NCBI GenBank assembly: GCA_900088475.1
Contig: FLMG01000016.1
Coordinates: 24,304 to 88,303, forward strand
Length of the DNA: 64,000 bases
Direction: 5' to 3'
DNA from: Hyphochytrium catenoides
Lineage: Eukaryota; Protista; Hyphochytriomycota
Positions 1 through 64,000 of this stretch are shown one piece after another (positions within the stretch are counted from its first letter, which is position 1; each line of letters begins with the position of its first letter). A model generated the notes under the pieces. The model was not told the DNA's origin. It did no database searches and saw nothing but the letters and a program-made list of their open reading frames with translations. The position numbers were made by a program, and so were the translations under genes.

Positions 1-3000
1 CAACGAGAATACTCGCGATGACAGGGTTTCTCCAGAAGGCGCCTCACAAGAGACAAAGAATGTACCACTATGTAACACAAGTCGCAAGCAAAACCACCAA
101 CTGCTCGATATCAAAGGAGAAAGTGCACTGTGAGCAGTGATAGTGGCTGACGCCAATTCACTCACCTCTAATAATGGCAATAGCCACCGGTTTTTCTGTT
201 CCTCAGTCCCGTAACGGGCAAGGATTTCCATATTCCCTGTCACCAGTGGTTAGGAGTGAGGGAGAAACTTGCCTACAATCAACAAGCTCCTGTTTCTGAT
301 CTCGCTGTTTGCACTTCTAGCAGTACCTGTATCCGGAGCGCTGCAGTTGAAGATCTCAGGGGCAACTATGGACCTGCCCATCTCTTCACACATCGGGGCG
401 TACTCGGCATTTGTCAGCCCAGCACCATATTTCCCTAAAGCGTGGGCAAATAACGAGGGCATTACACACTATGGTCAATGACGGTCACCACTGGCTACCA
501 AGGGTTGATGGGATACTCCACGGATAGGCGAAGAATGGACAGTGCTGTAAGTCGTGTATCAAACGATGCCATCAGCAGGACCTTAAATGGGCTTGTGCAG
601 TCAGTTTGGTCCAACATAACAAAAGAGATTACTTCCGAGAAGAGAGAATAAAAGAGGAATAAGCACACCCTACCGCTGTCATTTTCCACGGGAAGGAAGA
701 GGTTCCATAGTCCAGCGGCTTTGGCCTTCCCTTTCAGCTGTTCTACTAGTGGTGCCCGGGCCTTCCACTGTCATGCATATGGAAATAAGTATATAAAGAA
801 CAAGTATATGTATAAACTAGGTCTCTAAAAACATAAGGTAGCCGAGAACAATGGAAATGGAGTGAAAAGGTTGTGGCCGTTCAGAGGTAGCAAGGAAGTG
901 AAATGCTGGTCTAACAGCATCTGCGTGGCAGCGGTCACCCTGTTAGAACAGCCAGGGTATTCCGTGAATGAGTGAACCACGTAAAAGCACAACGGTAGAA
1001 TGTCACCTTATGTGAAGAGTGATAGTTGTGGTGCAGGATCTGCTGTTCAACGGGGAGAATCTCATCTCTGACAAATTCCTTCACTTCCTTCAGTAGCTTG
1101 GTTGCCTTCTCTGATAGTCCATAAGGGGGCTGTGAATTTAGTGGTTAACGCCAACAGAGAGAGTCAAGTAATAAGGGACGAGACTATCAAAGATCAGTGT
1201 TTAGCGAGAGGGACGTAGGTTTATGAGAACAAGGGGGGAAGTTTTGTGAAGACTGAGCGACCACGTCTCGATTAAACTTACTGAGATGCTGTCTCTGCCG
1301 ACTGCCCGGGGCAGTTCTGCCTTGGCAGTTGCATGGAATCCTCCACTGAAGGCAGCGCCGGTTGCCGACATTTCAGCATGATGCTGCTGTATCAGTTCAT
1401 TTCCTAAAGGAAGTCCAATCCGTGCAGTTAGTAGACAGCAGGATTCGATATGGGGCACCAATGGTCCATAATACATAATCAACCACGGAGTCAGGGGATG
1501 CAAGGAGGATCACCTTTCTTCGCCATTGCTGAGGCTAGTCGACCCACAGCCACTGCCTTATGGGAGCTGGCATTGCCCTGCTGGGCTCTACAATAAACAC
1601 CCTAGGCCCGGTTATTGTTAGCATCTAGTACCGCCAACATAGGTCCCACAAATGAAGAGCAGACATAGCTAGGAGCATGAGTAGTGTATATGAGCAAGCA
1701 CACCCTAAGCGATAGGACGGGTGCAAACAAATTGAGCTATCAGACACTGCGGGAAAGGACGTGCAAAAATAGAGTTGCCTTTGACACAAAGAGCAATAGG
1801 GGTGCGCTTTTCACCTGCAAGATTGCTGCCACCCTAAAGAACGCGAAGGCAACGTAGAAGTTCCAGTTCTCAATACCACCAGTAGGAAGCCCCGCCCGAC
1901 GACAGTACTCATCCAGATGCTCCTGTAAAGTGGGGATGGCCAACGCGGAGTGATCAATTCCCTAATGAGAGCAAGATGAATGTTAGCTCAAACTTTATAG
2001 CAGAAAATTGGAGCGAAGAGGTGAGAAGTGAACTATTGCAACATCTTAGATAGACATATCTCAGTTGCTCTAGCTTACCTCTAATCCTCCAAGAGGTGGA
2101 GGGGTTCCCTGCTTGAGATAGTACAGCAAGGAGTTAAAGGCCAGGTCACTCATAGGGTGACCCAGGGTTGATAGCTCTATAATGATAGGGAGACCACCAG
2201 GTGAGCAGCTGAAAACCGTAAAGAGAAAAAAGAGGAGGAGATGGCGCTCACCCCAGTCTAGAATTCCTTCCACCTCCAAAGTCTTTTTGTTAAAGATCAT
2301 ATTGTCCAGGCGTAGATCTCCATGCACTAAAGTTGTTTGGTCGGTAATCGTCCCGACGTACATCTCAAGGTACTCAATCAGCTTTTCCATGGCTCGAGGA
2401 TCGTGGTCCGGAGTCAGACTTGCCTATGCGAATAATTAGAGGGATAACTCTTTCCCCTCTACAGCTGCCGGAATGTATCTCGTTGTACCACACATCTTGT
2501 CCGATGCCACATCAGTCCCCACCTTTCCTTCTCCCTTTTATTGATCCTGGCGTCGCCACACATTCCCTTGCACCTCCATCCCGGACTCACCTTGTACTGA
2601 GTGGTCCAAGTCTTCATTTGACGTTCAAAGTACCTTCCCTCTTTTCCATAGTCGGCTAGACCTACGAGACGGTTAGATAATGCGGTTTTTCCCCACGGTG
2701 AACCCCGTAATCTTTAGTCTGGCGTTGACGCTGGGACAAAAGTCAAATATTACGTCACAGATCACACCGGGTAGCACTAACATAGCATAAGCCCTCACTT
2801 AAAAGAAGCCCGGCCTATCGTCTCCCGTACGGTTGGACAAAAGCAGCTAACAGGCTTGCCCTGTCCATAACTTCTGACTGTGCTTACCGATCGCCTTGTA
2901 GTCCACCTTGTGTAGATCAGCGATCTTTTGTACCATGGAGATATAGACTCTCTTCCTGGCGCTCCCGTTACTTCCGAGCTCATCTAAAGTCGGCTGCTTG

Positions 3001-3737
3001 AATAAAAACCCTGGGGTGTAGTCGTAGATGTAGAAGGGAGTCCCGATTACGGAGCGATCCTCACAGTACAGACGGACGTTAGGTACTGGGATGTTGGTCC
3101 TAGAGCCCAAAGCCTTCATGATCTGAACATCGCGATGAAGGCAGGAGCTCAGATTTGATCGAGGAAGAGCGGTTAACACTGATGTTTAAGGGTTTCATTG
3201 CCCAGCCAGCCAGCCTTTCTTAAGGGGCCAATCGGACAGAGAGTATTTGTGCGTACCCGATACTCTCGGTCGACAGCGTGTGCCCCTTTCAGAAGCTTGC
3301 CGTGCGGCTGACGTCTGAGCACGAGCGGAGGAAATGAGTCGGACCTTATGGCGTACGTCTATGACAAGAGAGTAAGCCGATTTGCCTTTTGAAGCTCCAC
3401 ACCGTTTGCACCTACCGGATTACTCTGTCCATGACTAAACCGGCGGACATAGATTTGATCAAAGTCATTGTGGCGCATCTCAGGAATCTTTGGCTTCAAA
3501 TAATCAAGCAGCTTCTGAAAGTCTACATCCTTATTCCTGTGTGCAAACGTATGTTGATAAAAAGTAAGCCTTACCCTTAACCCAGCATATTGGGATAGCC
3601 TACCTAACGGCTTCTTGCTCCTGGCGATTTCTGGCCATGCCGAACCTGTCGTAGGATCTTAAGGGGAAGCTGATAGAGTGCTTTCCCCTTGAGGCCGTGC
3701 CTCTACGTGGCAGGCTTCTGATAAAGAGTTGCCGCAT
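1..3737 (-). CDS. ACAD10/ACAD11-like acyl-CoA dehydrogenase with N-terminal aminoglycoside-phosphotransferase (APH)-like domain; multi-exon, 3' end outside window
   Basis: Exon peptides [41 protein letters not shown]|[30 protein letters not shown] (APH domain) and [34 protein letters not shown] (ACAD N-domain). First exon [13 protein letters not shown]... from ATG 3737. Confidence 0.92.
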
Positions 3738-5917
3738 CCCTGCTATTTCAAGGGACTAGGGACTAAGTAGTCCCAGCCGAACCTTTCACCCCCAACTCCT
3801 GGCGAGGTCACCTCTCTACGATGGTCCTTCTTCTAGGACCAATTGGCGCACAGCAGCTAATGATGGTGAAAGACCAGACGCCGAGTGTTGAGAAATGCTT
3901 AGGGCTGGAGTCGAAGCTTTCACGGAGCATGAAGATCTGACTGACAGTCTTGAAGCGACAGCAACAACAGCTGCAGCGCTGGCATCGCTTCTGGGCTTCA
4001 ACGTGAAGGGAAAATCATTCTGAGGAATCACTATGTCAAGAATCGTCCCTTTGATCCTTCAGTGATAACTCGAGTCTCGGACTTCAAAAATTACAAGTAG
4101 AAGTACTTATGATACTTGATGGTGGTGTACCTTACTGTACCGAAATAACTGTGAAAGTACTTAAGTAGAGCTACCGTACATCCAATCACACAAGTACTTG
4201 TAATTGCACAACTATGCAGGTCAGGCTGTTGACGGTGAGCAGTGAAACAGTAGTACAGCTGTGCCTTATTTAGTTCTTTATTAGAAGAAGTAGGGGAAAC
4301 TAACAGATTGGAGTGACTAATAACAAACTATCACCGCGTTTTACAGGACTAATTTAACAGTTATACTCTTCATTCCACAGTCTACATCACCGAGGATGAG
4401 AGTAGAGTCCAAAAAACAAAAGCTGTAGAATAGTTCTACAGCTCCAGAACTACTGTACAGAAGATCATCTGCGAGGAGCTTTTGAATCAAGAATAGCTCT
4501 CCTCCTCCCACTGCTACTAGTTCTACAGTTCGCCACATTTGTGCCACCCAGATCCTCCTGAGACCCTCTACTCTTGATGTGAGTCCCGTGAGAAAGTCAC
4601 ATTCGACCCATCGAGTGGTGTTCATTCCAAGAGTCACTCATAGATTACAAGATCACAAGTACTTTACTCACACTCCAAACTGGAAAGGAAACTACAATCT
4701 TAGGGCCCAACCTGCAGATGTCCTATTGTCTACCCGCGTGATCACGACGCTGGTGTTCGAAGGCCAGAGGTAGCGAATGATGGATAGAACTACTTGACTT
4801 TCCACCAAAGAGCTGTCTTTAGTTAGGTGGGGTGATGCTGGTCCGTACACTTTTTTAGTGACACATAATATAACAGGTACCTTGGAACGTCCTAGACCAC
4901 AGGTGCAATGCGACTATGGGGGTTAAAATAAATAATCTATTCAGCGGGCTGAAATGGAAGTGCTCCATAAAATATTGGTAGAATAGGACAGTGGTGAGTG
5001 ATGTCCCTTGGAAAAAGCGCAGGCATGGACTCATAAGATGGTAGAAGAACTTATCGACGCACGCAAGAAGAAGTGCACCTAGAATCTATCGAGAGGGAGA
5101 GAAGTACCCTGTAAGTTAGCGAACTGCAAAGCATGTGCAACAGTATTTCTATTGTTACCGTAGCAAGAGTGAGAACGCAGAAATTGGTTTTCTTTCACCT
5201 TTCGCCCCAGGAGGACATAATAAGTCTCGCTCAGACATAGGAGATCACTCTTGTCCGAACTATGCAACGTAGAGAGCGTCGCGGCTGAGAGTCCTTATCC
5301 CTGAGCTACATTAGCAGGCAGCACCCACGTTTCCTCCCAAAGTAAACGGAGACTAGAACTACTGGTCAGTACTCCCGATCCTGAAAACAATCTTATGCCT
5401 CTCTGACACCAGCAAAGTTTCTTGTCTTTTTTGTATCGTCGTCCTTCCACCCCGGTGGCAGAGCGGAGCAAAGCTTGCTGAGTTGGAAGAAAAAAATAGA
5501 TCTCGTTCTACTCCGACGCAATAGGGAGAGAGCGTTCTCTGCCTGTTATTAACTACTGATACTATGTTGCCTCCCTATCTCAACTAACGCGCAAAAGAAG
5601 AGTGGGCGTTGAAAATTCCGTTGCCACCAGTGCGAGTGAGGTAAACCTCGAAACATCATCGACCAAGGATGGACCACATCTGCAACAAAAGCGGCTGCCC
5701 CACTGTATAACTTCTAAAATAACACTACGCGAAGCTGTTGTGGCTCGTGCAGCCCATGCTATGAAATGGGGCCTCTCCAGGGTAGCGCGCAAGTTTGACC
5801 AGAGTCACCGTGGTCGACGCCTTCGAAAGATGCAGCCAGACTTCAATTTACAGGCCGCAGTCTCTCTTGAAGGCATTCAACGTGCTCTTTGAGGTCCTGC
5901 AACCTTGATTAATAAGT

Positions 5918-7282
5918 ATGTCCTTGGAGGAACAAAAGGGATGCGCTTATCCCTATGTGGGAGTGGAGTGCGATGATCTCTTCAAAGATGCACCGGGAAT
6001 GCATGACAAGTACCTCACATGGCGCATAGTAACTGGGAGTCTCGGTCTTTTAACAGCCGCAATCAGCGCCGTTAGGCTCTGTCAAGTCATTCATCTCGGT
6101 GGTCCACTGCAAAAGCAGATTTTCACTCTTCTACTATTGAGTTCTCTGACGTTGGTGGTACGCGCCGTCGATCCAGAAGGGTATGGCGGACTCTTGCCTC
6201 TATCTGTTTGCAACTCTCTTGAAATGGTGGGCTTTGGTTTCTTATACACTATCGCGATAGTGATACCACGCGTATGGCTGTCTCTGGCTGAGACCCGAAG
6301 CACCTCCTCCGGCACCTTAAAGACCACGGTCTGGATGCGAAAGCTCGCTTTCGGTCTGCTTTTCTTCTTATGGCTTAACTTCGTTGCACTGGCGGTGTTC
6401 GCATCACTCAGTCCCTTCGATCCGAAGCTACAAGGTATTCTATACGCTCTGCTGGGAGGGCTTACTATAGTAATGGCAATCTATACGGTCTGCGCGGGCT
6501 GTATTCTTGGTCGAAGCATTATGTCAGCTCTGCAGGAAGAGCGGTTGGGCACACCGCCAGGAGGTGATGGACTCCGTATATCTTTAAAGGAAGCGGACCA
6601 CATTCGGAGTCATCGTCTGGGTTCGTCCGGCGCTTATACCTCGGCGTACATTCCGTCACCTGCCGGATCATCCAACGAAAGCTTCTGTCAAGCACTTACT
6701 CGGGTCTGCCAGGAGGCTCCCCGCATAGCCAAAATGGTGAGCATGATGGTTATGATCGCACTGGCCATGGCAGGACTGCAATTAGTGCAATCCTTACAAC
6801 TCCTAAGCAGTAGTAACACGTACGGAGAGACTCAGTGGGCGCAGTACCAATACTGCATGCAAGAAACTCCGAAAGATCCTAAGATTTGTGAAGAGGCAAA
6901 CTCCCACATGATCTATCCCATTAGCATCCCAATACAGGCAGCACTGATTCTCTTCTCCGCGTGGATATTTTGGAAGATTCCGGGTGCCAAGACCGAAAAT
7001 GGTTCTGATGAAGGGAGTGGTGCAATGAGTATGGGAAAACGTGGAAGCTATGGGCCACCAAGAAGTGGAGATGCTGAAGGCTTCTCTCTGGACGCCGAAT
7101 ATCTAGGCAGCCCGTCCTTTTACCCGACCGAAGTTCTAGTTACGGAAGTAGAGGATGTTGGCCAGTATCAGCTTTACATCGCTAGGGAGACGCTACATGT
7201 CCACCCGGAGGACGAGACCACTCCGCCAAAGGACGAGGAGGGCATCCGCTTTTACCTGAATAGTCAAGCTTCATCACAGTAA
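5918..7282 (+). CDS. Intronless 7-transmembrane GPCR-like protein (TOM1/THH1/GPR137-like), paralog A
   Basis: 454-aa ORF with seven hydrophobic segments, R-x2-DP-x-G after TM2, long ICL3, Cys pairs in the N-terminus and ECL3. Clear similarity to the ORF at 11300-12565. Confidence 0.8.
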   Translation: MSLEEQKGCAYPYVGVECDDLFKDAPGMHDKYLTWRIVTGSLGLLTAAISAVRLCQVIHLGGPLQKQIFTLLLLSSLTLVVRAVDPEGYGGLLPLSVCNSLEMVGFGFLYTIAIVIPRVWLSLAETRSTSSGTLKTTVWMRKLAFGLLFFLWLNFVALAVFASLSPFDPKLQGILYALLGGLTIVMAIYTVCAGCILGRSIMSALQEERLGTPPGGDGLRISLKEADHIRSHRLGSSGAYTSAYIPSPAGSSNESFCQALTRVCQEAPRIAKMVSMMVMIALAMAGLQLVQSLQLLSSSNTYGETQWAQYQYCMQETPKDPKICEEANSHMIYPISIPIQAALILFSAWIFWKIPGAKTENGSDEGSGAMSMGKRGSYGPPRSGDAEGFSLDAEYLGSPSFYPTEVLVTEVEDVGQYQLYIARETLHVHPEDETTPPKDEEGIRFYLNSQASSQ

Positions 7283-8938
7283 AAGGTGGACGGAGGCATG
7301 GCTGGTAAATGCAAGAGTTCCATTTTGAATCAATTGCTGGGCTCTTCTGATCTCCTCCGTCGCGAACCGAACAGCATTGCTCGGTTGTTTTGGTCTTAGT
7401 TGAGAGCTGGTTGCGTCCGTCGTTGTTCAGTAGGTGGGAACAAGGGCCGCCGCTACGAATAGGAAGACGCATCTCTGCCCACTGGTCCATCTATGGAGGC
7501 AGAGGCTGGTGGCGGGACGCGCGTGTATCTTAGTTATGTTCCACGGCTGGCGCTCAGTTTCTCTTTGATGCCCTTCGGCTGCTGTGAGGATGTTCATTAC
7601 CATTACCGATTTCTGCATGCTCGTACATACTCCCTCTTTCTATTATTTTCATTAACATCATTATTTATAAAAGAAGGTAACCATCATGGTCCTCTAAGCA
7701 AGCTATGAATCCGCAGTGATTAGCATAGGGATTAACATGTGATGAACCTTAGTCTGCCACGACCGACCTCAACAAACTCTTCTTTTCCCATATGTTCATA
7801 AGTGTGAGACGTCATCACACGAGCAGTTAATTAGGTCAAGAATAAAGGCACTGTGATCAACAGCACAGCATCAATCGCAAAGGACGCTTACCTATTGTCA
7901 TTTTGCACTTGATCTCGCCATTTTGAGCTCTTCACCGCTGCATCCTTTACTGGGCAGGAGGAAGTCAATGATGGCTTACTTCGTCAAGAAGGGATATCGA
8001 TGCCGTCGGCAGGTTGTCAACATTTCTTAGTGGGAGAAAAGGTAGATAAAAGCCCTTGCTGCTACCTCTCTCTCATGGCTGCTATAACTACTCTCGACAT
8101 ATAATTTTGTGAAGAGTAGGAGTTAGTTCTGACATCCCATTGTCTGTCGGACTGTTGAGAACCACGATGACAGCTAGCTAATGATCATCATTCGGGAAGA
8201 AGGGAGGAGGATGATGAATAGCGCCACCACACATACAGCAGCGGCATTATTGCAGCTCGCCTTCTTCCTCGGCGGTGAGCGATGCCCTCAAGCATCATCA
8301 TCCTCACTGTCGGTAAGTACCAGTCAATCCTCGTTAATTATAGTCGAAGAAAGGCATCTTCCTTCGTATTTCCCAACAATATTTTCCTTCAGGACAAAAG
8401 GTCAATAACATCACCTATCCATCAGTTATCAATGGTCTTGATCTCTCGAACCAGATCGAAAAGATCCTGGAACAGATTGGGGAGAAGAATCCTTGTACTG
8501 TAAGGGAAAGGGGAAACAAGGGAAGGGATGTTGGATGATGTTGCAGGTGTTGCAGGATAGACTGCGGCGACGACGATGATGAAGGAAAGGAAGAGCAACG
8601 AATAGAAAGCAGGATCCCCGCGCCACAGATGCAGGCGAGATGATGGAGGAGCCCCGAGCTGGCAAAGGCCAATGAAGCAAGGAACCGCGGCCAACCTCGG
8701 CTTGGATTAGAGCAAGGATCGGGAGAAGTGGTGAAGACTGGGCAGCAGCCTACTTCCTATAATCTACGACGAGGAGAACGCATATATCCTTCTAAGATCG
8801 TTGCCGGTAGAGGAGAAGTGCCAGACGAGCCTGGAGAAGAGTCCCACGTGGGACGGAGAGTAGGTATCAGGGACGAGTGCACCTTATTCGCGGTTACTGG
8901 ACGAGCAAGAAACTTCTTCATCACTTGCCTAGCGAAGA

Positions 8939-10985
8939 ATGGAAACAGCAGTTGAAGTCTACCCGCTTAAACCAGTGGCGCAGAACTATGCCTGGGGCAA
9001 GACAGGACCAAACAGTCTAGTCGCACAGTTGCTAGTAAGTATGCTTTCCTGGTGTCCGTGAAACGTGGAACCAGCCAACATCATGCTGTTCGACTCAGGA
9101 GGGAGGCATGACAGGATCTATTCAGAGTAATCTACCTTATGCTGAGCTCTGGTAAGGATTCTCACTAAACCTGAGGCCTGGCCTTGCAAGTGGCCGAATG
9201 CGGCCAATTTTCACACTCGACGGTAGCTTAGAGGAAGAAGGTTCTAACAACTCGTCTCACTCTATTTCAGGATGGGCACCCATCCGAATGGTCCAGGGAA
9301 GATTGAAACCGGTAAAGGAGAGTGCTTGCTCTCCGATTGGCTGAAGGTCAATCTTGGCTTTCGTCCTGAGCACATGTCTGCCTTTCTAACCTCAACTGAC
9401 AGGCCAATCCGGGAGCCATGGGTGAGGACCTCCAGGGCAAGGATTTACCTTTCCTTTTCAAAGTTCTCTCTGTCAACAAGGCCTTATCCATCCAGGTATG
9501 ACCTCAGCGTCACGACTGTTTGTAGTGGTACTCATCCTGTGCTATGGAAAGGCCCATCCTGACAAGCCAGGTGCAGAGCGGCTACATTCGGAGAAGCCTG
9601 AACACTATAAGGATGATAACCACAAACCAGAGATGTGCATCGCGATGACGGAGTTTGAGGCGCTGTAAGTACTCCGCTGTCCAGCTTCGGGATGCTGAGG
9701 GGTTGCACTAACCGGACTTCGCGATCGACTTGCAGCTGTGAATTCCGCGAGATGTCCCAGGTTCAGGCTTACCTCTCAGCAGTGCCAGAGTTCCGCGCCC
9801 TCTTTCCTGCTGACGGTACGCAGAAGTTTCAGCGATGTGACTTGCTAGCATAACCTATTGGACTTATCTCGTCTTTCTCTTCTGCATCTGCTCCATGTTC
9901 CTTCCAGTGGCCAAGGAAATGGCGGAAAATCCTAGCCCCGGAGCGCTCAGAAAACTCTTCACTTCCTATGTGCACACCGACGCAGAAGTGGCTCGCAGGT
10001 GCCTCGAAGAGTTGCAGGGCAGATTGGAAAAGGGTCAGACCCAAGATGAGCTAGAGCAGTTGGTGCTGCGGCTCGCAAAACAATACCCGGGAGACTTCGG
10101 GGCTTTCGCTCCTTTTTTACTGAACTACGTGAAGCTTCACCCTGGAGACGCAATATTCATGGGGCCCAATGAGCCACATGCCTACCTTTCAGGTATAGCG
10201 GGAGTGAAGGGCTTTGTCAGCTAGTATTGCTGTTAGAAGTAAGAGGACGGAAACACAGATATGATATCGTAAGAGGAGAAACATTTTAGGAGGGGACTGG
10301 CTACGACTTGTCCTAACAACTTCCATGGTATGCAGGGGAGTGTATCGAATGCATGGCGACATCTGATAACGTAGTGCGGGCCGGTTTGACTCCAAAGTTC
10401 ATTGATAAGGCGACGCTCTGTGATATGCTGACATACAAGTAAGCTCTTGCTCATGATTGGTTTGCCTGACATGCCCTTCTTGATCTCTCAAAACAGTGGG
10501 TGCCACCTAATCTTTTCAGGTGTGGCATGCCGATTGTGATTCCTGGGCAAAAAGTTGATGAGTGCACGACGTCGTACATTCCCCCTACTCCTGAGTTCCG
10601 CGTGGAGAAGATATCTTTAGCTCCTCGAAGTAACTACAGGCTTGACGGCAGCAAGAGCCCACAAATTCTTCTATGCACGGCTGGCACTGGCCACATTCAA
10701 GGCAACAATACGGACAGGTGGGGAACCTTACAGAGTTGGAGTAGGGACTTGCAAGTCGCAAAGACAAGTAGCTGACGCTTTCCTTACCGCAGTACGGAAC
10801 ATTCTGTGTCGAAAGGGAGGGTGTTTCTCTTGACTGCTGGGGCTAATGGACCCGAGCTACGGTCCTCAGAGGCTGGCCTGGAGCTATTCAAGGCCCACTA
10901 CAATGAGGCCACCTACCGGTCTCACAGCTTCATCAGGCAAAACTCCGTAGACCGTAGAGTGAGCGACAGATATATTCTTAGCTAG
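8939..10985 (+). CDS. MPI: Mannose-6-phosphate isomerase (type I PMI), multi-exon
   Basis: Spliced motifs [35 protein letters not shown]|[51 protein letters not shown]. Stop TAG at 10983-10985. Confidence 0.96.
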
Positions 10986-11299
10986 GTACTGCGCATGCTC
11001 AAAAGAGTTACTCCTAGAGAGTGAGGCGATTGCTTTAGCACCTCAACGAGGCAATCTAATTGAGAAGTCTAAGATGGTGCCGGCGATACGGTCGTGCGAT
11101 CACAACTTTCATTGAGTAATGGACATAGTATTATAGGAAATGTGAAGAAAAGGCTAACCTCCTGCATCAGATACAAAAAGAGAGAACGTGGCCTCAGACT
11201 GGGTCAGAGAAAGTATTCCAGCATTTGCAATGCGCAGATAGCGTGCTGAATGAGTGTATCATCAGCGGCCTTGATAATAAGAGGCAATCGCTCGGAGTA

Positions 11300-12565
11300 C
11301 TAAGCGTGTGCTTGTTGCGTGCTGTACTTGCTTCTTACTCCATATCCCGACTGGAAATGGCTCTCCTGTTCATCCTCTGAAACCAGCACCTCAGTTGGAA
11401 TAAACTCTGTGAACCCGATATCTTCCCGACGAGGTTGCCTACTGCTGCCACCTCCGCGGCGACTTGTCTGTTGGCGCGATCGTTGGCCACTAGTAGCAGT
11501 TCCTCCGTGATTGTTCGTCCGAATTGTCTCATCATCGTTCTCTGTTCTGGCTGGAATCTTCCAGAAGATCCACGTGCAGATGCAAATAACGGCAGCTTCA
11601 ATTGGCATATCTGGCGGATAGATCATGGCACGGTTCAGGGACTCACAGCCTCCTTCGCGCTGCTGCTTTGTATTGACACAGAACTGGTAGTTTGCCCACT
11701 CATCATCCTCGAACTTCTCGTCGTCCAGAAGAATATCCAACGCAGCGCCCAGTGCCAGACCCGCCACCACCATGCCGATAACCACCAGGACCAGCACAAT
11801 CTTGGCAATCTTGGAAGTTTCTCTGTACCGCTTAACAATCGCACCCCAAAGACCCTTGGGCGCCGAGGCACCCTCTTGTCCTGCGGATTGCCTTCCAGCG
11901 TCAAGCAAAGACGAAGGCTGGTTCTTGTTGTTCTCATTCTTGAGAGCGTTCCGAATCCTTTGATCCAGAATATATCCAGAGAACAGCGCGTACATGATGA
12001 GCATTACCGTCAAACCGCTGAGAACTCCAAACATGTAGCCTTGGGACCGGTAACCAGGTCCGAAGGGGTCGCTGGAGGCGAAGACCACGAGACAGATAAG
12101 GTCCACCCAGGTCATTAGCACTAGGAATATGCCCACTCTTTTAAGCCACACTGTTGCTAGAATAGAGGCAGCAAAGCTTCGAGCAAGAGAGAGCCAGACC
12201 AGGAGAATAACATAGACAATGGTATAGAGGAAGCCCATACAGGCAAACTCTAGCAGGTAGTATGCCCAGCGTGGTAGAAGATTTCCCAAAGCAAGTGGGT
12301 CAATGCCGCGAAGGATGATGGTCAAGGAGCTCAGGAACAGTAGGGTGTAGACATATCGCTGCAGAGAGGCACCATTCTGGACCACTCTGCACATTTGGTA
12401 ACCCGTCAGGGAAGTGACGGCAATGCCAAGGAAAACCGTCACGACTCGCCAGATGATGTACTTGTTACCCATTCCAGGCGCATCGCGGAAGAGGATGTTG
12501 CACTTGGGCCAGTTAACAAAGGGAAAAGGACAGATATTGGGCTCGTAGTCGGAGGCGCTCTCCAT
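11300..12565 (-). CDS. Intronless 7-transmembrane GPCR-like protein, paralog B
   Basis: 421-aa ORF, seven hydrophobic segments. Shares C..LF.DAPGM..KY..WR.VT..LG, LQ....TLL.LSSLT...R..DP, GFLYTI, W..YQ.C, MIYP...PI.AA, WIFWKIP and PTEVLV.E.E with paralog A. Confidence 0.8.
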   Translation of the reverse strand: MESASDYEPNICPFPFVNWPKCNILFRDAPGMGNKYIIWRVVTVFLGIAVTSLTGYQMCRVVQNGASLQRYVYTLLFLSSLTIILRGIDPLALGNLLPRWAYYLLEFACMGFLYTIVYVILLVWLSLARSFAASILATVWLKRVGIFLVLMTWVDLICLVVFASSDPFGPGYRSQGYMFGVLSGLTVMLIMYALFSGYILDQRIRNALKNENNKNQPSSLLDAGRQSAGQEGASAPKGLWGAIVKRYRETSKIAKIVLVLVVIGMVVAGLALGAALDILLDDEKFEDDEWANYQFCVNTKQQREGGCESLNRAMIYPPDMPIEAAVICICTWIFWKIPARTENDDETIRTNNHGGTATSGQRSRQQTSRRGGGSSRQPRREDIGFTEFIPTEVLVSEDEQESHFQSGYGVRSKYSTQQAHA

Positions 12566-13049
12566 GTCTCTTAACGTCCTGCTGACAGCTTTCTTCCTCT
12601 TTTTTTTTTCAAGATCCCACTGTCTTCTGTTCCCGCAGCTGCGGCTCTTATATCAGTAAACTCAGTAGTGCTTCGCAAGCTCGAAAGAAAGCTCAAAACT
12701 CCTCTGCTGAACGGCAGCCCGTGACTTCACTCTTCAGATGGCGAGAGGGAGATTGTGAGCACCAGAGAGAGAAGCTCCAATTATCCCGTTGACGTGCTGC
12801 TTTCTTTCTGCGCCACCCTTAGCTTCGCGTTTCACTGTCTGACAATTGGACTCCCCAAAAAGAAGAGAGAGGGATCAGGCAGCCGCCGCTTTGTAGGCTC
12901 TAAGATGAGTGACCCTTCTCTCTTATTTCTCAGTGTGACCAGTCGCCACCTCTTCCGCTTCCTGCTCCCCCTTCTCTCTCTCCCTCTCACTTTCTCTCTC
13001 TCTCTCCTCTTGCCCCCCAACCTTTTTTCCTATTCCTGCCCCTACAGAT

Positions 13050-13114
13050 CTCTCTCTGTCTGCCTGTCTCTCTATCTGTCTCTCTCTCTTTGTCTCTCTC
13101 TTTGTCTCTCTCTT

Positions 13115-13168
<54 letters not shown>
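13050..13168. repeat. (CT)n/(GA)n microsatellite upstream of 7TM paralog B
   Basis: Long ctctct run with occasional ttgt/gt interruptions. Confidence 0.95.
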
Positions 13169-13171
<3 letters not shown>

Positions 13172-13309
13172 GTCGCTTCTCAATCTTCTCTTTCCGCTTC
13201 TCTCCTTGTCATCCTTTGATCTATGAAAGGTGGTCTGATTACCGGAGACACGACGATTCGTGGACAGCGCCCGGTGGCATGTGGATCCTGTGCAGAGAGT
13301 GCGTTATAC

Positions 13310-15000
13310 GTTGTTAAATATCCTCCTAGCTAATTACTTTGCTTGATAGGAATGCGACAACATAAGGTTGAATTTAGCGCTTTACACTAACCTCAGAGGA
13401 AACGGTGCCCTGCCCCACCCTCCTGACCTCAAGCCGTGTGTTGACCTTTAACCCCAGCCCGACGGTGGGTGGGGCCGTCTGAGTACCCTCCGTAGAATAG
13501 ATATATAGGGTTGAGTTCGAGTAGGTCGGATGGGCAGGGCTGCTCGCCTCAGGATGGTATGTGGGGGGTCGGACGTCATGTGGGCGGAAGGGGGGACGAT
13601 ACAGATACACCAGGATCATGGCTGAGGAGCATATCAAGAATAGGAAGCATTGATCCCTATTTTTAGAGTAATAAGCTCTTGTTATGTCAGGAATCTCTAT
13701 GGGAATGTCTGTCCCAACCCCACCATTATATTAGCGCTCCCCTTTCTATGCCATTCTATGATCACTAACGCCACAAGCCCCAAGGCTAGGAAATGTAAGG
13801 CTTAGCGGTGCAGTAGGTGGCGGTGGGTAAAAGTGTAGAAATGTCCTCAAACTCTACTACTTACTTGGAAGGCATGGCAGGCTTTACTGTTTACCTTGGT
13901 ACCAATTCTACTACTGCAGCCTTCAGATTGTTACTGTTTCTTTATTTTATTAGTAGAGGTTCCATTATTGTAGACTTAGGGGTTGGGCCACCGCCCCGCC
14001 CCATCAGCGACCCCATGAGAAAGATAAGCTTCAATCTTCAAAAAAGAAGATTTGCAATTTCCAGTCTCTTCTTCTTCGCACTTCTCCTCGACAGAGTTGT
14101 AAGAATAGGAGAGCGAGGAGGAGGTAGAACATTTGAACAGCAGGGACGGAGGAGGCTTGAGATATTTCCCTAATCATCTTCAGCAGCACGTTCTCTTCAA
14201 CAGCAACAGTGAGCTCGTGGACAAGAGACTTCCGGTGGATCTTAAAAGGCTCGTGGTCCTCTCGTTCATCTTCGTCGAAGTAGTGCCACTCCTCCCACTA
14301 ATAGTTCTTTACTCGTTACAAACTTTAATCAAGCCACTGCTCCTTCTTCTCCCCACTCTTTGCCGCTGCTTGACCTCTCAACCCTCGACTAGCTACTATT
14401 GCTACGCATATTATACCTCAACTCAATCATCATCTTCGGCTTTCCTTGGCTGCTGCCCATCAACTTTATGGAACATACCTTCCTTTCTCTTGTTCCTCTT
14501 CCGTCCTCTCCATTTCAGCTCGAGATGGAGATAAGAAGACGACGCTGCTCATACCACGGCCTCGTTACTGAAGCCCCTTCCTAGCAGCTTGCTTCATCAC
14601 CATGCTAGCTGCTGCTGATTGATCCCCATTCTCCTGCTCTCTAAGTAAAGTTCAGTTATTATCAGAACCAGCTCTTCTACCACCCGTAGAAGAATGTGGG
14701 GAATCCCCCAAGGCATTGTTCTTAGGTCCTCCTCGCCGTGTTGGACCCTCCCTTGCTATGTAGAACTGAGATGGTTAGATGGAGGAGAAAGTCCTTCTTC
14801 AATATTAGAAGGCGTCATTTTCATCGACGTCATGAAGACCAACACCTCTCCTTTGCTTCTTTTTTCCAATAAAGAAGAGTCCAGTTCATTTCCCCACCAC
14901 CTCTAGCAGTCCCTTTCGTCTTGTCAGCTGTGACGACTAGTCTCGTGTTATGTAGGATGCAACGGCTCTGTTTAAACGGGGCAGCCACTCATTAGGAAGA
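13310..15000. other. Non-coding region, probable decayed repeat/transposon relic
   Basis: No coherent ORF. The reverse complement of about 14400-14850 shows patchy similarity to about 8330-8600. Confidence 0.3.
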
Positions 15001-15518
15001 GTCACGACTCTTGATTTCAGAAAGGTCAGCAAGCAAAGGAGGTTTTGGTACGTCTCGCCCATAAAAATAGTCAATCTGGTCTTCCTATTATGGAGTATTA
15101 GTTGCATCATATGTCTTGTCATCGGCCACACTCGTGGTGTGTCAACCTAACTACAAAGATAATAGAGCTGAAAGATAGAGCAAGGACCCATCACCCTTCT
15201 TACACCGTTGTAGACGGCAGCGAGCAAGAGCCAGAGTTACCTTGGATTGCATGCTTGCTAGCTCAGCTCTGCTCCTTAGGGAATTGGTCCTGTGTCTAAA
15301 GGTCCACAACCTTCAAATCGCGTAGAGTACGCATTAACGCGTACTAACAGTTGGCCTGCTTTAGCAACTAAGAGTTCTGCGGTCTCATTGCGAATTGCAT
15401 CTGTCCTCTAAAATATCAGGGTCTGCAGGTTGCATCAGCTTTGTGGTGGTAACGGGGGAGACTCGAAACAACGCTTTCTTTAACCAGTCCGTCTGAATGG
15501 AAACGCGCTTGTCCAGTG

Positions 15519-18500
15519 TTATGTGTGGGCGTACTCGCAGATGTGACTATAGGCGCAGAACCTGCAAGAAGAGAAAGACGGCCGAGCTGTCCAATCTTTT
15601 TGCCGTATAAGCTGGGCAGTTTCGTCAATGTAAACCATCAAGGTCTCTATCCCTTCGTCGTCTGGGACCCACTCTCCTGCATCCGAGGTCTCGATACTAC
15701 GCAGTAAGGCCTACAGAATGAAAGCTTTAGTTGTGAGATCAGAAGTCCTAGAACAGGAGAACTAAGATGACAAAGAAAATCCTGCCAGAGAGCTTTCCTT
15801 GTCTTCCTTTTACGTGCTTCCTATATATTCCTCATACTGTCTCTTTCTTGCAGGCCAAGTTCCACTCACTACATACGGCGTACCTTCGAAGGACGGTGGC
15901 CGTATACCTTTTCGTAAGCTAAGGAGTAGAGTTTTAACTGCAGACTCGACTTTGCCAATCGGGCGGGATCCGAACGGAGCCTTGACTTGTACTCTACGAT
16001 GCACACTTGACCTTCGTCTTCTTCTTCTACCAAGTCCCAGATGCCTTATAAATAGACGCAATGTCATCGAAATATGGACCACCAACCACTGTTGATATAG
16101 AGAGCTTGTAAGAGCAAAAGGACGACAAGTGGCCCACCTGATATATCGACCGCTAAAGCAGGTAGGCTGAAGTGGAACGGCTGCTCTACTAATAGAATCC
16201 TTCGGAACGCTTGTTCAGCACTTCTCCGACAAAAGGAATCTAGTGTCTTCCGTCCCATCTCCTGCAGCGAAGCCTTATGGGACTCGGAGTGGAAACCACC
16301 TTCTGTCCACGCCTCCTCGTAAGCTTTCAGCACTACCTACCCTCACCGGGGGAAGTAAGCAGTTAGAGACAGGAGAGAGTACAGCAACCGCATGAACGCC
16401 GCATGACTCACCTCAAGGTCTGGTACGTGGCCCGTCTCCTTCATGGCCTTATGATAGGAAGCTATGCCCTCGTGGAGAGCCTTGCCATAGACAAGCCACT
16501 GGTTGGCCTTGAAATCAACTCCTAGCTTACGATAGAGAAAAAACTGGTAGGGGCAGCGGTGGTAAGCGTCCATCTGAGAGAATGATAGGCGCAATGGCTC
16601 TTGGTTGATGCTGCCCTGGGCGGACAATGATGGTCGATTGGCAAGTAGGTTCGTCTCACTCTGACAGGGCGGAATAGGGGTGGAATCCCGGGGAGTAGTG
16701 CTCGGATGAGAGTGTTGATTGAGCGAGAGAGAGAGATCGGCCAATAGCCTGCAAAGCAAGAGCGGCGGTCAGATTGCACGGACCCCAGTAAAACGGCCCT
16801 AGAGGGCAGCAGAAGGGCCTTAAGAAAGATGTCGCTCACCTGCTAGGCTTCAACCTGGTGCCCTCTTTCTCGAGAGAGCTGGTAATGATGACAGACTTAC
16901 GCGCTGAAGCCATCACTTTTAGAAGGAGATTACGGTTCTGTCGAATAAAACTCACGCGTGACGGAGCTAACTGAACAGCGCAAGGGTAAGATATGGATAT
17001 TCCCGAGTAAGGCTTGTATAAGTAGAGCATCAACACTAGAAGAACAAAGGTTAATCGCAGAGTAGACAGGCAAACGGACATCTAGGATCAGTTTGAGGTG
17101 TCAAATAGGGACTTCCTCCTGCTGGAGAGGAATTCTTGAGGGAAAGTCCGGAGATATCAAGATGACAAGACCTACCACACGCAACCCGTCATCGAGCACA
17201 CTACCCGGCTCTAAAAGGTGCTTCCCTGCTAAAATGGGTGGCCTCATGAACCTTCCTGGCAAGTTCTTGTCTACTGCAGAGACTATAAATATAACGTCTG
17301 CCTCCATATCAACCGTATTCCTAAGTGTGGTCGATATAACCTCATCGGTTGTCCCATGAAGATAAGAGGAGACATAGACAAGCGAAGCATCGGAAGCTCG
17401 AAGTGGAGCACCGTCCTCTCGAAGAGCCAATAGGTCGGGGAAGAGTAGAGCTCCAGCTTTACCGGTAGCTGGACAGAAGGAGGTGGAGACGGTTAAGTCA
17501 ATGATAAGAGAACCCAGAAGAGAGGGGAGTACTGCTAAAGAGAAGAGAATCAAGGAGACGGACGGAGCAGGGAGGCAGCGCCCCGTCGGTGGCGTTACCT
17601 CTTTCAGCATTTGCCACAAGACCCAGAAAGTCGGCGACAGCGATAGAATTTTCTTCATCCTCTGCGCTTGCTGGAGCGTGAAGAGCAGGTAGCAATCCTG
17701 TTCTCTCTAGAAAAAGAATAATCTTTTCGCTACTGGACTTGCCTAGCACCTCGTCGGTCTCAAAGTAAGCCAGGTCTTCCAAGGCGCGCTTCACTGCCAG
17801 TCGATCATCATCTGAGAGGGGGAAAGGGTGCACGAGGCATATTATAGCAGGCGCTCCTCAGAAACTCTGTTTCGCGTGGTATCATCGGTTTGTTTGGGAT
17901 ATCCAGGTCATCCTGTCCCTGCTTCGTCACTCTCGCTTCCCCCTTAATCCTAATGTTCTTTCTGACTTGCCCCTTTGCCTCTTTTGCGTTCACACCGTCG
18001 CTCCTTGCAGCTCTACTAGTGCGCACTTAGTTACCTTGTTCTGTCGCAAATACGTAGTTCGATAGCCCTTCTCGCAGCGACGTTTGATTGGCATCAAAGT
18101 GCTGCAGAAATCTATTCATTCTGACCAGGGAGCAGCGATAGGCGGGAGAAGAGAGGAGGCCGTAAAGATGAGATGAGTCCATTGGCTGGTAGATAGAGCC
18201 CAGGAAGGACATGATCATCTTGACGTAGGGACTTGAAAAGGTCGTATGCACTGTGATCAAGAGTTTCTTAGTTATCTTCGAGGAAGAATTAGCGTAATAT
18301 CAGGAGAGGCAGAGCATGTGATAGCATAGATAAAGGGCACTCCCACACGGAAGGCGTAGTAAAACTAGGAGAGGACTCATGGAATTCTTACCGTAGTTCG
18401 ACTTTATTGTGATTCCATCATTAGCTAACGCTTTGGTGAAGGATTGGAGCTCCATTCTAGAACTGCCGATTAAAGCCACCTGAAGTCCTTCCTGCAGCAT

Positions 18501-20404
18501 GGTCTTGACTCTCCCCACCACATACTCCACCTCACGGTGGAACGTTGGGAATTCCCTGTGCTGAACTTGGGCTAGGCTCGATAGGGAAGAGTTAGGCAAG
18601 GAGGCAACCTTGGGTGGCCTCAGGCAGCGGTGCCCTGTGACGTTGATCTTGGCAATGGCCGAGATGGCGCTGGCAGTGGTTTGAAACGCTGTTGAAAGTA
18701 TCTCTTGATGAACGTTGGAGCCACACTTTGCTGCAACGGCCTCTAACCAGCCTTCGCGGCACCCTACGGAGTCTAAACGAGTGGCAATGGGACATGCAAA
18801 AAGCATAAGACTGCTCTCTTCGCGTGCATCAGAACTTCGACTGAGTCGAGCGAGGACTTCAACTGCCACGGGGCTGACGTTTTCTAAGCCGTCTACGACT
18901 ATGTGTGGAAAGGTGTCGCTGACTTCTTCTAGCACATCGGGATGCTTCCTTAGCATTTCAGCAGTCTTATACACCATCCCCGTCCAACTCGAGAACTGGT
19001 GCTGGTCAAGCAGGGTGAGATATGCCTCATAGCATGCTGACAGCTCTTTCTGACCACCAAGATACTCAGTAGCCGCATCCAATGACCGAAAGTTAAGTGC
19101 CTCGGGCGCTGCACGATCTAAAATTTCAAAACACTGCTTTGGCGAAATGTTCTGGGCTTGCAGGTAGTCAAAGGTGGCAATTAATGCCCTTATCGACCCG
19201 TCAGCAGCCAGTGGAGAGTAGAAGCTGCAAGTAGCACCCGTCAGGTCGTAGTCGTACCTCACCAGGAGGCACAATCAGGAAAGATACCGAGACCGAGCAT
19301 CTAACGGGGCAATATAGCGGTGTGGGGACAAACAGGACGCTCGACAACAGTACCAAGAAATGGTGGTAAAAGTTAGAAGCAGAGGAGTATCCCAACAAAA
19401 CTCACCGAGCTAAAGGAAGAGTGTGAATGTGTTGGTAGAGGAAGAGCTTAAGCTCGGTGCTGGAGATGGTATGATATCGAGAGGCATACTTTCCACCAGC
19501 CAGTGGGCCAAATTCTTCCAGAACTCTATCGCAGAATGAGAATATGGTATGGGCGGCTGGTGGTAACTGAGACGAATGGGAAGGAAGGGTGGCGCCCACA
19601 TTTTAGCAAGCAACGACAGAGTGGGAAGCGGCCAGAGATAGACAAATCTTTCCAACGGATAAGGCAAGCAGAGCGCCGACAACCGAAAATAGTCGAAGAA
19701 AGGTACTGAGAGAAGTGAAGCTTCATTGAGTGCGCTGGACAGAGTAAGAGGGGTAAGTCTGTTCATACATGTCAGAGTTGGTCAGGCGATGTTGCTGAAC
19801 AGTGTTAGGTGATTGTTAGTACCTTTCCGTATGTGCCATTTAAATCTATAAGATGCTGAATCAAGGTGATCTCTGAGGAAGACGGGACTAACATCAGAGG
19901 CTCAGAATTGGTTGAGGAGTTCATCTCCGAGCACAAGCGAAGAAAGCGTGTGACAGCCGTGACGGTTTTGCCTGTTCTCGGAAAGCCATGCACCAGGACT
20001 TTACCGGCGGGGTGATCTACAAGCTGAAGGACAACTCTAAATATTATCATAAATAGCGCTGGGAAGCAGAATGGGGATCAATAGAGAGACGTTCAAGAGC
20101 TAAATGGTCAATCCTAGAGGCAGCCTGCCTACAATGAACCAACCTTGCGCTGTGTCACAGTCAACTTCTCCTCCTGTAGCTTCAAACCTCGAGGATCCAG
20201 AAAGGAATAGGGCAAAGTAGAGAGGCATCTGTATACGTGCCTTCTATTCGATACGAATTCCATCCCTACAACGTCTTCGCGGCTCAGTTTCCCGAGAGTG
20301 AAGATGTGATCACCACATCGTGGCCATGGCCGTAGGGACCGTCGCCTTGACTTTGAGGCCTTTCGAGCGAAGAATTGACTCCGCAAAAAAGGCAGCACGG
20401 CCAT
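15519..20404 (-). CDS. UvrD/PcrA-like (pseudo)helicase fused to C-terminal Fe-S PD-(D/E)XK nuclease (AddB/AdnA-like), multi-exon, with Arg/Ser-rich N-terminal presequence
   Basis: LTVTQRK|..VLVHGFPRTGKT (Q motif + Walker A), TIFSFCDRVL, FPHIVVDGLEN. Nuclease: LSFSQMDAYHRCPYQF..G.ALH, G|IWDLV..IVEYKS..QLKLY, and terminal CRFCAYSHIC, stop at 15519-15521. Confidence 0.88.
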
Positions 20405-21344
20405 TGCTCCTGAATCACTGGTTTCGACTTTCAACTCCAGTCATCGCCTTCAAAGCTGCCGCTCTTCGCCCTGCGTCTCCTCTCGTGATAAAGGCCTCAT
20501 TGTTCCCATTTGACTGCCTCTTCGCAGAGATTTCCCGGAGCTCTAAACAGATTTCCGAAGCTCCGATAAGAATCCAAACACATGTCTTGAAGGAGCCTAT
20601 ATGGCCGGTAGCGGCTATCAAACTTGACCAAACTGTTAGACTTGACGAGTCGAAAGTGAAAATCACGTTTTGGACGGGCTTCCAAGCAACAGAATAGCGG
20701 AGCTGTACGTCACTCCTTCCCTGTTAATAAGATGTTGCCTTGGGCAAACTACTCCGCCAAGGCTATCAGTGCGTTAGCCGCTATTTTGTATCTAAAATTT
20801 GTTGTTACTTAGTGGGAGTTTGTGGGAGAGTGAAGACTGAGAGAGTGACGAGACAGAGCAGGTGACAGACAACGCGAGTTGTAGAGATAGAAGCCTGACT
20901 AACTAGCAGACAGTGACAAAACGATGTATATGAAACAGAGAGAGGGAGAGACCCAAGAAGGGAGAAGAGATAAACATTGACGGCTGTGTTGAGAGACAGA
21001 GAGGGAGAGAGGGAGAGAGGGAGAGATCAGGAGCAAGGCTGGAAGACCTTTCCAGAGATATTTTTGAGATCGCTGATGAATTTTGGAGGCTGAAGAGCCG
21101 ATGACAAAAGCTCCTTTCAAGACCCTTAACGAGGTAGACACCGCACCAAGCACCTGCGGGGACTCTCAGCAGTGGGATTCTGCAGAGCTTCTTGCCTTTT
21201 GGGGCAGATCCCGGTGTATTTATCCTGAAAGAACGAAGGTTTTCTCCATAGACTACAAAAAGGACGGCTAAGCAAGGTCCACTTAACTGAAAAGACAAAC
21301 TTCTGGTGGGCTGACCGTGCATTTAGGCGACGATATTAGGCATC

Positions 21345-23220
21345 ATGGCAGAGAAACCCAAGGCAGAGGTAGGGTTTGGCCTTCACCACCCTCTTTTCAC
21401 TGATGTATGCAATCACTGTTTGACATACTTTCTGTACCACTAGGTGGAGTTGGATCCCAGCGACAGTTTGAGTTTCACATTGGTCGGTGGAACTGCACCA
21501 GAGGCTACTTTACTCATTAGAAATGTATCCAGTGCCAAAGTGGCTTTCAAAGTCAAGACCACACAACCGAGGAGGTGAAGCATAACGGGATTCTTCGCCG
21601 TTCCTTGTCTTCTCTTAATCTAACTTTTACTCTACCGCCCGTGTAGGTACCTAGTGCGCCCCAATCAGGGCATGCTTGACCTCAACGCATCATCACAAAT
21701 TACTGTCATCCTTCAGCAGAGGGACTGTGACGACTTGCTGGCTGCCGACCCCAGGTGAGACCTGCCAACAGATGGCAATTACATCTGCTAGGTCTAAAAG
21801 GTGTCCGCAAACTGGTGCGGTATACGATACAGGGACCGGGATCAGTCCAATGATAAGTTTCTGGTGCAGTCAATGGCTTTAGAGAATGACTTCTACCAAA
21901 CTGTTGTGGACAAGACACCTAAGGTAATGAGGAAGGCAACAAAGCGTCTGAAAGTGGTATGGAAGCTCTAACACACCGAACTGACTAGGAGCAAGCGGAT
22001 GATCTGGCGCAAATGTGGGCCAAGGCAAACAAGAAAGATCTGTCAAATAAGAAGCTTCGTTGTAGTTTTACATTGGTAGGTTCCGGTCCGCACTCGCTCT
22101 GTTCCTTTTTCTACCCCTCTATCCTGAGGAATAAGCATTGAAAATGAAGATGATGAGCGTTCCGGTCTCTCTTAGCTGCAAATTCTACATTCTCTCGGTC
22201 TCTCCTCACAATTAAAACGGGATCATGCAGCCTTCCAGTACTCGGCCTGACGCTCAGGCATCCGGAGAGGCTCCTCGCAAGACGGAGATGCTCAAAAATG
22301 CTCTTCTAGCTGGGCAGCAGAATCTGACAGGAGAGTCTGGCAAGTCTGACGGAAGTCAGATGTTAAATGAGGTCGCTAGCCTAAGGAAGAAGTACGACGA
22401 GGTACGCTTGTCATCGTGGCAACAGTCCCGTGCTCAGCTCTGGCTGTTCCACTTTCTCCAAACTGACAGTCCAAGTCCAAGGTTGAACGCTCGCCTATCT
22501 TCGAATGCCTCATCACGTTGTTTTCCGGCCGTACGCTTTCTCTTACATTGTCGTGGTCTCTTCCAGCTTGTGGCATTCACAGTGCAGCTCACAGCTCAGC
22601 GGGATCAGCTAATGAACGATCTCGAAAAGTCAAAACAGAAGGCCTTGAAATATCAGGCAGAGGCAGAGAAAGCAAAAGGTAAAAATCTGTTAACAGCAGC
22701 CAGTAGTTCGCTAAGCTCTCTTCTCTTTGCGACAGAGTTACTTTCTTCCTTTCTTTCCTCATTTCCCTCTCTCTGGAGTTCTTGGTCCACGGGTGCAATG
22801 GTTCCAGGACCGTCGACTACTCCTCTCGCTCGCTAGGGCAAGTCAATGACAATGCGGGCTGGGCTGACGTACATAGACTGTCTTGGTGCAGAAGATTGTT
22901 TCTCCGCTTTCTTCTTCTGACAACCAGTTCCCTACCTCTTCTGTCAACCTTCCCCATCTGAGTTGCTGCGTTTCACGCATCCTTGCAGAGTCAGGCCTTC
23001 GACAGAGGAATAGAGGTTCCACAGATATCTCCGCTGCGGCTACCAGTGACGCTGCGATGAAAAAAGGCCAAGTCGAAGCGGTACGTTCAGTGCAGCATGT
23101 GGAGTGAGGCTTTCAGCTAACGGAGTTCTATTTGCAACTTGTCGTTTGCAGGGATTCAAGCTCTTCCATCTTATAGTTGCTGCCCTTTTCGCCTTCCTCA
23201 TCGGAAAGTATCTGACCTAG
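21345..23220 (+). CDS. VAP: VAMP-associated protein (VAP/Scs2; MSP domain, coiled coil, tail anchor), multi-exon
   Basis: VAFKVKTTQPR|RYLVRPNQG, DKFLVQS, KKLRCSF, coiled coil KKYDE|LVAFTVQLTAQRDQL, C-terminal TM GFKLFHLIVAALFAFLIGKYLT*. Confidence 0.93.
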
Positions 23221-23347
23221 ATGCCGCCGAGTAACCACCACGGACCAAAAAAGACTAAGAAATATGGGAGAGAAAGGAGACACATTCTGTTCTATGAACG
23301 TTTCATTGACGTATAAGCCGCTTGGCCGCACCCTAATATCCTAGAAC

Positions 23348-26300
23348 CTATACGAACTCGTCCTCATCTTCGTCCCGTCCGCGTGCAGCTACAGCTTTAG
23401 GGGAAGTAGGGCGAGGCGAAAGTTGGGGAGAGCGCCGATGAGGAGGAATAATAATATCGATTTCCTCATCTTCTTCCTCTGCTATGACATGAACCGGATC
23501 GTCGGAGGGCAAAAGCCCACCACTCTCCTCTTGTCCAGTCTCCAGCGACCTTGCGGAGTTCACGTCGTCTGAGCGTGCCCCGCCGACTATTAACTCGTTG
23601 TCATCCCCTAATTGAACGCCAAGGCATAGCAAAGGGAAACCGCACAAGAAGCAGGAACGATCAACGGACAACGTTAGGCTGAAGGAGGTACCCATGACAG
23701 TTAGAAAAGATTCCCTACCTTCTTGGTCAGCCCCATCTACACGCTCCCACGAGTGTCGTTTCGTTCTCCAGATCACGGCCACTGCTATAAGCAGCAGGCA
23801 CCCAGCGGCAATAGCAACAGAAGCCACCACTACATAAGCAGGAACACCCTCGTCCTCGTCCTTTCCCTTGTCAGCACCAGCAGCTACGTTGGTCTGTGCG
23901 CTCGCAGCTTCTCCTGCAATCACGGAAGGAGAAGGGGTTGTGAACGGTGCAGGAGACGGAATAGGGGAGGTTGGACTAGAGGGCGATGGGGTTGGAGCTG
24001 CGGCGGGCTCCTTGCCTGATGTGGGGGCGAGTGCATTTGTTGGTGTGGCGGTAGTTGCAGTAGGCACCGGCGATGTAGGAGTGAGTGGAGTGGTTGGTGC
24101 AGCACTGGGGACACCGTTGGCAGGTGTCGGACCAGAGGTCGTTAGGGGAATGGTGCTATTGGTGGTTGTGTTAGAAGTTGCTGCAGTTGTGTTTGCAACT
24201 GTGGGCGTAGTCGTGGAAGATGTCGTAGTATTGGTATCAGAAGGGGCCCCTGTAGGGAGCACTGTTATCGCAATATCTTCAGCTGCAGACGTAACGTTGG
24301 TAGTGTTTGAGCCCGCAACAACCGTGGCATTTTCTACTGTCCCTGGCGGCTTCGTGGGCACTGCTGGCGGAGCCACCAGAGGAGGAGAAGGGGTGGTAGC
24401 ATTAGCGTCAGGTGAGGTTGGGGTCATTACTTCTGTGGGACCGACGGTTTTTGCCGCAGTTACATTCGCCGTGTTGTTAGCAATAGGGACCATGGCCTTC
24501 CCGATGGTAGGGGCAGCCGTAGAAATAGTAGTTGGGCTGACAGTAGGAATGGCCGTCGATGGCTGACCATCTGTGTTGGAGGAGAGAACAGACGAGGCGC
24601 GAGGAAAGTGTGAGGCGCTGCAATGTTTGGCCTCTTTGGGGTTCAAGATGGCGGGAGTGCTCTCCTTTGACACGCCACATCATACGGGCCCACAACCGAC
24701 AAAAGCCAACCCACCATCGCCCAAGAGTTAAACGGCAAACTCTCTAGAGTAAGGTAAAAGTGCAGGAAAATGCGACGCACAAGGGTAAAAGAATGAACCT
24801 TACCCGGTGCAGTGCAGTCAGTCTTCATGAACGCAAGCCTTCTCCCTTCAACGTCAAAGATCACATTGTGATTCATCATCACGGAGGCACCAATCACTGC
24901 CCAGAGAGAGAAGCTTAGCACCTCTAGTGCATCAACCAATGTGTTGGTCCCTTACCACCTCCCGAGCCTTCGGTGAAAAAGATCGTGGTGACGTAGGTGT
25001 CAGCTTTCTTCTTTGACTTCTCAAAGTACTGAGTTGCTGGAATAGACAATGTGACGGCCGACTTGGAGATACCTGGGGCAAGCCAAGACTTTAGGACTAT
25101 GGCATAAGGCCTTTCCTGTACTTCCCTCCTTCCTCCTTCCCCGTACTCGCTCATCTCACTCTTGACACAGCGGCCCTGAAGCGCTTCAGTGCTTAGAAAT
25201 TTCTGTCGTGAGCAATTGCCGAAAGCGTCTGGCTCTCTTTGGCCTCGGTAAGAAACTAGATCGCATTGCGCTCAACTGTCTTTCTCGTAGCCAAGGCTGG
25301 CCTTATTCCTTGATTTCCCCGCCTCTTCCTTACCTTCAAAGACAAAGACGAGGTCCGGAAGCTTCTTGAAGGTTTCTTTGGGGATCACAATAGTGGCATC
25401 TTCTTTGTTGGGATAGTCGAGGCCCGTAGCTTCCTTGAACTTCTTCAGGAAAGGGCCTGCCGCTCTACTGCTCAGGTAGGTGTCCGTGGTCCCGCTGTCC
25501 ACTATGGTGCCCTTCCCTTGGTTCCAAACATACTCTGGTAGCCCTAAACCGCCATCTTGACCAATCTTGAAATCCAACATCTTCACGTTAAACCACCTGG
25601 AAGGCAAGTGGGAAGGGTAGAGGGCAGAACCGGAAGTGGCAAGAGCAAGAGGGGAAATAGCGATTAGATATTTTAGCTTCTCAAGGTCTTCTTCGTTTAC
25701 TTGAGATACCCGCTCGAACTGGTTGGACCAATGCGGAGCCAATCAGGCTCTGAGGCGTTTCCGCGAGTGGGCTCGCCTATCGTCATGTACCCGCCTTTCG
25801 GTGCGAAGCACAAGCTAAACATCTCTCTATTAATCTTCTTCTGCTTTCTCATTGCGGAGATCAGGTTGTTTCCTTCAAACGCAAGGGATACCGGGCAAAG
25901 TCAGTGCTTGTCCACACAAGATAAACCGCATACTGTTTTACAGTCACAGCAGCTTAAGGGACGAGGGTAGCACCAGTTGGTAATCGAGTAAAAAGAAGAT
26001 GAAAATCCAGAGATGATAAATAATATAGGTGGGCAGCTGACGGGACGGACGAGACGTCTTTCATAGAGCATGAAAGAAGAGGAAAGAGACAGCGAGAGCT
26101 CTGCGTTCAGACTAAACGAGGTACCTGTATTCGATAGCCCAATAATGCCATTCTCGACTTGAGTCACAAAGAGAGCTACAGAATGTTACGTCAATTCAGG
26201 CACAGACACAACGCCGACGTAAGAAGGAGGTAGGAGTGAGAGCAAACTAACGCACTTATGCGTGGCACACTGGGACACGTGGGCTAAGAGAGCCAGCATT

Positions 26301-27425
26301 GCCGGTGAAGGACGCGCAAAAGTAGTTAACTTACCAGTCGTGAAGTATTGACAAGCGAACTCAAAGGGCACGCCCTCCAAGGAGGAGTTACCCGAGGGTC
26401 GCTTTGCATCACTGTCAAAAGTGACCAGGTCCCGAATCTTTACCCCTTTCCACTGACTCCCCTCAGAGTAGCTCTACAATCGCCATAGTGCAATTAGTAT
26501 GCCAGCAGGATAAGTAACGAGTTGCAAATAGAGAGTTGCTTCGCAGTCTCTAAAGAGAATGAAGCAAGACAAAGCACGTTTAATGGTGACAGACCTGCAC
26601 TATCGCGCATTTGTTCTCTAAGTGATAGTCCTGGCTGCAGCCTGCGGTGTAGGGCACATAGGAGGCGCTCGAGCTCTTGCTTGCGTCAAAATACTTATCT
26701 GTGTGGTTACCACACACTTTCGTCTCACATCTGAATGCCATTTGGTCGGAAAGTCAGGCCGGAGGCATCATGGAAAGGAAATGTTAAAGCAAAGAAGAAC
26801 TCGAATAGAGAAGATGAAGAGGTCTCAACCAAGAAAGAGAGCAGGAGCACCGCGCTGCAGAATATTCTTCCTCTAAGAAGACATACGTACTGTGCACAAG
26901 GAAATGCGAGGATGTGACTGCCAGTATCCAGGATAACAGAGGCACGTTGTGGTGGGGTTCCCACTAGAACCTCAGCATAGTGAGTCCTAAAGTGCATTGC
27001 GTCATGTGTCAAAGATCCTGCTCAAAATCAAGAACCACACAACAGTAATGTGACACCTACCCTTCGCCCACTGCTAAGGCGACTGTGTGCATATCAATGT
27101 CTGCCAGTGAGCGGCGGAACCGTGCTCTTCTCTGTCTGACACGCTAGAGCCACGATTTTAGAATAGAATTTTTGAAAGAAAGTGCAAGAGAAGGTAACCC
27201 ATGAAAGAAGATCCTACAAGGAAAAAGCAAACATGTCCACCTTACTCGCATCAGTGTACTTGGGTCTCGTTGTAGAGCTATTCTGTTGCTCGAAGCGGTA
27301 AAGAGCTCTTGATCAGGAGCACTATTTCCAGAAAAGGGAGAGAGAACAACTTCTTCACTTCCGTAGGCCTGTCCTGCGCAAAACAGAGCCATCCCCAGCA
27401 GCGCAATATAACGACAAACGCCCAT
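23348..27425 (-). CDS. A1-family aspartic protease (plasmepsin V/oomycete AP-like): signal peptide, Thr/Pro mucin-like stalk, TM helix, acidic tail
   Basis: Signal MGVCRYIALLGMALFCAGQAYG; THYAEVLVGTPPQRASVILDTGSH and TIVDSGTTDTY (both catalytic Asp); SYSEGSQWKG; VIGASVMMNHNVIFD; long T/P/A-rich stretch; TM YVVVASVAIAAGCLLLIAVAVIW. Confidence 0.92.
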
Positions 27426-27868
27426 GATTCCGGTCTTCTTCAGAGTCGCAGGTAAACAGACAACCTTCAATACAATCAGTCCGCAAAGAGCTACTGCCCA
27501 TACATCATCCAACCTAGCGATGAAGGAAGCTGCTAGGCTTTGTGCCCTTGATGTGGGGCCTGTGTGTGTGACCTCTAGGGTTAGGGGCGATACTCCATAT
27601 CTCACCCTGGTCTTCCAGCAACCGAACGGACCTTGCAGCAACGATGTGGGGGTGACCAACAGCCTAAGGAGAGACGTGTCTTTGCTCGCTCCAATTGCCA
27701 GCTCCACGACTTGCTGCTTGTCTCTTCTTATAGCTCGAGAATAGGCCCTGTCCCTGCGTTCTCACGGCTCCGTTGCTCTCATCAGAGCAAAGCCTCAGCA
27801 GCTGCCTCAGGGTTCACACAGAGGGGAAGTGGCATGATAGTGTCATTGGCAACTGAGGAGCGGCGATA

Positions 27869-29347
27869 ATGGGAAAACGGCGCTGTGATGGCGAGCTCGT
27901 CTGAGATAAAACCATGAAACCCTGCGATGCGATGCTGTCTCTCTCTCCTCCACACTTCATAACATCTCACACTTAAAGCACCTCTTTGCCAGATGGCAAG
28001 ATTACGGCTTCGGTGTGTTTTGTAATGGACCATACCTGTGATTTATTTGTCAAGAACGGTTGTTTAGTAGTAGACAGTTTAAGTCTGAGTATTGACATTC
28101 TAAGATCTGATAATGTAAGAGGCGCTTTAAGGTGGGTGTTGTTTGATGTGTCATGTGATGCTCGTTTCTGATCTTGTACTATAAGAGATAAAGGGCAACG
28201 GATTTGTCATGATAGCTGGAATATCTTGATCATTACGGATACCCATGGTATTGGTGGCTCCCACAAGAGTTTCAGAATCCATTGTAAGAAGGAATCATTC
28301 CCACGATGATGAAGCTGAAGCTGTGAGAATCTTCATGAAAGCTTCACAACGGACTTCTTGAGCTCTGGAGGTACATAGTTCTAGGTGTTGGAGAGCTTTG
28401 CTAGCTCTTCTGAACAGCGATTATCCTGCCTCTTATACTCTTAGGAGTCCCGACATCCAGCTGCAGAGTAAGGCTACCTGAATAGGGGACAGTAGGCGAG
28501 GTAGGGAGGTAGAGCTCCATTGCACTCTGTTGTCAGAAGCTCGACAATACACCGGTGTCTTGGCAGGTCTCCAGCTCCTCAGCTGACAATATTACGAGGA
28601 TGAGCGGAGTCCCAGCTATTATCTTCAAAGTTCGCAAGCTCCGTAAGGCTGTGGAGGAGGTCTTTGAAAGGATGTACGTATCCCGCTTTGGGTTGCTGCC
28701 TGCTACCTTTTCACAGGACACATATAACTCTTGTTCAACAGAGAAAAGATGGGTCCAGCCAACTACACTCCCAGTCAAGGCATGGGTAAGCTCTACTTTC
28801 CGGTCTCAAGATGCGGCCTTACTTTTCCACCTAATTTCTCGCCTTATTATAGAGGACCGGCAGCAGCTTAAGGATATGATGGAAGAGGTTATGCAGCAGG
28901 TAACTTAGCCTTAGCGCTCTGACTTCTGGCGCCAAGAGAGGTTGCTAAGCTTTAGCGTCAGATGGACCAGGCAGACGTGAATGATCTTACGAAGAATCCT
29001 CTAGCCAAGAAGACAGACGCTGAAATAGAGGTGAGCCCGCACCATTATATAGTCCTCGGGATACATACGTCCAATAAGGGCCCTAACCGTGGCCCTGCAG
29101 AGCTTAAGCAAGGAGATCATAGAGCTGAAGAATGAGCGCTCAGCTATCCATCATCGCTGTGCAGCATCTGTGAAAGGAATGGTCTCTTTATAGCCTTCCT
29201 GCGACGACGCTCCTCCATAAATCGCCCCATTCCTCTCCTTCCACTTATTTATTCATGTTGCAAATCTCCGTCGTTCCCTTCTTTAGCATCGTCCAAAGGG
29301 TACTTAAGTTGAAGCGTCAAATGAAGTCGCTCTTGCAGCTTTACTAA
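27869..29347 (+). CDS. Hypothetical spliced protein with C-terminal coiled coil; 5' end uncertain
   Basis: Phase-compatible exons give LEYLDHYGYPWYWWLPQEF..., KVRKLRKAVEEVFER, QQLKDMMEEVMQQ|MDQADVNDLTKNPLAKKTDAEIE|SLSKEIIELKNE and IVQRVLKLKRQMKSLLQLY*. Confidence 0.5.
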
Positions 29348-29460
29348 TATAGGAGATTGTAAAGAATCCAGAAACGCTCAGTCTGCAGAGGGACAATCTC
29401 CGCTACATCTCCTTCCTTAACGCTGCTGCTATTGTCCTCTCCTTTTAAGTGTATATAGCC

Positions 29461-32400
29461 TTACTCACAGTGGCGATAGATGGCCACTGTGCGAGCTGGA
29501 ATGTAGACCTAAAGCATAAAGGCATTAGTCAGCTTTTTGTGGAAGGGCATGAGGTTAGAGTCTAACGGTCTAGTAGAACCCGAGAGCGTGAGCAGGAGGC
29601 AAGAAGGATAAAGAAGTGAGCCGACAAAGAGTCCATCTGATATAAGAGTCAATCCGCATAGACAGTTAGGGCTAGAAGTCTAACCTGCATGCTATTCTTC
29701 CGGTTGCAGTGCGGCATATCGCGGGTAAAGTACTCAGCATTCGCATCAAGACGCTGGTGGCCACCAAACTCAGCCCTGTCGCTGTCGGTTAACAGCATGT
29801 ACTTCCCAGGCCTGTCAACGCCAATTGCATAGTCTGGGAAGCTCTGGTGGGAGTTGAAACTGAAGACAAAGACAAGACCTGCCTTCTCGAAAACGATGAC
29901 CTTGTCCTGCTCGTGCTTCAAAGATATGTACGCGTCCGTCGCCAGAAGTACGTTGTACTGCTTATCCATGCTATTCATTGCCCTGTCCCAGTTATTTAAA
30001 TGTTGATAGCGCAGTAGTGGGTCGTCGACAAGGTTCCATTGTCTCCTGCAGTTGTGGAAGCTCCAGTTATTGCCCTGTCTTGGAAAGTCAATCCACTCAG
30101 GATGGCCGAACTCGTTGCCCATAAAATTAAGCCAAGCTTCTCCTCCGAGTGCATAGGTAAGGGTCCTAATCATCTTGTGCAAAGCAATACCACGGTCGAC
30201 GATACCGTTCACAGGGTGAACCGTTGACATTCCGGTGTACATTTCCTTGTCCATCAGCCAGAAAGCAAGCGTCTTGTCTCCGACAAGAGCTTGGTCGTGG
30301 CTTTCTGCGTATGTGATCGTTCTCTCGGAGTAGCGGCGGTTAGTCAAAGTCCAGCAGATGGCTGACATATCCCATTGCTCATCGGTAGATTCCTTCAGCA
30401 GTTTGATCCACATGTCTGGGACAGCCATAGCAAGGCGGTAGTCAAACCCGACTCCTCCCTCCTTGACGGGTCGGCACAGTCCAGGCATGCCTGAGACATC
30501 CTCGGCGATGGTAATAGCAGGAGGGTTCATCGTGTGCAGCAGTTCATTAGCCAGCTGAAGGTAGACAATGGCATCATCATCCGTCATTGACCGGTCAGAA
30601 AAGTACTCTCCGTAGTCTCCGCTGAACCCAAACCCAATGCCGTGGTGCAAATAGAGCATCGAGGTCACGCCGTCGAACCTGTAGCCATCAAACCCATACT
30701 CGTCCACCCACCAACGGCAGTTGGAGAGTAGGAAACGTAATGTCTCGAAGTTGCCATAGTTAAAGATCCGAGAGTCCCATAGCTCATGCTTCCCTCTAGG
30801 TCCCGCGTGGAAATAATGCGCATCAGTGCCATCAAACATGTTGATGCCGTCCAGGACATTAGTGGAGGCGTGGCTGTGGACGATATCCATAATAACGAGC
30901 ATCCCAAGCTCATGCGCCCTATCCACAAGGGCCTTCAGGTCATCAGGAGTGCCAGAGCGAGAGGACACAGCAAAGAAGTTCGTCACGTGATAACCAAAGC
31001 TGCCATAATAAGCGTGCTCCATGATGGCCATCAGCTGTACGCAGTTGTATCCTTGACGATGGATGCGAGGCAGAACGTCGTCCGCAAACTCCTTGTAGGT
31101 ATGAACACGACCCTCGATGCCGGCCATCCCGACGTGGGCCTCGTAAATCCTCAGCGCTTCGTTATCAGGTAACTTCTTCCGTGCAGTTCTCCACTTGTAC
31201 TTCTCATCTGGATCCCAGTGTACGGCGCAGTAGCTGAGGCTGTTTTCATTGACCTGTTGGACGGCATAAGGCGCCCAGCACGGGATGCGGTGCTCCATCT
31301 TTCCATCTGGTCCAGTGACGGCGCACTTGATCCTGCTCCCGTGTTTGATCCTCTTCCCTCCTTCTGGAAGATCGCTGATGAAGCAATACCAGTCTCCAAA
31401 CTCTGAGCGTTCCATGGGGTTGGCATTGGCGTCCCAATGATTGAAGTCTCCAATGAGAGCTAGTCGCTGTGCTGCAGGAGCCCACTCCCGGTAGTGGTAG
31501 CCGTGCTTTTCCCCATCATAGATGAGTCCATAGCGCTTGTAGCCCTTGGCAAACTCATGCAGCCCTCCGCCGTTCTTCGCAATGTTTTCCTACGGCAGGG
31601 AGAGAAACGGAACACTCAGTACCGCTAGAAGAGACGAAAAGAGACGACGCCCTTAGAAAGTAACTGGAAGCCAACCGCCGCAAAATGCTAGTGTCTAGGC
31701 AAGATCATGGACTCAAGGGGTTGAATAACGTCCGATAGGCCCTTCAGGCTCACCTTGACCTGCTTATACCGTGAATAACGGCCGCGCAGAGTGTTCTCAT
31801 ATGGCTCCAGCCACGGATCAACAGCAATTAGCGCCGTACCGTCAGTCGCATTTCTAAACCGGTGGGGCCCTGTCTGCCACACATCTTCAAATAGAATCTG
31901 GAGAGAGGCAACGTCAGATTTGTCCTAGGCATGGATGACTAGCCTTCTTGGTTAGGCGAGAGGTAGCCAGCAATCTAAGGAACAGGGATAATCTGAGAAT
32001 ACAGGCACAGATCAAGATGAATGGCATCAAGGTATGGAAAAAGAAGGACGAGCAAACCATCACAATGACCTCGAAGTATAGGGCCAAGAAGTCAAGGAGA
32101 GATCACTGGTCAAGCGCAGCAGGGGCAGGTAAGCCGCTATATATACATGGACTTTGGCCAGTAGATGCTGAGTCAGGAGGTAACCCTCTCCAGCAGCCTT
32201 TCTCGCCATCTCTTATGTATCGCCATCTCAACTCACCTCGCCAATGTCTGAAGAGACGATTCTCTTATGGTTGTCTCCTTCATTCCAGATCTTCTCCTCT
32301 GGATTTTCTTCATTGATCATCACGTACTTGTACTCGAACGGCCAGTCACGAGGCAGGTGCACTGAGGTTTCGTAGACCTTCTGTCCATGCTCTTCATGAG

Positions 32401-32563
32401 ACTCTTTCAGCGGGATCCCGCTTTCAGCTTTCCATGACCCAAGCTCTGGGATGCTTCCTGCAATTCTTAGGGAAAAGTTATAAGGAACCGAGATTCTCAC
32501 TCGGAACTTGCATTCGCTGAACTCTCTCGAGTGCATCCTGTCGTCAGCGTGAGCTGCCACCAT
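29461..32563 (-). CDS. GBE1: 1,4-alpha-glucan branching enzyme (GH13_8) with N-terminal CBM20
   Basis: YREWAPAA, IYEAHVGM, QLMAIMEHAYYGSFGYHVTNFFAVSSRSGTP, RFDGVTSM, IAEDVSGMP, YAESHDQALVGDKT, LNFMGNEFGHPEWIDFPR. First exon LRIAGSIPELGSW..FEYKYV..WNEGDNH is CBM20-like. Last exon VYIPARTVAIYRHCE*. Confidence 0.96.
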
Positions 32564-33059
32564 TGTGGAGAGGAGAGAGCAGTGACCAGACGAGAGAGAG
32601 AGAAGGCAAGAAAGACGCGGTGCGGTTATTATAGTCTCAAAGATATCAGAGCCGATCTGGGAGGCGGTAAATTGAATATTGAAGAAATCCTTGATATAGC
32701 GAAGAGAAGGGGCAGGGAGGACAATATGAAAGGGCGACCACTGGGAAATGACTGCAGGACCTCTTTTAACGCCTCGGCCCCTTCTGTCACTTACCTTGAA
32801 CCCCTTCCCTGTCTTGATAATGGCTTTGTTCTCTTTCCCACAGGCAAGTGCTTGTGAAGATTGACGCTGCAGGATCTTGCTTTCTGCTGGGTGATGAGGC
32901 GAGGAGAGGGAACAGCTGTTGGTCTGCTTCCCGTTTCTGGAGGAAGATATCTTTCTTTCCTTGTCCGTTCAAGAGGTAGAGCGATCAATCGAGATACTGT
33001 ATGAGGATCTTAGGCAGACAGAATGAAACAGAGATGAAAGACGATGAGCTAAAGGTAAG

Positions 33060-33066
33060 AGAATGA

Positions 33067-33117
<51 letters not shown>

Positions 33118-33312
33118 TTGAGAGGGAGGAAGAGAGAAAGAGAGAAGTAGCAGACTCACCGTGATCAGATAGCTGAACTGAGAGGGAGACAGAGGGAGGA
33201 AAAGGGAAACAGAGTGTAAGAGTAGAGAGAGAGAGGAAGAGAGAACCCCGAAAGAGAGAGAGAGAGAGAAAGAGAAGGGAAGAGCGAGAGGAAGAAGGGT
33301 GAGAGAGAGGAA
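33060..33312. repeat. GA-rich low-complexity tract/(GA)n microsatellite upstream of branching enzyme
   Basis: Extended gagaga runs. Confidence 0.9.
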
Positions 33313-34559
33313 ACAATTGACATGAGATCCTGAGCTTTCTTGTTCTTCTCTCTCTCTCGTGCGCCATGGCTTCGCATCACCCAATGGACCCCTCCCACCC
33401 AAAGGTGTGTCAGCCGGGCTAAGTATACCAAGTCAAATATTTATCTAAGTATTATAACAGATAGTAAAATTCCTCTTTTCTCTTTTTTCTCATTCACAAG
33501 TCCGCTTAGAAAACTTACTCTCCCTTCACGTTTCCTGGGGTGGTCCCAAGATGGTCTTCTTGATTCTTTGCTCCAGGAATCCTGATCCATCACGACTTCT
33601 GTCACGTAGCATTGGGTGAGCATTGCCCATAGATAAGACCGGGGTAATCAAACTCACGAAACCTTTTGAGGATGGTAGGGATGATCTCTTTGGCCATTCT
33701 TAACTATAATAGTACCCCCACCCCCAACATATTCTGCAAAGGAAGGCGGGTGGGCGATCAGAATCCTTTATTCAGCGGAAGGTTACGACGGAGAAGGCAA
33801 GGGCTGGTCATCAACTCAAACCCGCAAGAGCAGCAAGCGTGTCGCTTCGTCTGTGTGATCTGTTTGCTTGTCTTTCTTGGTGCCGTGTGCCGCCGCGTCA
33901 TTCCAATGTGAGTAGGTTCGGGTGTCGCTGCTGGCGCGGCAGAGAACGTGGCCAGTGGGACGACCAGCGTGAGTGGCACCGGATAGGAAAGAAGGAAGAG
34001 CCATCCCAGCCATAGAAGCGAGATAAAAGGCACCTATGACAGCTCACCCTCTCCATTTGATAAGCAACCTAAAGGGCTATTCACTTCACTCTACGACCGC
34101 TAACATGGAGACCAGATGAAGCCGCAGCTGCCTGACAGAGTACCTGACCCAGTAGTTCCCAGTAGTCAGAAAAGTTTAGGAAAAGAATATAAGTAGAACT
34201 GCAGTTGTAAACTTTGGTTTTGATTCGACCATTAAGAAGAAGGGTTTGCCCGTTGCTTCTTCCGTTGAAGATGAAATGTTTGGAGTGCACAACATGGCGT
34301 ATATGAACATCCTTTAGAGCTCCAGGCTCACTTTAGGTTCTGAGTCTGCTCAGTCCCTTGACGTCCTTGATGTTCCCAGCCCAAGACTGGCTTTCGTCGA
34401 GAGGTGAAAGCAGGTGCGTACTTCGACAATAAGTGCTTGATCTTTAGGCAGGACGGACTCAGAAACGACAATGACAATAAGCCTTAACGTAGAACTCATC
34501 CGAGCTCGCTGAGTTCTAGGATAATAAGTTGTTGTGGCGCTTGCTATGGCACATTTTCG

Positions 34560-37500
34560 TCATTCCTCGTCAGAGTCTTTGTAAGACTGCTTGGACCGTA
34601 GAGACTTCCTGCTTCTTCGTCTTGACGTGGAAGAAGTTCTTTCACGGATAGCGCTGAGATTAACGGCGCCCCCTTCATTGATAGCCAGTCTTGCAAGCTT
34701 CAGAAGAGAGCTTAAGGTACGCTCGTCCTTAAAGAGGTTGAACGATGCCATGAGTGGCACAGCATAGGTTGGAGGGTTAGTTTCTTTTGATACTGGCTTT
34801 TCGGAGGCCTACAACAAGAGTTCGGAAGGAAATATGCTCAGGATCTTTTCGTCTTCGCAGATAGCGCTGCTCGGGCAGCGCTACTTGCTTAAAGAGTCAC
34901 AATGTGACAAGAAGTTTAGCCCAGCACAGCTTGGAAGCCACATACCTTTGTAGCATCCATTGGCGAGAATGCCTGAATTCTATTCTCATGCAGTTGATAC
35001 ACTCGCTTAAGGTAGTCTCGTACAGACGCTAAGAGGACGAGAGAGTAGGCGCCCGCTATGAGTGACTCTGCAGTCTCGGAAGATTCCTTCGCATCTCTAC
35101 CCTCTGCCTCAAGGTGTTCTGGAAACTCGTCTTCGTCGCTGCCAACATCCATCAGGTCACGAAAGCGCCTCCCAGCGCTTTCAAGAATCGACCTAAGTAG
35201 CAGGTTAGCCGTAACCGTAGCCCCGCAAACAGCTCATTTGCGCTTACCGTCCTTTTAAAGAGGTAAGTCGGTTGATCGAGAAGATGAGATAGAGGGGTTC
35301 CTCTTGCACATCATAGGGAAGGGTCGCCAAAATGCTGGCGATATAGCTGAGAAACTCCAACTCTAGCACCACTGCATCTTGGTGCATGAAGAGCGCATGC
35401 TTGGGCTCCGCTGCCATCAGGAAGTCCTCGAACCCGCTCAACAACTTTTTGAAAAATGAGTGTCTACTTGATCGTTGATTCCTGACGCAAAGGCCATAGA
35501 GGCGGCCCATGAAGCTGTATTCCTCCTGGTCCGCATGATCTGCCATCTTCACTTTCCTGCAAGAGAATGGCTTCAGTCCACCAGAAATACTCGCTCATAC
35601 CCAGTCACGTACCAAGCTCCAAACACATCTCTCTGAAAAGTGAATGACAGCCTAATGCCCTCAAAAATAGGCTAGAGGAAGCTGCGGTCAGAGGCAATTA
35701 ATGGCCAGGGTATATCTGTCGTCTTACCTGGAAGATCATGGAGGGATATTTCTCAGCCTGCTTCACTAGCGCTCTATGAGCTACTTCTCGATTCGAGGGA
35801 AGTCTGTCGGTAGCTACTGCAACTAGGTAAGGTATACAGGCCATGGGGCTGACTAAGCCTTGCCTCAAAATAGTTGCAATAAGCTCCGCAGCCTCTTTTC
35901 TCACTGTCCCATCCCCGGACAAAAGGAAGGATAGAAACGTAGGTAGGTGGATCTGGAGGACGCCTCCGATGACACTGGCGTCGGCATCCTGATCTCCTTT
36001 CACTTGTTCTGACTTCTGCTTTCTGCATAACAGTCAGTTTAGCCTCATCGACTCTTGGTACAAAGTAGTTGACAATCCTACCTCGCCCTTAGCTCTTCCT
36101 TTGCGGTTCCACTGCTTATGCGCTCTTCCTCGCACTTCAGGATGTCTACCAGACTGGCGCCGGCTAGTTAGATCTAGTGGGCATGCATAACAAAATATAA
36201 TCCTACCTGATAAGAACCTGCTTCTGCACCTCCTTCCCCTTCTCTGCGAGTAATTCGGCAATAACTCCAGTTTGTTCAGCTTCTAGCAGAAATTTTGGGC
36301 TACGGGAGAAGAGAAAGCCCAAGCCTTGCACACCCTTAATAATGACAGGAGCACTGTATTTCCTCCTAACGTAACCAATTAGGAGCTCATAAAGTGTCTT
36401 GGTTATCTGAGGCCATAGGTGCATTAGTAAATCCTGGGCAACCGGCACTGAAGGCTAAACTTACCTCTCCCCGCACCAATGGGTAGGAGGAAGTGTCTCC
36501 TGCCTCCGATGATTGGGACATAGATTCCTCATCAGAAAATGCTTCATCCAGATCGAGATACTTTGACATCAGCCCAACGACGAAAATGGCTCGCTGGAGA
36601 TTAGCCAAAACCTTTCCTGATTGGCCTGCAGGCATTCGAGAGAGATCCTCAAGCGTCGAGTACTTCACTAGGTACGCATGGAACTGTTTCAGAATGGCGA
36701 ACCAAGCACTGTTTGACATGGATGGGCAACGCTGCCGATAGGAGCTATGTGTGACTAGAGAAGCTAAGCACTCCACGCATGGCTCCACCACACTTGGCGG
36801 ACATCTGTAAAGGGTTGATTGAGCTTTAGGGAGGCACGCTGCAGGTCGAGGTTGGATGTCTTACCTGTAAATCAAATTCTTGAGATCCTTCTCCAAACAC
36901 TCAATAACACGAACTTCAAGCCTCTCCTGCAGTGGTATCAAACGCTTCAACATTGAGGCAGTCGTTCTAGGATGTTCAGTTCTAAGACGAATGATTGGCA
37001 TGGATAACATGGTGGGCGGGTCTACCTGAAAACCATTTGCTGCTCATTATGGGGCAGGTGAGCGCTCTCTTTTAGGTATATCATAAGGGTGTTGAAGTGA
37101 GGCAAAAGGATTCTTGCATTTGCGCGACAGAATACTTCGAGTGACTCAAGAATGTCCTTAACCTCATATTTCCCTTGCTGGTCGGCTGAAGAACGTTGAG
37201 TCTCTTCCAAGGTGAGAAGCTCCTTCACCAAGCTATTGGTGGCAGTTAGCTACTTTAGAGAAGAGACGGTCCCAAGCGTTAACTACGTACCCTGAGACGA
37301 CATTAACGCAACCTTCCCGAATGACCTGTCGCTCCTTCAGCCGCTCCTTTTTCTGCCGCACGCCATCCTTTTGCTGATGGTCCTGAAGTAATCTCTCTAG
37401 AAGACCCAACAGCCAGCCAGCAGAGCCAACTCTGGACACCACTTCTACAATAGTCTTTGCCACATCGTAACCGCGGTCGTTAAGCTTTGATGGCTGCATT

Positions 37501-40500
37501 GAAGCTAGCGAGGGTTTGACTTCAGAGACTGCGGGAGTGCTATTAAAGTATGGAGTCTGAGGAACGCTAGGAGTTTCAGGGTACTCTCCGGGCGTCTGAT
37601 CACCAACACCTTCCCTCTGACTCTTTGAACTCATAGGTGTTTGATGCGGAGTCGTCAACCCGCGACTCGGGGTTTGATAGCTCGCGGTGCCATCCTTAGC
37701 CAGAAAAGTACTTTCCTCAGAGCCGAACCAAAGTTCCTGTGGATGGGGGAGTTTAGAGCTTAGGCATAACATCGAGAAGGTTGTCTCTAGCGCCCACCTG
37801 GAATGTTTCTTCCACAAGCTCCTTTACGGATTCTTCTTCTGCTATCGCATTCAACCTAGCAACGAGACGAATAGATATGTCCGTTCTCCTGCTTGACTCT
37901 GGCTGGGTTTGAAGGATCCGTCTGGCCAGCTTTATCACTGCCTTTCGCACGCTAACTCCTTTGTCCAAGAGTCGATCAAAAATGAGGTCATAATAGCTAT
38001 CCAGCTAGGGCATTAAAGAATGTCAGGCTTATCTCTNNNNNNNNNNNNNNNNNNNNNNNNNNNNNNNNGGCAATATGGCTGTCCTACCAGTTCAGCCTGG
38101 CCGATTAGGTACTTCCCAACAAGATCCACCGCCGCTTGTCGGACAGAAATAGCCTCATCTTGGAAGCAGACCTTCACAGCTCTCCGCACAGTGTCGTTTC
38201 CCATGAGCAATGGATCCACGACGATAATGGAGTCTAACGCCTTCAAAACTCTGGCCCTGTACGTCGGTTGACTCTCTCCCAGCAACTGCATGAGATGTCC
38301 TGATTGAGAATGGTCATGTTAGACAAGTATATCAACCTTAATCCTGATCGACCGTACCTAACATTGTCTCGAAACCCCCACAGAGGTCGCCGGAAGTCAG
38401 TTCGAAGCGGTAAAGGGTACATAATGAATGGTAGCTGCAAAAGCGGAGCTAGGTTTAGTCTAGTTCTAGTCCAACTGTTTGGGTAGGGAGAATTCCACAG
38501 ACTTTACCTTAGAACGATGCCACTCTCGTGTCCCAGTGTGGCTCGAGGCACAAAACACCCAGGCAGACTGACAGCAGAGCCTAATATTTGAATCCAGGTC
38601 GGAAGGGTCCGCGAGTCCTCGTCAATCGTCCGCTTCAGCCACATTGTCATGAGGTAAAGCTGAGCATCTCTCTCAGTAGAAGTTCGCTTGCTCAGCGTTT
38701 CTAGCAAATGCTGCCTTCGGGCCATGACCGCCAGCGTCTCCTATTAATGAAGGAGATTCCCGTGGAGATACGGAAGAAGTTCAGTTCATGGGTGTTTTTG
38801 GCGTTACAGTTAACGAGTCAGTTTTGGCTACCTCATCAGCTTCTGTCACGATTTCTTTAGTTGCTTTCTTTAACTGAGAGCATTGGAGCTTTAAACTCTG
38901 TAATAGGTGATATTAGATGTTAGGACAAATCAAATGAAGTTCGTAAATGTCACCTCTTGCTGTTCATCAAGTCGCTGCTGCAGGTCTGACTCTTCGCCGA
39001 TGCCGTGACATCGCACATCACAGGTTAGTTCCCTGACACTAAGAGCCAAACGGTCAGATACAGCTTAATTGTTATATAGAGGCAGATGGCCTCGTACCTT
39101 GCGCAGATTCGACCTATAATGTCAAGAGCCATAAGTCCAAACGAGGACTCAACGATTCTCTCGGAGGTTTTTTGGTTCTTCTTTGTCGATAGAGTGGCCA
39201 CGAGGGCACGACTTAGGACGACTAGGATGGATTCAGCAACTGGCCATTCAGGGTATCTCATGGCCTGTCTACATGTGAGCTATCGTCTTCGAAGTAGAGT
39301 GACTTCCGATAACATATGACCGACCTGGAGCAGATCCTCCACAAGTTGCGCCAGTGAAGCGCGATACGGTCCGCCTTCCTCCTTCTTGCTGCATCGCGCC
39401 AGTAATCCTTGAATGAATGTTTGGACCGTTGCCAATGCTTCGTTCTTACAACCTTCCACTGCCTCAACTAAAGCAGTTGGCCCTTCGACATTCTCCTCCC
39501 CTCTCCCTTGCCAGTGCTTAAGGGCATCAACGACTCCGATAGAACTCTGCATTAGCTGTAGGATGGCACCGGTCACCTATCAAGTAAATCAAAGGTTAAG
39601 AGAGCTCTGGAGAATGTACAAGCCAGGTTCTGTATCTACCATTTGAAGCTTCACAGAAGAGTCTCGTAGCTTGAAAGACTTCAAGCCCTTCTTGGAGGAT
39701 GGCGTTTTGGCAATCAGGCCCAGTAGATCCTCCAGCATTAAACTTCTGTGGGTCTTATACTTCATAAAGACGACCCGTAATACTTCGATGGCGGCGAGCT
39801 GAAGGAGAATAGCGTCGTCGGAGCTCTCTAGCGAGAGCAAGGCCATTATGGAGGTCGTAAGCTCTAGGAGGACTTTATCGTCCAACTTTAGAACTTCTAA
39901 AAAGCTCTGCCATGCTTCCAAGAGGTCACAGACCGCAGGAATGCTTTTGGCCACTTCTCTTGAAAACCTCTTTGAGATATGGCTCTTGTTGTTTGCGCCG
40001 CCGCGCGATCCCTTTGAAGAAGAGCGCCGACTAGAGGATAAATTGTTTCGACCTCTGAGCTTCGCTTTTATTTCGCCTGAGCCCTCGCCTTCATCTCCAA
40101 ATTCCATATCGGGAGTCGCCTCAGCCCCATCATAGTCATCTGGATCAATGGCCTGTTTCAGCTTTGCCCCAGCCCTTTCAGTAAACTAGAGGGAGGGTGG
40201 GAAGTTATAGACTTACAGGGTCCATGGCCGGCTGCAGCCATTTCGCCAGCACATGCTTCCACAGTGCGACACAATTTTCAATGACTTCGTCCATCAGTAG
40301 CCTGCGATCTATGTTCTCGGCCGACATGATCAGCAAGATCGCACTTGCTGACCGCATGCAAACGCCGATGTGCCTAGAGGGAATCCCTTTCCGACAGATG
40401 AATAGGACGGAGAGCGTTTGTGTAGCTTGTACAACAGCAGCGTACCTGCCTTAGCCCACTCATTATCTCCTGTGCCGAGTTCACCTAGCTTGAACGCATC

Positions 40501-41536
40501 AAGCGTCGTTCCTTCTTGTACCTATTACTTCAGTCAGAAAATCTTTGGATTGAGCTTGCAATGTACGGAACGGACCATCTTATCTAGTATGGTAATAAGG
40601 GCAGAGAACGTGTCCACGTTGACGGACGTCAAAAGCTTTTGCTTGTGGAGGAGTTGAAGCTCCTGTATTATCCTTTTGGAGTCATGGTCTGACAGTGCCA
40701 TTACAGATTCGGCCCCCGTCGGCTCCTCATTATCGTCGTCAGCTATGCTCTGGTCGTACTGTTTGTGGTGTCCGATCTTAGCGTAGTTGCTGTTTTCAAC
40801 ATTCTGTGCCATTTTTTGCATACTTCGTGAGCTCAAAGAACCAGATTTCTACCCACTGTAATGATACCTCAATTATATGCTCAAAGTACTCGACAGCCTG
40901 AGCTAGAACCTTTTCTTGAGAAACGACGACCCCTTGCTGGCTCTTTGGAGGTTCTTGGACTGCTGGGCGGAACTTCTTTCCCTTATCTACACTCAGATGT
41001 TTCTTGTCCTTCTTCCGACTATCCTGATCCTTGTCTTGATCTCGTTTCCTTTTTGCGATTTTCGGGGTCTTAGTTGGAGTAACATCTGGCACAGGGCGCA
41101 CTACTTCGATTGGAGCTCAGTCACGCGTTGGATGGCGGCTAAGGAGAGCACAATTTACCTGGAGCTGACGATACAGCAGCGTCCAGACTAAGAAAGCCTT
41201 CCTGCGCAAGCACTTGAACGATGGTGGGACTAGAAGTTCCTCTAGTAGTAGTGAGACAAGATGCCGACTTCTTGGCTCTCACTGCTCGTCTAGAATTAGG
41301 GCGTTAGGTCAATCAATGCCGATTTGCAAAACCAGTCTGAATGCTTACAGGTCTTTGCAATCGACCGCCCTTAGAAGAGTCCTAATCTCCGTTTGGGTAG
41401 CCGGCGATATGTTGGCCCAAGTGGGCCTGTGGGAGTCGGCAAGTATTGGAAGCCAAGAAATCTCATTTAACGCCTTCGTATTGCCCTTGATGATAGGCAC
41501 CACCTCAGACGTTAAAGAGCTTGACAGAATGGACAT
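34560..41536 (-). CDS. NIPBL: Cohesin loader Nipped-B-like/Scc2, multi-exon
   Basis: PEWPVAESIL, LLGESQPTYRARVLKALDSIIVVDP..DEAISVRQAAVDLVG, RLLDKGVSVRKAVIK, RLNAIAEEESVKELV, GDQDADASVIGGVLQIHL, LRQGLVSPMACIPYLVAV, LATLPYDVQEEPLYLI (HEAT repeats and Nipped-B_C). Confidence 0.94.
38037..38068. other. Assembly gap (N run) within a NIPBL intron
   Basis: Run of n characters. Confidence 0.99.
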
Positions 41537-42235
41537 GGCTCACGGCTCCGCAAGGTTTAGCGGGCGACCACCGGTATATGTATCATGAGAGCAACATAAG
41601 CTTGATAGCCAGAATGAACAACTCTACAGAGTCACTGACTAGCCTGCATATTGCTATGGAACACCATCTCCAACCCGGGTCTGACCATCTTCCTGTCACG
41701 ATACCGGAACCATCTATATCAAACAACGACTCGGCTTATAAACGGGATCGGCCACGGTTTGACGGCCCGTCGTTTCAATAATGAACAGATCCGAATTACG
41801 AAGCTTTGATGAAGACACAAATTCCGATAACGGCGTCGAAATTGCGTGTCAGCAGAGATAGTAATAAGCCCCAAAAGGTGGTGTGTTTTGCAGTAATAGT
41901 CGTATTACTACTGCCAGTCTAACTTGTATTCCTCTCTTCCCGCCAACCTTCTCCAAAGCTGATGAAGCTGAAAAGCAGAGAAGCCGCAGCAGCAGCGCCG
42001 CCTTCAATCTTCGTATGCTATTCATTTCACCAAATAGCAGCCGACGATCTGAGTTGCGCTCTAGCATCTATAACCAGATTTGTTACGGGCAAGGACCCTG
42101 TGCCGCCGTTCCGCTAATCGGTGCCCAGCTTTGGGCAGCGTAAATAGAATGACCTTACATGTAGCTCTTGGATGTAATAAGCACTAGCAGGCCACCCTAT
42201 TCAAGGCGGTGAGCGGAGAAGCTGGACGGTACAGG

Positions 42236-43264
42236 ATGCCGACCAAGAGAAGGCGAAATAGCAGCAAACATATAAAGCAAACAGAGGCCGAAGTTGAGAG
42301 TGAGAGAGCAAGTGCGAAGTCGAGGCTTCTGCTAAGGCTCCTGCCTCGTGTGGCAATCCTTGCCGTTATTATATACTTTTACCTTCTGACCCTTCACAAT
42401 GGGTTTGCATCGTTGGTTGCTTCTACGCAGTCAGTGAAGGCGGTCAGTCAGGACGTGACTGTAAGTTCATTAGCTACTCTGGAAGGCGTCAAGCGGGCAA
42501 GGGGCATTTTACTGATGGCAATGGAACAAAAGTGAGGAGACCCTAACTTTGAACTAATTTCTCCACTGCTTGATCTCACACTCTCTTTTTCAAGCTTCGC
42601 CTACTCCTTGTTACTATTCAGTGGCGCGTATCTCTTCAAGCAGACGTTCGCCATTCCTGGGTCAGCGTTGCTGAATGTGACAGCGGGGGCAATCCTCCCT
42701 ATTTATTTGGCGTTGCCTCTCACTACATTTCTCACTGCCTTGGGTGCCAGCGCATGCTATACCGTCTCTAAGCTCCTGTTGCCTGCCGATTTAGTGCAAG
42801 AGGTAAGAATCTAAGTGACCGGGTGCAAAGTTCTATTTATTATAGTTCACTGTTGGTCTCAGGTGTCGGACACCATCCTTCCAGGCAAGCTGGTCGCCTA
42901 CCGGTCAAGTGTGGTGCGGGCGAAAGCGAAGGGCGAGCTTTTCTTCTATTTGCTTTTCCTTCGCCTTTTCCCTCTTTCTCCGAACTGGTTCAACAACATC
43001 GTGTCTCCCTGGATCGGGATCGAGCTGCCCCTATTCTTTACCAGTGTCCTACTAGGCCTGGCGCCATACAACTTCATCACCTGTCAAGCTGGCGGTATCA
43101 TCTCTGAACTTCAGTCTCCGTCTGAGATTCTCTCTACCAAAGTGCTGATTGCATTGGCCTCCATTGCCTTAGCTGCTTTAATCCCAATCTATGTGAAGTC
43201 CAGGGCTAGATCTACGGTGCTGGAAGCTGAGCAGGAAAGTCGTGCCAAACCGTTCGGCATGTAA
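42236..43264 (+). CDS. TMEM41: TMEM41/VTT (DedA/SNARE-associated) family ER scramblase, 3 exons
   Basis: YLFKQTFAIPGSALLNVTAGA, LTALGASACY, YLLFLRLFPLSPNWFNNIVSP, GLAPYNFITCQAG. Confidence 0.92.
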
Positions 43265-43301
43265 TGCCTTCAATAAATTATGCTGCCACGCCGTTGAAGG
43301 G

Positions 43302-45176
43302 CTAGCGTACGCGCGGTGACGGCTTGATCTGCTTCGGTGATGTAGTACTCAACCCGGTCCTGACCTTCTCCATCAGAGTAGCTCGAGAGAGCGAATACTT
43401 AAACTGAACTATCGCAGCGGTGACGTTGTCCCTTGTCTTCAGCTTATCCACAGCGTGGTGGATGAGATCTTGGCAACTCTGTTGGATGTTGGTCGTAAAG
43501 TGCGGTGAGTTCCTTACAAAGTCTACGACTGCTTGGCTGGTCATTACGTCGAAGAGACCATCACACGCTAGTACCATAAACTCATCATCTGAGCGAAGGT
43601 CCAGCACCATCACCTCTGGCTCAGCAATGAGTATTTGCTGACCGGGACCAAACCTTCCGCTTGGCGCAGGTTCTTTGAGTTGGAAATCCCCGAAGGCCCT
43701 TGTAACCGCAAGCTGGCCCATCAGTCTGTTCTGCAAAATAACCCCACCAAGCTTCCGCACTCTATCGGCCTCATCTGACCGAGATGCTTTTTGATCGTGG
43801 GAGAGATTAGTGGCGTGCCCTCCACGAGACAATACGCAGCGGGAATCGCCTACGTTGCTAACGTACATGCGTCTACCAAGGATGAGAGCTGTAATTGCAG
43901 TACTTCCGCATAGTCGACTATCTTTGGTGAGCTCAGCCTTCTGAGCCAAGTATCTATCCGTTGTGACGAATGTCTCATGCAATGCACTGATGATGATGTT
44001 GTCTATAACGGACGTTGATGTTGCGTTGTTCAGTTCGTGGCATCGTGAAGCTAATGCTGTCGCGACATTGACATGAAGGTGGGCGCGGAGCTGGTCCGAG
44101 ATTGTATCTCCTCCGTGGCCGTCATAAATGGCAACCCACATACGGGGGTACAATGTCCTTTCTAGTAGCAAACCCGAGATGTTGAAATGTTGGATAGCAA
44201 GAGATCTATCTTCCATAGTCTTCCGTGAACCCTGCAGCTCGTTGACGGTGAATTCATAGGCAAGGACTTCAAACTTAGCCGCCTCTATAAAGCAGCTCTC
44301 ACCAGGAATAATTCTCCGGCGGTCCCTGACCATTCTAAAGGTTTTGCTATCGTTTGTGATGTGCTGGAAGTAGTAGTTCCCATTCTTGAACTCAATAGTT
44401 CCATGCCAACCGGCAACCTCTTCGTCGCCGAACAGGATGATATCATTTTCGGGCTTTCTCCCCACCGTTGCTCCTTCGGGCGTGACAATCCACTTCTTGT
44501 TGGCGCTTCCTGGTTCTATATCCCTTTTGCTATCTGCCTCATGTTCGTGGCTAGCATCCTCCAAGCTCTTATCGCTCTGTTTGGCACTAACCTTAAAGCT
44601 TTCCTTTCGCCTAGAAGAGAGCCTGGCTACTACTGATCTCACTACATTGCCTCCAGTGTTGAGGGTGGATACTCGGCTAAAGTAACTTTCTTTTTGTTCT
44701 GCCGGCACGAGCTTCATTTTGAGTTTTGCCTTTGATGGATCAACTGTGAAGGCCACATCTGTCCGACCCAGTTTTAGAACATCGTTGTCTGAGATCATTA
44801 ACGGCATTGAAGTCACACCATCCTCAGCTTTCGGCAGCTCAACAAAAGTCCTTGAACCATGCCTACCATCGAGAAAAAACGATTCCTGTATGAAATGGAC
44901 ACGGATGAGCTCCAAGCCATCAACTGACCCAGACTCCCAGTCATCAAGCGGTACTGCCATATAAGCACCACCACCCTTCAGCTTCACAATAGCACCTCCC
45001 CGCTCATCAAAGGTAAACCGGCGACAGTGGCCTCCATTGTTAAGTGCTTCCTCGCTCAGGACCTCTTTAAATGTGATCCGAGCGTAGCCAGGGTTGAGTT
45101 TGCGCGTCCGCCGTCTCAGGTTTCCCTGAGGGACCACCGTGGGGCGCCTTCCCGCTCCGGACTGCGCGGCCCCCAT
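43302..45176 (-). CDS. PP2C (PPM) phosphatase with N-terminal FHA-like domains and probable N-myristoylation, intronless
   Basis: MGAAQS start; FHA-like GATVGRKPENDIIL..VAGWHGTI; PP2C motifs RKTMEDR, YDGHGG, GSTA, NVGDSRCV, LAVTRAFGD, LACDGLFD, DNVT. Confidence 0.92.
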   Translation of the reverse strand: MGAAQSGAGRRPTVVPQGNLRRRTRKLNPGYARITFKEVLSEEALNNGGHCRRFTFDERGGAIVKLKGGGAYMAVPLDDWESGSVDGLELIRVHFIQESFFLDGRHGSRTFVELPKAEDGVTSMPLMISDNDVLKLGRTDVAFTVDPSKAKLKMKLVPAEQKESYFSRVSTLNTGGNVVRSVVARLSSRRKESFKVSAKQSDKSLEDASHEHEADSKRDIEPGSANKKWIVTPEGATVGRKPENDIILFGDEEVAGWHGTIEFKNGNYYFQHITNDSKTFRMVRDRRRIIPGESCFIEAAKFEVLAYEFTVNELQGSRKTMEDRSLAIQHFNISGLLLERTLYPRMWVAIYDGHGGDTISDQLRAHLHVNVATALASRCHELNNATSTSVIDNIIISALHETFVTTDRYLAQKAELTKDSRLCGSTAITALILGRRMYVSNVGDSRCVLSRGGHATNLSHDQKASRSDEADRVRKLGGVILQNRLMGQLAVTRAFGDFQLKEPAPSGRFGPGQQILIAEPEVMVLDLRSDDEFMVLACDGLFDVMTSQAVVDFVRNSPHFTTNIQQSCQDLIHHAVDKLKTRDNVTAAIVQFKYSLSRATLMEKVRTGLSTTSPKQIKPSPRVR

Positions 45177-45389
45177 AGATGGCGCTAAGATGCAAAGCAA
45201 AGCTGAGATGAGCTCATCATCCCATCCTGCTTCGAAATGACATTGGCGCCAGCGCTGATGAGGTCACGAGTCCGGCGTGGGGAAGCAGCTTCGCCTGATA
45301 CGAAAGCTTATCCCTTTGCTCCACCACCTCCATCGGGCAGACGTCTACTAGTAAAATAAGTCAACCCTGCAGCAACTGGGTGGGGCGCT

Positions 45390-46384
45390 ATCAAGAGCCC
45401 CAATGGGAGCGCTCCGAGCTGCGTGAGCTGTCCGTCATCCTCCGTTCATCAACATCCTCCATTGAGCAATGATGAGAACCTTGATTTGGCAGCAGTTTCC
45501 GTTTCGCCTGCAAAATTATCTGTCAAAGGGACTACTACTCAATTGGAGCCCACTCCTTAATTGACAGTCAAGGTGCAAGGGTAAACTCTTCACAGTAGCT
45601 TGCGTGACTTTAGTTGCCAATTCTTCGCAGTCTTACCTCACACTTTGTGAAATATCGTCTGTCATGGTCGTTTCGGCCTCATTAGGACTTTTACTGTACT
45701 TACGTACTGGGGTTTTCCTAGCCTTATCGCCATACAGTACGTAAGTGCAGACTGCAGACAGAGACAAATAAAGCCACCAAATCGAGAAGGAATTGTCTGT
45801 CTCTGTCTGTACATCATGTGGTGTATCCATTGGACGAACATCAGATTCGTCGTACAACAAACACCCAAAAAGAAGCCGGAAATATTTCGAGCTTTCCGAA
45901 TAAGAAGATAACACATCCTGATCCAGACGGCGTGAAGCCTAACAATGTAAGAAGAGAACGTGAAGCTTTCATATGTGAAGCTTTCTCGGCTCATCACTGC
46001 TTACTCGCTCTCTTGTGTGGCGACTGCACCGGCTACTTTTTCCTACAATAGCAAGTCGATGGTAGAGTTCTAATCTCTTCTTTGTTCTCACTGAGCGACA
46101 CCACAAGCTCCAGAATCCTCAGCTCTCTGCTTCTCTGTGAGGCCTGAGGTCGCTCCAGCTGGGGAGCGGAGGTCGTTGCTCTAATAAGGTGCTCCAGGTA
46201 CATAAGGATAGACTGGCACATCACCTCTAGCGAGACCATCGCCAGGTGATAAAAGGAGTGGATGAATGCGCCGTCAGCGCTCGCCAGCGGCCTGTGAGCC
46301 GTCTGAGTAGGGGTCTTAACGAGGCTGGCAACCAGCCCTCTCTAGTTGTAGCCCCATACCTGCTGCAACGAAGCCAGGACATCA
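45390..46384 (-). CDS. Possible small hypothetical membrane protein; exon structure unresolved
   Basis: ORF fragment with hydrophobic FSIWWLYLSLSAVCTYVLYG followed by basic residues, plus nearby GT/AG sites. No consistent full model found. Confidence 0.25.
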
Positions 46385-46531
46385 GAGGTAGTCCACAACC
46401 AAGATGGCTTGGAGGTGACTTGAACGACGATGAAGCAACTTATCTCTGCTTGGCTGCAGGGTAGCCTGTACGTATACTGACCAGTTGCCGCATAGCTGCA
46501 CGCCGTTGTTGCCAAAGGCCCCCTACTCCTA

Positions 46532-49138
46532 ATGGCACGGTGGGGTGTTATTGTCCTTCTGCTTGTGGGTGCTCTCTCTCAGATCTGTACTTCGTATGGC
46601 TCCCGGTTCTCACTTAGCGAGCTCGCGGACTTCAAGAGCGAAGCTCGCGGCATGTTCTATCATGCGTACAACAGCTACAAGGAGCATGCATTTCCTTGGG
46701 ACGAGCTCAGGCCGCTGTCCTGCCGAGAGAGAAGGTGGGACAAGAGAGAGCGAGGCCACATGGACGACTCGCTGGGAGGGTTCTCTCTCACACTCATTGA
46801 CTCCTTACCTTCTCTCGCGGTTCTTGCTGACAAGAAGGAGTTTAGCTGGGCGGTCAATTGGGTGATAAACAATATCTCTTTCGATAGAGATGTCGAGGTC
46901 TCGGTTTTCGAAGTGACAATCCGAGTTTTGGGCGGCTTATTGTCTGCACACCAGCTGGCTATGGATCCGAGTTTGAAGCTAATGGACGATTATGATGGCG
47001 GTCTATTGAGACTAGCTCGGGATTTGGGAGAAAGACTTCTGCCTAGCTTTCAGACTCCTACTGGGATCCCTAAGCACAGAGTGAATCTAAAATATGGGAT
47101 GATCCCAGGAGAAACAAATGAAGCTTGCACAGCGGGTGCCACAACCCTTCTTCTAGAGTTTGGTGTCCTTTCCCGACTGACCGGGAATCCCGATTTCGAG
47201 CGGGCAGCAGGACGAGCAGTAAAGGAGATCTGGAGCCGAAGGTCTCAGCATGATCTCGTGGGAGGATCCATTGATACAGCTACGGGTAACTGGCTAAACA
47301 CAGCTACAACCATTGGAGCGGGCATCGATTCCTTCTATGAATATCTGCTGAAGAGCTACATTCTCTTTGGAGACAATGAGTGGTATGAGATGTTCAATTC
47401 CTCTTACCATGCTGTACAAAAGCACCTTAGATTAGGAGACTGGCATGTTCAGGTGGATATGCACGGAGGCAAGGAGTCCGTTCGCGCGTACCACGTTTCT
47501 TCCTTGCAGGCCTTTTGGCCAGGGCTGCAGGTGTTGGCTGGGGACATTCTTGGCGCGTCATTGACGCACAACAGTCTGCTCTCCCTTTGGAAACGATTCG
47601 ACGGTCTTCCCGAACTTTATGACTTGCACAGCAAAGAGATTATTGATTGGGCAAAGGTCTATCCCCTTCGTCCAGAACTGCTGGAGAGCACCTACCACTT
47701 GTATGAAGCCACAAAGAATGACTTCTACGTTGAGGTAGCTGTAGACATGATGAAGACTATTATTTCGACCAGCAAAGTGCAGTGTGGTTACGCAGCCGTC
47801 CAAGACGTCCTGACGCGAAAGCTTGAGGATCGTATGGACAGCTTCTTCCTCTCTGAGACTGTCAAGTACCTCTATCTCATCTTCCATTCTGCGCTGGAGC
47901 ATCTGGAGCATCAACAGTCACTCTCCACTAGCCTTTGGCCTTTGTCTTCAAGAGATGCATTCACTGGGCTGAATTCAGACACGTTGCGCCATCCGAACAC
48001 AAGCAGGTCACCCTTGTCAAGACTGGTCTCAAAAGCGGTATTTACCACGGAAGGTCACATCTTGCTACCATCAGCTATACCCAGAGGATCTGATTGGCTG
48101 CATGGTAACACAAGCCAGGCGATGCCTTCTCCAGAACAAGAGTTGAAGAGGCAATGCCTACATGCAGACGGGCGTGTACAGGTATTCAAGGTGCTTTCCA
48201 GCTACTTTACCTAGTCTAGGCCTATCCTTGTATTTAATGTATTGTTCCATACTCGCCTTTGCTTTTGCCATATGTGTCCAGAAGCAACATCGTGGAATCT
48301 CTGCGAGCCGAAAGCAATATAAAAGACCAGAAGGACCGAAGAGGACGAAAGCCAAAGGAAGAAAAGGCAAAATTGGACCAGCTAAGGTCCATATCGCAAT
48401 CATGCCTCCGAAGAATGACTTCATTCACAAAGTCTTTATGGACGACGGCGGCCGGCCGTCCTACGACTTTTCACAGAGACAACGACGTATGTTAGAGAGA
48501 GTAACCACCGAGGGCATCAACTCAGCTTTCGGGCCCCAATTTAGTGAGGGAAGAGAGGAACTGAGCGGTGTATTGGCCATTGTGGGAAGGCCGTCCCGTA
48601 GATCCGCCCTGGCATGTGACAAGGTGACAGAGGTATGAATCTCGATGTAGGGCATTCCTTAAGAGGTTCCTAACTGCTCCCGTAACTCTAGGATCTGAAT
48701 GGCACCATTGCGTTGGTTCAGAGGGGTCACTGCACTTTTGTAATGAAGGCTAGGAACGTTCAGGAGGCTGGCGGCATAGGCCTTATCGTGGCAGATAATG
48801 GAGAGGGCGACTTTGAAGAAGGAAGCGTCCTTCAAGACGATGGTTCAGGTCACGACATAAGCATCCCGACTACTATGATCCCCTACAACAGTGCCCGAAT
48901 GCTTAGGAAGAGGTTACAGAGAAGCGCACTTGCCGTCCATATCAGTATATGGAGCAAGCCATTCAAAAGCAGGCCAGAGTCAACTAAGCCTGCACAGCTA
49001 CAGCTCGGAGCCATTGCAAGCGTGGGTTCGTTCCTGGCTTCGCTGCAGAACTTTCTGAATGCAGCTGAGAGTTCTTCAAAGGAGAGCTTAGTCGCGGAGG
49101 GGAAGCCAACAGAGACAGCTGTCGTAAATCCCCTATAA
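46532..49138 (+). CDS. EDEM: ER degradation-enhancing alpha-mannosidase-like protein (GH47 + PA domain, EDEM3-like architecture)
   Basis: Signal peptide; MFYHAYNSYKEHAFPWDELRPLSC, SVFEVTIRVLGGLLSAH, GAGIDSFYEYLLK, YPLRPELLEST, EDRMDSFFLSETVKYLYL, FTTEGH; PA domain ALVQRGHCTFVMKARNVQEAGGIGLIVADN. Confidence 0.95.
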
Positions 49139-49820
49139 TATTTATCGTAAGGCGTGCCATGGCATGCCTTGACCAAACCTCATGCTTTGCGGCTCCGATA
49201 GCTCAGTGCAAAGAATGTTCAGTAAAAGCAAAAGGGTCGACTTGCATTGTAGAAGCCCTCCCTCGTCTTTCTCATGATACATATCTGGTGGCCATTGTCA
49301 TTCCAAAGCAGCGGTGGTTCTGCCTTCTATCTCTTGCCTTTATTGACCAAGGGCTGCTGGTCCTTGATCTCTCTTCCTGTCGAGGTAGTAGCTTGACAGT
49401 CATGCAGCCCCGGACTCGTCAAGCTTCTCCTCAACATCAATGACAAGCCGTCGTCTGGTCTCAGGATGGTGCAGAATGGAAACGCTGCTTTCAGAATGAC
49501 GCTTTGCTGGTGATGGATACACTAGTTTCCTCAGTACGATTTTAATCTATCTTTTATAGGAGAAAAAATTTTAATTCTTCCTGAGGGTTAAACTACCCTC
49601 TGGCATGCAGCGCCATGAAGCTTTAGGCACAGCACGATCTCTTTTTATATATGTCACTTTCACTTTATTCGCTCTTTATTAAGATTTTTTTCTTTTATAG
49701 AGTTTTCAGAGCAACAAGTATTCTGATGGGCAACTCTGTAGGACAGAGCTGGATGACAGCAGGTCACTCACACTGATCACTGCCCTCGACCGAAAGCCGG
49801 AGCACACAGCATCCTTGTAG

Positions 49821-52800
49821 GGAAGGAGCTGCAAACCCGATAGATGGGCACCGACCAAGGAAGGAGATTGCCCTCTGCCTGCGCTTGAAAGCCCAAGGAA
49901 GAGCGAGGGAACGGAGCTACCGGTAGCGATGCAGTGCATGAGGAAACACCTTGACCTTATGGCTTCTTCCCTCGTTGGGCCGACGCACAAGCGAGGAAGA
50001 GGCACTTCCAATGGTGGCAGGGATAGAAGGCGGCGAATGAGAAGCCGAGCTGATGACAAAGCCCGCTCAAGGGACCATGCACTGGCTTCAGAAGAGTGGA
50101 GGGAGGTAAACAGGAGAGAGGTTTATGAGTGGCTTGGGGACGCGGTGCTGTCAGAGGTTGTGTGTCGCCTTCTCATTGAGGCATCAACCTGTAAGCACGG
50201 TAGACTGTCTATAAGGTACCCCTACTAGTCTCGACTATGGCTTCTACTCCTGCTTTCTACCACGGCTCTCGCTTTTCCCCGTGCTCAGTCGTCCTGCTCT
50301 TTCTTCCTCTCTTGGTCCTAGGTCGATACTGCCGGTCTCATACTTCAAGCTTCTACTAGAGCGAATCCTTGAAAATGACCACCTAGCTGACTCACTCTTC
50401 CACCTGCACAACGGACTTGCCATTGACCTAGAACTGCAGGGTCACTCCCAAAAAGTGAAGGTGCGCTAAGCTGTGGACCCGTATTGTTCCTCTTTCTTCC
50501 AGCGTCGCGCTTCTAATAGCCAATCTAGACCTCACGAGCTTTTTGTCCTAGCAGTAGCCCTTCTAAGTACGATCCGCATCGCTTCTGTCTATCTTGCTTC
50601 AGCTCTCAGATGGGACAAATGTGCATTCTTATAGGATAGTCTGCCTTCTACACAGCCATTTTGTTCCTTGGGCATCACTTCATTATCTTTTTCCTTGGCA
50701 AACCTTTGTCTCCCCAGGCGGACTTGGTGGAAGCTACGGCCGGAAGACTAGCCCACCTATCTTACCTGCATCCACAGTCCTCACAATATTCAGCAGCCCT
50801 CGACGCCATTCTCTCTAGGGTCCTCCGAGCCCAGGAGAAGTTCTACTCCTCACTCTTGGACGCTGAGACGCTAGGAGACGGGCTTCTCAGTGTGGGCAGT
50901 GCCCTTTCTCCTCATGCACTCTCCGCATTAGACTCCTTCTGCTTATGTTGCGACTGTACGGAAGAGCCTCAACAAGAAGAAGAGGAAGGGCCAGTTGGGC
51001 TAGACGAGAGCAGTGATGTCGGCAAAGAGTTGCAGTCACTCAGAGGCAGGTTGAATACTTGCTTAAGAGCACATTGTGGGTCTTGTGTGAGACATGTGGA
51101 CGAGACACCTGACTGCAAACTGACGGCTTTCTTATACCTCAAGCAGTATGGACTCAGTCTGAGCACAGGCAAGTGACTCTTTAGAGGTTGTCGCTTTTCT
51201 CGAAGCTCTATCTGTTCTGCCAATCTTCCTTCCCTTCTCTGTGCTACTCACCCTGTCGGCTATCGAATGTTTCGTTATAACTTGTCTTCTGGGTCTAAGT
51301 CGAACCATCTTCTTTGCTGGCCAGAAAGGATAAGTTCCTTCATCTTTGGCTCTCAAGGATCACAGATGACACCCGCTGTGCTCACTAAGACAAGGCAGCA
51401 ACTTCTTTCTCTAAGTACATTAGAAACGGTGGCGACGATACTAGGTCTTGAAAGTCATCGATGGGCCATGAGGAATGAAAGTGAGCACGGTCGTGAGGAG
51501 GGGCTGCCGAACCCAGAAAGCTGCTCGGAGACCTCTCGGATAGCCTTCGGTCCCGATCTTCTCAGGGCAGGGTTGGCGTCCCTGCAACTCTCGGGACGCG
51601 GTGGCGATGTCGACACCATCTGCGCCTTGATTGCTTATATAGGACAGAACAACAAGCTTGACGCTACAACCTCTTCACTTTGTCTCTGGAAAGAAGAAGG
51701 ATTTGCCCACTTCAGAGAGAATAAGTGGTTGAAGGGAAAACGGGGCTTCTCCTTTCTCTCCCCTCTAACGAAGTCTGCGGTGTGCAGCCTCCAGACCTTA
51801 CAAGCAACCTTTGACTATTATGCAAACAATAAGGAGTTCCGTATGGGCGTCCTACGCTCTAGGGATTCGTCCCACCGTCCCTCTTGTCCAAATTGTGCCG
51901 ATGAGATACGGAAGAGGACAGATACCGGGGACAGAGGCGATTGCCAACAGTCGAGCAAGAGTAAGGAGACGAGGAAGAGGAAGAGATCACTATCAGGTAA
52001 CTAAGTTGGCCAGAAGGTCTGTTGCTTTTTGGCAGCTTTTCCTATTGCCTGTCCCTGTGCCTCCTGATCTGACTCAAACTTGCACCGGGGATGGTCAGGT
52101 TAGTTGTGTTAAGGTTTTTGCCGATGACTCTTGGCCTCAGTGACTATGTCGTCAAGCTAGACTAGTTATAGTCGCTCTTAAATCACCTGTTATGCAGACT
52201 CCAGCCGACACGGAAAAGGACAGACAGGGGATCATTTATTGAAGGCTTCACGGTTTTCAAGAATCCGAAAGCCAACGAGACAAGCCATGGTGCGAATGGC
52301 AGAAAGCGAGCTGCTGAGCTTCATAGAAACCTCGATCCTCTTGGCCCTGAAGGTGAATCGACCGCACCGTTCCGTGCATCTACTTTGACCTGACCAGCAC
52401 ATTACTTCCTTCTGGCCTCCGTATGTCCTGGACAGACTGTTCGGCAACAGGAGCAGATTGAGCCACAGGATCTTCTCCTCACACTTCGAGGTCTACCCGG
52501 GTTTCTGGACGACTATGAGAAACTTACCATCTCATCTGAGGGAACAGGGGACATGAAGATGATGATTCCCCTATCAGACCCCTTCTACCGTCTCTTGCTT
52601 CATGGGCTCTGCGAATTCCATGGCCTTCTCTCTTCAAGTACGTCCGTTGGATGTTGAAGTGGGCCGTAAGGCTGTCAGGAATGTCTCCTCCTTCGTTTGC
52701 CCCTTCCGTTTCGTTCCCTTCTTCTATCGTGCAGCGCTAATGCTGTCTCATCGCAGGTCTAGCAGAGGGTAACCCGGGAAAAGTGGTGGAGATCACACTG

Positions 52801-52875
52801 CCTAAGGCTATTGCGTCAGCTGACGGTGAACCCTTCAAAGACTTCATCTTAAGCTATGACGGAGCTTGTCATTAA
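49821..52875 (+). CDS. RNase III-domain protein with degenerate second RNase III-like region and C-terminal R3H module (spliced fusion); 5' start uncertain (in-frame ATG at 49929)
   Basis: REVYEWLGDAVL and KVK|ADLVEATAG (RNase III); TPAVLTKTRQQLLSLSTLETVATILGL (RNase III-like helices); PFYRLLLHGLCEFHGLLSSS (R-x3-H). Exons 49821-50215, 50322-50460, 50718-51168, 51358-51996, 52198-52352, 52451-52637, 52757-52875 are all phase-compatible. Confidence 0.78.
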
Positions 52876-53494
52876 ACATAGGGGATTGGAGAGGCATGAA
52901 CCAGGCTACCACGTGCTGAACTTTCATCACAGCTTTCATATAGAAGTAGCAGATTATATGTACATAATGTACCCTAATAATCAGCCTCAATGGGAGACAA
53001 GCAACTTATGCTTCTTATAGAATTAACCTTTGACACTACCAGGGCGGACTATCTCAATAGGGAGAGGAGGGTCTCTCACATAAGAACAAGCCCGGTCTAC
53101 TTTCAGGCATAGTGCTTCTCCCTCTTAGGGGGTCTTTCCGAAGGAGATAATATGAGATTAAGGCACTATGTTCCACTTCATCAGGTGTAGGTTTCCTTAG
53201 GCCTTCCTCAGTGTAAGAGGCGAACAGAGGGAGCACAGGAAGATATTGATAAAGCGAAGGTTTCCCTTTCGTCCAGGCGGCTGCGAGAACAGCATTTATA
53301 TTCTCTCCACACACTTCTTCATTGCTAAGCACAATCAGAACACACTCTCTGTGATGCAATAAGCCATAGCAAGCCCATAGCTTTTATTATGTGCGACAGG
53401 CATCAGAGGGTCAGGGGAAGTTGAGGAGGATGGGTACAAAGGCTTCAGTTTCTTTGAGGTCAGATCCTGCTGGTCAAGCACTCTCTCTCTCTCT

Positions 53495-55044
53495 TTACTT
53501 CTTGGAGGGCTTCTTTGCAGCGGTCTTGGCCTTAGGAGCATCCTTAGGCTTCTCTGCCTCCTTCTTAGGAGCATCCTTCTTGGGCTTGGTCTCCTTCTTG
53601 CCCTCTGCCGCCTGGTACTCAGCCTCACGCTGGAGGCGCTGAGCCTCAGCGCGAGCTGCACGGCGCTCGGTCTTGTTCTTAGCCCTGAAGGTTAATAGAT
53701 AACAATAACGCAAGAACAAGACAGGCAATACACGAAGCAAAGTCAGCGGACTGCGTCTTAAGAGGACTGTAAAGTAGCGACGTACTTCTCCTTGCGGGCC
53801 TCAGCCTGCTCGTTGAGAGCCTTCTCACGTGCCTTCTCAGCCTTCATCTTATGGATGGTCTCCATAAGTACACGCTGTCACGGAGAAGGTTATTGGCATC
53901 ACGTCTTTACCCTCCTCAGTAGTAAGTAAGACATTCTTACCTTGTTTCTGAACTGGTTACCCTTAACGGACATGTACAGCTGATGGTAAAGATGCTTGTC
54001 GATCTTCTTGGCATCACGGTACTTCCGGAGCAGACGGCGGAGAACACGCATACGCCTCATCCAGATAACCTAGTTAGATCACGGTCAGCACGAAGGTAAA
54101 TTCTAAACTTATGTGGCTTCTAAAAAAAAAGAATATGGGGATAATGACAAGCAAGAAAGTGGAGGTTGTCGTCTGGTGTTTAGTAGAGGACTTCAGTGGA
54201 TAGCTGAGGTTCTCTGTGGAGACAGAACCCGGTTGTCTGGCCGGCGCCAAGTAGCTTGGCGGTTCGTATAGGCGATGAAGAGGGCACTCTATCGTCACAC
54301 TCTAGACCTTTCGGTCTAGAGCATTAAAAGCGCGCTTAAGGTTCATACGCCATCAATAGGAAGAGCATAGTGGAGCACAGCTTTTGCTAGTACGCGATTA
54401 GGGAAGAAGCTATTGGATAAAATTGCATGTTTACCTTGAAAGGAAGTCTGGCGTTGGCAGTACCGCGTCTCTTACCGACGCCAGTGTGACGGCCCTTGCG
54501 CTTGGCCTCATTTCTTCTGGTGAAGCGAGCGCGAGAGTGGATTACCGCAGGCTTGCGGATGACAAGACCATCCTATATGGGAGAAGAAACAAATAAGCTC
54601 CCTTGAACAAACATCTATGGGCACGCCTAGGAAATCCAAGCATCTGTGACAAGATGTACCTTGACCAGCTTGCGGATGTTCTGGCGAGAGTTTGCCAGAG
54701 CGATCTCGTTGACCTCATTAGGGTCCAACCAGATCTTTCGCTTACCGCACTTGAGTACGGAAGCTGCAAGACTGTAAAAGAAGAGGAAAGAATTAGCACT
54801 AATGGACAAGAAGCTCCTGTTCATAGCTGCTGAAGCCACTCATTAGCTCTTCCGGTAGGACGGGAGAGTACGCTAGTGCTTTCTAAACCGAAACGCTCTC
54901 GAACCTCACGAATCAAGCTCAACCAGTATTTCCCCTGCCCAACCGAGCTCCTTCACATCATTTAAGCTCCCCCGCCATCAAAGCTACCTACTTGGGGCCT
55001 TTCACAGTCTCCACTTACCGCTTCTGAAGCCTCAAAGACACCAT
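53495..55044 (-). CDS. RPL19: 60S ribosomal protein L19 (eL19), multi-exon
   Basis: MVSLRLQKR|[105 protein letters not shown]. Confidence 0.99.
54190..54360 (-). ncRNA. Putative intronic structured RNA (box C/D snoRNA-like) in RPL19 intron 54070-54434
   Basis: Several hairpins including CTCTAGACC-GAAA-GGTCTAGAG; CTGA preceded by TCAGCTATCC, complementary to LSU rRNA GGATAGCTG; imperfect box C candidates GTGACGA and TTGATGG. Confidence 0.55.
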
Positions 55045-56540
55045 GGTTCTCTCTGACCGGCCGTCGACCTACTAATAAAATCTTCCCTGAAGCTTCAGCA
55101 ACAGCTTCGGAGGCTCCACCTGCGGCCTCAGAAAAAGCGCTGGCGGCGCGCGCTCGGCCATAGAACCACGGTCTTCAAAATAATAAGATGGCCTCACAAG
55201 GCGTTAAGACCATGTTTAGCGGCGTAGTAATAAGTAGAGGCGTGGGTTAGGGATAGTAATAACTGGTTTGCCAGAGAGAAGACGAAGACAGGTGTTGCTA
55301 GTAATAGGCGTCCCCGCCTACCACCAGTGATATTCCTCTGGGTCAATATACCTGTCAAATACAAAAATTTGAGTTTTGGCTATTTGACAATATAAGCAAA
55401 GTTCAGTACGAAAGGGGCAAACCTCAATTTTGCAACATAATTCACATTTCTTTTTTGCCATGCTAAGTGTGAATGTGTTTGCTACGGGGATTGTAAAGTC
55501 CCACGGCGCTGGAAGCCCAGTCATCACCCGTCTCAAGAAAGCTCTCAAGAAGTATCTTCGGCCGCAGGAGCTCCACCACACAGAGCGTGGCAGAGGCGAT
55601 GACAGAGATCGCTAAGCAGGATCCTGAGCGTCTGAGTCTCCGTCTGGAGCCCAGTCAGTCAGTTGGACAGTGGCTTGCTTCATCGCAATCAACCTTTGGT
55701 GCTTGACAAATGAAGTTGAAGATTAGAGAAGAGGAGTTATGCTTGCCAGAGCTCGCACTTTCGCGACATGAGAACTCCGTCACCCTTGGACCAGCTATGG
55801 TCGCTATGTGATCCACACTTTGAGCTCGTTCTTTAAGAGTGAGATATCAAGCCACGTCGTATACGCTTGCTATGCTGTAGAACCAATTCCATCGGTGTCT
55901 AGCTTCGAGGTCGGTGAAGCGGCCTCGTCACCAATGAGTAGAAGCAGATATCACATGTGTTGCAAATGCTATTGTCGGGCTTGTGTCCGGGGATGAAAGC
56001 CTCTAAAAGGAAGCGCATATCTGACAATCTCCTTTGAGACCCCACCGTTTCTTCCCACTCTCTTCCTATATCACCATCTCTATATCCACTCATCATTCAT
56101 TGGAGAAAGTTGGATTGCTGATGACTTCCGGATTATGAGAGCTGCAGGACAGACGCAATAGCATTTTACTTTACATCACACTACAGCTTCTGCCTTCGTC
56201 ACCGCCTGAAGGCGTCTCTTTCTCTATACTGGGCTCACTAGAATCACTATCCCGAGGCGGGCTGTTGTCTTGTCCAAGTCGTGGCGAACGTTGGCTGTCC
56301 TCACCTTTTTCTTCAACTAACAAGCAAACAAGGGTTATAAACTGTTGATAGTGATTGGATGAAAGGACCTCTAAGACATAGTAAACCTAAACACTTATTA
56401 TCGAAAGGAAACTTGATTGATTGATGGAGAGGACCCCGGCGGAGTAGTGAACTAGACATGGCAAGGGCAATAATTGGTGAAAGCCATGCTTTCCGCCGCA
56501 GGACTGATCCTCATAAAGTCATACGAGTAAGCGGCTTAGG

Positions 56541-59500
56541 CTAGAAGTAAAGAGAACGTCTGGCATGCTTACCTTTGCTTGTGGGTCGCTCTTCATCTTC
56601 CATCTTGTCTCCTTCCTTTGACTGAGTTACAAGTTTTCTAAATCTCGCCAGTTCCTCCACTGATACGACCGTGGCGTTCCTTAGCGCCACTTTGACACCT
56701 GAAGCGCCGCTGACATTTGCTGCGTCTGTGTGTATCTGAAGTTTGAGTGGCTGGTAGGGCAGTCCACACGGGTAGACGATACTCTCCTTCATGTAAGTGG
56801 GCGCATTCTCCAACATGCCTAATACGGCTTGCATTCCCAGCTCCAAGAGAACAATTTCCTATGAATGTAGACATCATGGCAATCGAAGAGGGAGGGTCCA
56901 TTGAAGGATCGAAAGGGAACATGAAGATGCGGAAAACATGGACAGAGAGAAAGAGGTCAACGAGGTTCCTGCTAGGTCGTAAATTCACGAGAAGCATAGG
57001 CTAGTTGGGGCACCTGAAGGTTGGGTCTCTCTGGAGCTCCCTTTGAGAATGCTAGGGGGAGAGGGTACTTGTCTGCTTTATGATCCGCATCGTCTGCCAA
57101 GTCCAGGTTAAGCCTGAGAAGCGTGTCGTGAGCGAAAGACACGTTACATGGAAGCCCAGTAGAAGCTAGGAGACTCACACTACCTCAGATAGGCATCGGT
57201 GGCTAGCTAGAATGAGTAATGTCACACTTAAAAGAGTTCAGCTCATAGAATAACCAGGATAGAGAGGAAGACCCCGCAGGTCAAGGGCTGCGCATGGTGT
57301 AGGAAGACTGATCGACCGTCCGCCCAAGGGCTAGCTTTCTTTTTCGTGGCCCGACCTGTCAATGAGCTCATGATCATCAAAGGGTATCATGGTCACTGTC
57401 TCAAATATAAGTGAGAGCTCTCTCTTGCTCCAGAAAGTCTGGCCAGGACCCAACGATAGATATTGTTGACAAAACTTCTTGTGGGTTGGCCAGTCTTGAC
57501 GCTGTATATCATAGAAGGACGAGAGCAGACTGTAAGACAGTGACGAAGTATGACGCTAAAGAAAAGGGGACAAAAAAGCTATTGACAACGGAGCGACGGC
57601 GCAAAAGAAATCAACGCAATGACAGGCTAGGGGTTTCGATTGTGGGGGAGCCCCATGCTGTCACCTGAGCTTCTTGATCAACGTAGAAGACTGACTTGCA
57701 CCGCGTACAGCGCTTAAGCTTCTCCTTAGTCTCCTGCATAGACTTCCGAGTGAAGTTGCACCTAGCATATTGGACACACAGGAAGAGGGACAGGTTGAGA
57801 GGGTTAATAGTCCCAGAACAAGAGGACCACATATCGAGATAGCAGGCGCATAAGACAAAGAGACGAGAGGTAGCCAAGAGATGACGATACGCGATACTAC
57901 AATAAGGAGACCGATTGGCCGCCTATCATGTCAACATGAGTCACAAGACCAGCGTCCCAATCTCTCTTCCTTGATAAGAACTCATCTCTCCGTGCCTCTT
58001 ACCTCTGAAGTAGTGGATCTTCCAGTCTTGCATTCTTTATGTCTCCTGGCAATACACGGTGTTCCAGATCTGCCTGGCAGAAGAAAAGACCAAGGCCCTT
58101 CCCTCCTCCTCCAGCACCTAGAACCGAGAGGAAATATCGTCCGGCGGGGATGACGGTCTGCTGCTCACCAGGTCTTCCAATCTAATGCGGGAAGCAAGCC
58201 CACGGAGTTGTAGCGACGAAGAAGGTGCCGAGATAGTCACGAAGGCAAAAGCCGAAAATCAGCGCTTAGAAAGACGCTTGTCGTACTTAGGCGGAAAGAC
58301 AAATGTGCTAACTGAAGACGTGTTGTTGGACAAGAAATAAATGACTCATAGAGAAAGGAAAAGCGAGCTTGACCAAGCAAGTATCACCTGCATCTCGTCA
58401 ATAACTTCCATTTCTATGCCCTGGCGTTCAAGCAGCTGTTTCCAAGGCTCGCGCTGGCGATATCTTGCGGCCGTACTGTACAATGCCTTCACGACGTGGA
58501 CGTTACGGTCTGACGGCACCATCAGCCCTAGGCAATTAGAGAAAAAGCGGGAGAACAATTAGGTGCGCTGAAGGAACCAACAAGAGAATCAGCGCACCGC
58601 AATTTCCTTGGCTCGGGGAGACGGTCACGACTCAACAGCGAGATGAGAAACTAACGCGAGGGAAAGGAAAAATGAAAGCACAGGACAAGTGAGAGTGGAG
58701 GCTAGCCCACCTGGTCGCTCGCCAATCTCACTGCTAGCTGCTATGTCCTTCTTGACAAGGTACTCCGAAAACTGTCTGCGGTCAAGGGGAAGGCATTTAC
58801 ACCCAAGGAATGGGGCCACGCAGTCGTCTCCAAGAGCTTTTTCTCTCTCGTGGGCGCTATGTGCTCTCTCTCTTTCTCCTTCTTGCTCCGTTTATCTTTA
58901 CTTCCCTCCAGTTTGGCTCTTATGTCGGTCTCTCTTAAGGTGCTGTCCTTGTTTGCTCACCTAACATGCTCATCTATTCCTTCGGACTCTGAAAGCTTCG
59001 AGACCTCGATACCTATCGCGGCCAGACTCTTAGAGAGAGCGCCAACATAGGCAGGATCTGGAAACACAACTTTATCGGGTCGATGCTGAGGAATCCCCTG
59101 TCAAAGACTGTTAGCTAGGCAGGAGACCAATGAAGCCCATTCACAAGGAAGACCGCCATAGCGGCTTGAAGGATACCAGAGAGATCCACAAACAATGGAC
59201 ACTGATCATCCTTAGCGTTGGTATAAAGAGTTTTGCACAGACTAAAGCAGCCGCAAAGAGACAAGTGTTCAGAGCAACCCGATGAGAGAGAGTAAAGACA
59301 GAGACTCTCGAATTAATTACCTCGGGCGGCTTCTCCATCGCCCGTATAATTTGATGGAGAACTTGCTTTTCATCGGGAGATGTCTCAGGAGGGTCGCACA
59401 CGTGCCTTGTAAGGACCTAGAGTGCATGTTACGAACGCACAGTTTACACGGAGGACGTCAAGACTCGATGAATCCGGCCCAACCAGTGAAGGCGCCGCTA

Positions 59501-60123
59501 GGCAATAGAGTACTACCTGTCCCATAGGGTAGAGATTGTTTACAAAGATGCAGAAGGGCCGAACAGGCACTGCATCCGGCCCCTCAGGCGCTCCGAAGCT
59601 GGCTGCCGACCAAACTCTTAGCTTGCGGACGACGACTTGCCAGATCTCGTTCTTTGTCTGTGGCAAGCGTCGTAACTTCTCCTTCAGCTCCGGTGCTAGG
59701 TGGTTTACATCCTGGATCTCCACTGACGGATAGAGAAAGGGCCCATCGATAATGTCAGAAGTGGTTACATGATAGACAAACGGGATGCAAAGGGTAACGT
59801 GCAACAGGTGAAAACAATAGTAGGAGAAAAACAGGAGCAGGCAAGGTTGGCCGGTGAGGTATCTGGAGGTCAGCAGAGTGGGCTGCAAGCCCCACGTCCT
59901 CCTACTTAAGCGGCAGTTCTCTCTCCCAGCCTTCCCACTACCTGCGCCTCCTATTTGTCATTGAGGCAATCCTATCTTACCATCCACAATAGGTCACCCC
60001 TCTCCTCGCCTCCTAGCTGAGCACCCTTCTCTCTTCATATCACCAACCTCACCTTTCTCATGTCCGAGCTCATACGTGGTCGGCTTGCGCGCAATGATTT
60101 TCTCCCGCTCCTCGTCGCTATCC
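56541..60123 (-). CDS. zf-MYND-containing protein with bacterial-type DUF7309/DUF6930-like flanking region; 5' end uncertain
   Basis: Spliced peptide R|CNFTRKSMQETKEKLKRCTRCKSVFYVDQEAQ|RQDWPTHKKFC (MYND-like); LYSTAARYRQREPWKQLLERQGIEMEV and LSVLGAGGGGKGLGLF; NEIWQVVVRKLRVW. Confidence 0.7.
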
Positions 60124-60620
60124 TAAGAGAACATGTAACGGTAAATGCACAAGGCAAGCTGCTGATGTGCCTGCTATGTCTCTCTCTCCACCAAGCCTTA
60201 CCCAGAGGATTCTGATGTCTATCCTTCTCTGCACCTTACTCTCTGGTACCGCCTTTTGCGGTCTCCCTCGTAGGTGGGGAGACCTCTCACTTGCCTCTTC
60301 CCTTGTCCCTTTGTGGTACCTTCTCTTCCCCTTCTACCTGTCAGGCTCAATACTAGCTCATGGACTCAGATCCCGACCCAGTTCTCACGCCATTTCTTGT
60401 TTCCAGAGCAAGCATTCTCATGCTTAGTCCCTCAAATTTTCCTGCCAACTCACATCAAAATTATCCCACTTCTTATACTTCTGCGTCAGGGAGTTCTGCG
60501 CCATCGTCTCCCCCAGCACCTAGAAAAGAAGGACGGTCCCAAGGACTCTGTGGCGTCACCAAGAGAAAGTTGCTTGAGAAGCGCTGCTTCCTTCGGTGTG
60601 AGATCTCCCCTTTCACTCTC

Positions 60621-60679
60621 CTCTGCTGTGCTCCCTGGGCGCTTCCTTCTCTCTGCCGTGCTCCCTGGGCACTTCCTTC
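60621..60679. repeat. 30-bp tandem repeat, 2 copies
   Basis: ctctgctgtgctccctgggcgcttccttc / ctctgccgtgctccctgggcacttccttc. Confidence 0.9.
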
Positions 60680-61174
60680 GTTAGCTATCTCTGTACCGCT
60701 GCACTGCCGCTAGGAAAATGACGGAGGAACGGGAGGAGGAAGGGCGAAACGCCGCCGGGCCTAGACTGAAGATGCATCAGAAGCAGCGGCACTAAGTTCC
60801 TTCGTTGTGTGTCTTTCTCCAGGCTACTCAATGCTTCTCAATCTCATTCTGTCTGAAGTGTTTCTCCTCATGTTGCTTCTGGTACAATCTTATCTCTCGC
60901 TTTCTCTCTTTTGGTTGGTTCTTCACTCTGTCTCGGCTCCTGCTTGTCTACTTCCTTATGAACCTTTTTCTCAACTTTCAGAATCACATAACCCTGCGTC
61001 CAGCCTCAGTTATCAAAGAGTAGATTATCCTAAGAATCTGTTTCTTAGTCTTTTGAATCAGGCTGACAACCGTTTTATCGCTTTCTAGTGTCTTGCTCCT
61101 TGGTCTTCTTCCTCCTCCTCCTCCTCCTTGGCGCTGCTGCTGCTGCTGCTGCCGCTGAGACTTTCCTCATTGGT

Positions 61175-61183
61175 TCTCTCTCT

Positions 61184-61233
<50 letters not shown>

Positions 61234-61760
61234 TTCTCTCTCTCTCCCTCTATCGTTCTACTGTCACCCGCAAGCCCTCTCCCAGATTTCCTCTGTAGTG
61301 TCTCTTCTAAACCTTTTCTGCCTGATGACTCTCTCTTCTCTCTCTGTCTCTCTCTCTCGCTCGCTCTCTCTCTCTCGCTCTCGCTCTCTCTCTCTCGCTC
61401 GCTCTCGCTCTCTCTCTCGCTCTCTCTCGCTCTCTCTCGCTCTATCGTTCTACTGTCACCCGCAAGCCCTCTCCCAGATTTCCTCTGTAGTGTCTCTTCT
61501 AAACCTTCTCTGCCTGATGACTCTCTCTTCTCTCTCTGTCTCTCTCTCTCGCTCGCTCTCTCTCTCTCGCTCTCGCTCTCTCTCTCGCTCTCTCTCGCTC
61601 GCTCTCGCTCTCTCTCTCGCTCGCTCTCGCTCTCTCTCTCGCTCTCTCTCGCTCTCTCTCGCTCTCTCGCTCTCTCGCTCTCTCGCTCTCGCTCTCTCTC
61701 TCGCTCTCGCTCTTTCTCTCGCTCTCGCTCTTTCTCGCTCTCTCTCTCTCGCTCTCTCCT
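61175..61760. repeat. (CT)n/(CTCG)n microsatellite field containing a 192-bp-period direct duplication
   Basis: Unique core ctctatcgttctactgtcacccgcaagccctctcccagattt... at 61248 and again at 61440, embedded in ct/ctcg arrays. Confidence 0.93.
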
Positions 61761-62429
61761 TTTTTCCTTCTTTCCTTTCCTCTCCCTTGACCACTACCTC
61801 TTCTTCTAAGCTCTTCTTCGCCCTCCTCCCCGTCGTCTTTCTCCGTCCTTATTCTTCTCTGCCGCTTCAAAATCACTCTTTCTGATCGCCTTCTCTTTCA
61901 CTTGTCCATCCTCCTAATCTTCTTCTTCCGCTTCCAACTTCCTTCTCCTCCCACCTGGGCACGCATGACCGTCTCTTTCTCCTTTTGTGACAACCCAGTC
62001 TCCTGTCTCCTCCAAGTAGCTGCCCGGTGGCTGCCCCCTTCTCTGTCTGTCTCTCTCTATGTCTGTCTGTCTCTCCCTGTGTCTGTCTGTCTGCGTGCCT
62101 CTCTTCTCGGTGTTGTTCGGTCTCTCTCTCTCCGCTTTCTCTCTCTCTCCGCTTTTTCTCTCTCTCTCTAAGCAAGGGATCCATCCCCATCATCCTGCCT
62201 CCTGTCCTACCTCCTCCTTGCTCATTTCCTCACCGCTATTTATTTGATGCTTCTTGTTTTCCTTAGTCTCTCGTGCTTGCCTGCCGCTTTTCCCTTCTAA
62301 CCTCGCCAACAATGAACATCCAGAAGCGACCACGAAGTAGATCCCAGTCATGACTAAGAGCTTGTCAGAGAATAGCTTCGGCAGCTCGACCGTTCTCTAT
62401 TTGTCTTCTTCTTCTGAGAGCCTGACACG

Positions 62430-63230
62430 ATGACTGCTGAAGCTCAAGTGGAACCTTGTGGAGAGGGAGAGGACAAGGACGAGCCCTCTGTTCTTGCTCT
62501 TGCCGCAGGAGGAGGCGGTAGAGGAGAGGACAAGATGAGAGAAGAGGAAGAGATCTCCCGCCTCCTTCTGCGCATTGCCTCTTACATCGTTGCCCCAAAG
62601 CCAGACTGGGAGGAAAACAGGCTGGATCCTCTTCTCGCCGATGCTTCTCTGGCTGCTTCCTCTCTCCTTGCCTATGCGGAGAGCGTCTCGGGAGCGAGGA
62701 CGATTGTAGAAAGGGGAGGCGCAGCTGCCCTGTTGCCTCTCCTCGGCGGGCATGGGAGAATCTTGGAGGAGGCCGCCATGAAGGTGTTGGCGACAGTGGC
62801 GGAGATGGCTGAAGATTGCGCTGCGGCGCTGCTGAGGTATAAGCTCCTCACCAGTCCGAGGTCCTTGTTCCATGCCTTTCCTATGTTTGCCTCTCTCTCG
62901 CTGCTCATCTCTTCTCCCTCTCTCTCTCTCTCTCCCACCTCTGTCTCTTTTAGCTCTCTCTCTCTCTCTCTTCCTTATCTCTTTCTCTCTTTCTGCCTCT
63001 TAGCTCTCTGTCTCTCTTTCTGCGCTGTCTTTTTGCACTTCCTCTAAGTCGTTCTTGTTCTCTAGGGCAGGAGCTCTTTCTCGAATCCTAACTATCTTAG
63101 AGGACCAGCTGGGTCTTGAGGAGCCAAAGCCAGAGAAAGTGCAAGAGTCTAAGCTCTCTCACAAGGTGAAAGTGAAGGTGACAAAGTCGTAAACTGAAGA
63201 CAGAGAACACGCTATGGGGTCTAACTTCGT

Positions 63231-63278
<48 letters not shown>

Positions 63279-64000
63279 TTTTCTCCTCTGTCTCTCTCTT
63301 TTTCTCCTCTCTCTTTCTCCCTCCCTCTCCCCTCGCACCCATCCGTCCATCTATGGCTTCCAATGTGTTACTTGTTGCTCCCTCTCTCTCTAGCCCGGAT
63401 GGCCGGAAAGCATCCATCTGCTGTCCAGTCTCCTGCGCTGGGCAACCTCATACGACGCGATGACTGAGAGCTGCGGCAGAATCTTAAGAGTAGCTCTAAC
63501 CCTTTGTAAACCCACTTCTTCTCTCCCAGAAGGAGCTCTGGAGTTCAGAGGAAGGACAGCAACAGAAGAGGAGAGAGGTCTGTGCCTCTCGTTCTCTTCC
63601 TCTTGTCAGCGCTTCATCTCTCGTGCTCTGTTTCCTTCCTCTTGGCTCTTCGCTCGTGAACTTTGCTGATCCGTTCTGCAGCCTAGGAGAGCTGTGGGCG
63701 TTCAGCTTACCTCGCAGCTCTCTGTCTCTCTGCCACAGGCTCACTTTCTCATTCTCTCTCTGCACACTTTCTCTCTCTCTCACTTTTTCTCTCTTTCTGT
63801 CACAAACAACACTTTCTTCTTCTCTCTGTGTGTATATATAATGCCTGTTCTGGACTCACCGCCAGCTTTCTTTTCTCTCCTTGGCTGTTTCGTTTTTAGT
63901 CGTTGCTCCCGCTCTTCAAACTCTTCTTTACTTGTCCTCTTATGCCTTTCTTCGCTTGCTTGCAGATCAACTGGAGTGGCTCAATCTCTCTCTCTCTCTC
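62430..64000 (+). CDS. ARM/HEAT-repeat-like protein, 5' part, continuing beyond window; CT-rich introns
   Basis: RTIVERGGAAALLPLL..EAAMKVLATVAE..CAAALLR|AGALSRILTIL (armadillo-like). Exons at 62430-62836, 63066-63165, 63393-about 63577. Confidence 0.6.

Follow-up and report, generated by a model that had tools for sequence, protein, structure and literature searches.

Enzymes of the RNase III family normally recognize their substrates through a dsRBD or a PAZ domain. The class 1 enzymes (bacterial Rnc and yeast Rnt1) and Mini-III share the motifs E..E.LGD and AD..EA..G, which supply four metal-binding acids, and in Dicer and Drosha tandem RNase III domains form an intramolecular dimer. Pairs of a live and a dead RNase III domain are represented by the kinetoplastid proteins KREN1-3 with their degenerate KREPB partners and by E. 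coli heterodimers of the wild-type and E117 mutant proteins; the E. coli rnc70 variant (E117K) binds RNA and leaves it uncut. Plant RNC1 contains two RNase III domains, both inactive, and is an RNA-binding splicing factor. On the R3H side, the closest known proteins are those of the Pfam R3H-assoc family (PF13902), to which human R3HDM4 belongs. A 2026 preprint (10.64898/2026.09.26.754687), in which R3HDM4 is named TLSD1, reports that the human protein is needed to degrade 60S ribosomal subunits stuck at the ER, without naming a nuclease.

The locus analyzed here lies on the + strand of a 64-kb window (the whole stretch of DNA that was analyzed). It is best explained as a genuine nuclear gene, specific to its lineage, in a stramenopile protist (most likely Hyphochytrium catenoides), and its product would be a member of the RNase III family with a very divergent sequence; for this explanation as a whole, we estimate a probability of roughly 0.5. 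The gene model extends from 49929 to 52875 and consists of 7 exons, all of which are open and consistent in phase (about 663 codons in total). The start is the ATG at 49929; position 49821, from which the first-pass annotation had the element begin, is only the point where the frame opens. Profile and Pfam scores were obtained exon by exon, with single exons as queries. A search of the locus against Rfam yielded nothing beyond a chance match to NEAT1_2 (E=0.5), and the supplementary files published with the H. catenoides genome do not mention RNase III or R3H domains.

The first RNase III domain is distributed over three exons. Exon 1 (49929-50215) starts with the ATG and an Arg-rich, basic N-terminus and carries the RNase III signature EVYEWLGD (50118-50141, within EVYEWLGDAVL); exon 2 (50322-50460; phases 2 in and 0 out) is assigned to the middle of the domain (ENDHLADSL...GL); and exon 3 (50718-51168, with a donor of the GC type) opens with ADLVEATAG (50718-50744) and includes the end of the domain. 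The two motifs, common to this domain, class 1 RNase III and Mini-III, are both in frame on the + strand, and the patterns EVYEWLGD and AD..EA..G occur once each in the six-frame translation of the window. All four catalytic acids are retained, as originally annotated, and their spacing is right: about 73 residues separate the signature from ADLVEATAG via exon 2, compared with the 60-75 or so expected for RNase III. The sole Pfam match of exon 1 is Ribonuclease_3 (15.1 bits, E=0.042; residues 64-94 against model positions 1-32), which is also the best single-exon score, against a PF00636 gathering threshold of 27 bits for the whole domain. Against a local bacterial RNase III profile, exon 1 scored 13.7-16 bits, as high as none of 1000 shuffles, and comparison by hhalign gave E=2.5e-4; a PDB sequence search with this exon returned nothing meaningful. 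Exon 2, the weakest part, and the start of exon 3, where ADLVEATAG forms the first codons and lies at the edge of the query, have no RNase III profile score of their own, and the role of exon 2 follows from the spacing required between the two catalytic motifs. Motifs, spacing and profile scores all support the prediction that this domain is live. The gene is reminiscent of plant RNC1 in its putative tandem of RNase III-like domains, in which catalytic residues have been lost, but because domain 1 keeps 4 of the 4 acids, a nuclease role would be expected here, unlike in RNC1.

Downstream of domain 1, exons 3 and 4 contain three RNase III blocks in canonical order: ETLGD, LTKTR...LGL and PDLLRA. 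The first, ETLGDGLLS (50865-50891), is in frame in exon 3 and is one of only two occurrences of the E.LGD pattern in the window, both within this gene; it is followed by a Cys/acid-rich insert (approximately 50937-51107). Exon 4 (51358-51996) carries PAVLTKTRQQLLSLSTLETVATILGL (51372-51449), with the RNase III-like helix block LTKTR...LGL at 51381-51449, and PDLLRAGLASL (51552-51584), after which comes a basic C-terminal tail of about 110 aa rich in Ser, Lys and Arg. The site in this second region retains 3 of the 4 acids, the final catalytic Glu being replaced by Arg in PDLLRAGLASL. The ETLGD block had been overlooked in the first-pass annotation. The second region was described there as keeping RNase III helices and lacking the acidic signature; the former description has sequence-level support from the profile match of exon 4 (see below), and the latter has to be withdrawn given the presence of ETLGDGLLS and three of the acids.

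We consider it rather unlikely that domain 1 is the only RNase III domain of the protein and that exons 3 and 4 make up an unrelated helical or disordered spacer, with the motifs being chance occurrences or relics; in that case, two copies of domain 1 would have to dimerize, as happens in class 1 RNase III and Mini-III, and the enzyme would cut both strands. Several results are compatible with a spacer. Pfam found no RNase III match in exon 3 or 4, and a PDB sequence search with exon 4 gave nothing credible (a chance match to eIF4E, E=1.5). An internal duplication test detected no similarity between domain 1 and the second region other than the signature motif (Smith-Waterman comparison of ETLGDGLLS with the domain 1 signature, p ~0.05), ETLGD lies about 95 aa ahead of the next block, and AlphaFold produced no confident fold for exon 4 alone (pLDDT 33, unusable). 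However, the helices predicted in exon 4 overlap the RNase III-like blocks, and residues 8-43 of this exon align with columns 74-109 of the bacterial RNase III profile, exactly the columns expected (6.7-7.5 bits, E=3e-4 in one comparison), a score reached by none of 1000 shuffles. In hhalign, the same register was recovered, although with a probability of just 1.2%. The canonical order of the blocks and the in-frame position of the sole other E.LGD in 64 kb also argue against a spacer, and the Atlas leads for exon 4 pointed to RNase III clusters (0.78). Taken at the level of sequence, this evidence supports the assignment of exons 3 and 4 to a degenerate second RNase III-like region. No relatives of exon 4 were detected among 1.84 billion representative proteins searched with HMMER or by a word-indexed search, so that no orthologue is available to confirm the gene model; one HMMER match (P0001) was discarded as a spurious repeat protein.

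With a degenerate second region, the putative enzyme can be compared with each of the described RNase III architectures. Relative to class 1 RNase III and Mini-III, the gene adds this region, the insert rich in Cys and acidic residues and perhaps also an R3H domain, and none of its exons reaches the Pfam gathering threshold; in contrast to Rnc and Rnt1, it lacks the C-terminal dsRBD, with no match to dsrm in any exon. The likeness to Dicer and Drosha consists in what may be two RNase III-like domains per chain, the second of them carrying a large insert that recalls Dicer RIIIDa. Unlike those enzymes, the gene has no PAZ, helicase, platform or dsRBD, in agreement with the initial description (Pfam searches with all exons detected no dsRBD, PAZ or helicase), and with Arg in place of the last Glu, at most one site would be live. 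By analogy with the live/dead pairs, a combination of one active and one inactive site would cut a single strand, and the Glu-to-Arg replacement mirrors the Glu-to-basic change of rnc70. The comparison with KREN and KREPB is at the level of architecture; here, both halves would reside in one polypeptide, without a zinc finger or PUF partner. We propose an intramolecular pair, as in Dicer and Drosha, formed by the two RNase III-like domains of one polypeptide; having one live and one dead site, it would nick a single strand of a duplex.

The 3' part of the gene model encodes an R3H domain, split between exons 6 (52436-52637) and 7 (52757-52875), which together encode FYRLLLHGLCEFHGLLSS. Exon 6 contributes a pre-R3H helix and the R3H core with the R-x-x-x-H motif (RLLLH, 52589-52603), and exon 7 the final R3H strand (GKVVEITL), the C-terminal tail and the stop codon TAA. 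Exon 7 was assigned by position; its phase fits and its own profile score is not significant. R3H (PF01424) is the sole Pfam match of exon 6, at 13.4-14.9 bits, which falls short of the 26.8 cut-off, as the domain is divided between two exons. The same exon scored 34.2 bits (E=8e-13 in one comparison; 0 of 1000 shuffles) against a profile of R3H-assoc proteins and, across the R3H core and the preceding helix, is 43-49% identical to two members of this family, P0061 and L030; a PDB sequence search with it gave nothing meaningful. The nearest kin of this R3H domain are marine proteins that combine R3H-assoc with R3H, all 8 of the metagenome kin belonging to one family; PF13902 was found at 66-76 bits in the four distinct full-length kin ORFs that were scanned and is a precomputed annotation of P0061. 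These findings support, from sequence, the assignment of the R3H domain to the subtype found in R3H-assoc (R3HDM4-type) proteins, the comparison being with the metagenome kin.

The gene differs from these proteins in that no R3H-assoc core was detected in it, whereas the kin found lack RNase III. PF13902 has no match in exon 4 or 5, and its core (RRRRRW.ND...PPPFG) was not detected in the gene or in a search of the whole genome run without a positive control. The C-terminal half of exon 4 showed no significant similarity to the R3H-assoc family profile (p=0.38). Exon 5 (52198-52352), a basic linker encoding RFSRIRKPTRQAM, has no significant similarity to the R3H-assoc/R3HDM4-type family, its stretch upstream of the ATG being matched by 882 of 1000 shuffles, and no demonstrable homology to anything else. 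The R3HDM4-like region previously annotated here is supported for the R3H domain in exons 6 and 7 and not for exon 5 or PF13902. Two candidates were rejected: a by-eye alignment of RFSRIRK with the R3H-assoc family motif, which the profile places inside exon 6, and a separate R3H-assoc gene on contig C1310, where a weak 24-bit match is unconfirmed by Pfam and runs antisense to an IQ-motif gene. The very divergent sequence and the lack of detectable orthologues of exon 4 might suggest a gene that is in decay or no longer expressed, a rapidly evolving relic without a present function. This appears very improbable, given 7 open exons whose phases agree across 663 codons and the intact state of both the R3H core motif and the four catalytic acids in domain 1.

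Whether the RNase III and R3H parts belong to one protein depends on the predicted intron 4 (51997-52197, + strand, 201 nt, GTAACT...TGCAG). The open frame of exon 4 ends at a TAA (52002-52004) that is located within this intron, whose donor, CAG|GTAACT after 51996, and acceptor, TTATGCAG| before 52198, join in phase 1. The junction past the 52004 stop, proposed in the first-pass annotation, was thus recovered in phase and with good signals. The donor is of the GTA class, as are those of the RPL19 introns, and the length differs little from the mean of 208 nt given in the literature (PMC5795050). The intron holds 7 frame-0 stops, with none past the acceptor; the frame is open from 52182. We regard a fusion of RNase III and R3H through the predicted splice 51996|52198 as somewhat more probable than not.

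A substantial alternative, although with less than even odds, is that there are two genes, one for a 505-aa RNase III protein ending at TAA 52004 and the other for a separate protein of about 129 aa, consisting of hardly more than R3H and starting from ATG 52287, the first ATG of exon 5, the in-phase donor and acceptor being coincidental. This ATG is in the strong context GCCATGG, about one-third of random donor/acceptor pairs are in phase, and the part of exon 5 before the ATG has neither family similarity nor codon-usage support; the codon-usage test was uninformative or slightly unfavorable there, with a model that failed to separate exons from introns. In addition, no protein combining RNase III and R3H was found among the kin of the R3H region (276-878 aa), all of which are free of RNase III, or in any other organism. 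However, only 283 nt separate TAA 52004 from ATG 52287, and a 3'UTR, a promoter and a 5'UTR would all have to fit into this space, compared with distances of 620-790 nt to the flanking genes. Furthermore, the 35 codons preceding the ATG are open (computed chance of about 0.19), in a frame that opens just before a good acceptor; the R3H family members found all carry a long region N-terminal to R3H; and, if transcription begins early, the leader would contain upstream ATGs at 52124, 52145 and 52193. If, as seems somewhat more probable than not, intron 4 is spliced out and the fusion is real, R3H may serve as an RNA-binding module in place of the missing dsRBD, where it would recognize single-stranded RNA adjoining the duplex.

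The searchable literature yielded no description of an architecture that combines RNase III with R3H, consistent with the initial impression that it is undescribed; this novelty stands only so far as the fusion is real. At present, the finding has the value of a lead, and everything hinges on one predicted splice, in a gene that is an orphan and comes from a protist that has been little studied. If the fusion is real, the gene would extend the RNase III family by a new variant, in which the cut would be aimed in a novel way: a live/dead RNase III pair bearing an R3H tail that binds single strands could, for example, place a nick where single-stranded RNA meets double-stranded RNA. There is also an outside chance that the gene is a natural "Rosetta-stone" fusion, in which an RNase III with one live and one dead site is joined to the R3H module known from the R3HDM4/TLSD1 family. 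Such a fusion, if real, predicts that proteins of the R3HDM4 type cooperate with an endonuclease whose substrate is structured RNA, perhaps rRNA, and would provide a testable hint as to which molecule partners the R3HDM4/TLSD1 family in the decay of RNA or ribosomes.

The RNase III gene on the forward strand is predicted to consist of seven exons, E1 (49929-50215), E2 (50322-50460), E3 (50718-51168), E4 (51358-51996), E5 (52198-52352), E6 (52436-52637), and E7 (52757-52875), with a coding length of about 663 codons, and we put at about 0.6 the probability that the splice 51996/52198 (E4 to E5) fuses the RNase III part to an R3H domain. The model combines a three-frame reading with a scripted phase check that found all junctions in phase; all homology searches and folding were performed on single exons rather than on joined ones. 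The start of the first-pass annotation, 49821, is merely the opening of the frame, and the first ATG is at 49929. The predicted introns span 106, 257, 189, 201, 83, and 119 nt (the H. catenoides genome averages 208 nt per intron and 3.64 introns per gene; PMC5795050), with the respective donors GTACCC, GTGCGC, GCAAGT (a GC-AG intron), GTAACT, GTGAAT, and GTACGT; the adjoining RPL19 gene uses GTACAT, GTAAAC, GTAAGA and, probably, GTACGT. In intron 3 (51169-51357), a weaker GT donor lies 16 nt 5' of the GC donor (CAG/GCAAGT) in the same phase, and its use would shorten E3 by five codons; a weak Rfam match to NEAT1_2 within this intron (51177-51293; 20 bits, E=0.5) was taken as chance. The gene is flanked upstream by a GH47 mannosidase that carries a PA domain (plus strand, ending at 49138) and downstream by RPL19 (minus strand, stop near 53495). 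Farther along, at positions 60001-64000 of the window, the asymmetry between the strands is extreme (GC skew -0.2 to -0.4, AT skew -0.35 to -0.47), and each strand contains long open frames at about 61.1-63.0 kb.

The catalytic acids of RNase III are E40, D44, D107, and E110 (Aquifex numbering). In domain 1 (E1-E3), all four, as originally claimed, are supplied by EVYEWLGD in E1 and ADLVEATAG, the first residues of E3, which are separated by about 73 residues via E2 and each have a single occurrence among the six translated frames of the window. The sole Pfam match of E1 is Ribonuclease_3 (15.1 bits, library-wide E=0.042); the score falls short of the gathering threshold, which is unsurprising for a match covering 31 residues of a 102-position model. 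Against a local profile of 12 bacterial RNase III genes, E1 scored 13.7-16 bits, matched by none of 1000 shuffles, and hhalign aligned it with the RNase III domains of the same genome at E=2.5e-4. E2, with no score of its own against the profiles, is the weakest link of domain 1. The locus is too divergent to appear in the genome-wide RNase III scan, which detected at least seven further, far more canonical loci (C4108, C3463, C1710, C2397, C79, C4130, and C3427); at least three of these carry two RNase III domains each, in a Dicer/Drosha-like arrangement, and four are single-domain loci, two of which, C2397 and C79, have degenerate signatures.

Domain 2 (E3-E4) is moderately likely to be a genuine, degenerate RNase III domain. 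Residues 8-43 of E4 (LTKTR...LGL) align to the bacterial profile precisely where expected, at columns 74-109, with a score of 6.7-7.5 bits (single-comparison E=3e-4) that was equalled by none of 1000 shuffles, and hhalign chose the same register; Atlas feature matches of E4 tilt to RNase III clusters (0.78), which is a lead only. The first-pass annotation saw no acidic signature here, having overlooked ETLGDGLLS (50865-50891, in frame in E3), the sole E.LGD besides that of domain 1 when all 64 kb are translated in six frames, which retains both acids of the signature, Glu and Asp, and is similar to its domain 1 counterpart at p of about 0.05. In E4, PDLLRAGLASL fits the AD..EA..G helix, with the Asp retained and the last Glu replaced by Arg, so that the second site holds three of the four acids. 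A comparable change, to a basic residue at the last acid position, is that of E. coli rnc70 (E117K), which binds RNA and does not cut it. Counting against a true domain are a Cys/acid-rich insert of about 95 residues between ETLGD and the next block, the lack of matches for this region in Pfam and PDB searches, and the absence of a duplication signal between domains 1 and 2 wider than the signature motif. On the same side, AlphaFold gave an unusable fold for E4 alone (pLDDT 33), although its predicted helices coincide with the RNase III-like blocks. The insert (about 50937-51107; CLCCDC...EEEE...C..HC..C..H....C), which separates the second signature-like motif from the RNase III-like helix that follows, has no Pfam match and might bind zinc. 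No homologues of E4 were found in a word-indexed search, and a HMMER search against 1.84 billion representative proteins yielded a lone match, to a repeat protein, judged spurious; the self-match was also absent, hence the product of this gene is missing from the searched collections.

The sole Pfam match of E6 is R3H. A profile of the protein family that carries R3H-assoc (PF13902) scores E6 at 34.2 bits vs 13-15 bits (13.4-14.9 in Pfam) for generic R3H, which identifies the domain as one of the R3H-assoc (R3HDM4-type) kind; this profile also locates the conserved pre-R3H helix within E6. The "R3HDM4-like region" of the first-pass annotation holds for E6; E5, including the RFSRIRK motif, is not significantly similar to anything. 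The R3H-assoc core was absent from searches of E4 and E5 and of the whole genome, in which no E6 paralogue was found; a weak R3H-assoc-like open frame (L041, positions 24263-24487 of contig C1310; 24 bits vs an algal protein, no Pfam support), antisense to an IQ-motif gene, is probably noise. A metagenome scan yielded eight marine GC-rich loci with an R3H core 38-63% identical to E6, seven with an intronless open reading frame of about 500 aa and one fragment; PF13902 scored 66-76 bits in the four distinct full-length frames scanned. Intronless marine frames of this length (L030:571-2076, L031:4819-6417, L033:4678-6234, and L036:3215-4636; GC 0.6-0.69) encode an unannotated invariant Cys module, CxxCxC...RRWY...CPHCH.QNEQLW, joined to R3H-assoc and R3H; in these organisms, the N-terminal partner of the family is a different one. 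A more distant member, P0061 (345 aa, 43% identical to E6), is encoded by the sole gene on 1.9-kb contigs, and in about 60 more members retrieved, PF13902 stands alone.

These relatives bear on whether the RNase III and R3H parts are two separate genes. RNase III and R3H were seen together in no relative (the bacterial profile found no RNase III in the marine frames), the ATG at 52287 is in a GCCATGG context, and the stretch preceding it has no homology or codon-usage support. Against separate genes, the E4-E5 junction keeps phase, its donor and acceptor are good, and the intron is of typical length; frame 0 has seven stops within intron 4 and none past the acceptor; 35 codons are open upstream of this first ATG (chance about 0.19); and the stop at 52004 is 283 nt from it, vs 620-790 nt to the adjoining genes. 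The in-phase bypass of this stop, noted originally, is borne out as a sequence feature, the splice itself being predicted.

The model we favor is an intramolecular pseudo-dimer of domains 1 and 2 in which a single live site would nick one duplex strand, with the R3H domain, in place of a dsRBD, binding adjacent single-stranded RNA; alternatively, domain 1 might homodimerize and cut both strands, or the RNase III and R3H parts might be separate proteins. Overall, the sequence observations of the first-pass annotation are real, with corrections, and its interpretation is partly supported; full-text literature searches found no description of a protein combining RNase III and R3H. A preprint (10.64898/2026.09.26.754687) reports that the degradation of ER-stuck 60S ribosomal subunits requires human R3HDM4, there called TLSD1, and mentions no nuclease. 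The fusion, if real, would provide a suggestive link to this work, and the RNase III family would gain a previously undescribed form.
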